From a virus (taxonomy: Duplodnaviria; Caudoviricetes): DNA of 64,000 nt. The position numbers and the translations under genes are program-made. The DNA lies in IMG/VR virus record IMGVR_UViG_2713896764_000001, positions 29,669-93,668 of that record; one strand, written 5' to 3'. Position 1 is the stretch's first letter. Each line of letters begins with the position of its first letter. Positions 1 to 64,000 of this stretch are shown here, piece by piece. Below the pieces are notes generated by a model, which saw nothing but the letters and a program-made list of their open reading frames with translations, was not told the origin of the DNA and made no database searches.

Positions 1-1152
1 TTTGCCGATACCAAGAATCAGCTTACCGCCAATCAAATAGCCGATTGTCGTCGCGACAGCCGAGATTGCGTCACGGTTCTCATACATGACCTTCATCAGC
101 TCGGTCATCTTCACGACCATCTGAGCAAGCCAAGTGCCGAACTCCTGCGCCCACTCCCTGAATGCTTTGGTTTCCAGAGCGGCATTAAGCTCTAAAACGG
201 AATGCGTTACGGCGTCATAGTAGGAAGGTAGGTTGCCCTCTTTGTCTCCGGAACCTTCACCAATCTCGCGCCCCAACAGCTTCAAGTTTGCGGCCAGCTT
301 CGACATTTGACCTGAATAGGTCTTCATCATCTTCTCAGCCGAACCACCAAAGGCCAGTTCAAACTCAGCAAGAAGACCTTTAATTGCAGGCAATGCCGCA
401 ACGGTGCCGGTTTCGATTTGCTTAACCAACTGACCGACTGACACACCCATTGAGCGAGCCATCAGCTTCATTGCCGCCGGAACCGATTCACCCAATTGCT
501 GACGCAACTCTTCCATCGAGATTACGCCTTTACCCGCCATTTGCTGGATAGCCACGGCTGCACGTTCAAGCTCCAGGTCAGAACCACCAAACGCCGCAAC
601 ACCGTCAACAAGCGCTTTAAGAGAGCCGTTTGTTGGGTCGATTCCGCCGGATTTGAACTTAACGAATGAGTTTCGAAGGGCATCAATTTTGAATGGCGCT
701 GATTTTGTCATTTCGAGAACGTAATTAACGTCCCGAACCGACTCTTTGACAACATCACCAGTGGTAGCCAGACCGCGCATTGTCAGTGTCAGACGTTCAA
801 TATCATCGGTTGCCCGTAAGATCGCGTCCTGCCACGTCCAAAATACATGCTGCAAAGAGGACATTGCCCCTTCAAGCATTCCCAGAACCATCACACCTTC
901 AAATGCACTTCGACCGACGCCATTGAAGCGACGTTCTAATTTGGCTAAGGCAGATGAGGTTCGGTTGACTGGTGCTTCCACCTTGACCATAGCATCAACT
1001 AGCTGCTGCATCTTAACGTCGATGCCGGACAAGGTGTGGTTAGTCTTTTTTGCGGTAGCGTCTAGCTTTTTAAGACGGTCTTTCAGATTTTTGAAAGCCT
1101 GTTGAGCACCGCGATCACTCGCGGTGAACTCGAAGTGTAGATTATCGCTCAC
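1..1152 (-). CDS. Tail tape measure protein, N-terminal part (runs off the window)
   Basis: Manual translation from GTG at 1152 (MSDNLHFEFTASDRGAQQAF...) includes the tape-measure motif AVAIQQMAGKGVISMEELRQQLGE; lies after the tail chaperones. Confidence 0.9.
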   Translation of the reverse strand, partial: MSDNLHFEFTASDRGAQQAFKNLKDRLKKLDATAKKTNHTLSGIDVKMQQLVDAMVKVEAPVNRTSSALAKLERRFNGVGRSAFEGVMVLGMLEGAMSSLQHVFWTWQDAILRATDDIERLTLTMRGLATTGDVVKESVRDVNYVLEMTKSAPFKIDALRNSFVKFKSGGIDPTNGSLKALVDGVAAFGGSDLELERAAVAIQQMAGKGVISMEELRQQLGESVPAAMKLMARSMGVSVGQLVKQIETGTVAALPAIKGLLAEFELAFGGSAEKMMKTYSGQMSKLAANLKLLGREIGEGSGDKEGNLPSYYDAVTHSVLELNAALETKAFREWAQEFGTWLAQMVVKMTELMKVMYENRDAISAVATTIGYLIGGKLILGIGK

Positions 1153-1468
1153 TTATCGCATTCCCTAGCAGTGATTTCAGCCTATCAATGGCATCTGCAT
1201 CAGGCTCGGCATCCTCTAATGAGCGTTTAATCTCAATTGGACTGGATAACTGCTCGGTAAGAGATTCCGCGAAGTCCTTGAGGTGTTCTTCACTGGTTTG
1301 CGAAGCCCGCAGAAGCCTTAGTTGGCTGATGTCCATTTCCGCTCTGTGGCGGTCTACGTTCCGGCTCATCATCCAAAAGGTTCGAATGGGAAGAGCCAGC
1401 ACTTCGCTATAGGAAAGGTTGTAGTGATGAATCAGGCGGGAAAAGTAGAAACCCAAGTCAATCGCCAC
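1142..1468 (-). CDS. Tail assembly chaperone, frameshifted (lambda T-like) portion
   Basis: Between chaperone and tape measure; in the -1 frame of the upstream ORF via GGGAAAG. Confidence 0.85.
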   Translation of the reverse strand: MAIDLGFYFSRLIHHYNLSYSEVLALPIRTFWMMSRNVDRHRAEMDISQLRLLRASQTSEEHLKDFAESLTEQLSSPIEIKRSLEDAEPDADAIDRLKSLLGNAISER

Positions 1469-1491
1469 AACCTCACCGCTCTCATTCCGAG

Positions 1492-1812
1492 TTATTCCTT
1501 TCCCTCGGATTGAGATTCGGCACCCTCTTGATTTTCAGCTTCCGCATCCTCGGAAACGAAATTCACTAGGGCAATGATCTGTTCGAAAGTCATGCTTTCC
1601 AGTTTTTCGCGGGTGATTGTCGGCACCACAGACAAGACAACTTGAATGTAGGTATCAAGCTGTTCTTGCATCGTTGCATTCTTCTTCTGCATCAGCTTTT
1701 GCATCGCCACAAATGCACCGAATGAAAGCGGGTTTACTTTATGCTTCACGCCGCCCAGCAGGACTTCTTTTGTTGCAGGGGCGATTTCGTCTAGATTCAA
1801 CAGCTTTGTCAT
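1492..1812 (-). CDS. Tail assembly chaperone (lambda G-like)
   Basis: 106 aa, follows tail tube gene, ends GAG GGA AAG GAA TAA. Confidence 0.85.
   Translation of the reverse strand: MTKLLNLDEIAPATKEVLLGGVKHKVNPLSFGAFVAMQKLMQKKNATMQEQLDTYIQVVLSVVPTITREKLESMTFEQIIALVNFVSEDAEAENQEGAESQSEGKE
1498..1504 (-). other. Programmed -1 ribosomal frameshift slippery site GGGAAAG
   Basis: Same heptamer as lambda G/GT, correctly phased (G GGA AAG); -1 frame is open into 1142-1468. Confidence 0.88.
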
Positions 1813-1850
1813 TCTCTCGTCTCCAAAAATAGGGGCATTTCAGCCCCTAG

Positions 1851-1868
1851 TAAGTCATAGGTGACTTA
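1851..1868. promoter_or_regulatory. 18-bp palindromic operator TAAGTCATAGGTGACTTA (one of ~20 dispersed copies)
   Basis: Identical copy at 8265-8282; consensus TAAGTMA-N4-TKACTTA. Confidence 0.75.
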
Positions 1869-2396
1869 TTTATCAGTTTTAGCAGTAGACTGTTTGACTA
1901 GCGCCTCTGCGGCACTGCCGCCAACAGTCATTAGATGGCCGGTTGAGTCTGGATAGGCAGTAAACTCAAGCTCGAATACACGCTCTTCGTTGTGCTTGTA
2001 GGCAAAGCTCATAGAGCCAGCCGTAGCAGCGCGAGGAATCGTTACCGAGTAGTCGTCTTTGTTGCGCGGAGTCAGCACAAGCGCCTGCGCCAGCTTCACT
2101 AGGTCAATACCCTCGCCAACCTTAACGGTCAGTGTCTTCTGACCCGAATCAATCGTTGAGCCAGGCATTACCGCAGTGATCTTCGCAATGTCCGTTTCCA
2201 CCATCGGCACTTTGACCTTGATGTTACGACCCATGATGCGCTCGGAAACGGTAGTCTCACCGAACTGGTCAACCTTCACTTCGTGAGTGTCAGTTGTAAC
2301 CTCAACCTCTACACCACCTTTGGTTAGACCAAGTGAAACATCACCGAATGTCACATCACATGCGCCCAATTTGATGTTTTCAACTCCTGATGACAT
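1866..2396 (-). CDS. Major tail tube protein
   Basis: LGLTKGGVEVEV...VDQFGET motif and synteny; start taken at MSSGV. Confidence 0.85.
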   Translation of the reverse strand: MSSGVENIKLGACDVTFGDVSLGLTKGGVEVEVTTDTHEVKVDQFGETTVSERIMGRNIKVKVPMVETDIAKITAVMPGSTIDSGQKTLTVKVGEGIDLVKLAQALVLTPRNKDDYSVTIPRAATAGSMSFAYKHNEERVFELEFTAYPDSTGHLMTVGGSAAEALVKQSTAKTDK

Positions 2397-2410
2397 AGCA
2401 ATTCCCTTTG

Positions 2411-2791
2411 TTAGAGTTTCACGCATGAAAATTCCATTACCATCACGAACTCATACCGCCCTATTTCGTCCTGACGGTGCGGTTCAGGATAGGTAATGGG
2501 TCTGACGTAGTTAAAATGCACATTCCCCGAGGTGACGTTCTCCGCACCTGCATACTCGAAAATCTGCTCGACTAAGCTCACGCCGTCAGCTATCGAGTCG
2601 GAATGCACCACAAGCCTCAGAACATCCTTGTAATAGCCTTTTAGCTCATGGTCGATTTTGAAGCCGCCGTATGGTACTGCGAGCAAAATGCCTGACACCA
2701 CATCGGACGGCATTTCATAGGCAAAAAGTGTTTCTCCAATTACACCTACGCCAATGTAATCGAGGTAATGCGCATAGCTTTCCAAAATCAT
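2411..2791 (-). CDS. Tail terminator / completion protein
   Basis: Size and position before tail tube; C-terminal QDEIGRYEFVM. Confidence 0.7.
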   Translation of the reverse strand: MILESYAHYLDYIGVGVIGETLFAYEMPSDVVSGILLAVPYGGFKIDHELKGYYKDVLRLVVHSDSIADGVSLVEQIFEYAGAENVTSGNVHFNYVRPITYPEPHRQDEIGRYEFVMVMEFSCVKL

Positions 2792-3234
2792 CGCCAGCGT
2801 CCCTTCAACCCTGCTTTGCTCAGGTCATTTCGTAGCTTGTCCATCCAGTGACGGCGTAACCACTCCCGAGAACGACCTACATAGCCAGAGCCAATTTTGA
2901 ACTGAGAGGCTGACTGCTTTTCGATAGAGCGAATGCCAAGTTTGTATCCGCCCTTGTTCATCGCCGGTGCGTATTTATCGACAGGTCGCTGAGTTTTGCT
3001 GTTAACAGCTCCCTCTCTAACCCCAATTCGCATGATCAGACCGTCCTTAGTCTTCTCAACCGCCCCTTCAATGGACTCTTCCAATGAACCTGTATCCCTT
3101 GGAACCATCGCAGCCATCATTCGTGCGCCATCTTCGGCAACCTTTCTCGCCGTCTGTAACGTCACTCGCTTAAAACCGTTCTCAGCGTTGGTAAGCCTCT
3201 GCCGCGCTTTGCTGGCGGAAAATGTCAAACCCAA
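2788..3234 (-). CDS. HK97 gp10-like neck protein
   Basis: VPRDTGSLEESI motif, basic protein, synteny. Confidence 0.75.
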   Translation of the reverse strand: MGLTFSASKARQRLTNAENGFKRVTLQTARKVAEDGARMMAAMVPRDTGSLEESIEGAVEKTKDGLIMRIGVREGAVNSKTQRPVDKYAPAMNKGGYKLGIRSIEKQSASQFKIGSGYVGRSREWLRRHWMDKLRNDLSKAGLKGRWR

Positions 3235-3563
3235 GGCTCTAGCTCCGCAGCAATGTGCCCCGCTCTCCCTCGCAAACCCAGCATGACTTCCAGTGAAACA
3301 ATCCGGAGTCTACGGCCCCGAAAGTCCACACGGTCGTCTAGCTCAATTTCCGTATCTTCGGGGAACAGAAGTCGAACATCGTGTTTTTGCTGTAACCCTC
3401 TTCCGTAGGACGTTTCCGTAAGCGTTCCCTTGGTTGAGGAAGTCGAGCGAATGTCACGAATGACCAGCACTTCACAGTCAAAGGCAGGTTCATGGTTTTG
3501 CTCGCCATAAAGCCCACGCATCCGGACTTCCGTTTTTTTAAAAACAGTGACCGTGGCCTTCAT
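3225..3563 (-). CDS. Head closure / head-tail adaptor
   Basis: 112 aa, beta-rich, synteny. Confidence 0.65.
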   Translation of the reverse strand: MKATVTVFKKTEVRMRGLYGEQNHEPAFDCEVLVIRDIRSTSSTKGTLTETSYGRGLQQKHDVRLLFPEDTEIELDDRVDFRGRRLRIVSLEVMLGLRGRAGHIAAELEPWV

Positions 3564-3565
3564 CG

Positions 3566-4360
3566 TTAACCTCGCCCAATTCGATATGAGCGAGTTGTGT
3601 ATTTGCCCAGCACTCGAAAGGCTCTTGCGCCCACGATTTCCTGAGCAGGTCGCCCTTGCTGATAAGTCAGCGAGGTTTCCCCTACACGCTCTGAAACAAG
3701 ACCGCTGCGCCTCGCCAAGTCAATGGGATCACCACCAAGCACATCGTCAGCCTCATAAATCACTGCAACGGCAATGTCTTCAAGGAAACGGGCTGGCAGA
3801 TCCATGTATTCACCTGCGCTTAGCCTGGTTAGGTCAATGCCTTTGTCGAACGATGGAAAGTCGGCAAAACAACCTGAGCGCTCATACACAACCGCTGGAT
3901 TAAATCGCATGGCGGAAATCCGGCGTGACGCCTCAATAATGGCTTTGCGCTTCTCACCTTGGCTTGCGCCAAGAAACTTGCTCACGTTCGGCACATCCAG
4001 CAGGTGAAGTTCTGCTTCGGCTACCGTAATCAGTGTCTCTTGAGGGACAAAAAGATCTGCACTGGCAATAATTGCATACCGGCGTTCCTGCTGAGCAACA
4101 TCGCCATCATCGTTCTCCATCGTTAGGTGAATGATGCGCAGCGCCTTACGCTGAAAGCCGTCGAGTCTATTTAGTTCGTCATCAATGACGATTTCCACAA
4201 ACTCATCGTCGCTGTAGACATCAATCGGCAGTTCGTCGGTCAACAACATGCCGTGATGATCCTGAACGCGGTATGACGCAGTGATTTTCCCGTCAAGGTT
4301 TGGAGCATCAAACCGAATCGTTACACTGCTGCCTGCGATATGAGTTGCCAGTTCAGACAT
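3566..4360 (-). CDS. Head-tail connector protein
   Basis: ITVAEAE and GLVSERVGETSLTY motifs; synteny. Confidence 0.65.
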   Translation of the reverse strand: MSELATHIAGSSVTIRFDAPNLDGKITASYRVQDHHGMLLTDELPIDVYSDDEFVEIVIDDELNRLDGFQRKALRIIHLTMENDDGDVAQQERRYAIIASADLFVPQETLITVAEAELHLLDVPNVSKFLGASQGEKRKAIIEASRRISAMRFNPAVVYERSGCFADFPSFDKGIDLTRLSAGEYMDLPARFLEDIAVAVIYEADDVLGGDPIDLARRSGLVSERVGETSLTYQQGRPAQEIVGARAFRVLGKYTTRSYRIGRG

Positions 4361-4361
4361 T

Positions 4362-4814
4362 TCATGCCTCCTGAGCGGCAAGAATTTCTTCGATCAGCTC
4401 TTCGATAGAGCGAGCTTTGATACCGAAGGTCTCTCCAACCTTACGAAGCCCTGCAATACCAGACTTGTCCGCAATTGCCTCTAGCTCATCGCGTGTAAAC
4501 GTTGGTAGTGCCTGTTTAGGCTGCTCAACCTTGGCTTTCTTGCCAATGCGCTTCTCAACCGGTTCGGCTGACTGAATTACCTTCTTCGCCTGATCGGCGT
4601 CAGTGGTGTTGTATCCACGCCACATCGTCTCGGCAGGATTCGGGTTTTGCCCCTCGTCAGTCTCAACTTCCATGATTGCGCCGAGGGTTTGAGCGTCACG
4701 ATAAGGGATCGGCTCAACAGTCTTGCCGTTCTCAAAATAGGCACCAACCATAACGCCGGTGAAGTTTGAGAATGTCTCTGACTTGATGATCACATGCACT
4801 TTCTTATTTTGCAT
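4362..4814 (-). CDS. Virion-associated hypothetical protein
   Basis: Good RBS, follows capsid gene. Confidence 0.55.
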   Translation of the reverse strand: MQNKKVHVIIKSETFSNFTGVMVGAYFENGKTVEPIPYRDAQTLGAIMEVETDEGQNPNPAETMWRGYNTTDADQAKKVIQSAEPVEKRIGKKAKVEQPKQALPTFTRDELEAIADKSGIAGLRKVGETFGIKARSIEELIEEILAAQEA

Positions 4815-4880
4815 ATCTACCCTCTTTGTAAATACGGGCGGCTCTTTCGAACCGCCCTGACAACTTCAAATCAACACAGA

Positions 4881-4898
4881 TAAGTCACGAGTGACTTA
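4881..4898. promoter_or_regulatory. Palindromic operator TAAGTCACGAGTGACTTA
   Basis: Near-perfect palindrome just downstream of the capsid gene. Confidence 0.75.
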
Positions 4899-4906
4899 TC
4901 TAGCAA

Positions 4907-5797
4907 TTAAAATTTTACGTTGTCGATACGAGCGATAGCGTAGTCGTGCTTGTTAGCCAGACCGCAATACCACTTAACGCGGGTGCGAACCGCATCTTTG
5001 TTTTGAACTGTGCCGATAGACTCAACAACGATACCAGCGTTGTCCCCGCCATACAGGCCAGTTACACCGTTTTCTTCGCTCAGGTGAAGAGCGTAGATTG
5101 GTGCTTTCTTAGTGCCCTCGCCGTCAGTAACAGGCAGGAAGTCGTTCACGATGATTGGCACACCGTTGTGGGTCAGCATAACTTTGCCGAACTGTGGCAG
5201 CATCACTTCTGATGGTTGCAGACCGCCTACTGTGCGCAGCAGTTGCAGGTAAGCGCGTTTGTGTTCAGAACGCATCATGATTGCGTCACAGCCCAGCGCG
5301 TTAACCGCATCAACCACTTCATCCAGCATTGACCAGTTCATTGCAGCGCCAGCCGCGTCGATGATCTGATCGCTTGCAGTCAAACGGCCAAGGCCATCGA
5401 AAGACTTGCTGTTAGAGGTTTCGTCACCAAGAACCAGAGCGCGCTTGAACGAACGAGCCAGACCTTTAACTTTCAGGCGAACTTGGGTCGCAAGCTGATC
5501 GCTAGTGTCAGACATAGTAGTTTGAATGAACTTGTCTACATCCACGTCACCCGCGATGATGCGTAGCTTCGCAACATGCTCGGAGAACTTAGCCGCGCCT
5601 TCTGGAACAGCGTCGTTTGGATCTAGGAAAGATGCTTCGCTTAGCTCTTTTTCGCGGTTGTAAAGGTAGGCTTTAGAGTTCACTTTCATGAACGGCAGAA
5701 CAGCGAATAGCTCTTCACGATCGATGATCGTTTCAATGATTCCCTGCTCAAGTTCGTTGTTTGATAGCTTTTTAGCTTCGTCGATTAATAGAGGCAT
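4907..5797 (-). CDS. Major capsid protein
   Basis: 296 aa; GDVDVDKFI, FDGL and RTRVKWYCGLA motifs; follows scaffold. Confidence 0.9.
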   Translation of the reverse strand: MPLLIDEAKKLSNNELEQGIIETIIDREELFAVLPFMKVNSKAYLYNREKELSEASFLDPNDAVPEGAAKFSEHVAKLRIIAGDVDVDKFIQTTMSDTSDQLATQVRLKVKGLARSFKRALVLGDETSNSKSFDGLGRLTASDQIIDAAGAAMNWSMLDEVVDAVNALGCDAIMMRSEHKRAYLQLLRTVGGLQPSEVMLPQFGKVMLTHNGVPIIVNDFLPVTDGEGTKKAPIYALHLSEENGVTGLYGGDNAGIVVESIGTVQNKDAVRTRVKWYCGLANKHDYAIARIDNVKF

Positions 5798-5844
5798 TAT
5801 CTATTCCTTTAGACAATCAAAGGGAGGCTCCTTGCCTCACCCAA

Positions 5845-6684
5845 CTACTTCATCAATTTGGCTAGACCCGAAGAGAGCTTTTGCTCAATGGTTTTTGCCT
5901 GCGATTCCTGACCAGGCTTAATACCGAAATCAGTCATCGAATTTGCCCCTGCCTTTTGGCTAGAGCGAAGAATATGATCGGCGTCTGTATCGGCTGCGAT
6001 GATTCGGCTAATTGCATCCTCGAAGCCAACAGGTTCGCCCTGTGCGTCAACAAGAGGTGCGCGATCTGCGCAACCGGCTGGCTTGTTGTAGCCAATCACC
6101 TGCCCCTGCTCGTTAACTTCGAAATGACTGCCGTAAAGCACTCGTGCCTTCGTCGCTGGAAGAACGGTTTTCTCGCGCAGGAATGAAGAATTGCTAAACG
6201 ACTGACCGACTGTTAGCTCGATGATTTGCTTATGTAGCGCTGCCTTTTCGTTATTGGCCTGCTCTACTTGGCCGCGAAGCCCTTGTAGTTCGGTTTCATG
6301 CTGCTCAACCATTTGCGATTTCAGAGCATCCCACTGGCCTTTCTCTTCAAGGCGGCGAGTCTCTTCTTCTTGCTCACGGGCTAAGCGCTCTTGTTCAACC
6401 GCAAGAAGTTGTTGCACTTTCTCAGGCGTTACGTCACCGAATGCCTTCAACTTCTCTTTCTTCTTCATTGCATCTTTCAACAGGGAAGCGTTCTCTTGTT
6501 CCAGTGTTGCTAGACGCGCTTTCATAGAATCAACATCTTCAACATCTTGCTGACCTTGTTGGTCTTGTTGACTCTGCTCTTCTTGGCCTTTGTCGGCTAC
6601 ACCAGCACCACCAGCTTCCTCGCCGTTGGTTGCTTCACTCATGTAACCGCCTTGCGCCATCAGCTTTCGTAGGTAAAACGGCAT
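5845..6684 (-). CDS. Capsid scaffolding protein
   Basis: Acidic coiled-coil protein between portal and capsid. Confidence 0.8.
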   Translation of the reverse strand: MPFYLRKLMAQGGYMSEATNGEEAGGAGVADKGQEEQSQQDQQGQQDVEDVDSMKARLATLEQENASLLKDAMKKKEKLKAFGDVTPEKVQQLLAVEQERLAREQEEETRRLEEKGQWDALKSQMVEQHETELQGLRGQVEQANNEKAALHKQIIELTVGQSFSNSSFLREKTVLPATKARVLYGSHFEVNEQGQVIGYNKPAGCADRAPLVDAQGEPVGFEDAISRIIAADTDADHILRSSQKAGANSMTDFGIKPGQESQAKTIEQKLSSGLAKLMK

Positions 6685-6707
6685 ATCAAAAATCCCTTTT
6701 TCGTTGA

Positions 6708-8249
6708 TTACTCGGTCTCTTGAGCATCAGTAGGTTCAGTCTCTCGAACCATTTGCGCTCGAGTATAAGTAAGCACTGACTTATTATCAATATCCATTTT
6801 AGAATTTTTAGGCGGAAAATCAGCTAATTCGGCAAAAATTTCAGCCTCTTTGTCCTTCGGCAGACGAGGGAATACTTTTTTCAGCACCATTGCCATTTGC
6901 TCACGACGAGCAGCATCAGGCGCTTCAAGGTTTTTCATCTGCTCTGCAACGGCAAATTCATCGGCTAGGCCACGAATATCAAAGCTCTCCGGATAGCTCA
7001 CATAGTCCACCATTTGAGAGTCACCTGACTTCCCGTGCCAGCGCTCAACGATAGCCGCCAGACGATGCTCTGCCTGCTCCAATGTGCTTGCCTTGTTTAC
7101 CAGCAGGGAGTTGACGCGCTGGAAATCAAAGGCTTTCGCTACGCCGGATGAGTTATCAATACCAACGGCGTTATCTTGCTTGGTTCGTTCTCCGGCCACA
7201 CCGATAGAGTGATAGATCTCGTTAATGATCTTCGAGATAGTGTCGATAATGATTTGTGCCTGCTTAGGATCTGGTGACATGAAGAACGGCTTCGCCCCAC
7301 CCTCACCGTTGAACGTGAATACCCGCTTGGTTCCCATATCCAAAACCTTTTGCAGATCATCATCACCTGGCAATAGCCCTTGGACCGGAATCGCAAGTTG
7401 CGAATAGGTTTGGTCTTGGATAATCGCGTCCAAGTTGGACAGGTAGTTCGCAACCGAGCGATCAAGATAAGCCACGTCATCAATCAGCCCCGTCGCTGCA
7501 TACTTGTTTTCCGATGAGTGGAAGCAATCGACTGGAAACACTGGAACAACGTTCAAATCGTGCGTCCCTGCACTCTCCAAGCCCAGTTTGACTTTCGCCC
7601 CTTTGTGCTTTTGTGGAAACTCGCGGAACAGATACCAGCCCTGCTTTGTCCACAGACGATAACGTAGGAACGTTTTGCCGGTTGATTCGAATGGATCGGC
7701 ATCATCACGACCGGTTTCTGCAATCAGACACCATGACAGATCGCCATTCTCGTCGTAGGCAAAATCAAGCATCTGCATTGGCGTAACGATATAGGCGTAA
7801 ACGCGGCTATCTGAGTTCTTCTCATCTGCCAGCGTTACAATGTCACTTGACTTGGTCGAGTCCACTACGACCCAAATACGACCGAATACAGACGATGAGA
7901 TATCAACGGTTCGCATAAAATCGTCAATATCCAGCTTGTCGCGGGTCGCACACTCCCAAAAGCGCTTAACCTCTTCGCTGGCGTCCTCGGCACGAGTAAC
8001 CGTTTCCTTGAAGATATACTTATGAACAAGGTTCACGACCTCTCGGGTGTGGTTGAACCGGTAGGCACGATCAATACGTTCCTTGTATTCCGCGTCGCCC
8101 TCTTTGTAGTAGCGGAAAATATTCTTCTTGAACCACTCACGACCGCCTTTGTAGGTGGACTCCAAAAACTGCCAGTGCTCAAGCATCGCCTCATAAAGTG
8201 GATGGCGACGACTAACCAGCTCCATGATTTTCTTGTCTGAAATTTCCAT
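6708..8249 (-). CDS. Portal protein
   Basis: 513 aa after TerL; N-terminal HPLY...YKGG and SGVAKAFDF motifs. Confidence 0.88.
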   Translation of the reverse strand: MEISDKKIMELVSRRHPLYEAMLEHWQFLESTYKGGREWFKKNIFRYYKEGDAEYKERIDRAYRFNHTREVVNLVHKYIFKETVTRAEDASEEVKRFWECATRDKLDIDDFMRTVDISSSVFGRIWVVVDSTKSSDIVTLADEKNSDSRVYAYIVTPMQMLDFAYDENGDLSWCLIAETGRDDADPFESTGKTFLRYRLWTKQGWYLFREFPQKHKGAKVKLGLESAGTHDLNVVPVFPVDCFHSSENKYAATGLIDDVAYLDRSVANYLSNLDAIIQDQTYSQLAIPVQGLLPGDDDLQKVLDMGTKRVFTFNGEGGAKPFFMSPDPKQAQIIIDTISKIINEIYHSIGVAGERTKQDNAVGIDNSSGVAKAFDFQRVNSLLVNKASTLEQAEHRLAAIVERWHGKSGDSQMVDYVSYPESFDIRGLADEFAVAEQMKNLEAPDAARREQMAMVLKKVFPRLPKDKEAEIFAELADFPPKNSKMDIDNKSVLTYTRAQMVRETEPTDAQETE

Positions 8250-8279
8250 TTTTCTTACTAATGCTAAGTCATAGGTGAC

Positions 8280-9533
8280 TTATCTTGAAACGCCAATAAT
8301 AGAGTGTTTCTTCACAGGGAAACGACGGTGAATTGGATAGCCCAAAGCATCCGTGATGTGCTCTACCCCTGCCGCCTTGTCGATATCGCGAGTGCCAGGC
8401 TTATAAAGCACTTGCTCAAACGACTCGATGGTTGTCCGGCAGCTCGGGTCAACATACAGTCGAACCGCGCCGTTTGCTGCGCGAAGCAGTCGGTTGACGG
8501 CATTCACACGGTCTGCAATCGCAGGGTGCTTTTTGGGATGGTCAATTCGCACGAACCCCTTTTCCCTGAAAATATCCAAGTCCGACTCACCGCGAGCATG
8601 TTGTCGGTGTGCGCCTGCAGGGTCGGGATAAACCGTAATCTGCTGCTTCCAGCGCCAAAACTTACGCTCCAATTCGTCACAAGCCTCTTCGGTGTTGGAC
8701 GAATGCAGAACGATTTCATCAACAACCCAAATTTCCCCATTTGGCTGAGGCTGTAAGACCACTGCACTCATCGGGTCGATGTTGAAGTCCTGTCCCACCC
8801 AGATTGGTAATTTAGGATTGAACGGGCATGGTTTAACGTGGGTTTCACGCTCAAACGGGTAATAAACCCGACCGGACATCGTCGTGAACGACGCCTCGTA
8901 TTCCTGCATGAATGACTTCGGATCTAGGTCAGCTCTCGCCGCCTCGATTTCGTCCTCTGGAACGAATGGGGACATTGCCGTTGTGTATTGCCAGCTTTCC
9001 CATTGGCCGCGACGAACCATTTCCGGATCTTGACCCATTTTCCAAAGGTCATAGAACGCTGAGAAACCTTTAGGTGTCCCGATGATCAATGCACCACCGC
9101 GTGTGGACGATAGCGTTGGGCGAATTACCTTAGTCCACGTCTCAGGCTTCATATCCTGAAACTCATCAAGAACGACGAAGTGCAAGGCCACACCACGGAG
9201 CGTATCGGGCTTATCCGCCCCCTTTAACGCAATCTCTGATCCGTTCTTTAGGATCATGGTCATGGTTGTGTCGTTGGTCTTTAGCACATACCGGTCATTG
9301 ATGGTCTGCTTTAGCTCATCCCACAGGATTTGCCTTGCCATCTGATAGGTCGGTGCGATATACCAAACCCGCTGTCTCCGCGCCTTCATCGCATACTTGG
9401 TGATCAGCGAGATGGACAGCATCGACTTGCCCCAACGACGACCGGCGCAAACCACCTTGAAACGGGCGCGAGATTTGAAGACCTTCATCTGCCCCGCATG
9501 AAGCTGAATGATATTGCCGACTGAAATACCCAT
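8280..9533 (-). CDS. terL: Terminase large subunit
   Basis: Walker A AGRRWGKS, Walker B VVLDE, GTP coupling motif, nuclease GQDFN and HITDALGY. Confidence 0.95.
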   Translation of the reverse strand: MGISVGNIIQLHAGQMKVFKSRARFKVVCAGRRWGKSMLSISLITKYAMKARRQRVWYIAPTYQMARQILWDELKQTINDRYVLKTNDTTMTMILKNGSEIALKGADKPDTLRGVALHFVVLDEFQDMKPETWTKVIRPTLSSTRGGALIIGTPKGFSAFYDLWKMGQDPEMVRRGQWESWQYTTAMSPFVPEDEIEAARADLDPKSFMQEYEASFTTMSGRVYYPFERETHVKPCPFNPKLPIWVGQDFNIDPMSAVVLQPQPNGEIWVVDEIVLHSSNTEEACDELERKFWRWKQQITVYPDPAGAHRQHARGESDLDIFREKGFVRIDHPKKHPAIADRVNAVNRLLRAANGAVRLYVDPSCRTTIESFEQVLYKPGTRDIDKAAGVEHITDALGYPIHRRFPVKKHSIIGVSR

Positions 9534-10168
9534 TAGGTAACAGCCTCCGACTCAGCCTCCTCTCGCTCAAGCTCTTCCCGCTCTGACGCAATTTCCTCGG
9601 CAAGTTCTGCTTCCAGCTCATCCAGGTCAACAATGTCTTCGGCATCGCCAGTTTGGGCCTTGCGAAGCTCAAGCACCTGTTCTTGAGTCAGCTCGGCGAA
9701 CATCAGCTCAGGCAATTCGTCGTCGCGAACGTCTCTGTCATCCATGCGAAGTGCCTTGTGGGAAACCTCATAGCACTTGGCTAAGGCAGCCGACGCTCGT
9801 TGCAGTGCCTTAATTGATTCTTCGGCTGAACCTATGCCTCCGTGCGATCTTGCACCTTCGGCAACTTCCTTCATCACAAGCGCGCCAAGGTTGTAAGCCC
9901 ACTTGTCGTATGACTCCTGACGAGAGGCGATCAAGTTTGCCCGTTCCACGGACTTGTCGATCATTTTCTCTTTCACAGCCTCTCTGACAGCATCCGCAGT
10001 GGCAGCGCTACCCTTCTCTACCCCACGAGCCTTAAATCGTCTTGAAAGCGTTTCTGGACGCATCCCCGACTTCTCTGACAGCGCCGCAAGCGTGTATTCG
10101 CCCGAAGCCCACATAACCTCAAGCTCAATCCATTCCGACGGCGTTAAAATCCTTTTCTTCTCCACCAT
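9533..10168 (-). CDS. terS: Terminase small subunit
   Basis: N-terminal HTH, abuts TerL; start taken at MVEKK. Confidence 0.75.
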   Translation of the reverse strand: MVEKKRILTPSEWIELEVMWASGEYTLAALSEKSGMRPETLSRRFKARGVEKGSAATADAVREAVKEKMIDKSVERANLIASRQESYDKWAYNLGALVMKEVAEGARSHGGIGSAEESIKALQRASAALAKCYEVSHKALRMDDRDVRDDELPELMFAELTQEQVLELRKAQTGDAEDIVDLDELEAELAEEIASEREELEREEAESEAVT

Positions 10169-10250
10169 AAGTAACCCATTACTTACCAAACGAGGCGATA
10201 TTATCAGCAAGGCGCGGTATTGTTAAGATTATGAGTAAGCCGCAGCTTAT

Positions 10251-10455
10251 TATTTTTAATAATATAAATATTATGGAAGCGCGGTTTTTGAAGAGATTTA
10301 TGTGAAAGGTAAGGTTCTAACGAACCTTACTTTCACGAAGAGTTTTCAATTCCGCAGGTAGTTTGAAGAGAAGTCGCGGAGTCTTAATCTTGATTGGAAG
10401 CTGGGTTCGCAAGAACCTTGCTTCCAATATATATAATATATTTTCTTAATATTAT
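10251..10455. repeat. Palindromic array A: five copies of a GGAARCNMGGTTY-like motif with AT-rich flanks
   Basis: Single copy 10274-10289; inverted pairs 10302-10336 and 10393-10428. Confidence 0.75.
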
Positions 10456-10733
10456 TAGGACATGCCTACTCGTGCGATCTGCTTGGCGAAAGCCCGCCCC
10501 AAAGTTGTCAGCAGCAGCGTCCGACGATTCTGACCTCCCTCTGAGCGCTTGCGGAGTTCGCCTTTGGTCAGCAGCCGTTTCTCGATCAGTGCTCGCAGGC
10601 TGAACTGAAAACTTTCTTTTGACGTTTTGTAAGGTAGCGACTCAAGAACCGAATCCAGATCTGCAATGCCTCGCACCTCTTCGACAATGAGGATTGTATG
10701 GATAATCTGTTTTTGTTTCTTGGTGAGAATCAT
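10455..10733 (-). CDS. Small winged-helix DNA-binding protein
   Basis: LTKKQKQII...FSLRALIEKRLL...LTTLGR pattern (MarR/LexA-N-like). Confidence 0.65.
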   Translation of the reverse strand: MILTKKQKQIIHTILIVEEVRGIADLDSVLESLPYKTSKESFQFSLRALIEKRLLTKGELRKRSEGGQNRRTLLLTTLGRAFAKQIARVGMS

Positions 10734-11641
10734 GCGGACTTAACCTCCTTCCACTCCCTTAATTTCTCCATGTTCAAAGGTTCGTTCATCCCCTGCCAGT
10801 AGAATGCCTCGATAGGCAGTTCCTTTGGCATTGACGCATTGCCGTAGTCAGGATTTTTGTAAGCACCGTAGATGGCCGTTGAAAAACATAGGTCTTGAAG
10901 CCCGGCAACAACCTCTTCGATGGACATTGTCTCGTAGAAGTCCTTAGCCCGTTTTTTGTTGTTCTTGCCAGCCTTATCTCGACTTGAATGCTTAAAATAA
11001 ACATCAATCAGAGCTTTTCGCGTCCGCTCACGCAGTGATGGGCTGAAATTCGCAATCTCCGCCATCACAGCGTCCACATCTGTCGGATCTGACTCGACGT
11101 ATAAGCTAAACGCTTTAAGCGCGTCTCGTCGCTTCTGTGGCGCAGGTGGCTTAACGAATTTGAAGCCAGCTTTCATGGCGAACGGATTGTATTTGGACAT
11201 GGCCGACTTAATCTCAATGACTTCCCTATCGTGCATACGGCACGCAAGGTTGATCATCTGGTAGCTAATTCCACAGCCGCGATACATGGTATCCAGCACA
11301 CACCGAGAAATTGTGCCGAACCAGCGCTTCGTGACCATCTTGCCTCGATAGGTATTGGTCAGCTTGGTTTCGGTGCCAGGTGCCATCTTGGGGAACATCA
11401 GGTGACGTTCGGCCAGAAGTAACTGCGGATACACGATAACAACAACACCAATCAGGTTGCCGTCCAGCTCACAGCGATAATACTCAGCAGCGCCAAAGCT
11501 ATTGCCAGCCTTGTAATGCAGTGATTTGAGGGCGTGCCAGTCCTCGACACTGCCCTTCTTCACTACAATGCGATCCATGAACGGCAGGCGGCTTGGAAAG
11601 TCCGAAGCCTTGTGGCGCTCAATAATCACATCATGCTGCAT
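10730..11641 (-). CDS. GNAT-fold (Mom-like) acetyltransferase
   Basis: LHY motif, ISRCVLDTMYRGCGIS acetyl-CoA motif, NPFAMKAGF. Confidence 0.75.
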   Translation of the reverse strand: MQHDVIIERHKASDFPSRLPFMDRIVVKKGSVEDWHALKSLHYKAGNSFGAAEYYRCELDGNLIGVVVIVYPQLLLAERHLMFPKMAPGTETKLTNTYRGKMVTKRWFGTISRCVLDTMYRGCGISYQMINLACRMHDREVIEIKSAMSKYNPFAMKAGFKFVKPPAPQKRRDALKAFSLYVESDPTDVDAVMAEIANFSPSLRERTRKALIDVYFKHSSRDKAGKNNKKRAKDFYETMSIEEVVAGLQDLCFSTAIYGAYKNPDYGNASMPKELPIEAFYWQGMNEPLNMEKLREWKEVKSA

Positions 11642-11981
11642 GAGGAACCTCAGCTAACTTTTCACAAAGCAGATAGCCTTCCAGTTGCCAGATTTCACGA
11701 TAGGCATTGTCAAAGGCCACCTTCTTGCCAATTTCCTCATCGTCGTTTTCCGGTGAGCAGCAGGCACTTGGTTTGCCGGTTACAGAGAAGCCGTTCACCA
11801 TGTTAATCACACACCAGCGAAGAATACCGCCGGTTGGCAGTGTGTGCTTGACGTATTCGACCGAATGGATGCGCTCGGCGATGCTTTCAACCGTTACGCG
11901 AGGGGCTGTAAGTCCCTTCTTGTCCATCATGTCCTGAATTTCGTTACGGCGGGTCAGTTCATTCATTTTTGCTCTCTCCAT
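11631..11981 (-). CDS. Gp49/Gp66-family phage protein
   Basis: APRVT...NGFSVTG.SAC.SPEN.D.EIG...IWQLEGYLL signature. Confidence 0.8.
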   Translation of the reverse strand: MERAKMNELTRRNEIQDMMDKKGLTAPRVTVESIAERIHSVEYVKHTLPTGGILRWCVINMVNGFSVTGKPSACCSPENDDEEIGKKVAFDNAYREIWQLEGYLLCEKLAEVPHAA

Positions 11982-12609
11982 GAACTTCTACGGCTACACG
12001 CTCCTTGTATAGCTTCGTAATGGTGATATCCGGCTTAATGCTTGAATGCAGGTCGCTATGCGTTGTTGCGACAAGTAATGTCGCCCCCGCGTTCCTAGCA
12101 GCACGTTGCAGGGAGTTGGAAATACACATAGCGGTTGTTCGGTCCAATACCGCACCAAACTCATCGGCAACCCAAACTTGGGCGCCTGACTCGACTAATT
12201 TGGCAATGCGCAGTCGGTAGCGCTGACCATCAGACAACTCACTCGGCTTACGGATGAAGAGATAGGCGTCATTCAGCCCTGCCACATTCATCAGCCCAAG
12301 CCCTTCGGTTGTTGTTTTGCCAATCTGGTCAATGAGGGTTTTGTCGTGGTCTAAAACCACATCATCAATCGTTTTGACCGACAGGTGCTTTGCCATTTGT
12401 GCCGCCAGCTCTCTTAGAATGACGGACTTGCCAGAACCACTTTGACCGGTGATGTAAACGACATCGCCTTGATTGATTTCCAATTTCAAGTTGTCGTAAA
12501 TCGTCCATGCCTCGTCCTCAATGCCTAAGCCAAATGACTCCGCAACTTCCATGACTCGCGGTGTTCGCTCCACCTTCGAGTTGAATGACTTATTGATCAC
12601 GTATTCCAT
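11959..12609 (-). CDS. Stand-alone ABC ATPase
   Basis: GQSGSGKS, LSDGQ, VADE, ATTH; no permease nearby. Confidence 0.9.
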   Translation of the reverse strand: MEYVINKSFNSKVERTPRVMEVAESFGLGIEDEAWTIYDNLKLEINQGDVVYITGQSGSGKSVILRELAAQMAKHLSVKTIDDVVLDHDKTLIDQIGKTTTEGLGLMNVAGLNDAYLFIRKPSELSDGQRYRLRIAKLVESGAQVWVADEFGAVLDRTTAMCISNSLQRAARNAGATLLVATTHSDLHSSIKPDITITKLYKERVAVEVHGESKNE

Positions 12610-12623
12610 TGCCAGTCACCTCG

Positions 12624-13391
12624 TTAAGAAATCAGCATTGATTCCAGCTCTTCGAGGTCGCTGGATACGTGCGGATCTGGCGTTTCGCTGAAATCCATCA
12701 CCTCTTCGGCTTTAGCCAGGTCGCGTTTGGCGTATTCGACAAGAGCGGCAGCTCCCGATCGTCCGGTCAGCTCTTCCATCATGGCAACCCAACGAATGAT
12801 TGTGCGCCCGTCCTTCATCGGCACTTCGCGGAAGCCAAAGGCATCTGAAATTTTCAGTTTGGACTCGGCAATTTCCTCACCGATTTCTTCGTTCTCTTCT
12901 GCAATGCGGCTTGCCTCCATCGAAACGTCCGAAATCAGCATTTCCTCGCCCAAATCACTGGAAAGCAGGTCTTCGGTCATCATTTGCAGCTCTTTGTCGT
13001 CAAACCCAAATAGGTTTTCAGAGCTATCCGCCGACAGAATCTCGTTGATCTCTTCTTCCAGCAGCTCCATATCATAATCGGTAGAGGCCAGCCGGTTATC
13101 TTCAAGACGTTTGGCGGCAACTTCTGTATCGGTCAGATCACTACGGATAATTACCGGAATTTCACTCAGTCCTGCGAAAATTGCAGCTTCGGTTCGCCCG
13201 TGGCCGGTAATAATGACCATGTCTTTATCGACCGTAACCGGCTGGTCGAATCCACGCTTAACAATTGCGGCAGACAACGCTTCAATCTGTTTTTTGTTAT
13301 GGATTTTGGCGTTTTTTTCGTAAGGAATGAGTGTTTTGGGGTCTAGATAGACAACCTCAAGCTGTAAATCCTTCATCAGCTCGCTCTCCAT
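12624..13391 (-). CDS. ParB/Srx N-terminal domain protein
   Basis: PYEKNAKIH...GFDQPV...IITGHGRTEAA...DNRL; acidic C-terminus. Confidence 0.88.
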   Translation of the reverse strand: MESELMKDLQLEVVYLDPKTLIPYEKNAKIHNKKQIEALSAAIVKRGFDQPVTVDKDMVIITGHGRTEAAIFAGLSEIPVIIRSDLTDTEVAAKRLEDNRLASTDYDMELLEEEINEILSADSSENLFGFDDKELQMMTEDLLSSDLGEEMLISDVSMEASRIAEENEEIGEEIAESKLKISDAFGFREVPMKDGRTIIRWVAMMEELTGRSGAAALVEYAKRDLAKAEEVMDFSETPDPHVSSDLEELESMLIS

Positions 13392-14056
13392 TGCTCAATG
13401 ATGTATGCAAGTGCTTCCCCTGCATCTTCCATGTCATTGCCCGTCTTGATGCCTTGCGATTTCACCACAGCACTGATGGCATCACGCACTGCACCTGCAT
13501 ATTCGTTTGGCACTTTAAAGCGCATCATCTGTCCCGAAGCGACCGATTCCTGATCTAGCTTCTCCATTGTGCGTTCAATCTCTTCTTCCCGCTCTGAATC
13601 GTCATCCAGACCATCAAAGATCGAGTCATCCAATGCTGCCGAACTGATTGCGATATCCAAATCTGAGCTGATTAGTGCGATTTCCGACATAGAAACATCA
13701 AATACCGCGTCAATTTCTTCAATCAGGCGAGCCAGTGCCAGCTCATCGTCTTCGCCATAACGCTCGTTGTCCAAAACCCCGATTCGTTTGGCTTCGGCTT
13801 CGGAGATTTCGCCCAAATCAGCAATGTCGATCTCATCCCAGCCAAGAACCATCGCAGCTTTCCAGCGATGTTCTCCGCCGATAATCTCGAACTCGTCTCC
13901 AAGTCGTCGAACTACTACGGGCTTGAAGGAACCGACTTCCTCAATCGAGCGCACCAGCTTGTCGAAATCTGGCGGCGACATTGAGTTAGTGTTCCAAGTG
14001 TTTGGCCTAAGACTGTTCACACTTACACGCCGGAAGGTGATGGTGTTTTTTGCCAT
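13376..14056 (-). CDS. ParB/Srx N-terminal domain protein
   Basis: LRPNTWNTN...IIGGEHRWKAA; acidic C-terminus. Confidence 0.88.
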   Translation of the reverse strand: MAKNTITFRRVSVNSLRPNTWNTNSMSPPDFDKLVRSIEEVGSFKPVVVRRLGDEFEIIGGEHRWKAAMVLGWDEIDIADLGEISEAEAKRIGVLDNERYGEDDELALARLIEEIDAVFDVSMSEIALISSDLDIAISSAALDDSIFDGLDDDSEREEEIERTMEKLDQESVASGQMMRFKVPNEYAGAVRDAISAVVKSQGIKTGNDMEDAGEALAYIIEQWRAS

Positions 14057-14103
14057 TTTTCTCAGTTTTCTAACTTTTTTTACTTATAAACTTTTGCTTA
14101 AAA

Positions 14104-14160
14104 TAAGTCACTAATTACTTATCAATCGTAGATTATGTGCCTTTCGTAGTTTTCAGGCAA
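14104..14160 (-). promoter_or_regulatory. Sigma70 promoter TTGCCT-N17-CATAAT for the ParB operon, followed by an operator at 14104-14121
   Basis: -35 at 14155-14160, -10 at 14132-14137. Confidence 0.65.
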
Positions 14161-14170
14161 GGAGTAAGAT

Positions 14171-15763
14171 TTGAAAACTGTCGCTATCATCCGCAACGCT
14201 GTTACTGCGCAGCTCGTCAATGCTGACCGAGACGCAAAACAGATCGTTCAAAAAGCCCTTAGCTACGTAGTTGAGGGGGCAAAGTATTCCTCTACTGGCT
14301 GGGATGGAACGTCTACGTTCTTTGATTGGGGAACGTGCAAATTCCCTGCTGGCTTCACCAATGCCATCGCAACCCGTCTAAAGAAGAGCGGCTACAAGGT
14401 CATCACCAAGCGCAAAGAAATGGTTAAGCCGCTTGGAAAGCCAAATCCGGTGGTTAACGCATTCCCACCTAACCCGTTCTACGCATATCAAGATCTGACC
14501 GTTGAGCGTTTGGTTGAAATGGGCGGTATGGTGGCTCAAGTGGCAACCGGTGGTGGTAAGTCGGTTATTGCCTGCAAAGCACTGGCGCGTATCAACCGAC
14601 AGACACTCTTCATCACGACTCGCGGTGTGCTGATGCACCAGATGGCCGGCAACTTCGAAAAATCTCTTGAATACCGCAAGTCCATTGGTGAGTTACCTGC
14701 GGGTGCTTTCGTCGGCATCTTGGGTGATGGTGAATTTACCATGTCCAAGTATGTGAACGTGGCTACCGTCCAGACACTAGCCAAGGCACTTGAAGATCCA
14801 AAGGCGGATTGGGATTCGGCGAAGAAGAAAAAGCACCTGGCTAAACGTAAGGTCGTGCTCGATATGCTTGAGCGCACCTCTCTGCTGATCCTCGAAGAAG
14901 CCCATGAATCATCCGGCGGCCAATTCTATGCCATCGCAAATGCCTGTAAGAACGCAGATTACCGGCTTGCCCTGACTGCTACGCCATTCATGAAAGACAG
15001 CGCAGAGGCAAACATGCGCTTAATGGCCGTGTCCGGAAGTATCGGCATCAAGGTAACAGAAGAGTTCCTGATTAATGCCGGTATTCTGGCTCGCCCTTAC
15101 TTCAAATACATTGAATGCACTCATCTACACGACAGAGAGCGCTTTGATGCGAAGCCCGAACTTGCCAAGAAATACCCTAACACCAACTTGTCTTGGGGCG
15201 CTCCATATCAGAGAGCATACACACTTGGCGTTACCTACAACTTCCAGCGCAACCGACTGATCGTAGCGCAAGCCAAAGAGTTCAAGGACTACGGGCTAAG
15301 CACGATGCTGCTGATTAAGCACAAAGACCACGGGCGTATCTTGTCTGAAATGATGAGCGCACTTGGCATCAAGGTTGAGTTCATCTTCGGCGACTCGAAC
15401 CAAAGTAAGCGTGAAGCGGCACTGAAGAAGCTGGCAACTCGCAAAATTGACGTGCTTATCGGCTCGACCATCTTGGACGTAGGCGTTGACGTTCCGGCTG
15501 TAGGCGCAGTTATTCTTGCCGGTTCGGGTAAGGCAGAAGTAGAGCTTCGCCAGCGTATCGGTCGAGGTTTACGCGCCAAGAAAGATGCCGCGAACATCTG
15601 TTTTGTCGTGGACTTCATCGACAAGTGCAACAAGCACCTCTACAAACACTCGGAAGAGCGCCGTGCCATTGTCCACTCCACTAAGGGCTTCGCAGAGGGC
15701 ATTCTTCCGCAAGGGACCAACTTCGACTACAGCCTGCTAAAACAGAGCCATAAGGTTGCGTGA
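14171..15763 (+). CDS. SF2 DEAD/DEAH-like helicase
   Basis: ATGGGKS, EEAH, TATP, GVDVP, QRIGRGLR. Confidence 0.93.
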   Translation: MKTVAIIRNAVTAQLVNADRDAKQIVQKALSYVVEGAKYSSTGWDGTSTFFDWGTCKFPAGFTNAIATRLKKSGYKVITKRKEMVKPLGKPNPVVNAFPPNPFYAYQDLTVERLVEMGGMVAQVATGGGKSVIACKALARINRQTLFITTRGVLMHQMAGNFEKSLEYRKSIGELPAGAFVGILGDGEFTMSKYVNVATVQTLAKALEDPKADWDSAKKKKHLAKRKVVLDMLERTSLLILEEAHESSGGQFYAIANACKNADYRLALTATPFMKDSAEANMRLMAVSGSIGIKVTEEFLINAGILARPYFKYIECTHLHDRERFDAKPELAKKYPNTNLSWGAPYQRAYTLGVTYNFQRNRLIVAQAKEFKDYGLSTMLLIKHKDHGRILSEMMSALGIKVEFIFGDSNQSKREAALKKLATRKIDVLIGSTILDVGVDVPAVGAVILAGSGKAEVELRQRIGRGLRAKKDAANICFVVDFIDKCNKHLYKHSEERRAIVHSTKGFAEGILPQGTNFDYSLLKQSHKVA

Positions 15764-16041
15764 TGAGCGAAAAGAGTTTTGTGAATATCAACGTGAAGGT
15801 AAGCAACCAGGCTGTAGCGAACCTACGAAGCGCCATGAAGCAGTCAAAGACCAAGAATGGTGTGAAGCTGGACAGAGGGGCTGTGGTGTCTGCTGCGCTT
15901 GAGAGTTTTACGCAAGACCAGTGGGAGAAAGTTTTACAGCCATTGGTCGAGCAAGCTCTAAGGTTTCGAGAGCTTGAGAGCCTGATAAAACAAGGCAAGC
16001 ACGTATCACCAGAAGATATTCAGAGCCTTTTCATGGGCTGA
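15760..16041 (+). CDS. Hypothetical protein, possibly ribbon-helix-helix DNA binding
   Basis: Start overlaps helicase stop; VNINVKVS strand followed by helices. Confidence 0.55.
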   Translation: MMSEKSFVNINVKVSNQAVANLRSAMKQSKTKNGVKLDRGAVVSAALESFTQDQWEKVLQPLVEQALRFRELESLIKQGKHVSPEDIQSLFMG

Positions 16042-16044
16042 GAC

Positions 16045-16068
16045 AAGGGGCGGAAGCCCCTTTCTTTT
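16045..16068 (+). terminator. Rho-independent terminator
   Basis: AAGGGGC-GGAA-GCCCCTT followed by T tract. Confidence 0.8.
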
Positions 16069-16631
16069 GCCCGTTTCATGGCTCAGAGCTATAAGGCTGC
16101 CCCACTTTTCAAATCGGTAATATTTTGGTGTCCACTTTTAGGGACGGCGAGCTATAAGGTCAGTGGAATTTCAGGGGGTCGGCTGGTGTCAGTTGGTCAC
16201 TTTGGGTCAATTGGGTCAGGCTGGGTCTATAGGCTAAACAAGATACAGAGGCTCTACTGTCCCTAAATGTTATTGGGTCTATACAAGGGCTATAAGGTTA
16301 GTGGGCAAAAACAGGGATTTCTGCCGAGGCAATGCTTTCCAACCAACTCGTTTTTTTCTAAGACTTCCGTTCTTTCAGTCAAAAATAAATCACGCTCAAA
16401 TCGCACCAGAATCGCAGCCAGAAAGCGACAAAGGATTAAAGCCATGCGCTCGCACCACTAACAAGGAAAAGCGCTGAGAATGGCATACAGAAAGGATTTT
16501 AAAGAGGATGAAAAACGCGTAAAAAAAATCCGCCACTCGGGCGGATCTTGTGTTTTTGAAACTGGCAATTTTTCTTGTTGTGGTAGTGGCGTATTTTCGC
16601 CACCACATTTAATAAGTCACCGGTGACTAAT

Positions 16632-17360
16632 TTACTGAGCGTTAACAAAAACACTTAGTGACTCAAATTTGCTGCTAAGCAGTTGAAGCAATTTTGAATT
16701 TTCAGCCAGTTGCACTGTTCCGCTATCATTTGAAAGTTTCGCCTTGCTAGTCACTTCGAAGGCGCCCAATTTAACAAGCATTGACAGAATCATTTGAGAC
16801 TGGCGATTAGTCTTTTCGCGTTTAGCATTCAATTCCACTTCGCACAATTCCGGATTTGCTTTGCGCCATGCTTCAACCTTAACGTCGCTGTAAAATTCGC
16901 GGAATTGTTTCACTGTAAAGCTATATGTTCCCATTTCTTCAATCAGTTTAAACGGAATGATTACATTAGTTTCAGTTGAGCGCGCTACTGTATATTCGAA
17001 ATTCTTTTGTCCGAAGATAAACGCCAGTTTTTCTAGTGAATACATATCAGCGCAAATATCCGCTAGATTCAGTTGGTTTTCTTTTTGCATTTGATAGTTT
17101 GCGCTTGCTGCTTTCTGATCGTTTTCTACCATTGCAAGGAATTGAGAAACATATCGGGCGCGTTTCTTTTCCGTGCGGATAGTTGCTGTTAGATCTTTTT
17201 CACGCTGTTTGTCGTTTGTTTCCGCTAGTGCTTTTTCCAGCTCTTCAACTTTGCTATCAATGACAGCTTGAATGTTTTTCACGTTTTGGACAGCATCAGC
17301 TTTAGATTTTACGTTTACAGTTTCAGCGTTAGCGATGTAAGATACAGTTGATTTAGCCAT
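16632..17360 (-). CDS. Hypothetical protein, probably strongly expressed early gene
   Basis: 242 aa, RBS TAAGGA, consensus-like promoter upstream. Confidence 0.8.
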   Translation of the reverse strand: MAKSTVSYIANAETVNVKSKADAVQNVKNIQAVIDSKVEELEKALAETNDKQREKDLTATIRTEKKRARYVSQFLAMVENDQKAASANYQMQKENQLNLADICADMYSLEKLAFIFGQKNFEYTVARSTETNVIIPFKLIEEMGTYSFTVKQFREFYSDVKVEAWRKANPELCEVELNAKREKTNRQSQMILSMLVKLGAFEVTSKAKLSNDSGTVQLAENSKLLQLLSSKFESLSVFVNAQ

Positions 17361-17445
17361 GATAGTTATTCCTTAATTACTGGTTACCTGATACTTGGTT
17401 AACTCATCGAAACTTTGGATTGGTGTCTCTCGTTTCGATGTGGCA

Positions 17446-17474
17446 ATTATGGAACTTTCGAGCAAAACCAGCAA
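17446..17474 (-). promoter_or_regulatory. Sigma70 promoter TTGCTG-N17-CATAAT with A-tract UP element
   Basis: Read directly on the minus strand. Confidence 0.65.
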
Positions 17475-17796
17475 GTGTTTTTTTCGGAATTTTTCGGCTT
17501 TAATGCTTTTTGTGACCTACTGCGTAATTTATTAATTAAGTAGGCTTGATTGGCTAAATCATATTCAAACCTGCAATTCTGGTTATTGATTTTTCTTTAT
17601 TTCTTGGTTATTCGCGTCACGCGATCTATATACCAGCGGAAAAAGTCGGCTTTATTGCTCAAGCCTGCCGGACGGTGTCAACCTTCCCTGAAATAAAACC
17701 TTCTGAAAACTCCGGTAAGCCTTCCCTTATATTTTTTTACCCCCTAATTTGTCTGCGAATACAAATTTCCCTAACTCTGCACTATTCGCCCTGCCC

Positions 17797-17842
17797 CCTT
17801 TCCCTAATTTTTGCGGCTGGACACCGGAAATTGAAATACCTG
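17797..17842 (+). repeat. 46-bp dispersed direct repeat, copy 1 (others at 20923-20968 and 21055-21100)
   Basis: 39/46 identity to copy 2 by manual alignment. Confidence 0.8.
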
Positions 17843-18002
17843 AGTTTACGTCCCGCGAGGTGTTTGGAGCCGGAGTTGCTGTTTTGAGGCTGGAAGTGCC
17901 GCGAGGTGGTCTGATTGGTTATTTAGACGAGAGTTAGCCAGGTTAAATGTGTTGCCCTTGGAATATGGCCTTGCGGTATGTTGCGGGCAAAAGAAAGGGA
18001 GC

Positions 18003-18407
18003 TTACTGCTCCCCGAATACTTCTCTTAGGATTTTGGCAACGGTTCTCTTGGTGCCTTTGATGTTCACGACATATGGCTTCCCGTCCTTCATGGACGCCT
18101 TCTTTGGTCGGATGGTGACGCAGTCGCCTTTATTGCTTAGGAAATATTTGCCGTTGAACTCCGGAACCTCTTTCCAGACAACTTTGCCATCGGCTTGCTC
18201 TTGAGTCGTAAACAACTCATCGACAAAGGTATTGGACTGTCGCTTCCACTTGCTGCCGTCTTCTCTGATAAGCGTGAAGTGGTAGTAATCACCGTTGCTG
18301 GCTCTGGTCTTCTTTAGCGACCGCAGCTCCCTGATTTCTCCGTCCTCGTTAATCTGATATCCCTCGAACTCCGGAATATCACGCCATTCTTGATAATCGC
18401 CTTTCAT
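18003..18407 (-). CDS. Tandem NUMOD4-like domain protein without HNH
   Basis: EWRDIPEFEGYQINEDGEIR and VWKEVPEFNGKYFLSNKGD; promoter TTGCTT-N17-TACAAT at 18444-18472. Confidence 0.75.
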   Translation of the reverse strand: MKGDYQEWRDIPEFEGYQINEDGEIRELRSLKKTRASNGDYYHFTLIREDGSKWKRQSNTFVDELFTTQEQADGKVVWKEVPEFNGKYFLSNKGDCVTIRPKKASMKDGKPYVVNIKGTKRTVAKILREVFGEQ

Positions 18408-18551
18408 ACGTCAGTATCTTTATTTTTTGGTTAGCGTGGCGGAATTGTATGTCTGAGAGCTTATCGAAGCAATGCCAGCACCTTCGCCTAATTTGTCTGT
18501 TGCCTGAAGGAAAAGGCAGAAAAGACAGTGCTAAATCAGTCAGGTCAAATA

Positions 18552-18796
18552 GACAAAAGGATCGGCGAAGAAGTTTTATCTCCTTGCCGATCCCCTGTCA
18601 TGGCAGTGGCAGCATTACAATAGAGAAACGGGTGGCTTCCCTTTCGGTAAGAGAAGCAATGAAAAAGTGCTTACCTTGCACTCCACCGAGGAAGGAACTT
18701 AGCGAAGCTAACCGGAGAAACGCAACATCAAGCAAGGTAAGCAAAATGGGCGGCAGTCCGGCTCGGTGAGAGGACAAGTAACACCACCGAACTGCC
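18552..18796. ncRNA. Candidate structured RNA or ssDNA element
   Basis: Helices 18559-68/18584-93, 18668-79/18732-43 (12 bp perfect), 18752-68/18785-96. Confidence 0.4.
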
Positions 18797-18842
18797 TAAT
18801 TCTATATATGGGAATAATTCCCGTAGTCCTCTTTACTGGCTG

Positions 18843-19193
18843 TCAGCCTTCAACGGTTTCCATTTCATCTAGCGCCGCAGTAAGCGTCGTAGGTGTCATG
18901 GAAAAGGTCGCTTTATCCATCCAGTAGTAACGGCCATCAGAGCCGCGCATAAGCTGTTTGTGCTGGAAGAACTGTAGCGGGTGAGCTGAGTAAGTCACCG
19001 CATCAGCTTTCTCCGTCGCTTTGCGCTTGCGTCGCAGTTGCTTACTGCGCTGCTTACGTTCACGCTCTAATGTCTTCGCCAGCAGCTTGTCAATGCGCTG
19101 CTCAGTGCGGATCTGTTCACGATCCGAATCAGTCATGTAAGCTAACTTATACTCAGAACGCTTACGTGCCTGTTCTTGTGTATATGCAAACAT
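18843..19193 (-). CDS. Basic hypothetical protein
   Basis: RBS GAGGA; operator-like site at 19245-19262 upstream. Confidence 0.7.
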   Translation of the reverse strand: MFAYTQEQARKRSEYKLAYMTDSDREQIRTEQRIDKLLAKTLERERKQRSKQLRRKRKATEKADAVTYSAHPLQFFQHKQLMRGSDGRYYWMDKATFSMTPTTLTAALDEMETVEG

Positions 19194-19315
19194 ATTTTTG
19201 TCCTCTCGCTTGCTGGATAAGGGGCAATGACCAAATCCCCCTGATAAGCCAGCGCTTACTATTCTGCATACTGAAAAAGTAAATGCAACACCAAAATTAA
19301 CTAAGCGCTTACCTA

Positions 19316-19558
19316 TTAAGCGGCATTTAAAAATTGGGATAGTTTCTCAGGTTGAATCCCCAAGGTGCGAACACAGGCTCTTTCGATAGCCGCAAGACTC
19401 GCTGTAGACAGATAAGCACCGCTCTTTGCCTTTTTGGACATAACTACCAGGTCAAAACGCTGAATGCCGTTTTCTGTGTTGTAGGTGGTCAGGCGTGCTT
19501 CAACGTTTCCGTCTTTGCAGAGCCCGATAACTTGAATTGTGTCTTTTGCGATTTGCAT
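19316..19558 (-). CDS. Hypothetical protein
   Basis: RBS GGAG and own promoter-like motif. Confidence 0.65.
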   Translation of the reverse strand: MQIAKDTIQVIGLCKDGNVEARLTTYNTENGIQRFDLVVMSKKAKSGAYLSTASLAAIERACVRTLGIQPEKLSQFLNAA

Positions 19559-19913
19559 TGTGTTCGCTCCGTGGTTCCGTTGATGTGCTCATTTTCGCGG
19601 ACTTGGAGAGGCAAGGAAGTGGATTGCTGAGGGCTGTCTGATTTCGCTCGGCTGAGCTTTTCTTCTGTCTGTTTTGAGAGGTTTTGCTTTTGCCTTGGCT
19701 GTTTCTCTTTACTTGTTCTTCTGTTTGCTCTGTTTTGGCTTTTTTCAGGTAAAAGTGGTCTTTTGAGCGATATGTGATACCAGCAAGAAATCACAAAATC
19801 TACCCAAGACCAAAGCCAACCCTGAATTAGAGGTTTCTGGAGAAAAATTGCGAGCGAGCGCTTAATTTTTAACCAACACTCTTTCCGGTTATCCGGCACA
19901 CAAGTTTTTGTCT

Positions 19914-20297
19914 TCTTGAAAAGCTGACTTATCGCGGCATCGTTCTGCGCAGTGCCCTGTCCTATTCAAACAGGAAGCCGAACCAAGTGGCTGCGGCTTA
20001 CTTATTAGGCGCACATTGCATGGTGTGTCAAACCCCGTGACTAAGCGGATACCAACCCGCGCTTTATGGTCGATTTCTACAGTTTCTTTTGGCTACTTAG
20101 TGCCTATAGTGGCATCACATTAACCCGCGTTTCACTGGCAGTGGTCGTTCTTCGCCAGAACCCCGCTCGAAGGGCTTCGCTTTTCAAGAGTAGTGCAATT
20201 AGGTTTCTGACTGGTTGTGTTATCGGGGAGCCGTCACTAAGCTCAACGCCCAAAGGAACAAAGACTAGCTGCGGCACGTTCCAATGAGTTGCACTAC
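19914..20297 (-). ncRNA. Candidate large structured ncRNA (~385 nt)
   Basis: Abutting long-range helices 19914-24/20179-89 (11 bp) and 20190-98/20289-97 (9 bp); many internal hairpins; promoter-like sequence and operator upstream. Confidence 0.55.
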
Positions 20298-21162
20298 ATC
20301 ACTAACCGCTTACTTATTTTACATCCACCATATAGAACAAAACAATCATTTAGCAGCCAATACCTAAGCAACTGCTTATTTTTTATCTAGTGAAGTAAAA
20401 CGCTGTAGAACGCGCTCAGAGACGATTTAAGAAAAAGTGGAGCCACCGTATTCCCCACACTCAAAAACACGCAGGGAAGCGATTCTAGAAAGTTTCTCGG
20501 GAGTTTCTTGCGGAAGTTTTTAAACACCCCGCCAATTTACCCATTCAGTCATTTCCCGAAAGGTAAATTAGCAGTTCATTCCCTACTAACAGGCCAAGCA
20601 CCCTGCGGGAAGCTCAGCCCCTTGCGAGAGCATCTATTTCACCGGAGCAGATGTGGGAAAATAACGTATCCAGAACAGACTACGGGAGGAAATTTATCGC
20701 CTATCGAAAGTTGGCTTTTGCCTAACGAAATTCATTGATTGCCGTGAAAGCTGCATGAGACGATCTGTATGTGCTCGGGAACGGACACTTGCGGGAACCA
20801 CATTGCGCCATAGAAATCCGCGGCCATTCACAACCCCTAATACCAGTTCGGGGAACTGTCCCTAATCGTAGTTCCCTCATCAATGAGGGCAGCAAGCCGT
20901 AACCGGCCATATACGACCTCAGCCTTTCCCTAATTTTTCCGGCTGGAAACCCCGATTCGAAATACCTGGCTAATATCCGCAAACCAACGGCAATTCTCCC
21001 TGACAAAAACTCACCTAATGAGAGCTTCCCTTTCGGTCCATATCCGGAACGTCACCTTTCTCAAAATTTTCAGGCCAGACTTCCCGACTCCAAACGCCTG
21101 ACGGCGGAGAACTTGATTAAGTCATTGAAAGGGAATTTGTGCGGCGCGCCTTCCGAAACCCA

Positions 21163-21400
21163 CTCTCCCTCTCCCCCTTACACCAGCTTCTCCCTATATC
21201 GCTTCCTCTCTCTTCTCCCTGTCTCTTAATAGTTGCTCCTCTCTAATGGAATGACAGCTTTCTTCACTCCTTATCATGGAAGGTGAATATCTCTTCTCTA
21301 CTGGTCTTTCATCACTCCTGCTTATCTACGGACTATTGCTCTCTAATGGGATTTGGTATCCGCGATTCTCTTCTCTACTGCTTTCCCTTTATAGAGCGTT
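21163..21400. repeat. Pyrimidine-rich tract with short direct repeats
   Basis: CTCTCTAATGG at 21239 and 21339; TCTCTTCTCTACTG at 21290 and 21367. Confidence 0.65.
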
Positions 21401-22089
21401 GAGAGTGATGTTCTATGGCTGAGTCCTTGTGTTTACTGGCGGGAGAAGTGATTAGAGCTTTCTTATTGAAGGTGTATAGCGTGTTGGGCTTATGTGGTTT
21501 GTTTAGTTTATTGGGCTTGGTGATGTTGTTTAATGGGTGGGTATTTGGGGATGGCTTCCCGCTGGTAGGATCTTGCGGTTTTACGAATCGTTTAATGGAT
21601 TACGTGTTTAGGGGTTGAGTTGTTTTTTTGTTTTATTCGGTTCTGTTTGGGTGGTTTTGGGCGATATAAGAATTGGGGTCAGGGGTTAATCAAAAAGTAA
21701 GTATTTTTTCTTATTTTTTATTGATAACTCTTTGAGTGGGTTTGATTCTGACTCTCTTTGGTAAAAACAAAGATAAGAAATTGATATTAAAGGCTTTTTG
21801 TGTTTATGAGATAGTTTTGCTACATACTTATATCTTTGACTGGTGTGGGTATAGGTTTTTGACCGTAAATTGCAAACATTTGACCGGTTTTAATTACCTT
21901 CCACTTGGCTCACTCCAAAAGGCTTGGCATTTGGTGCTGAACGATAGTTATTTGATTGGCTGTCCGGTAAGTAAAGCAAAGCCTCGCTGTGTGCGAGGCT
22001 AAAATGTTTATGTTGCTCGCTCTGCAACAAGACTTCGGGGCTGCTCTACACCGGTCCCGAAGCCTCCACCTGGCTATACTCCGCAACCT

Positions 22090-22326
22090 TTACTGAGCGT
22101 CACGATTGGCAATTCGCTGGTATAGCTCTTTGTTCTGGCTGCGCAGTCGGAACACCTCGTTAATCAGGTGGCCGATGCACTCACTTGTCATCTGCTCACT
22201 CTTGATGCCCTTCTGGATCATCCAGTTGTAGAAGTTGTATGCCCCGTCTCTAGTTTCTAAGTTCGAGTCGATCCGGCTCAAAAAGTCAGTATCAATCAGG
22301 GCAATTACGTTGGTAGGTTTTGCCAT
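22090..22326 (-). CDS. Hypothetical protein
   Basis: RBS AAGGA, promoter-like motif. Confidence 0.7.
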   Translation of the reverse strand: MAKPTNVIALIDTDFLSRIDSNLETRDGAYNFYNWMIQKGIKSEQMTSECIGHLINEVFRLRSQNKELYQRIANRDAQ

Positions 22327-22456
22327 TGCTCGTTTCCTTTGCAGTTGCTCGTTTCAATACGCAGATATTAAATAAACGCCATAGGCACGCCAGATAGGAA
22401 AAAGGGCTACCAAATGGCAGCCCAATTCCGTTTCAGAGTAAGACCATCGAACGCAA

Positions 22457-22774
22457 TTATTCGGTTACTTCTTCAATCTCAACAGCTTGCTCGGATTCAG
22501 TTTCAGCAGGAGTTTCCGGCTGCTCCTGAACCAGCACGCCAAGGTCATGAAGCAGGCCAAGATCAACTTGGTTCTCAACGCCATTCGAGCTACGAACCAA
22601 GAACTTGTCTGCGCCTTTTTGGCCGGCAACATTGGCTGCAATCAAAGCCGCCTGAACAGGGTTCTCAGCCTGAACAGGGTTCTCAGCCTGAACTCGAATA
22701 GGTGACAACTGCACCTCAAAAACAGGCAGTGTTTTATCAGTCATTACAGGGCTATCCATGTCGTTTGCTCTCAT
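22457..22774 (-). CDS. Acidic hypothetical protein with an 18-bp tandem duplication
   Basis: QAENPV twice; DNA repeat at 22651-22693. Confidence 0.6.
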   Translation of the reverse strand: MRANDMDSPVMTDKTLPVFEVQLSPIRVQAENPVQAENPVQAALIAANVAGQKGADKFLVRSSNGVENQVDLGLLHDLGVLVQEQPETPAETESEQAVEIEEVTE

Positions 22775-22857
22775 ACCGTTCGGGAAGATAGCGGCTTTTT
22801 AAAAAGTAAGTCAACACTTATTTTAAGTAAGCAATGACTTACCTTTTGAATGCAAAA

Positions 22858-23583
22858 CTACTTGGAGTTGTCTTCAGCCAACTCCTTAGCAATCCGCAGG
22901 TAGCCAAGTGTATCCGCGCAGGTTGGCTCGCTCACTTCGTGATAACGGAAGCAGTGTAATGTCGCGTAGGCATTCTTCCATAAGGCTTGGAACTTAACTT
23001 CATCCCCTGCTTTGGTCTTCCAGCCATTGCGTTTCCAGTTAGGCACCCAATGTCTAAAACCATTTTGCATGGCCGTTGATGAGGTGAAGATCATCGCCTG
23101 CTCCAGCTCACACTCGTTGAAAATCTTCATCGCGGCAATAATCGCGTATAGACCAGCCTGAATCTCGCCAGAAAAGGTGCCAGGCATTTTGAACTTGTAG
23201 TAAAGCTCTGCGCCGTTGTAGATGCAAAATGCCGTTGTCGTATTACCAACTGACGGCGTTACCACTTCCAAGGCTGCACAGACTGTCGATTTGTCGAACT
23301 CCGCAAGTCCTTTCACATGCTCAATCATCTTGTTCATGTCTGTGAACAGAGGGTGCTCGCTGTATCCGCTTCTGAGCGCTTTTGGTGGTAACTTGGTGCT
23401 GTGGTGGCTCTCTATGGCTTTAATCACTTCTAAATCGCGCAGGGAAGCGAATTTCGCCACGTCCGATATTAACTTTCCCCAATCCTCGCTGACTGGGTGG
23501 GTGGACGGAAAGGATTTCCGGATCAGATCGTCAATTCGCTTTACATAATCAGGCATTCCGGACTTATTCATCATAACCCTCAC
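22858..23583 (-). CDS. RNase HI-like protein, apparently catalytically degenerate
   Basis: WVPNWKRNGWKTKAGDEVKFQALWK is the RNase HI signature; acidic active-site residues appear replaced. Confidence 0.75.
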   Translation of the reverse strand: MRVMMNKSGMPDYVKRIDDLIRKSFPSTHPVSEDWGKLISDVAKFASLRDLEVIKAIESHHSTKLPPKALRSGYSEHPLFTDMNKMIEHVKGLAEFDKSTVCAALEVVTPSVGNTTTAFCIYNGAELYYKFKMPGTFSGEIQAGLYAIIAAMKIFNECELEQAMIFTSSTAMQNGFRHWVPNWKRNGWKTKAGDEVKFQALWKNAYATLHCFRYHEVSEPTCADTLGYLRIAKELAEDNSK

Positions 23584-23647
23584 TTGTTGCTAGTGCTTAG
23601 TTAGATTTTGACTCCGCAGACAAGGCATCCAAGCAAATTGTCGATCA

Positions 23648-23863
23648 CCCCTTTTATATAAATTAAAAGGAATAAATATATTATTTATGGAAACGCGGTT
23701 TTTATTCAGTGTTAGGTAGTTCCGGATATTGAAATCTATCTCAGGAAACTAGGCTCTTGCAGAGCCTAGTTTCCTGAGATAACTCCGTAACTCCTTCACG
23801 ATTACCTTCGGACAAAAAACCTAGCTTCCAATATATAAATATTCTTTTAATTATTTATATAGG
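23648..23863. repeat. Palindromic array B: long imperfect terminal inverted repeats and a central palindrome with 21-bp arms
   Basis: TATCTCAGGAAACTAGGCTCT-TGC-AGAGCCTAGTTTCCTGAGATA at 23737-23781; motif copies at 23688-23703 and 23815-23830. Confidence 0.8.
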
Positions 23864-24104
23864 GAAGAACCTTGCGGATTACCCTGCCGCTCCCTCCAAA
23901 TAGTAACCTAGCGCTTACTTAATTCAATAGGAAATCGTTCCGGACTTGCCTCTTCTCCAAAACGCTCTCAGACGATTCGGGACACTGTAGCTGTGGGTTG
24001 GCTTGGGTAAATACGAAAAAAGCGCCCCTGAGTGATTCTGGGCGCTTTTCTGGGGGGGTGTAGTCTGTTTTTGTGCTCTTACGCTGCTTGCTTGAGAACG
24101 TCGT

Positions 24105-24500
24105 TTACAGAGGCCACGAGTAACTTGAACCCTTCGCGGTTATGGGCGAATTTTGCAATCTCACGGCGATGAGAGGTGTGTCCTTTTCGCCGTAGAACGG
24201 AAGGCCGTTTTCAAGCTCATAGGCAAAGAGCTTTCTCAAATACCCAAGCACACTGTAGGTAATGTGGCCTCGGTTCTTGGCACTTGTGCCGTTAAACACA
24301 AAGTTGATTGATTCGCCATCTTCCCAATGAACCTCTACGTCATGCTTGTCGTAGCCTACTTTCGACAAGGTTGGTGCTTGTCGCAGCATCCAGTTCGTCG
24401 AATCGAGAATGGCGGATGGCTTGTCAAAAATTTCAGGCTTGTTGCACAATTTGAACTCGCCCTCCAAGCGAGTAATTATGATTTTGGTTACAGCAATCAC
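24105..24500 (-). CDS. Hypothetical protein, possibly LPD25-like
   Basis: GYDKHDVEVHWEDG resembles the LPD25 motif as recalled; not verified. Confidence 0.5.
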   Translation of the reverse strand: MIAVTKIIITRLEGEFKLCNKPEIFDKPSAILDSTNWMLRQAPTLSKVGYDKHDVEVHWEDGESINFVFNGTSAKNRGHITYSVLGYLRKLFAYELENGLPFYGEKDTPLIAVRLQNSPITAKGSSYSWPL

Positions 24501-24512
24501 TTAAGTCACCGA

Positions 24513-24890
24513 TTACTTATACACACAGAAAAAAATATATTCGCTATGCCCCTTGGTATCAGCCACCGCTTTTACACCCAAAGGTAATTCCCACTCATAC
24601 CGAAAGCCGCGTATGTCCTCTTCTCGACGTTCATTGAGAACTCGGTTGATCGTGCTGATCGCCAACGAAAGATCCTGTCCCCAAATAAGGCGCTGAATCA
24701 ACTTGCCCTCTTCCGATTCCGTATTGCCATACAGTCCGGCGCGATGCTGGGAAAACTCAACATTATATTTGCCATCGGTAAAAACGATATTCATGCGAGC
24801 GCCAAACCACGCTTTGCTTCTTTCCGGCGCAACTATTCCCCATTGAATACAACTCATACCACGAACTTCCTTAATATTAAGCACAAGCAA
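24513..24890 (-). CDS. Hypothetical protein
   Basis: ORF within a co-oriented operon. Confidence 0.6.
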   Translation of the reverse strand: MLVLNIKEVRGMSCIQWGIVAPERSKAWFGARMNIVFTDGKYNVEFSQHRAGLYGNTESEEGKLIQRLIWGQDLSLAISTINRVLNERREEDIRGFRYEWELPLGVKAVADTKGHSEYIFFCVYK

Positions 24891-25584
24891 ATGATGGCAT
24901 TTCTACAAAGGCATTCAATTCCTCTGTAGTAGACCGAATCGGCACTGCAGTAATGTGATACAAAAGCTCATGTTCGACTGTCAGCGCATTCCCGCAGTAG
25001 ACGATGATCTCGCGTAATGATTTGGTCGGAGACAACACTTCAACGGTTTTCAATCGCTGGATGGTTGCACAGTAAACCGCGCATCTGTCGATATCGTTAA
25101 TAGTGAGTCGCAGTTTATCCAGCCCAGCCTGTCCATATTTCTCAAATAGCGTTTCCACGACAGCAAGTGCCATAGAACCAGCCCCTACGCACGGCTCAAG
25201 AACAGAGAATCCGTCCGGATAGTTGTCCAATTTGAGATCATGAAACTGCATTTGCGCTATTGCCTTGCTGACAGAGTAAGGCGTGTAGAACGCACCAAGG
25301 TTTTTGCTATGGCCTGCCAAGTTCAGCTCACACATAACCCGCCCCAGCAAATCAATACCTGGATAACTTTCAACGAACCCGAAAAACAGCTTTTCTGCCT
25401 CAACTGCCTTTGTCACTTCGTGATCTCCCCAACTCAAGTGGTCACGGCAATTGTCACCCCCGATGAAACCGTTGAGCATGGCCTTTACCCAATCCTCAAA
25501 AGCATTGGACTGTGACAGCCGGATATCAAACATCAAACGTGAAATCTTTTCCGCTACTGACTGAGCCTGAATAACCGAATACAT
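24877..25584 (-). CDS. N6 DNA methyltransferase-like protein (SAM-binding half)
   Basis: GAFYTP, EPCVGAGSM, NDID, GNAL; no NPPY/F motif. Confidence 0.7.
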   Translation of the reverse strand: MYSVIQAQSVAEKISRLMFDIRLSQSNAFEDWVKAMLNGFIGGDNCRDHLSWGDHEVTKAVEAEKLFFGFVESYPGIDLLGRVMCELNLAGHSKNLGAFYTPYSVSKAIAQMQFHDLKLDNYPDGFSVLEPCVGAGSMALAVVETLFEKYGQAGLDKLRLTINDIDRCAVYCATIQRLKTVEVLSPTKSLREIIVYCGNALTVEHELLYHITAVPIRSTTEELNAFVEMPSFACA

Positions 25585-25647
25585 ATTTTCTCCCCCTAAC
25601 CAACACACTATTTCCGGAGCGCCACCAAGGGCGCTCGCTAACTTCTA

Positions 25648-26493
25648 TCAACCAATGAATTTTGCCGACAGTGGGTTTTCTCGATTTAGAGTGATGGATT
25701 TGCCGTCCTTGGTTGCCATTCCAATAGCAGGCAGTAGCGCCATCATCTGTCCAGCCTGAGAGCCAGCAGTTCCCACCGTGTATGGCTTCTCTGGATTGCT
25801 CATTAGGTAAGTCCGTAAGTCACCCGAAGTTGCGCTACCGTTTTTCACCAGGTATTCCAAGCAAAGACGGGTGTAGATGGAAAGCTCAGCCTCATCATTC
25901 GCCCAAGCCAGAATGTTCTTCGCCTTGTCCTTCACTTTTTTCGGCAGTGCATTGAGCATCAGAGCAAATTCTTCTGTGGCGATACCCACAGCCTCAAAGG
26001 CAGCGTCAGATTTGTCGGCAACGTATTCCTCTGCCGTCTTACCGCCAGTCGCTACACGCTTGCGCTTTGGCTTTGGCTTTGGCTTTGCTTCACCTTCTAC
26101 AAACTCATCATCTTGTTTAGACGCAACAGCCTCTACATCTTGTTGATGTTGAGCCTCTTTAGCTGATTGGGCTGCCAACTCACCGTCAGATAGCTTGCCG
26201 ATATCCTTAGAACTTTCATTCAGCTCATCCAGCATTTCATCAAGGTATGAAAGCGAGTCATCTTCATTATCTGCAGCCGCAACTGGCTCTTCGATCTTTT
26301 GCTCTTCGACCTCCGGCATATCCAATTCGCCAAGTAGCATGTCGAGATCATCAATGTCGCAGGCATTCTTGTCGGCAGATGTCTTTTCAAGCGCGTCTAG
26401 ATCATCAGCGGAAATGCTCAGGTTGTTGAGATCTGCCATTAGCGCGTCCAGTTCGTCTAAGTCAGAAATTGGGTTGCTTGTTACTTGTGTCAT
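25648..26493 (-). CDS. Hypothetical protein with very acidic N-terminus and probable C-terminal winged helix
   Basis: D/E-rich first half; YTVGTAGSQAGQMM helix. Confidence 0.7.
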   Translation of the reverse strand: MTQVTSNPISDLDELDALMADLNNLSISADDLDALEKTSADKNACDIDDLDMLLGELDMPEVEEQKIEEPVAAADNEDDSLSYLDEMLDELNESSKDIGKLSDGELAAQSAKEAQHQQDVEAVASKQDDEFVEGEAKPKPKPKRKRVATGGKTAEEYVADKSDAAFEAVGIATEEFALMLNALPKKVKDKAKNILAWANDEAELSIYTRLCLEYLVKNGSATSGDLRTYLMSNPEKPYTVGTAGSQAGQMMALLPAIGMATKDGKSITLNRENPLSAKFIG

Positions 26494-26731
26494 TTGCTTA
26501 TTCCTTTTTCCGAGTTCGATAAATCGTCTATCTTTTCGATGGAATTATTTTCGCATTTGCGGATAGGTATAAAAGGATTTGGCAAGGTATTAGATTGTCG
26601 GATATATGAATAACAACAATTGCCTAACAAAAAGAAAAGGATAAATAAAAAAATATTGCACACAGATGGAGAAAAAAGGTGAGAAGTTAATGACAATTAT
26701 CATAGAATACATACTATGAGTGCGATTTTAA

Positions 26732-27361
26732 TTAATTTAACAAGACTAAAACCAATAAAATCACAATTAATAAAAGTGACCATAATGGATGTGTGGACAC
26801 ATACTGCCATACTCTTTTTTTGCGCGTTAATTTATATCTAAGAGGCTTAAATTTATCCAAAGAATATTTTTTGAACTCAAATTTTAGTGCTTCGATTTCT
26901 TTTCTGTCTGCATACGTGCTTTCCGTATACTTTAATTTTGAGTAAACAGCATGTAATTGTCGTCGCAAGAGTTCTAATCTGCAATCAGCTATAACCAAGT
27001 CATTAGATTTCAGCTCACCTTCTCCAATAAAATCATAGCCTTGAACGGTATTATAAGTTCCATCCCCAACCTTAACGCTCTCATCCGTAGCTATGCCGTC
27101 ACAAGTTACTAACTCATCAATTAATATGTTCTTTTCAAGACAGTTCACTCGTGAGATTAGCTTGTCATCAACTAATTCTTGTCTAAGTGCGCGATCAAAA
27201 GGACGAATTACTCCGCTATTACTCCCTTTGGAAACACGGAAAAATTCACCTTCCATTGTTCGGCCTTTCCATGAGAATGTCACATAAGCATCAGGTTTGA
27301 TTTTAAAATTATCCATATGCACATTTAAATAGCTGGCCATCAGAATTTTGATTAGAAGCAA
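26732..27361 (-). CDS. AT-rich accessory protein with C-terminal transmembrane helix
   Basis: Ends LWSLLLIVILLVLVLLN; lower GC than flanks. Confidence 0.65.
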   Translation of the reverse strand: MLLIKILMASYLNVHMDNFKIKPDAYVTFSWKGRTMEGEFFRVSKGSNSGVIRPFDRALRQELVDDKLISRVNCLEKNILIDELVTCDGIATDESVKVGDGTYNTVQGYDFIGEGELKSNDLVIADCRLELLRRQLHAVYSKLKYTESTYADRKEIEALKFEFKKYSLDKFKPLRYKLTRKKRVWQYVSTHPLWSLLLIVILLVLVLLN

Positions 27362-27498
27362 TTCCTATCGAAGTCAAATTGAACGACTTATGTCTGTGTA
27401 AATTATAGCTTTATGAGAACTAGTGCGTAGGAGGATGCAAAAGCCACCCTCCACAAATCAATTGAATACGTAATAGCAGGACATTCCTAGTCCTCACC

Positions 27499-28074
27499 TC
27501 ACACTACTTTATTGGACTCTACTATCAAATCAGGTATCTGAAACAGATTGTATTTTTCTCTAGCGTAGAAGAAGCAATCTATCATCAGCTCGGTATCATA
27601 TAGAGCGCTATGAGCCTTCTCTGTATCATAGTCAAAGCCACAAGCATAGGCCAGTTCGCCCAGACGAGGAATTTTGCCGTCCTCACAAGCCCAACGCCCT
27701 TCTTGCATTGTATCGAACTGATAAACCTCCGGCAGTTTCAGACCGGCACGCTTAAACTCCGCATCCAAGAACGGGAAGTCAAACTCAATACCGTTGTGAC
27801 CAACAAGAACCGAGCACTTAGACAGGATTCGATGAATGCGATCAGCCTGGTCTTCCCACAACGGACAGCCATGTAAGTCGGCCAGCGAAATGCCATGAAC
27901 AGCCTGCGCCTTAGCATCAATGGAACGACGCGGATTGAACCGCTGCTCAAAACCACCAAGACGCTCCCCCGTCATTAAGTCACGAATGCTTACGGCAATT
28001 TCAATTACACGGTGATCGCTCTTATCCAGACCTGTAGTTTCAATATCCAGACCACCGACCAAAATACGACTCAT
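27499..28074 (-). CDS. DEDDh 3'-5' exonuclease (DnaQ-like)
   Basis: DIETTG, HNGIEFD, HSALYD. Confidence 0.93.
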   Translation of the reverse strand: MSRILVGGLDIETTGLDKSDHRVIEIAVSIRDLMTGERLGGFEQRFNPRRSIDAKAQAVHGISLADLHGCPLWEDQADRIHRILSKCSVLVGHNGIEFDFPFLDAEFKRAGLKLPEVYQFDTMQEGRWACEDGKIPRLGELAYACGFDYDTEKAHSALYDTELMIDCFFYAREKYNLFQIPDLIVESNKVV

Positions 28075-28565
28075 ACCTCTTTACTCCACCCACTTTTCAG
28101 CAACTTGCTCAGTGTCTCGGCTGTAGCTCTGAAAGCATCCGTTTCTGCATCAAAGAAACTGCTCTTGTCAGTAAAACTGCCACCAACGACACCTTTCAAC
28201 ACCAAGCGCTTAGGGTTGCACTCGTCAATGTCCAGCGAAAGCATATTGCTGTCTTTTCTTAGCAGAACGGGGAACAAGCGACGTGCGCCATTCTCTTGCT
28301 GAGTGCCAGCTTCTCGCAGAGCAGCCTCAATCAGTTTTGATAAGTCATCGTTTACTAAACCCATAGCCACATCATGAACGACCGCAATGCGCTCTCTGGC
28401 CTGAGCGGGTGAAATTCTTTTGCCGTCACGCTTTGTCAGGATGTCGATTAGCGTGTCGTTTACTTTGCGGTTCAGCTCTTCTTCTACAGACAAATACTCG
28501 TCACACATAATAATACTCACATCAATTGCCTCTGCTTGGTGCTGTTTACATTCATTCTGCGCCAA
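28071..28565 (-). CDS. Hypothetical protein
   Basis: ORF coupled to the exonuclease gene. Confidence 0.6.
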   Translation of the reverse strand: MAQNECKQHQAEAIDVSIIMCDEYLSVEEELNRKVNDTLIDILTKRDGKRISPAQARERIAVVHDVAMGLVNDDLSKLIEAALREAGTQQENGARRLFPVLLRKDSNMLSLDIDECNPKRLVLKGVVGGSFTDKSSFFDAETDAFRATAETLSKLLKSGWSKEV

Positions 28566-28584
28566 GCAGTTAGGCAGAAAAGAC

Positions 28585-29223
28585 TCAGTGAAGGGTTTTA
28601 GACTCGGCGCTCACGTAGCAGGCTTTGTGCGTCACGCCGGTTGTAAACTTATCCAGAACTCGAAGGCGATCTTCAAGCTCTGTCAGGAACAGAGGAATAA
28701 CGCCGCAGCGCACAGACTTGCCCTCTTTTGACACCCCTACTTTGGAAAGCAGGTAGTAGCTGGATGAGGTAATGCGCTCCTGAGCAACGAAGTTAATCAA
28801 GCCTCGGTCGGTTCGCCTGATATCTTCTTCGGTCAGCTCGATACCTGGTTGAATCAGAACAAGACTGTCGAACAGTTGCTCTGCTGCCTCCAAGCACTCG
28901 AAAACATGCTGCTCCAATCGCTCACATTGCTCCGGCGTTGCACCGTAAGGCGCAATCGCAATTGAGTAAGCAGCAATATCAATCGGTGTCCGGTCAGCAA
29001 TCATTTCAGGGTTGTTTTTCAACTGCTCAACCAAGTAGTCAAGCATATCGCGCTGGATATCAAGGCGCGTATCAAAGTCCATTTCAGAACGAACCTCTAA
29101 GCCGCGAACCTTAAACAAGCGACTTAGAGAGGTTTCAACGAAAGGCGTTTTCCATCGGGCAGAAAATGCTTTTGCCAGTGTTGTTTTTCCAGTGCCTTGA
29201 GCACCAATTAAACCGATTCGCAT
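28585..29223 (-). CDS. Nucleotide kinase-like P-loop protein (AAA_28/dNMP kinase)
   Basis: GAQGTGKTT, ADRTPID; own RBS AAGGA before ATG 29223. Confidence 0.8.
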   Translation of the reverse strand: MRIGLIGAQGTGKTTLAKAFSARWKTPFVETSLSRLFKVRGLEVRSEMDFDTRLDIQRDMLDYLVEQLKNNPEMIADRTPIDIAAYSIAIAPYGATPEQCERLEQHVFECLEAAEQLFDSLVLIQPGIELTEEDIRRTDRGLINFVAQERITSSSYYLLSKVGVSKEGKSVRCGVIPLFLTELEDRLRVLDKFTTGVTHKACYVSAESKTLH

Positions 29224-29706
29224 TGGTCTTCCTTTGAATACTTGCGGATAGCAAAGCCAAAACTGATTACGCTCATTTGCCTCATGATCTTCAAGCGTCT
29301 CAACCCTGCATAGAGACTTGTCAAAGCAAGGGAAAAACGTATCGCAATCAAGCTCCGCATCCACCTCTGTCAGATATATTTGCGAAGCATAAGGCAGGAA
29401 TTGAGCGTAAATCTCGCTTCCGCCAATTACCCACACATCAAATTCATTCGACAGGTCAATAACCGGCTGGATTTCACCGGTCGCCCACACGTCAGGTTTA
29501 TGCCAGTTGCCATCACGAGTCAGGACGATATTGGTTCGATTAGGGAGTGGACGGCCAATTGAGTCAAAGGTCTTCCGCCCCATGACAACAATTGAGCCGG
29601 AGGTCATTCGCTTAAAGAAAGCCATGTCGTCGGAAAGTTTAAAGGGAAGCGCATTCTGCTTCCCAATTCCATAGGCACGATCGGCTGCAGCAATCAGTTT
29701 AAGCAT
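29208..29706 (-). CDS. folA: Dihydrofolate reductase; a +1 indel near the 3' end fuses it to the kinase as sequenced
   Basis: IGKQNALP, MGRKTF, RPLPNRTNIVL, IGG, DTFFP. Confidence 0.9.
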
Positions 29707-30139
29707 TGAGTTCACCAGTAATCAGGACGGTAGGCTTATGGGGATGTGACAGCCAAGCTCGGGCGGTCTTCTGGAAAGGCTCTATGACAAATTCCAGCGT
29801 TGCTCCGGTGCTTTTCAGAAAGGCGTTAATCAAGTCCATTTTGAATTTGTCATTGGGCTTGCGGTTGTCAGCAGCTCTTAGCAGCAAGTGGTGGTAGGAA
29901 ACGCCATTTTCCATCAGCCACTCAACAGTCTCGTCTCTAACCGCATTAGAGCGACCAGATAACAAAACAACGACGTAACCTTGCAATGCCAGTCCATTCA
30001 GAACCGCGATTAGAGAGCGAACAGGCGCGTCATCACGACACGCCTTGTTGTAACGTTCCCAATCTTTCTTGTGCAACAGATAATCGCGGTGTTTTGTGTT
30101 GGCGATACCACCATCTAAATCACAAACTACAACTTTCAT
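29699..30139 (-). CDS. HAD-family (PNKP-like) phosphatase
   Basis: CDLDG, LSGR and Lys motif; last Asp motif degenerate. Confidence 0.75.
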   Translation of the reverse strand: MKVVVCDLDGGIANTKHRDYLLHKKDWERYNKACRDDAPVRSLIAVLNGLALQGYVVVLLSGRSNAVRDETVEWLMENGVSYHHLLLRAADNRKPNDKFKMDLINAFLKSTGATLEFVIEPFQKTARAWLSHPHKPTVLITGELNA

Positions 30140-30152
30140 CTGCCCCTCTCTA

Positions 30153-31214
30153 TCAGACCGCTACAGGGAACTTGATAAACGGGTGATGCTTGTAGCCTTC
30201 AATCACAACCTCTTCGAAAGCGAAATCGTCAATTTCCCAATAGTGATCAGGGAACAGGACGACAGGATCATTGTCGCCAATCGGCTCACGCGCCATTTGT
30301 GTTTCATAACCCTCGAAGTGATCGCTGTAAATATGAACATCACCGCCAAAGTGCGTGAATTCCACAGCCATGTGATCAGTAATTTGGGCGATAAAGTGAG
30401 TCAGAATCGCGTATCCCGAGATATTGAATGGCATTCCGACCATCACATCAACTGAGCGCTGATACAAGCCAGAGAACAAGCCACGACGCGGGATCTTGAA
30501 TTCATCCATCGCTTCATGGGTTGCAAACTCATAGCGCCCCTGCAAGTGGGAATTTACATACTCAACGAACTCGGCGTAGTTCGACTCATAGCCATACTTC
30601 AAGTGGGTCAGACCAATGTTGTAGCCGTGGATTGAACGGTCTTCCTCCGGCAACACCTTGCTACAAACTTGGAAGGTCATATGGCATGGTGGCAGCTTCA
30701 TGTCTCGCAGTTTACCGACGTTCCAGGCTGTCAAAATGATTCGACGGGCATCCGGCGTATTGCGAAGCGTATTAACCATATCCTGTAGCTGATCGACAAA
30801 GCGCTGCACCACTACCCGCTCATCGCCGAGAACGCCCACAACCTGATAGCCAATTTTCTCCAGCTCCGGAACCTCTTCGGCAGCAACAGCGCGGGTGTCT
30901 TCCCACTTACGCCACTGACAACCATAAACGGGCCCCAGTTCGAGATTTTCGTCAGCCCAAGCATCCCAAATGTGAACGCCGTTATCCTGCAAGAATTTAA
31001 TATTGCTTTCGCCGCGCAGATACCACTCCAGCTCTACACGCACCGCACGTTCATTGACTTTTTTCATGGACAGTAGCGGCACACGTAGACCACTCAGGTC
31101 ATACTTGGACATTTGGAACGGCAGAGACACAGTTCCGGTATTTGTGCGGTCATCTGATTTGAAACCACAGTTAAAGGTGGCTTTTGCTATCTCGTTATAG
31201 GCGTAATCTGCCAT
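30153..31214 (-). CDS. thyA: Thymidylate synthase
   Basis: DRTNTGT, LGPVYG, LPPCH, YQRSVD, GMPFN, HIY. Confidence 0.96.
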   Translation of the reverse strand: MADYAYNEIAKATFNCGFKSDDRTNTGTVSLPFQMSKYDLSGLRVPLLSMKKVNERAVRVELEWYLRGESNIKFLQDNGVHIWDAWADENLELGPVYGCQWRKWEDTRAVAAEEVPELEKIGYQVVGVLGDERVVVQRFVDQLQDMVNTLRNTPDARRIILTAWNVGKLRDMKLPPCHMTFQVCSKVLPEEDRSIHGYNIGLTHLKYGYESNYAEFVEYVNSHLQGRYEFATHEAMDEFKIPRRGLFSGLYQRSVDVMVGMPFNISGYAILTHFIAQITDHMAVEFTHFGGDVHIYSDHFEGYETQMAREPIGDNDPVVLFPDHYWEIDDFAFEEVVIEGYKHHPFIKFPVAV

Positions 31215-31338
31215 GTAATTATCCTATTAAAAAAAATGCCAGCCTAAGAAAGTCGGCTGGCACTTACTGTTACGAAACATAAAGCAATTGATTCCAAGGC
31301 AATTATAAGTCACAGCTTACTTACCTTTCAACGCCTTT

Positions 31339-31416
31339 TTACAGTGCGGAGAGACCTGCGGCCATCACTGCGTAAGGAATTGATAGAATGACAAATGCAG
31401 TTAACTTCCATGTCAT
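31339..31416 (-). CDS. Putative 25-aa hydrophobic peptide
   Basis: MTWKLTAFVILSIPYAVMAAGLSAL with purine-rich RBS; below the ORF-track cutoff. Confidence 0.4.
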   Translation of the reverse strand: MTWKLTAFVILSIPYAVMAAGLSAL

Positions 31417-31438
31417 AACGCTACTTCCCTTTCACAGT

Positions 31439-32173
31439 TTACGCGCTTAGCGCCTCTCTCAATACACCAGAGACGTAACCGCCAAGTTTCACTTCGTTAT
31501 ACGTCGGACACTTGAGGATTTTATTATCCGAAAGACGGTATCCAACATACTCGTCGCGATTCAAACAAGGGCGGAATGCAATGTCTCCATAACGCTCAGT
31601 GTCACTACCAGCCAACTCAAGACGCATTTCCGCATCTGCCGGCCATAGCTTTGACATATTAGAGGCGTGGATATCCTCCATCACGCTCTTGTGGTCGATC
31701 TTCCCGCATGTCATCACGGCTTCAATGACTTTAATCAGCACTCCACAGCCAATCAGGAAACGGTCAGCCAAGTTCTGAACGTCGCTAGTCACTTTGACTC
31801 CGTTCATTAGCGTTTCACAGCTCGACAGAGCAATCGCCACAACCATTTCAAGGTCGGTGCGGAATGTATTTCGCACGGACTTAGCCAAGATATAGCCTGC
31901 GTTAGCGTCAACGTGGCTTTCTAAGCTCAACCAGCTCGACTTCATAGCCGTGATTGAGCCTGCCGCCACATAAACTAAGTCTCCTAGCGCGTCGATCACG
32001 CCCTCTTCGTCGCCCGACTCGATAGCTTCCTTTAGCTCTTTTGCCTCCTCCAGAACAAGATTGTGTCGAGTCTGCAAAAGTCCCAGTGTCGGCGCTGCCG
32101 CAATTGGGTCGCCAAATACATCATGAAATTCGTGCGTAATCTCTAATGCCTGCTCGTATAAAGACATTTTCAT
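31439..32173 (-). CDS. MazG-like / PRA-PH NTP pyrophosphohydrolase
   Basis: EEAKEL, DALGDLVYV, IHASNMSK, KILK. Confidence 0.85.
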   Translation of the reverse strand: MKMSLYEQALEITHEFHDVFGDPIAAAPTLGLLQTRHNLVLEEAKELKEAIESGDEEGVIDALGDLVYVAAGSITAMKSSWLSLESHVDANAGYILAKSVRNTFRTDLEMVVAIALSSCETLMNGVKVTSDVQNLADRFLIGCGVLIKVIEAVMTCGKIDHKSVMEDIHASNMSKLWPADAEMRLELAGSDTERYGDIAFRPCLNRDEYVGYRLSDNKILKCPTYNEVKLGGYVSGVLREALSA

Positions 32174-32185
32174 TCCCTTGTGTAA

Positions 32186-33292
32186 TTAAAGTTCCATTTC
32201 GGCCAGTGCGCCGACATCAATAGACGCATCAATCTGACCAACAAGGTAGCTGGACATTTCAGCCTCTTGTGGAGCAACCTGCACATTAGAAGACAACAGC
32301 CAGTTATCCATCCAAGGCAGAGGATCGCTTGTCACTTCCGGATACAGAGGTTTTGACACACCCAAGCGAGCCATAGAGACGTTTGTTCGGTGTTTAACAT
32401 ATGCCTTTAGGATTTCAGCGTTCAGGCCAATCATAGAGCCATCGCGGAACAGGTGATCCGCCCACTCCATTTCCTGCTCGGAAACCTCTCGCATCGTATC
32501 CCATAGGAATTGCTCTTGGGATGCCGCAATAGCTTGCCAATCCGCACCTTCACGACCAATACGCATGAATCGAATCATTTCCTGAGTGCCGTGGCAATGC
32601 AGAGCCTCATCACGGGCAATCAGACGCATGATCTTCGTGTTTGACTCAAGCAGGCCATTACGCTCACCAAAGGCAAATGTGCAGGCAAAGCTCACGTAGA
32701 AGCGGATAGCCTCAAGCGCATTCAGCACAATCAGAGCGCGATAAACCTGAGTAGCCAGTTCGTTCTTAGGCACATCACCGTTAGCCTGGTGGCGACAAAC
32801 CAAGTCATACAGCTTGTCGTATTCCCGTGTAATCGACTCAGCACGTTTGATAATCGCCTCATCAATGATGATCTTGTCGAACACTTCTTGAGGCTGACTA
32901 AACAGACCACGAACAATATGGGTGTAGCTACGGCTATGGATAGTCTCACTAAACGCCCATGTCTCAACCCATGTCTCAAGCTCAGGCAGACTGACAATAG
33001 GCAGCAGAGTGATATTCACGCCACGAGCTTGAACGCTATCAAGCAGAGTTTGATATTTCAGGTTCGAGATGAAGATCTCGCGCTCATGCTCCGGCAAAGC
33101 CCAGAACTGAGCGTAGTCCTTATCCATCGCCACCTCTTCAGGACGCCAGAAAAACGATAGCTGTCGCTCAATCAGGCGCTCGAATAGCGTGTATTTCTGC
33201 TCATCGTAACGAGCGATATTCACTGGCTCACCCAAAAACATTGGCTCAAGTTTTGCGTCGAACTGTTTGCGGTTAAACGTTGTATAAGTCAC
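32186..33292 (-). CDS. nrdB: Class Ia ribonucleotide reductase beta subunit
   Basis: FFWRPEE, LLDSVQ, ETIHSRSY, EAIRFYVSF, DEALH. Confidence 0.97.
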   Translation of the reverse strand: MTYTTFNRKQFDAKLEPMFLGEPVNIARYDEQKYTLFERLIERQLSFFWRPEEVAMDKDYAQFWALPEHEREIFISNLKYQTLLDSVQARGVNITLLPIVSLPELETWVETWAFSETIHSRSYTHIVRGLFSQPQEVFDKIIIDEAIIKRAESITREYDKLYDLVCRHQANGDVPKNELATQVYRALIVLNALEAIRFYVSFACTFAFGERNGLLESNTKIMRLIARDEALHCHGTQEMIRFMRIGREGADWQAIAASQEQFLWDTMREVSEQEMEWADHLFRDGSMIGLNAEILKAYVKHRTNVSMARLGVSKPLYPEVTSDPLPWMDNWLLSSNVQVAPQEAEMSSYLVGQIDASIDVGALAEMEL

Positions 33293-33385
33293 TGTTTGTT
33301 TCTCTTGTTACTTGTTGTTTCGATAGCGCCATTTTGACGCAGTGAAGTAGGCAGAAAAGTGGGGATTGCTCCCCACCCTAATCAA

Positions 33386-35647
33386 TTAGATTTTGCAGCC
33401 ACCGTCGCAATCACTGTCTTTACTGCCATCAGAGTCCACTTCGCCAGCACCATCACGGGTGTTGTGGTAGTAAAGCGTCTTGATGCCAAGACGGTATGCA
33501 GTTAGCAGGTCGCGTAGAAGTTGTTGCATCGGGACAGCACCACCAAATGCACGAGGGTCATAGTTGGTGTTAGCCGAGATAGCCTGATCAACGAACTTCT
33601 GAATAACAGCAACAATTTCCAGATAGCCTTTGTTGCTTGGCATTTCCCACAGCAGCTCGTATTGCCAAGATAGGCTCGCAACATCCGGAACTACCTGCTT
33701 AATCATGCCGTCCTTGCTTGATTTCACAGACACAAGGCCACGAGGCGGCTCAATACCGTTTGTCGCATTCGAAATCTGGGAAGACGTTTCAGATGGCATC
33801 AGAGCCGTCAGCGCTGAGTTGCGCAGACCATGTGCTTTGATTTCACCGCGCAGCCATTCCCAATCAAGTTTCAGCTCATGGCTACAGATTGAATCAACCG
33901 CTTTTGCATAGTGATCAATCGGCAGTAAGCCTTTCGCATACTTGGTTTCTTCAAACCACTCACACTTGCCTTTCGTCTTAGCAAGCTCGTTTGATGCTTT
34001 CAGCAAATAGAACTGAATTGCCTCAAAGGTTTCATGAACCAGTGGCAGGCCAGAGCCGTCAGAGTAGCGACGACCGTTCTTAGCCAAGTAGTAAGCCAAG
34101 TTAACGACACCAACACCTAGCGAACGACGCGCCTTCGTGCCAATCTCTGCGGCTTTAACCGGATAGTTCTGGTAGTCGAACAGGTTATCCAGAGCAGCAA
34201 CTAGCAGGTATGACAGACGCTCAAGACGCTTCAGGTCACTTAGCGCACCAAGGTTGAATGCCGCCAGTGTGCAAAGCGCAATTTCGCCTTCCTCATCGAA
34301 AATATGATTCAGAGGCTTAGTTGGCAGCGTAATCTCTTGGCATAGGTTGGACTGCTTAACAGGCGCAACAGCAGGATCAAATGAACTGTGTGTGTTGCAG
34401 TGGTCGATGTTGAAGATATACAGACGACCGGTTCCCGCACGCTCTTGCATGATCAGAGAGAACAGGTTGGTTGCGGAGATAGTCTTCTTACGGATAGACG
34501 AGTCTTGCTCGTATTTCTCGTATAGCTCCACAAATTTCGCTTGGTCGCGGCTGAACGCATCCAGCAGGTCAGGCACATCACCTGGGCTAAACAGAGTAAT
34601 GTCTGCACCTTTAATCAGACGCTCGTAGAACAGGCGAGAGATAGCCACTGAGTAGTCAACGTGACGAACACGGTTGTCCTCAGTGCCTCGGTTGTTTTTC
34701 AGAACAACCAGATCTTCGATCTCAAGATGCCAAATTGGATAGGTGATAGTCGCAGCACCGCCACGCACCCCACCCTGAGAGCATGACTTCACTGCAGCTT
34801 GGAACATTTTGTAGAACGGGATGCAGCCAGTATGGAACGCTTCACCATTACGGATTTTCGAGCCAAGCGCACGTATGTTGCTTGCGCCAATGCCAATCCC
34901 TGCACGCTGAGAAACGTATCTAACAATCGCTGATGTTGTGGCGTTAATAGAGTCCAGACAGTCCCCTGACTCAATAACAACGCATGAGCTGTATTGGCGA
35001 GTCGGCGTGCGAACACCCGCCATAATTGGAGTTGGCAGTGAGATCTCAAAGGTAGAAACCGCATCGTAGAACTCTTTCACTATACCCATGCGGTCATATT
35101 TCCAGTCTTGGAACAGACACATTGAGATAAGCATGTAAGCCTGCTGCGGAGCCTCGTAAAGCTCTTTTGTTACACGGTTTTGAATCAGATATTTACTTTC
35201 AAGCTGGCTTACCGCCGCATACTGAAACAGATCATCACGCTCAGGCTTGATGTAAGCGCCAAGTTCGGCAATTTCTTCCGCCGTCCACTTCTGCTGGATT
35301 TCGGCGTCATAGATACCTTTCGCAGATAGATTGCGAACATGGGCGGAAAAATCAGGGTAATCATACTGACCAAACGCCAGCTTGCGGATGCGATAAAGAG
35401 CCAGCTTAGCCGCCACAATCGCATACTCAGGGTTTAGCTGGTTGATTTTATCAGCCGCAGCTTTAATCAGAGCTTTGTGGATGTCGTCAGTCTTCATTCC
35501 ATCGCTCAGACTGATTTTCGCCGCCATAGCAATCGCCGATACCGAGACTTTGCTCTCGTATCCTTGGCAGGCGAACTTGATTACTGCATTGATTTTTTCA
35601 GAGTCGAACGGCTGCTTAGAGCCATCGCGCTTTGTAACTGTAAGCAT
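33386..35647 (-). CDS. nrdA: Class Ia ribonucleotide reductase alpha subunit
   Basis: ATP cone, SSCV, SNLCQEI, TLYY, C-terminal CDGGC. Confidence 0.97.
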   Translation of the reverse strand: MLTVTKRDGSKQPFDSEKINAVIKFACQGYESKVSVSAIAMAAKISLSDGMKTDDIHKALIKAAADKINQLNPEYAIVAAKLALYRIRKLAFGQYDYPDFSAHVRNLSAKGIYDAEIQQKWTAEEIAELGAYIKPERDDLFQYAAVSQLESKYLIQNRVTKELYEAPQQAYMLISMCLFQDWKYDRMGIVKEFYDAVSTFEISLPTPIMAGVRTPTRQYSSCVVIESGDCLDSINATTSAIVRYVSQRAGIGIGASNIRALGSKIRNGEAFHTGCIPFYKMFQAAVKSCSQGGVRGGAATITYPIWHLEIEDLVVLKNNRGTEDNRVRHVDYSVAISRLFYERLIKGADITLFSPGDVPDLLDAFSRDQAKFVELYEKYEQDSSIRKKTISATNLFSLIMQERAGTGRLYIFNIDHCNTHSSFDPAVAPVKQSNLCQEITLPTKPLNHIFDEEGEIALCTLAAFNLGALSDLKRLERLSYLLVAALDNLFDYQNYPVKAAEIGTKARRSLGVGVVNLAYYLAKNGRRYSDGSGLPLVHETFEAIQFYLLKASNELAKTKGKCEWFEETKYAKGLLPIDHYAKAVDSICSHELKLDWEWLRGEIKAHGLRNSALTALMPSETSSQISNATNGIEPPRGLVSVKSSKDGMIKQVVPDVASLSWQYELLWEMPSNKGYLEIVAVIQKFVDQAISANTNYDPRAFGGAVPMQQLLRDLLTAYRLGIKTLYYHNTRDGAGEVDSDGSKDSDCDGGCKI

Positions 35648-35789
35648 GTTGTCTGTTATCCCTTATAACTCTGAACGGGATAATAAGTCATAGCTTACTT
35701 ATCGTAAATAACCAAACCACCATATTTTGCCTTTCAGGTGGCTTGGTTTACAAGATGTGCTTCTTTTGAGGGGGTTGATAAGCTACAGC

Positions 35790-36359
35790 TTATGCAACTT
35801 TGATGAAGTTTTTGAGGCTATCAACTAACTGTCTGAACTGGTCTTCTTGCAGACCGACATAAATCGCGGCAATGGCATCAGCCAAATGCTCATTCTTTCC
35901 AAGCACAATGGTTTCGCCTTTACGCTTCTGAGTTAACCAAGGGGCTTCCGGATGCCTTTCCATAGCCCACTCGATAACCTCTTGTTTGGACGTTGTCAGT
36001 TTACCACCAACCAATTTCTTAATCTGGTTAGGCGTAATCTGGATAAGAGGCTTGTCGATAGAGGCCAAAATCCCAAGGCATACACCGTAGTTGGTTTGTC
36101 CACGGCTGGATTGACTGCCAACCGGCAACTCTGCAAATACCACCGATGCCTGCTGAATATGGTGCTTGGAAGCGCGAACAATCTCGGTAGCACGGCGGAG
36201 ATCATCGGAGTTTTGACGAACCTGCTTATTCGATCCTTTCTTTGTCTCAGTCAAGATCATATCTCGAATCTCAACCTTGCCCGTTTCAATGTCATAAACA
36301 CCCTTAACCAAGCCAAAATTGCTCATCGAAGGGTCAAGTCCAATAATATCTAACTTCAT
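35790..36359 (-). CDS. RuvC-like Holliday junction resolvase
   Basis: GLDPS, AELP, SKQEV, ADAIA. Confidence 0.8.
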   Translation of the reverse strand: MKLDIIGLDPSMSNFGLVKGVYDIETGKVEIRDMILTETKKGSNKQVRQNSDDLRRATEIVRASKHHIQQASVVFAELPVGSQSSRGQTNYGVCLGILASIDKPLIQITPNQIKKLVGGKLTTSKQEVIEWAMERHPEAPWLTQKRKGETIVLGKNEHLADAIAAIYVGLQEDQFRQLVDSLKNFIKVA

Positions 36360-36363
36360 AGCA

Positions 36364-37224
36364 TCACCATGAGCCGAAAAGCTCGTTATCCTCGTATCCA
36401 GTAGTTATATTTTTGCTTGGTTCATCCGGCACACAATCGTCAATTGCAATGGATGAAACCGTATATCCGGAGATTTCGTCCCTTGCCAGCGTCTTTCTCT
36501 TGGCTCCAATCGCAGCCATGTAGCTAACGAGATCGGCAACAAGCCCACTCTCTTCCCCTGATATTGACGCCACCACGATTTCCGAGCCACTTTGCAGCTC
36601 GCAGTATCCAAAGGCACATTTGCTCTTCTCGTCGTCCACATTGGAAAGGGCAATGGTCTTGCGGGACTGAGCAATATTCATGGCGAATTCATCGAGATCT
36701 TGATAGCCAACCGAAAAATCATCCGCCAGTTCATCAGCGATATCGGCAATCAGCCGGTTGCGTCTCATTAGAGCTTCCAACGAAACGGCTGTTAAAGTCG
36801 ATGACGCGAACGTTAGGTGCTTCCCAGCTTCGTCAGATATCGAGTAGAAGATCTTTTCGCTGGAGGCCACCACGGGCATCAGGTATCGCCAGCGCTCAAC
36901 ATCAGCACCGTTCTGAACGTTAATGTCTAAATCGCCAATGCCTTCGAGGCCAATAGCCGCATCACAAGGCCCCTTTTCTCCGCCACCGGTAACACGGTCA
37001 ATTTGGCTTTTGAAGTTAACCTGGAGTGTGTCAAACATCTTCAAGCCGACTTCCATCAACATTTCTTCATAGCCTCGCGGAACGCCTCTCTCCGCAATAA
37101 CGCTATCAATAATCGTCCCCTCTTTGTCGCCAGAAACGATACCGAGTGTAATGGCATCAGCCATCACACCCGCGAACCACTGACCAAGCGCACGAACAGA
37201 AGGAGTGATAAAGGCAGTCATCAC
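36364..37224 (-). CDS. Hypothetical protein
   Basis: Coupled to the SbcC stop; ends YEDNELFGSW. Confidence 0.65.
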   Translation of the reverse strand: MMTAFITPSVRALGQWFAGVMADAITLGIVSGDKEGTIIDSVIAERGVPRGYEEMLMEVGLKMFDTLQVNFKSQIDRVTGGGEKGPCDAAIGLEGIGDLDINVQNGADVERWRYLMPVVASSEKIFYSISDEAGKHLTFASSTLTAVSLEALMRRNRLIADIADELADDFSVGYQDLDEFAMNIAQSRKTIALSNVDDEKSKCAFGYCELQSGSEIVVASISGEESGLVADLVSYMAAIGAKRKTLARDEISGYTVSSIAIDDCVPDEPSKNITTGYEDNELFGSW

Positions 37225-39140
37225 GCTTCCTCCATTCGGGATTGGCCGTCTTTCTTCACGACCGTTATAGTCTGGCGAATCCAAGATTTAAGGTCGTTGT
37301 GGCTGATCACCATTACCGTTCCTCGCTCAATGGCCTTCTCTTCCAGAATCCCCATCAAGCGCTCCAAGCCGGACTCATCAAGCGCATCGTCAATTTCATC
37401 GCCGACAAACAACTCAATATTCTTGGTCGCCCGGCTCGCTACCAGATCTTGAAGTGCCAATGTCGTCGCGATACGAACCTTGCGCTTCTCACCGCCAGAT
37501 AGTCCGGCAAAGGAATCAGCGCCATACACGTTGTTAACCGAAATGCCGAACTTATCCTTTGATTCGCCTTTCTTCGTTAGCTCAACCGTCTGCCACACTG
37601 CGGAGATCGCCCCATCTGAAAGAGCATTCAGGTAATGCGCTGTCCTCTCATTTAGGAATGGCGTTACCGCTTCGAGGATATGGTTGCGAACCCCCTTCGG
37701 AGAAAACACCTCACGCGCTGCCGCCAGCTCTTTGATATTCCGTCGTCCAACTTCAACATTGGCTTTCAGCTCACCAAGGCTTGAACGTAGCTCTTTGGCT
37801 CTTTCTTGTTTCGTGCTGATCATGCTCAGATATGGGTTTGTCTCACGGGCAATGCTGTCCGCTTGCGCACGGGCATCCTTGGCACGGTCTTTTGCTACTT
37901 TTGCGGAGGCTTCGATACGTGAAACCGACAACAGCTCGTTATTCAGCTTTGAAATCTGCTCAGTGGCAGCGGTTGTATCCGGACGGGCAGCAATCACCTT
38001 TTCGAGATTAGCCTTGGCATTCTCAATGGCCTTGTCAGCAGCTTCAATCTGAGGCTTTAGCTCATTGGCCTTAGCAACGAAATCCCCTGCACGCTTCTTG
38101 TGGTTTGAGCAAACCGCATCTAAATCACCCGCCCCATATGGCTTACCACACTCTCCGCATGGCTTGCCAACCTGATCGGCAACGCCCCTTGCATCCAATG
38201 CAGCCTTTTTCGCAGCTTCTACAAAGCTGGAATATTCACGACTGAGACGGTCTTTATTGCTCTCGGCAGACACTACAGCGCCTCGCGCATCAAACTCAAG
38301 GTCACGATGTTTGTCAGCACCGGCAATGGTTGCTTTTACTCGCTCAATCTCGGCACGGATATCCTCGCTGGATCTATCCGTATCCAAAGACAACTCGTAT
38401 TCAGCAGCCTCAGCATCCAGTCGCCCCGCTTCCTTGAGCGCATTGGCCTTTCGCTCTTCTCGCTGTGCATCCCACTCAGTCACTTTGTCCTTTAACAGCT
38501 TGATTTCGCCAACCAGAGAGCGCAGTTGGTCGGCAGTGGACTCCAACTTAGTTTCCTCCGATGCAAGACGAGTGGCTGCGGTATTGTGACGATCACGGGC
38601 AATGTCGTAAGCACGGGTCAGACGATCAATGCCAGCGGCTTCCTCAACGATGGCTTTCAGGTTCTTGTCAGTCATACCAGGCAAATCAGCCATGCCTTCC
38701 TGACTCGCATAAATCGAGGCAAGAAACACGTCTTTTGAACAGCCAAACAACCGGACAATCATTTCCTGAGTGAGCCTATCTGTGCCTTTAGTGATTTCGC
38801 CGTCTTCACTAAACACTTGAACATGGTTCTTGCCGGTTGGATGCTTGCGGTGACGGACAATCGAATAGCGCTTTCCATCATCCTCGACTGTCGCGCAGAC
38901 CCGAGTGCCCTTTCCTGACTTGCGGTTTACGACTTGGTCGGCTTTCAGGCCATGAGCGGTTTCACCATAAAGCACCCAGCACAACGCATTAAGCAGTGTG
39001 GACTTGCCTGCGCCATTGGACTCGGCGGAACTGTCATCTTCGTTTCGACCTTGAATCAAAACCAATCCGCGATCACTTAGCGAAACCTTGGCTTCGCCAA
39101 TCGTCATGAACTTTTCAATGTCTAAAGAAAGCAGCTTCAC
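37221..39140 (-). CDS. SbcC/Rad50-like SMC ATPase
   Basis: NGAGKS, coiled coil, CGECG zinc hook, LSGGE, GDE, SH. Confidence 0.93.
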   Translation of the reverse strand: MKLLSLDIEKFMTIGEAKVSLSDRGLVLIQGRNEDDSSAESNGAGKSTLLNALCWVLYGETAHGLKADQVVNRKSGKGTRVCATVEDDGKRYSIVRHRKHPTGKNHVQVFSEDGEITKGTDRLTQEMIVRLFGCSKDVFLASIYASQEGMADLPGMTDKNLKAIVEEAAGIDRLTRAYDIARDRHNTAATRLASEETKLESTADQLRSLVGEIKLLKDKVTEWDAQREERKANALKEAGRLDAEAAEYELSLDTDRSSEDIRAEIERVKATIAGADKHRDLEFDARGAVVSAESNKDRLSREYSSFVEAAKKAALDARGVADQVGKPCGECGKPYGAGDLDAVCSNHKKRAGDFVAKANELKPQIEAADKAIENAKANLEKVIAARPDTTAATEQISKLNNELLSVSRIEASAKVAKDRAKDARAQADSIARETNPYLSMISTKQERAKELRSSLGELKANVEVGRRNIKELAAAREVFSPKGVRNHILEAVTPFLNERTAHYLNALSDGAISAVWQTVELTKKGESKDKFGISVNNVYGADSFAGLSGGEKRKVRIATTLALQDLVASRATKNIELFVGDEIDDALDESGLERLMGILEEKAIERGTVMVISHNDLKSWIRQTITVVKKDGQSRMEEA

Positions 39141-40189
39141 GCCAAACCCTCCGCCTCTGTCAAAATGTCTTCACAAACGCCAAATAAGCGCTTTTCATCA
39201 ACGCCCCCTGTCACTGCATAACTTTTGCAGTAAGCGCCCACAGAATCGCGCAGGGAGTCGATTTTGGACGTTTCCGAACTGGATTTAACGACAGTGGTGG
39301 ACTTCACAAAAGAGCAGACAATACCTTTTGCGCCTAACGCTTCAAGTGATTTGCGTCTTAGTAGCGCCTCTTCGTCAGACTCTACAGTTCCCTTGGCTCG
39401 GACGTAGTTGCCCACGATCTCTCTTTCATCACAATCGGCCAAATCAAGGAACTTAGGCGCTGAGGTTTCGAAATGAGTTATCCCGGTCCCGCCCACAATC
39501 ACGCATCCGGCCAGCGAACCAATATCGCCCCAATTGTGGTGAGTCAGAGCACCTACGGATATCACCGTGTCATTCATCCGTTTGTGGTTGTGGTAATGGC
39601 CTGAAAACACTTTTCCAAAGCCAATTTCCGCCAACTCTCCGGCATCAATGCCGACATCCGGCAGCCCCATGATCACGCCATTGACCGGCGCATGAATGAT
39701 CGCGTTCCAATTACAGGCATCCTCGTCCAGCTCACTTTTGGCCTTTTTGAGTTTGCTAAGCAGCTCGGCGTTATTGTCATGCCATGACAGCATCATCACC
39801 TTGTCGTCATGGAAGAATTTAGGCGTGGAGCCACATACAATTTCCGCCCCAATGGATTGCAGAGCTGATGATGTGCTCGCGTAGAAAACCGACTCTTTAG
39901 TTTCAAGGTCGTGGTTGCCAGCCAGAACCCGAACTTCCAAGCCGACTTCGTTGATAATCTTGGAGTAACACTCGATAACGCGGTTTAGAACCAGGGGAGA
40001 AACGTTGCCCCTTACATGGAACATATCTCCGGCATGATAAAGACGGTCACAGCCAGCCTTTTTCATCAGCTTAGCCGCCTCAATGGTCGCGCTCAGTTGC
40101 TCAGCAAGGCGAGAGTTTTCTCCTGCCGCTGATGTTTTGGCGAACTGAGTAAACGCATGGTAATGAGTGTCTGAAATGATACCGAACAT
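39137..40189 (-). CDS. SbcD/Mre11-like metallophosphoesterase nuclease
   Basis: SDTH, GDMFH, GNHD, GHYH. Confidence 0.92.
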   Translation of the reverse strand: MFGIISDTHYHAFTQFAKTSAAGENSRLAEQLSATIEAAKLMKKAGCDRLYHAGDMFHVRGNVSPLVLNRVIECYSKIINEVGLEVRVLAGNHDLETKESVFYASTSSALQSIGAEIVCGSTPKFFHDDKVMMLSWHDNNAELLSKLKKAKSELDEDACNWNAIIHAPVNGVIMGLPDVGIDAGELAEIGFGKVFSGHYHNHKRMNDTVISVGALTHHNWGDIGSLAGCVIVGGTGITHFETSAPKFLDLADCDEREIVGNYVRAKGTVESDEEALLRRKSLEALGAKGIVCSFVKSTTVVKSSSETSKIDSLRDSVGAYCKSYAVTGGVDEKRLFGVCEDILTEAEGLA

Positions 40190-40517
40190 GATACCTCTCT
40201 ACTGCATGTTACGATTACAAAGCTGGCAAGTAATAAGTCACCGCTTACCAACTTAACAGCTAAATTTAATCCCCAATTTTAGAGCGAAGGATGTATGCAA
40301 GGTATAACGCCAGAGCGATGAACGCATAGCAGATTGCAGCTTCTATCATTTTGTTTGTCCTCTTGTTGGTCATCTAAGCTATTGGCTGCAATCTTCTCAT
40401 AGCCACATAGGGATTCAACGGAGGACAAAGGCCAGTCAATTTGAACTAAAGACATCGCGGGAATCTCATCACAGTGGCAGTCTCCGCCGCAAAATTCACA
40501 GAAAGGAACCGTCGCCA

Positions 40518-40847
40518 TCACGCCCTCTTCGTCAATGCTTCACCAACCCAACCTTTCTTGTGAACTGTCGCTATTCCTCGAACTTCCGGCAAAATCTCGG
40601 TGCTGTCCGCATGTGGTGTTTCGTTGAAAATCCAGTAGTAATACTGGTCTAAGATAAACGCCGCACGATCCGGATGCTGACACATTTTTTGCGCTATTGG
40701 GAACGACCACTTATCACAACGGCTGATTGATTTCGCCGCATACCAGTAGCAGGCAGTGTCCCTATCCACCCCATCAAACTTCACCTTAAATGCTGCGTAA
40801 AGAGCACAGTTAAGAGTGAAATCAACTCGGTCTAATACTTTTTGCAT
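40518..40847 (-). CDS. Hypothetical protein
   Basis: ORF with upstream promoter-like motif. Confidence 0.6.
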   Translation of the reverse strand: MQKVLDRVDFTLNCALYAAFKVKFDGVDRDTACYWYAAKSISRCDKWSFPIAQKMCQHPDRAAFILDQYYYWIFNETPHADSTEILPEVRGIATVHKKGWVGEALTKRA

Positions 40848-41006
40848 TGGTGTAACTCTACTTGTTTCAAGTGGTGGCGAGTCTACTTTCTGACGATAAG
40901 GCGATCAATAAAAATAAATAAGCGTTGACTTATTTTTGTAGTATGTCATATAAAATCCGGCAGATAGCAAGACATAACAATTCATTTTATTTGATAGGTA
41001 TCAGCA

Positions 41007-41453
41007 ATGCTCGGACGTTTTTTCAGTAAAAAAGCAAAAGCAGCAGGTGTAGAGCTTAAACGCATTGAGAACCGCGACCTAATGGAAGCAATCGTGGGCG
41101 GCTGCCTACTGGTTGCGGCTGCAAATGATAAGAACGGTAAGGTTGACGAGTCTGAAATGACACGTATCCACAATCTGATCCGCACCAATAAGAACCTGGA
41201 GCACTTCGGCGCTGAAATCCAAGAGATTATCACCCGAACCAAGGCTCGTCTTGAGGCTTCGTTTATCGCAGCCCGTCTTGAGATCATGCGTGAGATTGAA
41301 GATATTGCGGATGACACTGAGCAGGCACAGGATGTAATGGCTAACGTCATTACCATTGCGCTGGCAGATGGTGATGTTGACGAGGCGGAGTATGCCGTTC
41401 TTGAGCAAATCGCTATGACACTAGGCTTGCATATTGACGATTGGATTCAATGA
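41007..41453 (+). CDS. TerB-family protein
   Basis: NRDLMEAIVGGCLLVAAA...IALADGDVDEAE. Confidence 0.85.
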   Translation: MLGRFFSKKAKAAGVELKRIENRDLMEAIVGGCLLVAAANDKNGKVDESEMTRIHNLIRTNKNLEHFGAEIQEIITRTKARLEASFIAARLEIMREIEDIADDTEQAQDVMANVITIALADGDVDEAEYAVLEQIAMTLGLHIDDWIQ

Positions 41454-41611
41454 GCGATAACCTAAGATTTTCATTGGTTTTGCTACTGACGTTTGCGGTG
41501 ATCACCGTGGACTTTGCCAGCAAATTCCTTTCGATTGTGGTTGATGGAGCCTTAATTACAGCAGCTTTGTGCATTCTCTTTCCGCTATATCGAAAAGACC
41601 GTATTCAATAG
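41450..41611 (+). CDS. Small membrane protein (DUF3927-like), 53 aa
   Basis: MSDNLRFSLVLLLTFAVITVDFASKFLSIVVDG...; ATGA overlap with TerB stop. Confidence 0.7.
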   Translation: MSDNLRFSLVLLLTFAVITVDFASKFLSIVVDGALITAALCILFPLYRKDRIQ

Positions 41612-41681
41612 AAACGACGACAGACCGTTAGCCACCAGTTGGTGCGTTGACCTTAGCCATTTCGTCTATTTTCCGTAAGTC

Positions 41682-41706
41682 AAAGCCCACCGAAGTGGGC
41701 TTTTTT
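41682..41706 (+). terminator. Rho-independent terminator
   Basis: AAAGCCCAC-CGAA-GTGGGCTTTTTT. Confidence 0.85.
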
Positions 41707-41877
41707 GTTAGTGAAGACCATAAATCAGTTCTTTTAAATAATCACAATTATTCGCTCTATTACAGCAACAACATTGAAACAAATTATTGAAAACAAAACG
41801 ACCGTTAAGAAACAGAGGTTAGATAAAAAAGTATTTGTGCTGTAATATAAAGATTCAGACCATCAAAAAAACAAATC

Positions 41878-42279
41878 ATGAGTAATACTATAAAGTTATT
41901 AACGAATCTCCGTAGTTTACGTGCCTTTGCTCGTGAGTCTATGACTCTGGATCAGCTAAAAGATGCCCTAGAAAAGTTGACTCAAGTTGTAAATGAACGC
42001 GAAGCCGAAGAAGAACAACTAAAAGCGGAAAATAAAGAACGGACAGAGAAGCTGGAAGCGTATCGCCAAATGCTTATGGATGACGGTATAGAACCAGAAG
42101 AACTTTTGTCTAAGTCAATTACAGCCGCAAAGAAAAAACCTCGACAAGAAAACCAAGAAAAATATAGATTTACTAATGAAAAAGGTGAGGTTAAAACGTG
42201 GACTGGATTTGGACGAATGCCTAAATTTTTAAGAAAAGCTCTCGATGAAGGCGCCAAGTTACGTGACTATAAAATTTAA
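41878..42279 (+). CDS. hns: H-NS family protein
   Basis: LLTNLRSLRAFAR N-terminus; KYRF...TWTGFGRMP. Confidence 0.92.
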   Translation: MSNTIKLLTNLRSLRAFARESMTLDQLKDALEKLTQVVNEREAEEEQLKAENKERTEKLEAYRQMLMDDGIEPEELLSKSITAAKKKPRQENQEKYRFTNEKGEVKTWTGFGRMPKFLRKALDEGAKLRDYKI

Positions 42280-42455
42280 CATATAAAAATCTGTTGCAAG
42301 CCGCTGAAACCAAGCGGCTTTTCATTATCCCCATTAATCATATGCTTTATTGATTAATAATCAAAATTATGAACATATAATATAAAAAGGTTTTTTTCCT
42401 AAAAAGAAACTAAACTTATAAGAATGAACCAAATAACTGTATAGATTTTGATTAC

Positions 42456-42728
42456 ATGAAGGAAATTATGATTAATAATGTGGTTTTTTATAGACTTAAC
42501 CATGTAATCAAGAATGAAGAACAAGATAGGATTACAGAGCAACTTGAAAGAGCAGGTTTTGAAGGGCATCTAAAAGTTTACGACTTGGGTGGTGATAGTA
42601 AATCTTCCCGTAATCTTGTTATTGAAGGAGTTTATCAAGGAAAACGGTGCTGCTGTGCTGTAGGTTACGAGAAAAACAGGAATAATTTAATTATTAGAAA
42701 AATATGGAGTGGGCATATTGAAGTTTAG
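42456..42728 (+). CDS. Hypothetical protein (AT-rich cargo)
   Basis: 90-aa ORF. Confidence 0.6.
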   Translation: MKEIMINNVVFYRLNHVIKNEEQDRITEQLERAGFEGHLKVYDLGGDSKSSRNLVIEGVYQGKRCCCAVGYEKNRNNLIIRKIWSGHIEV

Positions 42729-42856
42729 TTGTAATTTACAATGATTCACTTATCTATATATACCCTATCGAAAAAATGTTTCAATTTTTAACCGTGTGAT
42801 GAAAGGCACTACATTTTAACGTTGTGCCTTTCATATCAAACTTATTAAGTTCGTCT

Positions 42857-45283
42857 CTAATTTTCGACCATCATCTCTTTATATTGATTAAGTTCTTCTT
42901 TTATTCTAATCATCACCGCAAGGGCACTTTCAAAATCATAAGTTGATACGGCTTGATATAAATCATTACTCAGCCCTAAATCTAACTTCTCAAAGCATAA
43001 TCGATGTTTAGTGTAAAAATATTCAGATTCTAAGTCACATTCTTCAAGTAAAAAGACCAAATGGTCTACTTTAGATTCAAATTCTTCGATAGATTTAATG
43101 TCACAATCTAACTTTGGGGAAGGCTCGTTAACATAACTAATTTCAGATATCTCTGTATTTGCACAAGGAATATACGCACCAGAGTGATCTATTTCGAGTT
43201 CAATAGTGAACCAGAAAATACTTCCTTTTCCATACTCACTTTCAACTCCGACCTTACCTCCCATTAGTTCAGCAATACGTTTAGAGATCGTCAGCCCAAG
43301 ACCTGTTCCACCGTATTTTCGAGTGGTTGAAGCATCCGCCTGTTGATAGCTATCAAACACCAATGCCTGGTCATATTTAGATAATCCAACACCGGTGTCC
43401 AATACACTTATGCGTAAGTTAATGTTGTCTTTTGTTCGCTGCATTGCATCAACAATAATGGAGACTTCTCCTTCATCAGTAAATTTAATAGCATTACTAA
43501 CAAAGTTTAAAATAATTTGTTTGATTCGTAGCGTATCTCCGACGAGTTGTGGAATAGACTCATCTACTTCAGTAGTAAGGTGAACACCACGCTGATTCGC
43601 TTTATACTCAAAAATATCATAGACATCTTGAATAATGGTTCGGATATCAAATAAAGTTTTCTCAATTTCAATTTTATTCGCTTCAAGCTTAGAAAGGTCT
43701 AGAATATCATTAATAAGAGTTAATAGATGCTTTCCTGACTTGTCGATTTTTACCAAGTTGCTTTTTTGATCAACAGTAAGATCTGAGTTCAACAGTATAT
43801 GGGATAAACCTAGAATCGAGTTCATCGGTGTTCTTATCTCATGGCTTACATTTGAAATGAACTGACTTTTGGCTATGTTTGCATTCTCAGCCGATAACTT
43901 TGCTTCTTTGAGCTCAGTTGTCAGCCTATCCAATTTACTACCCATACTGATGATTGAGTTCGCGGTTTCATTGAGCTCTTTTAGCCGGAATCCGTCATTA
44001 GTTAAATTGAAGTCCCCAAGGCCAGCTTTATTAACCATATTCTGAATTTTCTTTAAAGGCTCAGCAATAAACTCACTCATCTGTTTTGACGAACGCCATA
44101 TAAATATCAAGAAAAGAGCATAAAATGAAATCAAACCAAATATAAGAACATAACCAATATTTTGATATTTATTTTCTAAAGCTCGAGATGATGCATACAT
44201 CTTATTTTCATCAACAATTACCATTAATCGCCATTGTGTTTCAGGTATTGTTGACCATGATATAAGCTTTTTCTCACCGTTGAGTGTTATCTGTGTGAGC
44301 CCGTTGTTATTCTTCAATAATTGGCTAGATAAATCAGCAGTATCATCACGTTTAAATAAATTAAAATCATCCGGTTTAAATACTTCTTTGGTTATAGCTT
44401 GTTGGTAGCTATGCTCTGTCAACTCTTTCAAACCAAAGTCATATTCGCCTTGAGGGGGCAAAGCCATTATTGTGCCATTACTACTAGCCAGTATCGCATA
44501 GCCATCCCATGGTATAATCAAATTTTGAATGCTATCGATAATAGCGCTAACCTTTATATCTAATCCCACTACACCTTCTAGAAAATCTATTATATAAACC
44601 GGAGAAATTGCAGATGCCATCCAACCGTGACCAGCAGGATCAATATAAACATCAGTCCAAACAGTTTCTCTATTTGGGTTATATTCTTCATTGGCCAAAT
44701 AGTAAAAGTTGTATTCAGGAATATCCATTTTAGGAGGATACTGATCTACAGTATAAAACCAAGGATAAATTCGGTTGTAAGAATCCCATGTATTAACGTA
44801 AATAGAAGAAACCAAATCATTGTTTTTTTCGATTTGCTTCATTAGTGGGTCAAGATGTGCAAGTCGATATATTTTCTCCCAATCTTTTTTGTCAGTTAAA
44901 CCTGAGTAAAAAGAAGCTGAGCCTCCTAAGTCATTTTTAGAATAAATCACACCGTCTTCACTAACAGCAAGGTTAGAGCTTTCAGAAGCGTCAATCACGT
45001 CATTGCCTGATAAAACACGTTCGGTTTCATTTCGATACAACGTTGTTAAACTTTCTATTGATAACAACTTTTCACGGATGATATTGGATTCACGCTCAGA
45101 AGATATTTTTAGCTCTTCATTAACCTGGGTGTATATATAAGCCATGTTATCATTACTGATAAGGTGATTACTTACCAAGTAAACTGCGATGAGACCTGAT
45201 TCCACCAGAATAAGAGGGATAATCCCGGTTCTTACCATTGATCTCCATACCCATGTTTGGGTATTAATCGTCTTTTCTTTCAT
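42857..45283 (-). CDS. Cache-domain sensor histidine kinase
   Basis: Two TM helices, WTDVYID Cache motif, [10 protein letters not shown]-box, N/G1/G2 boxes. Confidence 0.93.
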
Positions 45284-45315
45284 TCAATTCCAACCACCAT
45301 AAACCAGCAAGATAT

Positions 45316-46428
45316 TTAGTTCGTATACGTAAGTGCAATGTCATACAGCTCATCGCTTATTTCAGTAAATGCGTCGACAATAAAAGGATCAAAATGAGTT
45401 CCCTTACCTGATAGTATGATTTGAACTGCGTCCTGATGAGTAAATGCAGGTTTGTAAACTCGTTTAGAAATCAGTGCATCATAGACATCAGCTATTGCCA
45501 TAAGGCGGGCAGATAATGGTATAGATTCACCTGAAAGACCTAGAGGATAGCCATTTCCGTCCCATCGCTCATGGTGCGAGTAAGCAATCTCTTTGGCAAC
45601 TTTTAGGAAACACATTTGTCGACCACTCACTTTTTCCGCGTTTTTAATCGCCTCATAACCAATCGTAGTGTGGGTTTTCATGACTTCAAACTCATCCTCT
45701 GTTAAGCTGCCTTTTTTCAGTAGAATTGCGTCTGGAATACCTATTTTTCCGATGTCATGAAGCGGAGCCGATTTGTAAAGTAGTTCAATGAATTCATCAG
45801 AAAGCTCTTCCGTATAACTCGGATTTTGCCGTAAAGTTTCCGCTAATCGTTTAATGTAAATTTGAGTGCGGCGAATATGGTTTCCCGTCTCGTTATCTCG
45901 AGTTTCAGCCAAAGAAACCATCGCGTAGAAAGCAATGTCTTGGATGGCATGAAGTTCCTCTTTTTGCCGTAGTGCTTCAGCGGTTCGTATTTTGACTTCA
46001 TTTTCTAGTTTTTCTTTTTCACTCTTTAGAATATCTGAAGCAATTTTCAGCGAAACATGTGTTTTAACACGAGCTTGAACGATTTTTGGATTAATAGGTT
46101 TTGTGATGTAGTCGGCAGCGCCCAACTCAAAACCTCTTTGCTCATCTACTCGCTCAGCTTTTGCTGTCAAAAATATGACAGGTATATCACGTGTTGCTGG
46201 ATTTGATTTAAGTCTTTGACAGACTTGATAGCCATCCATTTCCGGCATCATGATATCCAGCAAGATTAAACTTGGGTTAGCAGTTTCAGCAAGAGCGATA
46301 CCTCGCACGCCACTACTTGCCCCTTTCACCTTATAATCATCTTTAAGTAGCTGATACATCAAAGTGAGATTTTCAGGGATATCGTCAATAACCAACACAG
46401 TTGGCTTAGATGAAGAGATAGATAACAT
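45316..46428 (-). CDS. Response regulator with HD-GYP phosphodiesterase domain
   Basis: REC (DD, LLDIMMP, KP), HDIGK, HHERWDGNGYP, ADVYDAL. Confidence 0.95.
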   Translation of the reverse strand: MLSISSSKPTVLVIDDIPENLTLMYQLLKDDYKVKGASSGVRGIALAETANPSLILLDIMMPEMDGYQVCQRLKSNPATRDIPVIFLTAKAERVDEQRGFELGAADYITKPINPKIVQARVKTHVSLKIASDILKSEKEKLENEVKIRTAEALRQKEELHAIQDIAFYAMVSLAETRDNETGNHIRRTQIYIKRLAETLRQNPSYTEELSDEFIELLYKSAPLHDIGKIGIPDAILLKKGSLTEDEFEVMKTHTTIGYEAIKNAEKVSGRQMCFLKVAKEIAYSHHERWDGNGYPLGLSGESIPLSARLMAIADVYDALISKRVYKPAFTHQDAVQIILSGKGTHFDPFIVDAFTEISDELYDIALTYTN

Positions 46429-47481
46429 CCGTTCTCCTTTCGGCGGCTATGAGTCAGAATGATTCTTTCGAAACTAAAGTAATGAGTTAATAAATAAGAC
46501 GTATGATTTGATAATAGTAAAAATTAGCATAGGTTCTTATTGTATATAGTGAGAGGTATCTATTTATTGTTTTTGTAGTCAAATTGACTTTCTTGATTTT
46601 TCCCCTCGTAGTTTTTTTATTCAACAGATTTTAAATGGAAGATATTTCTTGCTTGATTCAATGATTTATGTTATCCAATTTTAATGAGTGATATGCCAAT
46701 TAATTGCTTGGTCTTATACCTTTACTTTATGACATTTTGATGACAAATAATATTCGCATAAAGATGCGGAACGAAACCCATGCACGCCCCATACGAATAC
46801 CTGTTCATTTTAACGATTCCTACTAATTATTGGGGATGCGGTCTGGAGCATTATCTAGTATTGCAAAGAAACCATATCCATTCAGCAGCAGCTACAGTTA
46901 CTGATCACGTGTCGTAAATAATGCGACTAGTTCGCGGTAATCTCGTGACCTACGCTGATTCTGGTCTTTCAGCTAATCTAACTCGTAGGTTCCCTTTCGA
47001 TTTGGCTTCAAGTGTTTTCATCTTGATATTATTTGATTATGATCATAAAACAATGATTTTAAAGGGTTTTACTGCCTCATTCTTTTTGCAAATGGCCAAC
47101 AATACGCTAAGTTCAATAGTCACACTGACTCGTTTAAACTAATGCCGCCATTTTGACACTGTGTTAGAGGCACATGTCTGATCAAGTCGTTTCAACTAGA
47201 GAAATGAGTGCTGTATGAACTCTCGCCATTTAGCATATCTGACATCTGATTTTTTATACCGGATGAAATTTATCTTTACTTTACTAAGTAATGAGGTATG
47301 ATTTTGGCTGCTCTGATGTTCAGACTTATTAATGAAACACCAAGTCAAAGTAAACCCTAAGAATTTCTTCGTTAATGTTGTTATCCTCTGTGTTTCCCTT
47401 AGCTTCATCGTCACATTCAATAATTCAATCTTCAGAGAATCGAAGTAACATTATTAATTTTTAATATATAAGGGACACTAC

Positions 47482-47691
47482 ATGTCTAAAGCAACTGGTA
47501 TCGTAAAGTGGTTTAACGAAGAGAAAGGTTTTGGTTTCATTACTCAAGACAATGGCGGTGCTGACGTATTCGTTCATTTCCGCGCAATTGCTTCAGAAGG
47601 TTTCAAAACTCTTTCTGAAGGCCAAAAAGTATCTTTCGATGTAGAGCAAGGTCAAAAAGGCCCTCAAGCAGCTAATGTTGTAGCTCTATAA
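47482..47691 (+). CDS. cspA: Cold-shock protein
   Basis: [18 protein letters not shown]. Confidence 0.96.
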
Positions 47692-47699
47692 TTGAAATT

Positions 47700-47730
47700 T
47701 TGGCGTAAGTGGATAACCCACTTACGCCAA
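47700..47730. terminator. 13-bp stem-loop after the cold-shock gene
   Basis: TTGGCGTAAGTGG-ATAAC-CCACTTACGCCAA. Confidence 0.65.
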
Positions 47731-47816
47731 CTAAGAATCAGCAACGCTGCACTGAGAAAGTCAAAACGTAATACCTTACTCCAAGACTACACTCTTCAAA
47801 AATTTGTTCTCCACGC

Positions 47817-48206
47817 CTAAAGCGCTTTCTTCTTGAAGTATTTCAGCGGCAAATACCGCTGCAGGGCACCGCCTTGAGACTCGTAGTTCATGACTAATGC
47901 CCTATCCATGAATCTATCAACTGTTGTTACATAAAGCTCTTGGCTTTCCTTTACCAAAACGCCCACATGTTTTACCCCTCGCGCATCAATCTCGCGGATC
48001 GTCTCAACGTCCAGAGCCCAGCATGCACACCCTTGGCGAATTGCCGCAAGTAAACTGGATTCACCGTTGCGGAATATCTCTTTGCGTGAGCGATAAGCCA
48101 CATAAAGCCTCCTGCCTGATTTAAGCGTCCAAAATGCCCCGTATAGCTTACGCTTCTTCCTTAGATGCTCTACCTCTAAGCACTTTTTCTCGTATTTGAT
48201 CATCAT
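47817..48206 (-). CDS. Basic hypothetical protein
   Basis: ORF at the end of a minus-strand operon. Confidence 0.65.
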   Translation of the reverse strand: MMIKYEKKCLEVEHLRKKRKLYGAFWTLKSGRRLYVAYRSRKEIFRNGESSLLAAIRQGCACWALDVETIREIDARGVKHVGVLVKESQELYVTTVDRFMDRALVMNYESQGGALQRYLPLKYFKKKAL

Positions 48207-48750
48207 CGGCTACTGGCTCTAAGTAAATAGCGGTCAACTTCGACTGCTCATTTAAGAAATGCCCGTAAGACTTCCGCAGTATTTCACCGACCTTATCAAC
48301 CGGTTTTCCGCCCATAGCCAGGTGATTAAACATCGAATGCTTGGCAACCATTGCGTCAAAATCGCCACTATACAGCTTCCGAACCTTCATGAACCGGATA
48401 ATCTCTCCATCATCCGCCCCTACCAGTGCAACTGTCTTGCCGATCTCCAGCCTATCCATCCAAGTTGTTCCGGCCCTCATGGTATTGAAGGAGGATTGAT
48501 TTAAGCCGATGAACGGCTTGCGGAAGGATAAGATCGGCACATAGCGCTGGCATGTTCTGATATGAACGTCAGCATGAGGTTCGGCTTTCTCGACAACTTT
48601 GTAAATTGGACAGCCGGTCTTGATGCCGCAGGAGTTACAAATAAGTCCAGTTCTTGCCAGAACGGACTGCGGCTCAATGGTGTAAACACCATCTTCAGTC
48701 TTACGAACCCAACGGGCTTTCTTAACATCAAGGCTCATGGTCGGAATCAC
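48148..48750 (-). CDS. Hypothetical protein with Cys cluster, possibly ASCH/PUA-like
   Basis: CNSC...CP...C; FNTMRAG. Confidence 0.6.
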   Translation of the reverse strand: MIPTMSLDVKKARWVRKTEDGVYTIEPQSVLARTGLICNSCGIKTGCPIYKVVEKAEPHADVHIRTCQRYVPILSFRKPFIGLNQSSFNTMRAGTTWMDRLEIGKTVALVGADDGEIIRFMKVRKLYSGDFDAMVAKHSMFNHLAMGGKPVDKVGEILRKSYGHFLNEQSKLTAIYLEPVADDDQIREKVLRGRASKEEA

Positions 48751-48806
48751 TCTACTCTATGTTTTTCGAGGATATTCCAACCGATGAGCCAAGTAAGTCA
48801 AGGTTA

Positions 48807-49115
48807 TTAAGCGACAGCTTTCGCCCTAATGTCCTTGATTGAAATAGGAATTAAGCGTTCGCTTAGTCCGAACGTATGTTCTGAGCCAGCCGGATAGAAT
48901 GCCAGCTCGGTGTCAAAGACTACTACCCCATCGTCCATCGCAAACGCATAGGTTGTTTCATTCGCATCGCGACGCATACGAGTGACCATGCCAGCGGCTT
49001 CTGAGTGCGGCACTTGTTCACCAATGAAAGTGCCAAAACCGATTGTTTCCCAGTGTCTTACACCTTCTTTCTTCACTGGTCTGTAAAGTCCAATAACACG
49101 CGAACCGATTTCCAT
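48807..49115 (-). CDS. Hypothetical protein
   Basis: Strong RBS GAGG. Confidence 0.7.
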   Translation of the reverse strand: MEIGSRVIGLYRPVKKEGVRHWETIGFGTFIGEQVPHSEAAGMVTRMRRDANETTYAFAMDDGVVVFDTELAFYPAGSEHTFGLSERLIPISIKDIRAKAVA

Positions 49116-49211
49116 TTTTACCTCTCTTGTTGCTCTTATTGCGCTTGTTGCTTGTGTTTATCTTATTGCGGATATACAAGGTAAATAAGCTCTACACCTT
49201 GTATAAGTAAG

Positions 49212-49634
49212 TCATTGGTGACTGATTTTATCTTTAATGGCTAAGATCGAACGATAACGTTGATAGGTTGACTCGCTAATCCGCTTGCCCGTGATGTTCT
49301 CAATCACTTTAATAGACTGCTCCACAGTCAAATCTTTACTCTGAACCTGACTCACCACTTCAATGATTTCAGCCTTGTTGTCGTAGCCTAGATACGCTCG
49401 CTCAAGCCGTGACTTCAAATCATCCCGCACTCGCTGACGAGTATCAGCTTCCAAATCTGACTTGTGATAGCGGTAAAGAAAGGCACGGCTCATTAGTGTG
49501 GCCAACTCACGGTCGCCAAACAAAGAAAACGCTTCTTCCTCTACCAGTTTGCGCGGCACGGTGCTTTCCATATCCGCACGTCCAAGCGGATCACGTCTGC
49601 CTTGGCTATTCAGCAATTGTGTAATCCAGTTCAT
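49212..49634 (-). CDS. Hypothetical protein
   Basis: RBS GGGAG; start taken at MNWIT. Confidence 0.6.
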   Translation of the reverse strand: MNWITQLLNSQGRRDPLGRADMESTVPRKLVEEEAFSLFGDRELATLMSRAFLYRYHKSDLEADTRQRVRDDLKSRLERAYLGYDNKAEIIEVVSQVQSKDLTVEQSIKVIENITGKRISESTYQRYRSILAIKDKISHQ

Positions 49635-49684
49635 AATGAAACTCCCAAAAAGGGGGCTTACGCCCCCAACTCTCAATTAGCGGC

Positions 49685-50719
49685 TTATTCTTCCTCTGAT
49701 GCTTCCACCAAAGCCGTCTTCTTCTCAGCTTTGTCGAACAGTGGCAGCATTGCCTCTACCCCACGCTCTTCGAAGAAAGAAACCAGCTCTTTCCGGCGAT
49801 ATTTCTTCTCGCCATACTTGATGTATCCAGAAGACTTCTCAAGAATGCCAACTTCGCATAGGTGGTCAATTGAGCTACCGATAACATCGAATCCTCGGTC
49901 TGTATCGAAGTAGTAATCCCATGTTGCGCGCTGGAACGGCTCTGACACTTTGTTCTTGATACACTCGGCGCCAATGGACTGCCCTGTTTTCTCCGAACCC
50001 TCTTTGATTTGAGAGCGACCTAGCTTGATTCGAACAGAGGCATAGAACTCCGGAGCATTACCGCCTGGGCTTGTAGTAGGATCACCAAACATCACCCCGA
50101 TTTTCGTGCGAATCTGGTTTAGGAATAACATGCAGCAATTGTATTTACGCGCCCAAGCCGCCAGTGTTGGGAAGTTTGCGGCAGTAGCACGCGCCAGCGC
50201 CGTATTGTCATTCATACCCAAATCATCACCGGCTTCCATCTTGGCGAATTTAGATCTCGGAACCATTGAGGCCAGTGAGTCATAGACGATGATGATCGGC
50301 GCTTCATCCGGAATCAGCTTATTCTCACGAACTGTTTTAAGCAGCTTGCCAGTCAGCTCTACCGAGTCCTCAAACGTATCAGGCTGCTTGTAAACCCATT
50401 GACCATCATCCTCGTCAATGTTTAAGCCATACTTGGCGGCCAGCTCACTGACGAATGAGTTTTCATGGTCAAGGAACACCGCAATCCCACCCATGCGCTG
50501 AACAGAAATCATTGCCTGAGTAGCAAGCAGGGTTTTACCTGCTGAAGATGGGCCGAACATTTCGATAATGCGACCACTTGGGAAACCGCCACGGTAAGAA
50601 CCAGAGATAGCCTTATTTAGCGGAGGGAAGCCAGTCGAAAGCCAAACTTTAACGCCTTGGATAGTGTCGTTTCCGCCAACTGCCTTTTTCAATGCCGCTG
50701 CTAGAGGTGATACTGCCAT
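49685..50719 (-). CDS. recA: RecA/UvsX-like recombinase
   Basis: GPSSAGKT, YDSLA, NQIRTKIGVMFGDPTTSPGG, KNK. Confidence 0.95.
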   Translation of the reverse strand: MAVSPLAAALKKAVGGNDTIQGVKVWLSTGFPPLNKAISGSYRGGFPSGRIIEMFGPSSAGKTLLATQAMISVQRMGGIAVFLDHENSFVSELAAKYGLNIDEDDGQWVYKQPDTFEDSVELTGKLLKTVRENKLIPDEAPIIIVYDSLASMVPRSKFAKMEAGDDLGMNDNTALARATAANFPTLAAWARKYNCCMLFLNQIRTKIGVMFGDPTTSPGGNAPEFYASVRIKLGRSQIKEGSEKTGQSIGAECIKNKVSEPFQRATWDYYFDTDRGFDVIGSSIDHLCEVGILEKSSGYIKYGEKKYRRKELVSFFEERGVEAMLPLFDKAEKKTALVEASEEE

Positions 50720-50721
50720 TA

Positions 50722-50943
50722 TTACTTCTCTCCGATTTTCAGGTATTTCTTTACTCGTTCACTGATTTTTTCGTATTGCTCGCTAACCTTTGATAGCTCA
50801 CCATTGGTTAGCGTTTTGCCCGTTCTTGCTTGGTAAAGCATTGGGATACTTGCCATTACACCAACGCCATACAGGTAAACAATCTCTTTGGCTAAACCCG
50901 CTGGCGTAGCAATGGCGTCTTTTTCAAGAATGCTTTTAATCAC
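50722..50943 (-). CDS. Hypothetical protein
   Basis: Coupled between the exonuclease and recA genes. Confidence 0.65.
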   Translation of the reverse strand: MIKSILEKDAIATPAGLAKEIVYLYGVGVMASIPMLYQARTGKTLTNGELSKVSEQYEKISERVKKYLKIGEK

Positions 50944-51887
50944 AAGCAGAACCTCTTGAATGGAGTCACGAACACCTCAATTTCATCCACGATGGACTGA
51001 AAGCTCAGCTCAAGGCATTTGTTCTCAAACTCAGCCTCGTCATAGCGAGGAGGGATTGTTTCGATGTTCTCCGGCATCATTTCTAGATCGGCCAAGTTCA
51101 TCAGCTTCACATTGCGCCGGAAGATATCGAGCATCCCCATTTCCACCTTCTTGTTAAATTCATTGTTGGCTAAGGCGAAATACTTCCTACGGCCACGCCC
51201 TTTGAAGTCATCAACGGTAATTTCTCCGCTTCTGGCCTTTTTAACGAACTCAATAACAGAGCCGCACTCATTCAATAGCTCCAGCGCACCAGACTCACCA
51301 ATACCACCTACACCATCAATTTCATCCGACTTATCGCCGACCAGAGCTTTAAATTCCAAATACTGACGTGGTGTTTGAAGACCCGTTTTCTCGCCTAAGT
51401 AAGACAGCCTGGTAATTTCGTCTTTCCGAACATTCAGCAGGCTTACGTTATCATCCAGCAAAGTCAGCCAGTCGTTATCGCCCGTGTATAAGTAGATGTG
51501 CTCTACGTGGCTTTTGAATCTCCGGCAAAGCATACCCGCCAGATCATCAGCTTCTCCGTCATGCGCTACCAACTGACGGACACCAAGCAAGGACAGCATC
51601 AGCTTGATATCGTCCCTTTGCTGTCTGAATTGGATTCGCATTTCTTTCAGCTTCGGATTGTCGCTGCGCTTACCCTTGTATTCCGGATAGAAAGCGGGTC
51701 GTTTGATTGGTTCGCCGTCCCATAGAACATAAGGTCGAGCATTCAGCTCACGGCAGTATTTGCGGATATTACGAAGCATCCCGAAAATCGCTTGGACTTG
51801 TCTTCCACCCGCCGTCAGTGTCGCTCCTTGCTGGCAGAAGTAGCCAAGCGAATGTGCGTCAACAAGCAATAGGTTCATACCCATCAC
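50940..51887 (-). CDS. 5'-3' exonuclease / flap endonuclease (PolA N-terminal-like)
   Basis: EYKGKR, EADD, GDND, LVGDKSD, GVGGIG. Confidence 0.92.
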   Translation of the reverse strand: MMGMNLLLVDAHSLGYFCQQGATLTAGGRQVQAIFGMLRNIRKYCRELNARPYVLWDGEPIKRPAFYPEYKGKRSDNPKLKEMRIQFRQQRDDIKLMLSLLGVRQLVAHDGEADDLAGMLCRRFKSHVEHIYLYTGDNDWLTLLDDNVSLLNVRKDEITRLSYLGEKTGLQTPRQYLEFKALVGDKSDEIDGVGGIGESGALELLNECGSVIEFVKKARSGEITVDDFKGRGRRKYFALANNEFNKKVEMGMLDIFRRNVKLMNLADLEMMPENIETIPPRYDEAEFENKCLELSFQSIVDEIEVFVTPFKRFCL

Positions 51888-51948
51888 CTCACTAAATTAA
51901 ATTGGGAATTAGGAAGGAATGGGTGAGGTTTCCCCCACCCACTTGCGA

Positions 51949-52896
51949 TTAAAGGTCAGCTAGTAGAGCGTCAAGATCGTCTAGGTCGCTTGAAGAGTCT
52001 GCCTCAGCAGTGGTAGCATCCTCGATCTCAACATCAGAGGTTGGTGTCGGTTCTGGCTTGAACTCCGTTTCCATAGCGGCTTTCAATTCTTCATCTAGCA
52101 GTGAATCCAGATCTTCGTCAACAGCAGTTGAGGTGGTGCTCACGGATGTTGTTGCTGCAACGCCGTGAGTGCCAGTCCCCGCACTTGATGCAGAAGATGC
52201 GTAGCCGATAGCCGGAACACTTGAAACCAGTGGCAAACCGATAACAGCATTTGCCTTGTTTAGTGTGGTTAGCAGACGTGCCTCATCAACACGCTCAGTC
52301 AGCAGCTCGATATTGATTAGCTTGTCCATAGTGTCGGCAGCCAGTGCTTTCTTACGCTTAGGAGAGGCAGAAACAGTGTATTTGGTGTCTGTGCCTGTCC
52401 CGGTGCGAGTAATCACGAACGGATAGCCTTCTTCCAGTGATAGCGGATCACCAAAGCCTTCATCCATGTGCTCAATCAGACGGTCTTGAATCTGATCGAA
52501 ACAGGTAGACGCAAGTTCGATTAGCTGAACACCCTTGTCTTCTTGGCCTTCAACAATACCATTCCACAGGTAACGCTTGGCAGAGCGCATTTTGTTGATT
52601 GTGTTTTCCATAGCTTTGTCGCCTTTGTAGCGAGCCAAGCCTTCGTAAACCGCTTCACAAATCGGGCACTGCTCATCGTGGGTCTGTTTGGTGCATAGGT
52701 ATACAGACATTTTCTCGCCATCTTTCTTAACGAAATGCTGTCCGTATGTTTTAAACGGAAGACCGCCATCTTTCGAACCCAGAAGACGAATGACGTTCTC
52801 GCCGTCTTTCAGCTTGTAAGTGTCGATGCGGGATGATGCGCGTTTTTCCTCTTCGCGTTTTTTGTTGGCCTTTAGTAGTTCTAGGATGTTTGACAT
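51949..52896 (-). CDS. Single-stranded DNA-binding protein (T4 gp32-like)
   Basis: IRLL, QH, C...CPICE, acidic tail. Confidence 0.8.
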   Translation of the reverse strand: MSNILELLKANKKREEEKRASSRIDTYKLKDGENVIRLLGSKDGGLPFKTYGQHFVKKDGEKMSVYLCTKQTHDEQCPICEAVYEGLARYKGDKAMENTINKMRSAKRYLWNGIVEGQEDKGVQLIELASTCFDQIQDRLIEHMDEGFGDPLSLEEGYPFVITRTGTGTDTKYTVSASPKRKKALAADTMDKLINIELLTERVDEARLLTTLNKANAVIGLPLVSSVPAIGYASSASSAGTGTHGVAATTSVSTTSTAVDEDLDSLLDEELKAAMETEFKPEPTPTSDVEIEDATTAEADSSSDLDDLDALLADL

Positions 52897-53024
52897 TTTT
52901 GATTTCCTTGATTTTTTTCAGTTCTCTACGGTATCTCCAAGAGCTGTGCGTCTTGCGCGAGTGCTCTCTTTGACTTCGCGCCAATAATAAGTCAGCGCTT
53001 AATTATTTTTCAAGATTTTTTTGA

Positions 53025-53465
53025 TCACTCTTGCGGGTGCTTTTTGAGAGCAGTAAAAGTCGATGAACCGGTCTTCTCCAACTCCAAAAATTCACGTTTA
53101 GAAGCCTGCACAATCATGTCTCGGCGATGACGGAAAGCCTCAAGTGCATACTTCGCCTTCTCACAATCAGACTTGGCCGCATCATATGCTTCGCGTGCTG
53201 CTCTCATCTTCTCGTGATTCTTCATTTTCGATTCAATTAACGACTCAGTCGGACGGATGCCAGATAGGCTCAAGTCAGCTCGGATAGTGTTGTATAGCCT
53301 TGCCTCCACTTCTTCCATCACTTGCTTGGCCTTCGCCACTCGTCGCTCAGATTGAGTAAGTTTGTCGGCGTATTGGAAGAATAAGATCGCCTGATTACTC
53401 CATACTTCATCGAGATTTGAGCGGTCGAATGCTAAATCTGACAGCGTTTGTTCTACGTTAAACAT
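53025..53465 (-). CDS. UvsY-like recombination mediator
   Basis: Helical protein next to SSB and RecA; start taken at MFNVEQ. Confidence 0.55.
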   Translation of the reverse strand: MFNVEQTLSDLAFDRSNLDEVWSNQAILFFQYADKLTQSERRVAKAKQVMEEVEARLYNTIRADLSLSGIRPTESLIESKMKNHEKMRAAREAYDAAKSDCEKAKYALEAFRHRRDMIVQASKREFLELEKTGSSTFTALKKHPQE

Positions 53466-53647
53466 CTTGCACACCCTCAATAAGATGTTGGGCTTGTCGT
53501 CCTTGTTGGGACACATCAAACTATACAGAAACAATAAAGGGGTAAAAGCCCCAACCTCACAAAAGTAAGTCACCGATGACTATAAATTAAAGTTAAAAGT
53601 AGAATCTTGTGCAAAGCAAAATCAGACCTATCTTTCTATTGATTGAT

Positions 53648-56600
53648 TTAGCCGTTGACTATCTCATAGGCTTTTTTGCAGATATCTTCCAGCTCGGTTT
53701 TCTTCTCAGGTTTGAAGTGCAACATACCTGGATTAAAGCCGAATATGATGTTGCAATCCCTTGCAGAATCATACTCGTTGCGACCGGACAGCTCACTTGG
53801 CTTGAGCTTGGAGGTATTGAAATACCCAGCCGCCAGCGAACCCATTGCGATCACCACCGTAGGCTTGGTGTATTCCAATTCATGCGCAAAGTAGTCCTTA
53901 AACAGGTTGATTTGCTCGGAGGTGAATTGCTCATCCTTACCCTTCACAATCTTCATCAAACTGGTGGCGTAAATATCCCCCATTTTGAACCCTGCATTAG
54001 TAAGCGCTGCCTTAAAGTCATCGTGACCTTCTGACATGATATAGCCGGATTTCTCATCCCATCCATTAGGGGCGTCAAGCACGATCATCACTTTGGGCTT
54101 TCTGCCAATAGTCGGACGCACAATGGCTTCCCCTAGCTCAGTCTCCTTCTCAATGCGACTATGCAAAGCATTCACTTGGGCGCAAACCTTGGCGTCACAG
54201 ATAAAGTCACGCTCAACACCGACAGCATCAATCATGATATCGCCCATTAAAGCCGCTTGGTCTTTGCGTCTGTCAGGGTGTCGAGCGTCCAGCTCCTTTG
54301 GGTCAATGTCAGCAAATGCCCCTACTTTCCGAAGTGCCTCACGAACGCGAGCATTACAGGCTCGCTTTAAAACCACCTCTTCGAACTGCTCCACAGTAGA
54401 GAAACGACCACCGCATTTGGCACGAGCCTCAATAATGGCTTTCGCACCCGCAGCACTACAGCCTTTAACAGCGGAGAATGGCGCATACAGCACCGTTTGC
54501 TCTCGCTTGCTGTCATAGCCAATTTCTAGGCGATCTGAGCTGTGGTTGATACAAGGCGGAACAACTTCGATACCGTGCTCACGCGCATCACGAACAATGG
54601 CCGGATGTTTGTCACTGCCCAAGATAGTCAGTGCTGCGGCAAAGAACTCAGCAGGATAGTATGTCTTGAGGTATGCAGAGCAGAATGACAGTAGCGAGTA
54701 AGCCACCGAGTGAGATTTGTTGAAGCCATAGCCTGCAAACTTCTCGATCTTGTCCCATACATCACCGGCGACAGCTTCCGGAATACCATTGACCTTCTCG
54801 CAGCCTTCAACGAACGATGCTTTCATTTTTGCCATTAGCTCAGCATCTTTCTTACCCATAGCCTTGCGAACCTTATCCGCCTCAGTCATAGAGAACCCTG
54901 CCATGATCTGACAGGCTTTCATGGTTTGCTCCTGATAAACCATTACGCCGTTGGTTTCGCTAAGCAGTTCATCAAGCAGCGGATGAATCGCCTCTGCGCG
55001 CTCATAGCCTTTGGCAACGGACACGAAAGTATCAAGTGCGCCTGACTGCATTGGACCCGGTCGGAACAGTGCTGTTGTCGCTGTTACCGTTTCAAACGTG
55101 AATGGCTCAATACCATTCCCAAGGTCACGAAGTGTTTTCTTCATGCCCGAAGATTCAAGCTGAAACACGGCTGTTGTTCTGCCTTCCGATAGCGTTTTCA
55201 GCGTCTTCTCGTCATCAAGCGGGACTGAGTAAATATCAATGTCCTTCCCGTGACGCTCTTTTACGTAGTCACAGGCCAGTTGAAGCAAATCGAGTGTCGC
55301 CAAGCCTAGAACATCGAGTTTAACCAGCCCCATGTCCTCACAGTGCCGTTTGTCCCAATTGATAGTGCGCTCGCCGCCACGTCGCTCAACGACAGAACGG
55401 TTGGTAAGTTTGTCCCCGGCAACAATCACACCCGCCGCATGTCGCCCATAGCCTCGCATCGTGTTTTGTAACTTACAGGCCAAATCAAACACGGCAGGAT
55501 ACTTGGCTGCAAACTTACCGATGCCACCCAGCTCTTCTTTCGCATCTTCCAAAGGCAAATTGTCACCGTCACCGGTAATTTCCTTGGTAACGGCCAGTTC
55601 AGTCTGGTCAATACCATAGATACGTCCGGCATCACGCAACGCAGAAGCGGAGCCTAAATACATGTAGTTTGGAATGCCGGCCACATACTCTTCACCGTAT
55701 TTGCTCTCAAGATACTCAAGCACTTCATGACGGCGGGATTGTGAAAAGTCCAAGTCAGCATCGGGCAAGTCCAAACGCTCAGGGTTAATGAAGCGTTCAA
55801 ACAGAAGACCATGCCGGATAGGGTCAGTTTCAGTAATGCCTAACGACCAGGCAACGACAGAACCCCCTACGGAACCACGACCGCAGCCCAATGGAATTTT
55901 GCGCGTTTTTGAAGCCTGAATCAGATCGTTAACCAGCAGAAAGTAAGGTGCAAAGCCAAGTTTTTTCAGAATGCCAAGCTCATACTTTACCGCCTCGATG
56001 TATTTGGGGCGCTCAGACTCAGGCGGAACATAGCCAAAACAAGGTTCGACAAAACGATCCTTCAAGCCTTTCACCGCCAACTCTGCCAGTGTCTTGTCTT
56101 CATCATCTGCCATTTTCGGCAATGACACGTCCAGCTTATGCCAGCGCCAGTTGCATTGCTCGATGATCAGGTCTTGGTTTGCTGATACGTAGTCCGGCGA
56201 TACCCGAACACCCATGCGAACGGCGAACTCTTTCAGTGATTTCAGCAGGCGTGAGCGCTCTTGGATGCAGGACTCACGGTTGTATGGAACAAGAGCGCGA
56301 TATGGCTGGTCTGCCTTAACGTTGTTGATAACCAGATACGCAAAGTCCTTGATATCGGCATCTTCAATGGTTTCGTAGTAGGCAGGATAGAACGCGGCTA
56401 CAACCAGCTCTTTTTGATTGGCGTATTCAAGCGCCTTCTTGTTGATTTGGTCATACAGTGGCGTTTCAATCGGGTATAGCGCCATAACGCAGTCAGACGC
56501 ATTCCCTGCGCCAATCATTTTATCTAATAGCTCCGCATGGGTTGGCAGCTTAAACACACTCCCTTTGTCGCTGGAAAGCATCAGAACGTTGCCCTTTGCG

Positions 56601-57004
56601 AAACACTCCGCCACTTGCTCCGGACTTACGCGAGGTTTGAAATAGAACTGCTCTTCGCGGTTGCCAAGTGTCAGCAGCTCGCAAACGTCCACAAAGCCCT
56701 GATCGTTCTTGATTAGCAGGGTCATTGAGAACTCATCTTGTCTGATGCCTTTGGCGCTTTCCCCCGCTTCCTTGGTGCGGTATTCCAGTTGCGGATCTGG
56801 AACAATCGTCAGTCGGACACCGCAGATTACTTTTACATCAGTGTCAGTTGAGCCAAGCTGTGCCGGAATGATCGAGCTGATTGACATGGTATCGGCAACA
56901 ACAATGGCCTCATATCCCATTTCAGCGGCTTTCGGAGCCAGCTTATCAGCCTTTAAAACAGATTCACCCAACGAAAACTCGGTGCGACACAGTAACGCTT
57001 TCAT
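53648..57004 (-). CDS. dnaE: DNA polymerase III alpha with C-terminal UDG-like domain
   Basis: PHP domain, GRGS, LPDADLDF, HAAGV, KLDVLGL, FNKSH; tail VMIVLDAP...PTVVIAMG...FNP. Confidence 0.95.
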   Translation of the reverse strand: MKALLCRTEFSLGESVLKADKLAPKAAEMGYEAIVVADTMSISSIIPAQLGSTDTDVKVICGVRLTIVPDPQLEYRTKEAGESAKGIRQDEFSMTLLIKNDQGFVDVCELLTLGNREEQFYFKPRVSPEQVAECFAKGNVLMLSSDKGSVFKLPTHAELLDKMIGAGNASDCVMALYPIETPLYDQINKKALEYANQKELVVAAFYPAYYETIEDADIKDFAYLVINNVKADQPYRALVPYNRESCIQERSRLLKSLKEFAVRMGVRVSPDYVSANQDLIIEQCNWRWHKLDVSLPKMADDEDKTLAELAVKGLKDRFVEPCFGYVPPESERPKYIEAVKYELGILKKLGFAPYFLLVNDLIQASKTRKIPLGCGRGSVGGSVVAWSLGITETDPIRHGLLFERFINPERLDLPDADLDFSQSRRHEVLEYLESKYGEEYVAGIPNYMYLGSASALRDAGRIYGIDQTELAVTKEITGDGDNLPLEDAKEELGGIGKFAAKYPAVFDLACKLQNTMRGYGRHAAGVIVAGDKLTNRSVVERRGGERTINWDKRHCEDMGLVKLDVLGLATLDLLQLACDYVKERHGKDIDIYSVPLDDEKTLKTLSEGRTTAVFQLESSGMKKTLRDLGNGIEPFTFETVTATTALFRPGPMQSGALDTFVSVAKGYERAEAIHPLLDELLSETNGVMVYQEQTMKACQIMAGFSMTEADKVRKAMGKKDAELMAKMKASFVEGCEKVNGIPEAVAGDVWDKIEKFAGYGFNKSHSVAYSLLSFCSAYLKTYYPAEFFAAALTILGSDKHPAIVRDAREHGIEVVPPCINHSSDRLEIGYDSKREQTVLYAPFSAVKGCSAAGAKAIIEARAKCGGRFSTVEQFEEVVLKRACNARVREALRKVGAFADIDPKELDARHPDRRKDQAALMGDIMIDAVGVERDFICDAKVCAQVNALHSRIEKETELGEAIVRPTIGRKPKVMIVLDAPNGWDEKSGYIMSEGHDDFKAALTNAGFKMGDIYATSLMKIVKGKDEQFTSEQINLFKDYFAHELEYTKPTVVIAMGSLAAGYFNTSKLKPSELSGRNEYDSARDCNIIFGFNPGMLHFKPEKKTELEDICKKAYEIVNG

Positions 57005-57210
57005 TTTTCTTTATCCTTTGGCGCTTTTTCTGGAACATAAAAACAAGTTGAGAAGCCCACCCGCTTTTCAAACTCTGCTTTGCTAATTAACTCTTGATAG
57101 AATGAGTAGCTGAAGTTGACGCGATCCCAGCCATCGGGATCTAAAATCACCAATCCGCTCTCTTCCATAGCCTCTTCCAGCCACTCAAGGCTTGTTCTTA
57201 CCTCTCTCAT
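57001..57210 (-). CDS. Hypothetical protein
   Basis: ILDPDGWDR; coupled to dnaE. Confidence 0.7.
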   Translation of the reverse strand: MREVRTSLEWLEEAMEESGLVILDPDGWDRVNFSYSFYQELISKAEFEKRVGFSTCFYVPEKAPKDKEK

Positions 57211-57380
57211 TTCTTTTTACCTTTGCTGATTCCGTCCATTGGCAGGGTCGCGGTATCTTCACCAAAAATGTCTTTTACGCGACGCATCGCCTCTTCCTGA
57301 CACTCTGGGAAGTGAGAGCAAGCCTCACATGGCTTGCCCTTTTTTCTTGCTGTTAGAATCGAACCAAAACAACCCAACAC
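57207..57380 (-). CDS. Small Cys-rich protein, 57 aa
   Basis: MLGCFGS...CEAC...EC; ATGA overlap with next gene; below the ORF-track cutoff. Confidence 0.55.
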   Translation of the reverse strand: MLGCFGSILTARKKGKPCEACSHFPECQEEAMRRVKDIFGEDTATLPMDGISKGKKK

Positions 57381-57403
57381 TTAAATCACCGCTTACTAAT
57401 CAA

Positions 57404-58660
57404 TCACCCAAAAATGCGCTGTAATGTTTCTTTAGCAGCCGTGATGCTGTCGGCAGGCAGCTTGTTAACCCATGCCTTTTCAAGACCAGCAGCTAAGTTA
57501 CCTCGTAACATTCCCACTTTGGCGGCGTTGATTAGCTCACGAGGGCCGATAGTCATTGGCAGGTCTTGGCGCTCATATGCCTCTCGAACTCGCTTGGCAA
57601 AGTCGCACATCTTCAAGGCATCCTCTTCGCGTAGTGGAACATGCGCACGGATAAGTGCCGCCTCTGACTTGCGATCCATGTATTCAACTTTCTCAACAAT
57701 CGCAAAGCGTGAGTAGTTAGCCGCGTTCTGGATATTAGTGCCCTGATACAAACCAGTTTCATCGCCAGAACCATTGGTGTTACCAGTGCCAATAAAGGCA
57801 AAGTGCTTGTGTGGGTTTACCTTGCGCCACTCAGGAGTAGCATTCTTGATGACCAGCGCTTCACCCTCCAGAACCGCCTGATAAGCCGATAGCACTTGAG
57901 CAAAGGCAAAATCGTATTCATCCGCGACGTAAACAAAGCCGTGACGCATTGCCATTGCCAATAAGCCAGGTTCGAAATAAGTGCCCTCTTGGCTCGCCAA
58001 GATTTGGCCGACGATCTCGGACTCTTCTGTAGAACCGGTATGCTGGGCGCGAATTAAAGGACGGTTCAGCGCAGCGCAAATTTGAGTAGATAGTGAGGTT
58101 TTGCCAGTTCCGGCATGTCCCCAAAAGTAAGCAGGCATACCAAGCTCGATAGCCATAGCCGCGTCCTTGGTCACTTCTGGCTGGAACACATAGCCAGAGG
58201 TGCGCTTAGGAAAAAACTCAGGAAAAGGCGAGTTCAGGAATGCGGTCATCATAATTGGCTTGCCGGTTGAAGACTGTAGCGCTTTCAACGGCAGGCCAAG
58301 TGCCTCATGGAGAGCAACTTTCTCTGTGCGATACTCGGTTTCACCAATATGGCCATGGATAGGAACAACCTTTTCCTCAGTAGCAGCGGAGGTAGTAGCC
58401 ATTTCGCTTTTCTTGGTTTCAGACTTCCTCTCAGGGGCTTGGGTAGCGGCTCCACGCAGCGCCTCTTTCTGGCGGATCATGTGTAGCGCATATTCAGACA
58501 GGGTTGGAGCCTCTGGAAATTCAGCTTTGTATTTTTCGATATCGCCCCACCCTTCATGCTCTCTCTCAAGGTGTGGTTTGATCGCATGGGTAAGTTCACC
58601 GCAAAGGCGGCATGAAATTTTAGACTCTGCCAATGATGCTTTATCTGCTAATGCTGACAT
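57404..58660 (-). CDS. CobS/MoxR-like AAA+ ATPase with N-terminal zinc finger
   Basis: CRLC...H...H, GHAGTGKT, ADEYD, SRF, GPREL. Confidence 0.9.
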   Translation of the reverse strand: MSALADKASLAESKISCRLCGELTHAIKPHLEREHEGWGDIEKYKAEFPEAPTLSEYALHMIRQKEALRGAATQAPERKSETKKSEMATTSAATEEKVVPIHGHIGETEYRTEKVALHEALGLPLKALQSSTGKPIMMTAFLNSPFPEFFPKRTSGYVFQPEVTKDAAMAIELGMPAYFWGHAGTGKTSLSTQICAALNRPLIRAQHTGSTEESEIVGQILASQEGTYFEPGLLAMAMRHGFVYVADEYDFAFAQVLSAYQAVLEGEALVIKNATPEWRKVNPHKHFAFIGTGNTNGSGDETGLYQGTNIQNAANYSRFAIVEKVEYMDRKSEAALIRAHVPLREEDALKMCDFAKRVREAYERQDLPMTIGPRELINAAKVGMLRGNLAAGLEKAWVNKLPADSITAAKETLQRIFG

Positions 58661-58773
58661 GTTGTTACCTCACGTAAACTTGTTTCTTTGTAAATTGGAC
58701 ACTGCGAATATTAAATAATAAGTAAGCGGTGATCTAACTATTTTTCAAATATTCGCAGGTCACTAAAGAATGG

Positions 58774-60888
58774 CTAGGCTACAAGCTCTCTGATTTTGCC
58801 GCAGACAACGGCTGGTAGCTCTGACAGGTCATTTACCACGGCATGTTTGGCGTAGAAGCGCTTAACCGAGTCTGTCTGAATGCCGATGCCAAGTAGCTTG
58901 ATATCGGTTTTCTGCTCAATAAACCGAGTGACAGCTCTCAAGTGCTCGGCCATTCCTCTACCCCTTGCGCATGGCTCGCCGTCCGACAGAACAACCATCA
59001 TCTTCAATGATTCAGGTCGGCTCATCAGGCTTGGGATAAACCGCAGGATGCACTCCCCGTCAGCGTTGTTTGCCAAAGGGAAATTACCGGCCAGAGCGCC
59101 AAACCGTTTCTTCACAAGTTTGGTATTGGCCTTGTCGTCCCAATCCTTCAAGATCGGCAGCAGCAATGGCTCAAGGCGCGAGAAAGACAAAGTTCCGGGC
59201 TTTATTTTCTTGGACATTAGATAGCGCTCGAAGCCGCGGACATCCAAATCAAACAGTGAAGTAAAACCGACAACGCGACATGCGATGCCACATCGGCCAA
59301 GAGCCTCAGCCATGACATAAGCCGACCTAAGAGAAGTCCCTATTCTGTCTCCACTGTGCATTGAGCCGGAGAAGTCCACCGCAATCTGAACAGCAGCTTC
59401 TCGGCTACGGTGCTCTTCTTTGGTGCGGAATACACGAACATCACCGGTTTTGAGCTTAAATAGGCTCGCCCCATGAATACGACCTTTCTTTTGGCCGCCA
59501 AGCCACTGAGACTTGTTTTGGCTGCGAACAACCCTTTCAAGCTGTTTTGCCATGTTCTTTGAGGTATCGCCAAGATGAGCCTCAATGCGACGTTTAAAGG
59601 CTCGCTCGCCGTTCACAAACAGATCGTCGAAGTATTTGCGATAACGCTCAGCACCCTCCTTATTTTCACCGAAATACTCATGGGTCTGGACTTGTGCCGC
59701 CTGTTTCCCAATGTTCTCAACAACATCATAAATATCGAACTGGTCGGTCAATGGGCGGTAGCTACTCATGCTGTCATCAATCGCATCAGAAAGTGCCTCT
59801 TCAAGCGCATCTTCGATAGACAGAGGTTCAACTTTGTCGTCGATTCCCTCTAGCTCATCAAGATCTTTAAGGTCGAAGTCAAAGCCCATATCCGTGTCGG
59901 TATCGGTAGCTGTTGAGTCAGACTTACTTCTGCCCTGATCTTCTTCGTCACTCTCTTCGCTCTTTCCGTCTGATGAGCCGGAAACCTCAATTTCATCATT
60001 CTCTTCGTCTTTGTCGCAGTCTTCACCTTCTTCGTCCGCGCTACCGGCATCCACTTCAATCTCAATGGATTCCTCCGGCTTTTCGTCGTCCTTGGCCTCC
60101 GATGGTTGGTCGTCGCCGGATTCATCCTCGCCCTCATCCTTGCTCTCTGTCTTAGGCAAGTCAGGTGACTTCACTTTGCCCTCTGACTCTTCCGGCTTAT
60201 CCTCTTCTTCGCGCTCTTGCTCCTTTTGGGTTTCGTCGATGATCAGCGACAAAAGGACACGCGCAACCTCAATGCAGTCAGAGGTGCTTTCCGTAAGCGT
60301 CAGCTTTTTAGGGATTCGAGCGTCTTCGATGCGGGTCTTCAAGATATCAATGCGATCCCACTTGTCCCCCATCCAATCGGCAAACTCTGTCTGCCCTGCC
60401 ATCGCACGTAATGCAGGAACGGCAAGGATTCGGTTGAACAGCTCGACGCCCTTCATGCCAGAGTCCACGGCTTTCTTGTAGGCGTTGTCAAAGACTGTCT
60501 CAAGTAGGTGGTGACGAACTTTGCTCAGGTTTGAGCGAGAACCGGTGAATACCTGGCTCATCTTCCGCTCGATAAAGATATCCTCCACCGAGTTCCACAT
60601 TGGCTCCAACGCTGTTGGAATTGAGCATCGCGTTTTGAAGTCAGTAAATAGGATGTGCGCGACCTCGTGATCGACGAAGCCTCGGACTGCCATAATGGCT
60701 AAATCACTAGCGTCGTCAGGCAGAGCAGGAATATTCACGCGAACTGTTTTGCCCTCCATATCGTTCTCGACATAAGCGCGAGTTCCGGACATAGAGACTT
60801 TTACAGAGGTTCGTGACAGCAGCGAAACAACCTTCGCTACTGATTCACGCATTTGGATAATTTCTTTTCTTACGATTGCCATAGCCAA
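58774..60888 (-). CDS. CobT-like vWA protein with N-terminal HExxH motif
   Basis: DHEVAH, acidic linker, DFSGS MIDAS, LSDGEP, GIGI. Confidence 0.9.
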   Translation of the reverse strand: MAMAIVRKEIIQMRESVAKVVSLLSRTSVKVSMSGTRAYVENDMEGKTVRVNIPALPDDASDLAIMAVRGFVDHEVAHILFTDFKTRCSIPTALEPMWNSVEDIFIERKMSQVFTGSRSNLSKVRHHLLETVFDNAYKKAVDSGMKGVELFNRILAVPALRAMAGQTEFADWMGDKWDRIDILKTRIEDARIPKKLTLTESTSDCIEVARVLLSLIIDETQKEQEREEEDKPEESEGKVKSPDLPKTESKDEGEDESGDDQPSEAKDDEKPEESIEIEVDAGSADEEGEDCDKDEENDEIEVSGSSDGKSEESDEEDQGRSKSDSTATDTDTDMGFDFDLKDLDELEGIDDKVEPLSIEDALEEALSDAIDDSMSSYRPLTDQFDIYDVVENIGKQAAQVQTHEYFGENKEGAERYRKYFDDLFVNGERAFKRRIEAHLGDTSKNMAKQLERVVRSQNKSQWLGGQKKGRIHGASLFKLKTGDVRVFRTKEEHRSREAAVQIAVDFSGSMHSGDRIGTSLRSAYVMAEALGRCGIACRVVGFTSLFDLDVRGFERYLMSKKIKPGTLSFSRLEPLLLPILKDWDDKANTKLVKKRFGALAGNFPLANNADGECILRFIPSLMSRPESLKMMVVLSDGEPCARGRGMAEHLRAVTRFIEQKTDIKLLGIGIQTDSVKRFYAKHAVVNDLSELPAVVCGKIRELVA

Positions 60889-60998
60889 ATACTTTTAACG
60901 AGTGTTTATTTATGGAAATGATAAAAAAATGGTGCAGGCAAGGAATACTTGCGCCGCACCAGTCAAAGGTTACATGAGGTCAACTAGCTGCTTTTGGT

Positions 60999-61235
60999 TT
61001 AGTGCAACATGGATACTCGGTCAGCTATAAGCTCTAACGATTCCTCTCGGTCGGCCAGTCGCATATACGGGCTGCCATCTTCTGAGGTAACAATTTCCAA
61101 TACAGTATCATCAAGATCTTCGGAAACAGGGGTCACCGCGCCAGATAGAACAAGCATCAGCTTTCCTCCCTTCTCCATCAACTCAACCGATACTCCACCT
61201 AAATCAAAGTAGCTTGATTTGTTGTTTTCGTTCAT
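60999..61235 (-). CDS. Small acidic hypothetical protein
   Basis: Downstream of promoter TTGACT-N18-TATCAT (61295-61324) and operator 61269-61286. Confidence 0.55.
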   Translation of the reverse strand: MNENNKSSYFDLGGVSVELMEKGGKLMLVLSGAVTPVSEDLDDTVLEIVTSEDGSPYMRLADREESLELIADRVSMLH

Positions 61236-61506
61236 CGCTGATGTTGCCTTTGTCTGAAACAAGGATACTAACTAACTAATTACTTAGACACATCATGATA
61301 TATGCCTAGCAATAATTGAGTCAACAGGAAAAAATCATGAGCAAGGAACATATATTTTGCATTTTTTTTCAAAGCAGCTCCTTGCTTTAAAGTTGCAAAA
61401 CATATGGAGATTATTAAATTAAATACATATTTTTCATATACTTAAAAATAAAACATCTCACATGACGAGATCACAAACCCATGAATACTGAGCTACAGAA
61501 CAAACA

Positions 61507-61522
61507 CTGTATATCCATACAG
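61507..61522. promoter_or_regulatory. LexA (SOS) box CTGTATATCCATACAG
   Basis: Strong CTG-N10-CAG match; abuts TTGACC-N18-CATAAT (61525-61554). Confidence 0.8.
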
Positions 61523-61727
61523 AATTGACCATGTGGTATTATAAGAAACATAATGATAAATAAGCGATGAGTTAGAACTGCACTAACACTACGCTGAAAG
61601 AATTAATTAATAAAATTAGTAAAATGCAGATTATGGAAGTTGGTGAGTTGCGGCGGATGCGTATTGACGCGCTTTATGAAGCGACTCCACCGAACATAAT
61701 GAACTAACTAAAGAACGAGATAACGTT

Positions 61728-62147
61728 ATGATTCCAACAGACAAGCAAAATCCGAATGCGATCGTCGCTCAATTCCTTACTAAAGCGATTGAGGAATGCG
61801 GTAAGAGCCAGATCACCATTGCTAAAGAGGCTGGTTATGCTAACGCAAACAACATCACAATGCTGAAAAGTGGTAGATCTAAGCTGAACAAAGCTCGTGT
61901 CCCTGCTCTTGCTAGAAGTCTGGAGGTTGATGAAACCGATTTAATGATGCTTGTTCTGGAGCAAGATGAGCCTCATCTTGCTGACTGGATTAAAAGAAAA
62001 ACAAACGTTAACTCTATCGGCAGACATGCCGCTAATGCTTTTGAAAACTCACTGATTAGAGCTGGCAAAGTGGATGTCGAACTTACTCAGGAGAAGTTGA
62101 AGGAAATGCAAGATTTCTTTGATGAGTTCGTTAAAGGGCTGGATTAA
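61728..62147 (+). CDS. XRE-like HTH regulator (candidate repressor)
   Basis: KSQITIAKEAGYANANNITMLKSGRSKL; divergent from the replication genes. Confidence 0.8.
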   Translation: MIPTDKQNPNAIVAQFLTKAIEECGKSQITIAKEAGYANANNITMLKSGRSKLNKARVPALARSLEVDETDLMMLVLEQDEPHLADWIKRKTNVNSIGRHAANAFENSLIRAGKVDVELTQEKLKEMQDFFDEFVKGLD

Positions 62148-62241
62148 TTTTCCCGAATAGTTTCACTTTGTTATCAGTTAACGATCGACAACTAATTAGA
62201 GCTTCATCAACTCTCTACCTCTACAAGCCCTTCCATACAAG

Positions 62242-62267
62242 AAAGCACCGTTTAAACGGTGCTTTTT
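62242..62267. terminator. Palindrome / bidirectional terminator between convergent genes
   Basis: AAAGCACCGTTTAAACGGTGCTTT. Confidence 0.7.
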
Positions 62268-62338
62268 AGTATCTAGCGCTGCAAAACTAGGTCTTTGCCC
62301 CTACTAGCCAACCATACATTTCGGTAATTTTGGTGCCT

Positions 62339-64000
62339 TCATCTTACGTGCCGATACTCTTTCCAATCCTGTAGCAAATTGTCCCTGAATCTCTCCCAAT
62401 TAAGAAATGACACATCGACCGGAGACTCATATAAGTTGACGATCTTTTGCAGCTCCGCAACGCTCAGCGCCCTGTGACCATACTTGGTCGTTGTCAGAGC
62501 TACCTCGCCGCTGGTTCTCCCATCATGGCCGACTATCTGTGCTATTTTCCATTCAGGTATGTTCTTCGACCGAATAACATCAATAAACAAGTGCCGGAAT
62601 GAATGGCAGGTGTATTGTCTCCCGTAAGGTATGTCTGCCTCTTTTCTAATGGCTCTGGACACATCCAGGTTCTTTCCTGCATTCGAGAAGATGAACTTAT
62701 CAACCACAGGAGTCATCAGCAGAGGGTCGTAAATCTCCGGCACCCCCTTCAGATTCTTCCGCCACTCTACATAATCCAGCAAACCCAATTCGAGCAACAT
62801 ATTATGCACGGGAATAATCCTGCGCCCATTTACGGACTTCACGCGCTGGTAGAACTTGGCATCGTTAACCACTAAGCACCAGATGCTCCCGACACACACC
62901 ACGTCATCTATTGATAGCTGGGCGACTTCGCGACTGCGCATACCGGTGAACTGGCAAATCGGATAAAGCCAAAAGTGCAACGGGTAATAGCCGTAACGAG
63001 CAATATGCCCTCTTCGTCTTTTGCTACGGAAAAAGTGAGTCCGGTAAATGGCGTCCAACATTTCTGAATCAAACGGCTTTACCTTCTTGCTTTGAGACAA
63101 GAACGTAGAGGCGGTGTCGATCTCGCTTTCGGGTATAGTAAAAGCGCCCTTGCTTTTATGAACCCCGTTCCTTGATTTGCTTTTCTCCGAACAGGCTTTT
63201 CGCAAATCAACCGACATATGACCTTCATCATATCCCCAGCCGAGTGCTCTCCGGAGGAAACTCAAGACATAGCTGTAGGTTGTTTCGTTAATGGCGGTAT
63301 ACCGGCCAGCCTCGGTGGCAACAATTATCTCGAATGGAATATCCCCGTGATACGCTTCTTTTCTCGCTGGATAGACTTTCAGCTTCCCCATAATGGTTCG
63401 GATAGTCTTTTTGCAAAGGTGCTCTAAGGGCGTGTTCTCATCGAGGACATCCAGTAATTTATTCACGTGTCCGTAATTCTGCTTTACTGTTACGTGAGCA
63501 ATTTCTCCCGAGTCCCTTTCACTGGCAAAGTAACCTCTTATCAAATCACCAAAAGTGCTGATTGCGGTCTTTACCTCTATATCTCGAATGCTAACGACCT
63601 CTTCGGCCTCTTCGGATATCGCTTGTTTAAGAGCGGTAACGGCTTTTTGCTTAAAGACAGCTCTGAACTCTGAGTCTTTAAGCTCTTCAAGATCGTGAAT
63701 GCCGGTTTTGCAGTAGACAACGGCAAAGTCAAAGATAGAAGTGAAGCTCTCTGAGTCGGCATCCAGACTACTCAACTTTTCGGTTACTTCACGAACCCGT
63801 CTAAAGATTCGGGTGGCCTCGATTGCGATAGCGGTAGCCTTCTCGCTTGTTCCGGCCAAGGTGAAAGATACTTCCTTTTTCTTGGATTCACCTATCCGGC
63901 CGCATACCTCATCTCCAAGAAGACGGTAGTAACTAGAGCGAATTGTAAACCTGCCATTTCCTCTAGGGGTGATGCTGAATAACAGCTCTTTGTTTTTCAT
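62339..64000 (-). CDS. Tyrosine recombinase / integrase
   Basis: TGMRSRE, K, HSFRH, GH, TKY catalytic set. Confidence 0.92.
   Translation of the reverse strand: MKNKELLFSITPRGNGRFTIRSSYYRLLGDEVCGRIGESKKKEVSFTLAGTSEKATAIAIEATRIFRRVREVTEKLSSLDADSESFTSIFDFAVVYCKTGIHDLEELKDSEFRAVFKQKAVTALKQAISEEAEEVVSIRDIEVKTAISTFGDLIRGYFASERDSGEIAHVTVKQNYGHVNKLLDVLDENTPLEHLCKKTIRTIMGKLKVYPARKEAYHGDIPFEIIVATEAGRYTAINETTYSYVLSFLRRALGWGYDEGHMSVDLRKACSEKSKSRNGVHKSKGAFTIPESEIDTASTFLSQSKKVKPFDSEMLDAIYRTHFFRSKRRRGHIARYGYYPLHFWLYPICQFTGMRSREVAQLSIDDVVCVGSIWCLVVNDAKFYQRVKSVNGRRIIPVHNMLLELGLLDYVEWRKNLKGVPEIYDPLLMTPVVDKFIFSNAGKNLDVSRAIRKEADIPYGRQYTCHSFRHLFIDVIRSKNIPEWKIAQIVGHDGRTSGEVALTTTKYGHRALSVAELQKIVNLYESPVDVSFLNWERFRDNLLQDWKEYRHVR

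Follow-up and report, generated by a model that had tools for sequence, protein, structure and literature searches.

GOLLD and ROOL, both Rfam families, are large, non-coding, phage-associated RNAs in which hairpins lie inside long-range helices, and they are often located near tRNA genes. Leader-derived immunity RNAs are made by P4 (CI RNA), P1/P7 (c4) and N15 (CA RNA); these RNAs arise by processing of the leader, are about 70-90 nt long and pair with repeated targets. ColE1 RNA II is the model against which a primer or control RNA is compared. A first-pass annotation likened a stretch of phage DNA at 19914-20297 to GOLLD and ROOL, and proposed that it encodes a previously undescribed, phage-regulated structured RNA of about 385 nt with two domains. 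We compared this flagged stretch with these systems and with a structured RNA of the classical SSU5-like phage-plasmids.

The window, the whole 64-kb stretch of DNA that was analyzed, corresponds to positions 29669-93668 of an IMG/VR provirus record of 93.7 kb. Phage-family matches within it included a portal, a large terminase, paired ParB-like genes and an ABC ATPase, as well as nucleotide-metabolism genes, SbcCD and a large DNA polymerase. The helicase at 14171-15763 shared 58-59% identity with its counterparts in SSU5 and in Klebsiella and E. coli phage-plasmids. On the basis of this helicase and the phage-family matches, the element is, by sequence comparison, a divergent SSU5-like prophage. 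Searches of the phage, plasmid, IMG/VR, genome and metagenome collections yielded no relative closer than the SSU5-like level. A search by helicase alignment returned 80 IMG/VR loci, all 54-59% identical, and queries with a 136-aa ORF and the helicase retrieved no close relative from viral, genome and metagenome collections. Synteny with SSU5 was not detected, as the ORFs of 15700-24600 had no tblastn match in the helicase-adjacent regions of SSU5 and ST13-OXA48phi12.3. Near-identical relatives of window genes are known as proteins only (93-99% identical, on contigs of up to 2.03 Mb), and at that identity covariation would be nearly uninformative, with few substitutions to use. The features around the flagged stretch, in the order in which the minus strand is read, are as follows.

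22858-23583: RNase H-like gene, upstream of the 78-aa gene
22090-22326, minus strand: 78-aa gene (phrog_5343; homologue SSU5_089)
22000-21980: terminator-like hairpin after the 78-aa gene
20340-20345, minus strand: -35-like hexamer TTGTTT, 3 of 6 positions matching TTGACA
20316-20321, minus strand: -10-like hexamer TAAAAT, its last T being the first base of the palindrome
20299-20316: palindrome site O1, minus-strand reading TAAGTAAGCGGTTAGTGA, 12/14 to the consensus, promoter-distal half degenerate
20190-20297, minus strand: proposed small domain, 108 nt, closed by a perfect 9-bp repeat
19914-20189, minus strand: proposed large domain, 276 nt, closed by a perfect 11-bp repeat
19996-20031, minus strand: internal promoter-like unit, consensus TTGACA (20031-20026)-N16-CCTAAT (20009-20004)
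19925-19931, minus strand: third half-palindrome in the same orientation, TAAGTCA, directly 5' of the 3' arm of the 11-bp repeat
19559-19913, minus strand: A-rich, ORF-free tail (plus-strand AT skew -0.43 at 19500-19799)
19316-19558, minus strand: 80-aa gene, the first credible gene downstream, with GGAG 8 nt before the ATG and a positive coding score

The two perfect long-range helices that the first-pass annotation had described were confirmed by reading the sequence, by a repeat search and by our own scan. The 11-bp inverted repeat consists of TCTTGAAAAGC (19914-19924) and GCTTTTCAAGA (20179-20189), the 9-bp repeat of GTAGTGCAA (20190-20198) and TTGCACTAC (20289-20297), and the two adjoin without a gap (20189|20190). 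Perfect inverted repeats of at least 9 bp within 320 nt numbered 85 in the window, compared with 64±7 in simulated sequence, and those of at least 11 bp numbered 13, compared with 3.7±1.8. Exactly one pair of abutting repeats occurred in the window. The simulated mean was 0.03, and only 1 of 60 simulations contained any. The abutting geometry is unusual, at a post hoc p of roughly 0.02-0.03. Reading of the sequence around the repeats revealed no target-site duplication.

All four minus-strand hairpins that had been listed for the larger domain were also found in the sequence (AAGCCG..CGGCTT, CCTGT(TT)..(GG)ACAGG, GCGGG..TCCGC and GTTCT..AGAAC). The region 19900-20310 had fold energies of -118.9 kcal/mol (minus strand, z +0.71) and -118.2 kcal/mol (plus strand, z +0.22), with z taken relative to dinucleotide shuffles. 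On either strand, no 150-nt window across 19850-20350 left the z range of -1.0 to +1.0. The flagged stretch had no excess folding energy over shuffles at either scale, a measure that is suggestive only, since some real RNAs fail it. In a minus-strand RNA starting at 20309 the pair probability was 0.97-0.99 for the 11-bp helix and 0.44-0.96 for the 9-bp helix, the latter falling to 0.06-0.21 on the plus strand. An RNA starting at 20400 lost both helices (0.001 for the 11-bp and 0.004 for the 9-bp helix). These predictions fit the strand and start first suggested, but they are not independent evidence, because perfect complements of 9-11 bp are bound to be predicted.

Other places stood out in the same fold scan. 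The region 18450-18900 reached z values down to -4.5, and 20450-20650 on the minus strand gave z of -2.6 to -3.0. The segment 19750-19899 and the terminator-like hairpin after the 78-aa gene stood out as well.

The flagged stretch lies in an ORF-free block of 2.5 kb (19559-22089) with odd strand-composition switches. Using a 3-periodic Markov coding score trained on long genes, we found that every ORF in this block scored negative. The flanking small genes at 18003-18407, 18843-19193, 19316-19558, 22090-22326 and 22457-22774 all scored positive, and the real flanking genes are all on the minus strand. None of the ORFs in the stretch appeared as a called protein in a collection of 15 billion proteins. 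A single ORF of the block had been called (21415-21618; five cluster members, 93-97% identity), and we judged it spurious. ORFs of the block had no PHROGs match even at E<=1. A six-frame tblastn comparison of 19559-22090 with 94 loci, nearly all SSU5-like, turned up no match and no gene relic. The view that the stretch holds no credible ORF was borne out by the coding scores, the protein look-up and PHROGs, and a hidden gene or pseudogene was ruled out by these same results and the tblastn search. Downstream, the 80-aa protein has six near-identical cluster members, and neither it nor the 116-aa gene yielded a family or function lead in PHROGs, Pfam or the ESM Atlas.

At the gathering threshold, the sole match to Rfam 15 in the whole window was a cspA thermoregulator at 47307-47732. 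With the threshold relaxed to E<=10 on 17300-24200, we obtained sub-threshold chance matches only, none of them inside the flagged area. ARAGORN predicted no tRNA or tmRNA genes in the 64 kb. These scans agree with the earlier statements that the stretch is not a tRNA, tmRNA or intron, and its novelty with respect to Rfam stood at both thresholds. Comparison of the region with phages and plasmids by megablast and blastn found nothing, none of its exact 20-mers occurred in IMG/VR, and 18408-22090 had no match by blastn or nhmmer in the 80 helicase-bearing IMG/VR loci. Among the 94 loci, nearly all SSU5-like, there was no homologue of the flagged stretch. The 93.7-kb genome held no paralogue of it apart from a short palindrome-word match, in which 23 nt at genome positions 10013-10035 were 91% identical to the word at 20298-20320 (E 0.016). 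A retron, an IS-derived guide RNA and a MITE were rejected as candidates, as about 35 ORFs gave no reverse-transcriptase or transposase match in PHROGs or Pfam.

The classical SSU5-like phage-plasmids served as a positive control. Homologues of the 78-aa gene occur in SSU5 (SSU5_089) and in 689 PLSDB plasmids. In SSU5, PhiR41_1 and ST13-OXA48phi12.3 an annotation-free gap of 440-585 nt lies on the same strand between this homologue and rnhA. The gap DNA was present at 93-99% identity in 688 PLSDB plasmids, with Klebsiella, Escherichia, Enterobacter and Salmonella as the main hosts; in count and hosts this set is essentially that of the 78-aa homologues. At its start the gap carries the palindrome of the phage itself (GGTAAGTACTTACC in SSU5), and next comes an extended -10 that keeps TA..AT but varies at its inner bases. 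Examples of the RNA are at positions 7285-7735 of the SSU5 locus and 3790-4260 of the locus on a Cronobacter sp. JZ38 plasmid. On seven near-identical gap sequences RNAalifold predicted 150 pairs, and compensatory changes were seen in 13 of these. The Cronobacter copy is about 68% identical, and its helices are kept through many double changes. In domain B (240 nt), pairing holds in 96.9% of cells, and 15 of 75 pairs carry double-sided changes, compared with 3.0±1.5 in shuffles (0 of 500 reached the observed count) and 0-5 in slid controls. The fold z was -3.37 for SSU5 and -2.67 for Cronobacter. The RNA matched nothing in Rfam 15, and we found no literature on structured RNAs of SSU5 or pHCM2. 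There is strong evidence from the alignments that this RNA of about 440 nt is a real, covarying structured RNA, so that this phage family does have a large RNA preceded by a palindrome.

The flagged stretch resembles the SSU5-family RNA in several respects. It is ORF-free and about 400 nt long in the same phage family, it is on the strand of and downstream of the 78-aa gene, and it is preceded by a palindrome and a -10 element. Both have a large multi-hairpin domain with a long-range closing helix that comes after smaller 5' helices. However, the SSU5-family RNA lies directly between the 78-aa gene and rnhA, whereas the flagged stretch is 1.75 kb further on, and 1.6 kb of other ORF-free DNA separates the terminator-like hairpin of the 78-aa gene from the site at 20299. 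The SSU5-family RNA also folds far below its shuffles and covaries strongly, showing excess folding energy where the flagged stretch, with positive z values, shows none. An nhmmer search of the whole 93.7-kb genome with profiles of the SSU5-family RNA gave a best E of 2.4, in a coding region. Its invariant blocks (ACAACCTCTCAC, TTCTGGGGT and AGAGGTTG) had no matches beyond chance in 18000-23000. A covariance model of domain B (R1, 75 pairs), run unfiltered with cmsearch on 15000-25000, scored at best 10.5 bits, on an unrelated generic hairpin at 23738-23782; its members score 294 and 196 bits. Judged by these profiles and the model, the flagged stretch is not a member of the SSU5-family RNA. 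That RNA was also missing from five further divergent SSU5-like IMG/VR records, including a complete genome of 99.9 kb, and therefore its absence here is not exceptional.

The operator at 20299-20316 and the promoter-like TTGTTT-N18-TAAAAT (20345-20316), both reported previously, were present when we read the sequence, and no better promoter-like combination was found at this site. The palindrome belongs to a regulon with an 18-bp consensus, TAAGT(C/A)A-N4-T(G/T)ACTTA. About 24 sites in the window match it at 12/14 or better, ten of them at 14/14, and most lie just upstream of minus-strand genes. At 12/14, the palindrome at 20299-20316 is a genuine member of the regulon. Seven strong sites, all at minus-strand promoters (6766, 8265, 22824, 23904, 31306, 35684 and 52988), share a layout in which the palindrome fills the promoter spacer, the -35 is TTGAAA-like and the -10 begins with the last TA of the palindrome. 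This canonical layout was absent at site 20299, where ATGTAA and GATGTA stand at the canonical positions. Because its -35 matches at only three of six positions and the canonical layout is missing, the promoter predicted at 20299 may be dead. At ten strong sites, by reading of the gene and site maps, the next gene starts about 12-100 nt downstream. Between 19316 and 20298 there was no palindrome of at least 12/14, only one 11/14 word at 19812.

Regulon words recur inside the flagged stretch. The CCTAAT of the internal unit overlaps a left half-palindrome, TAAGTAAGC (20004-19996), and the word AATAAGTAAGC at this unit is an exact 11-nt copy of the O1 word (19996-20006 and 20308-20318, 100% identical). 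Three copies of the minus-strand word ATAAGT(A/C)AGC share one orientation, at 20317 (O1), 20005 and 19932, and the density of TAAGC/GCTTA words in 18000-20400 is 4-5 times their mean in the window. These motifs place promoter- or operator-like DNA inside the proposed large domain. An RNA begun at the internal TTGACA unit could not form the 11-bp helix.

The likeness to GOLLD and ROOL lies in size, non-coding character, phage association and hairpins enclosed by long-range helices. Unlike these families, the flagged stretch matches no Rfam model at either threshold, has no excess folding energy and has no homologue family, and the window is without the tRNA genes near which GOLLD and ROOL often lie. 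The leaders of P4, P1/P7 and N15 offer another comparison, in that a repressor-controlled promoter of a plasmid-prophage would read into an untranslated leader before small early genes, and short sequence words recur within the leader. Here, in contrast to those systems, the repeated word is a half-palindrome of a DNA regulon and not an antisense/target pair. The stretch also differs from the P1/P7 c4 type in having no Rfam match in the scans that covered it, the C4 family being presumably within the library scanned.

We tentatively favor the reading that the flagged stretch is the promoter-proximal part of an untranslated leader of about 750 nt toward the 80-aa gene, an assignment that is plausible but falls short of probable. 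A weak sigma-70-type promoter, TTGTTT-N18-TAAAAT, overlapping the regulon palindrome would start minus-strand transcription near 20309. The transcript would cross 20297-19914 and then the A-rich tail before entering the 80-aa gene, which starts at 19558, and the genes that follow it. The paired inverted repeats would give the leader two lobes, as ordinary leader structure, so that the first 400 nt, including both repeats, would be moderately folded and the last 350 nt A-rich and open. The leader DNA would be crowded with regulatory sites, namely two further half-palindromes and the TTGACA-N16-CCTAAT unit, in what appears to be the early or regulatory part of the divergent SSU5-like prophage. 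We infer the promoter, the transcript start, the read-through and any regulatory role of the leader.

A regulon of about 24 sites to which site 20299 belongs at 12/14, minus-strand genes on both flanks, and the density of TAAGC/GCTTA words in 18000-20400 all fit such a leader. The next gene with a coding signal, at 19558, is about 750 nt from site 20299, with no coding-like ORF and no palindrome of at least 12/14 on the way. No terminator-like site was found on the minus strand between 20300 and 19300, and therefore a discrete product of about 385 nt is not indicated. Both helices are favored in a minus-strand RNA from 20309, and the fold energy equals that of shuffles, as an ordinary leader would show. 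However, 750 nt far exceeds the spacing at other regulon sites, the off-layout promoter with its poor -35 may be dead, a transcript from the internal TTGACA unit could not form the 11-bp helix, and the exact abutment of the repeats, rare by chance, is left unexplained. That abutment of perfect 11-bp and 9-bp helices is an argument for a stand-alone RNA of about 385 nt, made under control of the palindrome and folded into two coaxially stacked domains that could act as a scaffold, decoy or ribozyme. Both helices are highly probable only on the minus strand and only from the predicted start, the stretch is ORF-free next to a regulon palindrome, and classical SSU5-like phage-plasmids do carry a palindrome-preceded structured RNA of about 440 nt. 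Of the earlier proposal of a phage-regulated large RNA, the non-coding character, the adjoining regulon palindrome and the promoter-like site facing the stretch all stood. A dedicated structured RNA of the GOLLD/ROOL kind found no support, given the fold z, the lack of a terminator-like site, the promoter-like unit and half-palindromes within the large domain, and the off-layout site at 20299. Local z values near 0 and overall values of +0.71 and +0.22, against -3.37 and -2.67 for the SSU5-family RNA, count against the stand-alone RNA, as do the lack of an Rfam match at E<=10, of a terminator-like site after the stretch, and of a homologue in the rest of the genome, the phage and plasmid collections or the 94 loci, nearly all SSU5-like. 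With the SSU5-family profile and covariance model matching nothing here as well, we consider this RNA unlikely. Somewhat more doubtful still is its narrower form, a lineage-specific RNA of about 385 nt that starts at about 20309, forms a stacked two-domain scaffold and would be a non-homologous replacement of the SSU5-family RNA.

The degenerate half of site 20299 and the ATGTAA and GATGTA found in place of the canonical promoter layout could also mean that the DNA is worn down, or acts at the DNA level, and makes no functional RNA. The site would then be a decayed regulon promoter/operator with two remnants, the two further sites that retain the left half only, and the inverted repeats would be chance, relics, or protein- or DNA-structure signals. 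A shuffle-like fold energy and 2.5 kb of ORF-free DNA with odd strand-composition switches fit this as well. But neither the six-frame tblastn against 94 loci nor PHROGs showed traces of a former gene, the abutting repeats are unlikely by chance, and 2.5 kb of junk is rarely kept in compact phage genomes. The block is moreover kept in near-identical relatives, as the five members of the spurious ORF at 21415-21618 (93-97%) show. We regard worn or DNA-level regulatory sequence as possible, although we lean away from it. Between them, the leader and worn regulatory DNA are the most likely accounts of the stretch. Abrupt switches of GC and AT skew near 21000-21900, short repeated words, and a 46-bp repeat at 20923 and 17797 raise the further idea that the 2.5-kb block serves as a replication origin, with the flagged transcript acting as its primer or as a control RNA, comparable to ColE1 RNA II; the structured RNA of the SSU5 relatives does lie immediately before rnhA. 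Yet the block has no DnaA box, no 10-mer present three times and no iterons, GATC is depleted (2 sites, about 7.8 expected), no replication initiator gene was identified nearby, and the flagged stretch is at the far edge of the skewed tracts. An origin is, in our estimation, quite improbable.

If the flagged stretch is indeed part of a leader, it would be an ordinary though unusually long untranslated leader and would merit no particular attention. The more useful result is the context, a divergent SSU5-like prophage with a palindrome regulon of about 24 sites and a 2.5-kb gene-free block, together with the strongly covarying SSU5-family RNA just ahead of rnhA, the RNase HI gene. It is the SSU5-family RNA, and not the flagged stretch, that is the candidate large phage-plasmid RNA worth follow-up.

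The 18-bp palindrome TAAGT(C/A)A-N4-T(G/T)ACTTA, a copy of which (20299-20316) lies beside the stretch that the first-pass annotation had proposed as a structured RNA (19914-20297, minus strand), forms a regulon of about 24 sites in the window. At seven of these sites the palindrome is itself the spacer of a good predicted sigma-70 promoter on the minus strand, with a TTGAAA-like -35 element and with the last TA of the palindrome beginning the -10 element. Another site (13/14, within 16590-16630) lies directly after the stop of a 242-aa gene (16632-17360, minus strand) and has TTTAAT next to it on the plus strand; TTTAAT would direct a transcript antisense to that gene.

Palindrome sites, ORF-free block and RNase H-like gene, by window position
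1851, 4881, 6766, 8265, 10168, 14104, 22824, 24502, 31306 and 35684: examples of palindrome sites
18408-18842: ORF-free block of 435 nt, between the 116-aa gene and an HNH/NUMOD4 endonuclease gene
22858-23583: RNase H-like gene of the window's phage, upstream of the 78-aa gene (22090-22326)

Coding signal was absent from 2.5 kb of the window, positions 19559-22089. On the plus strand this block is C/T-rich from about 21000 to 21450 and then G/T-rich from about 21450 to 21900. It contains the repeated words TCTCTTCTCTACTG and CTCTCTAATGG and is depleted of GATC, with 2 sites observed versus about 7.8 expected; a search of the block for a DnaA box found none. We also observed that a local fold at 20450-20650 on the minus strand, just upstream of the promoter-like TTGTTT-N18-TAAAAT (20345-20316) of the first-pass annotation, was clearly more stable than shuffled sequence (z of -2.6 to -3.0; -53.5 kcal/mol for a 150-nt window).

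As a candidate structured element, the ORF-free block at 18408-18842 is better than the stretch originally proposed. Its fold energy was far below that of shuffles on both strands (z of -3.16 and -3.29), local windows reached z values as low as -4.5, and several long perfect hairpins lie within it. The block had no match in Rfam.

Elsewhere in the phage record, the Rfam cspA thermoregulator gave a full-length match at 47307-47732 on the plus strand (94.3 bits, E 1e-22); an ORF with a cold-shock domain comes after it.

Classical SSU5-like phage-plasmids carry an element of about 440 nt, without an ORF, between the homologue of the 78-aa gene (SSU5_089) and rnhA, annotated as RNase HI, which directly follows it.

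Loci of the ~440-nt element in fetched SSU5-like sequences
L009:7232-7760, SSU5
L010:3232-3815
L011:3244-3807
L012:399-986
L016:3735-4432, Cronobacter sp. JZ38 plasmid

In PLSDB, 688 plasmids carry the element, at an identity of 93-99%. A palindrome specific to the phage and an extended -10 element lie ahead of it; no homologue was found in the genome of the window's phage. Covariation was strong: within domain B, a 240-nt part with 75 pairs, both sides had changed in 15 of the 75, a count reached by 0 of 500 shuffles. With fold z values of -3.4 and -2.7 and no match in Rfam 15, the SSU5-family element is a candidate for a new family of large RNAs.
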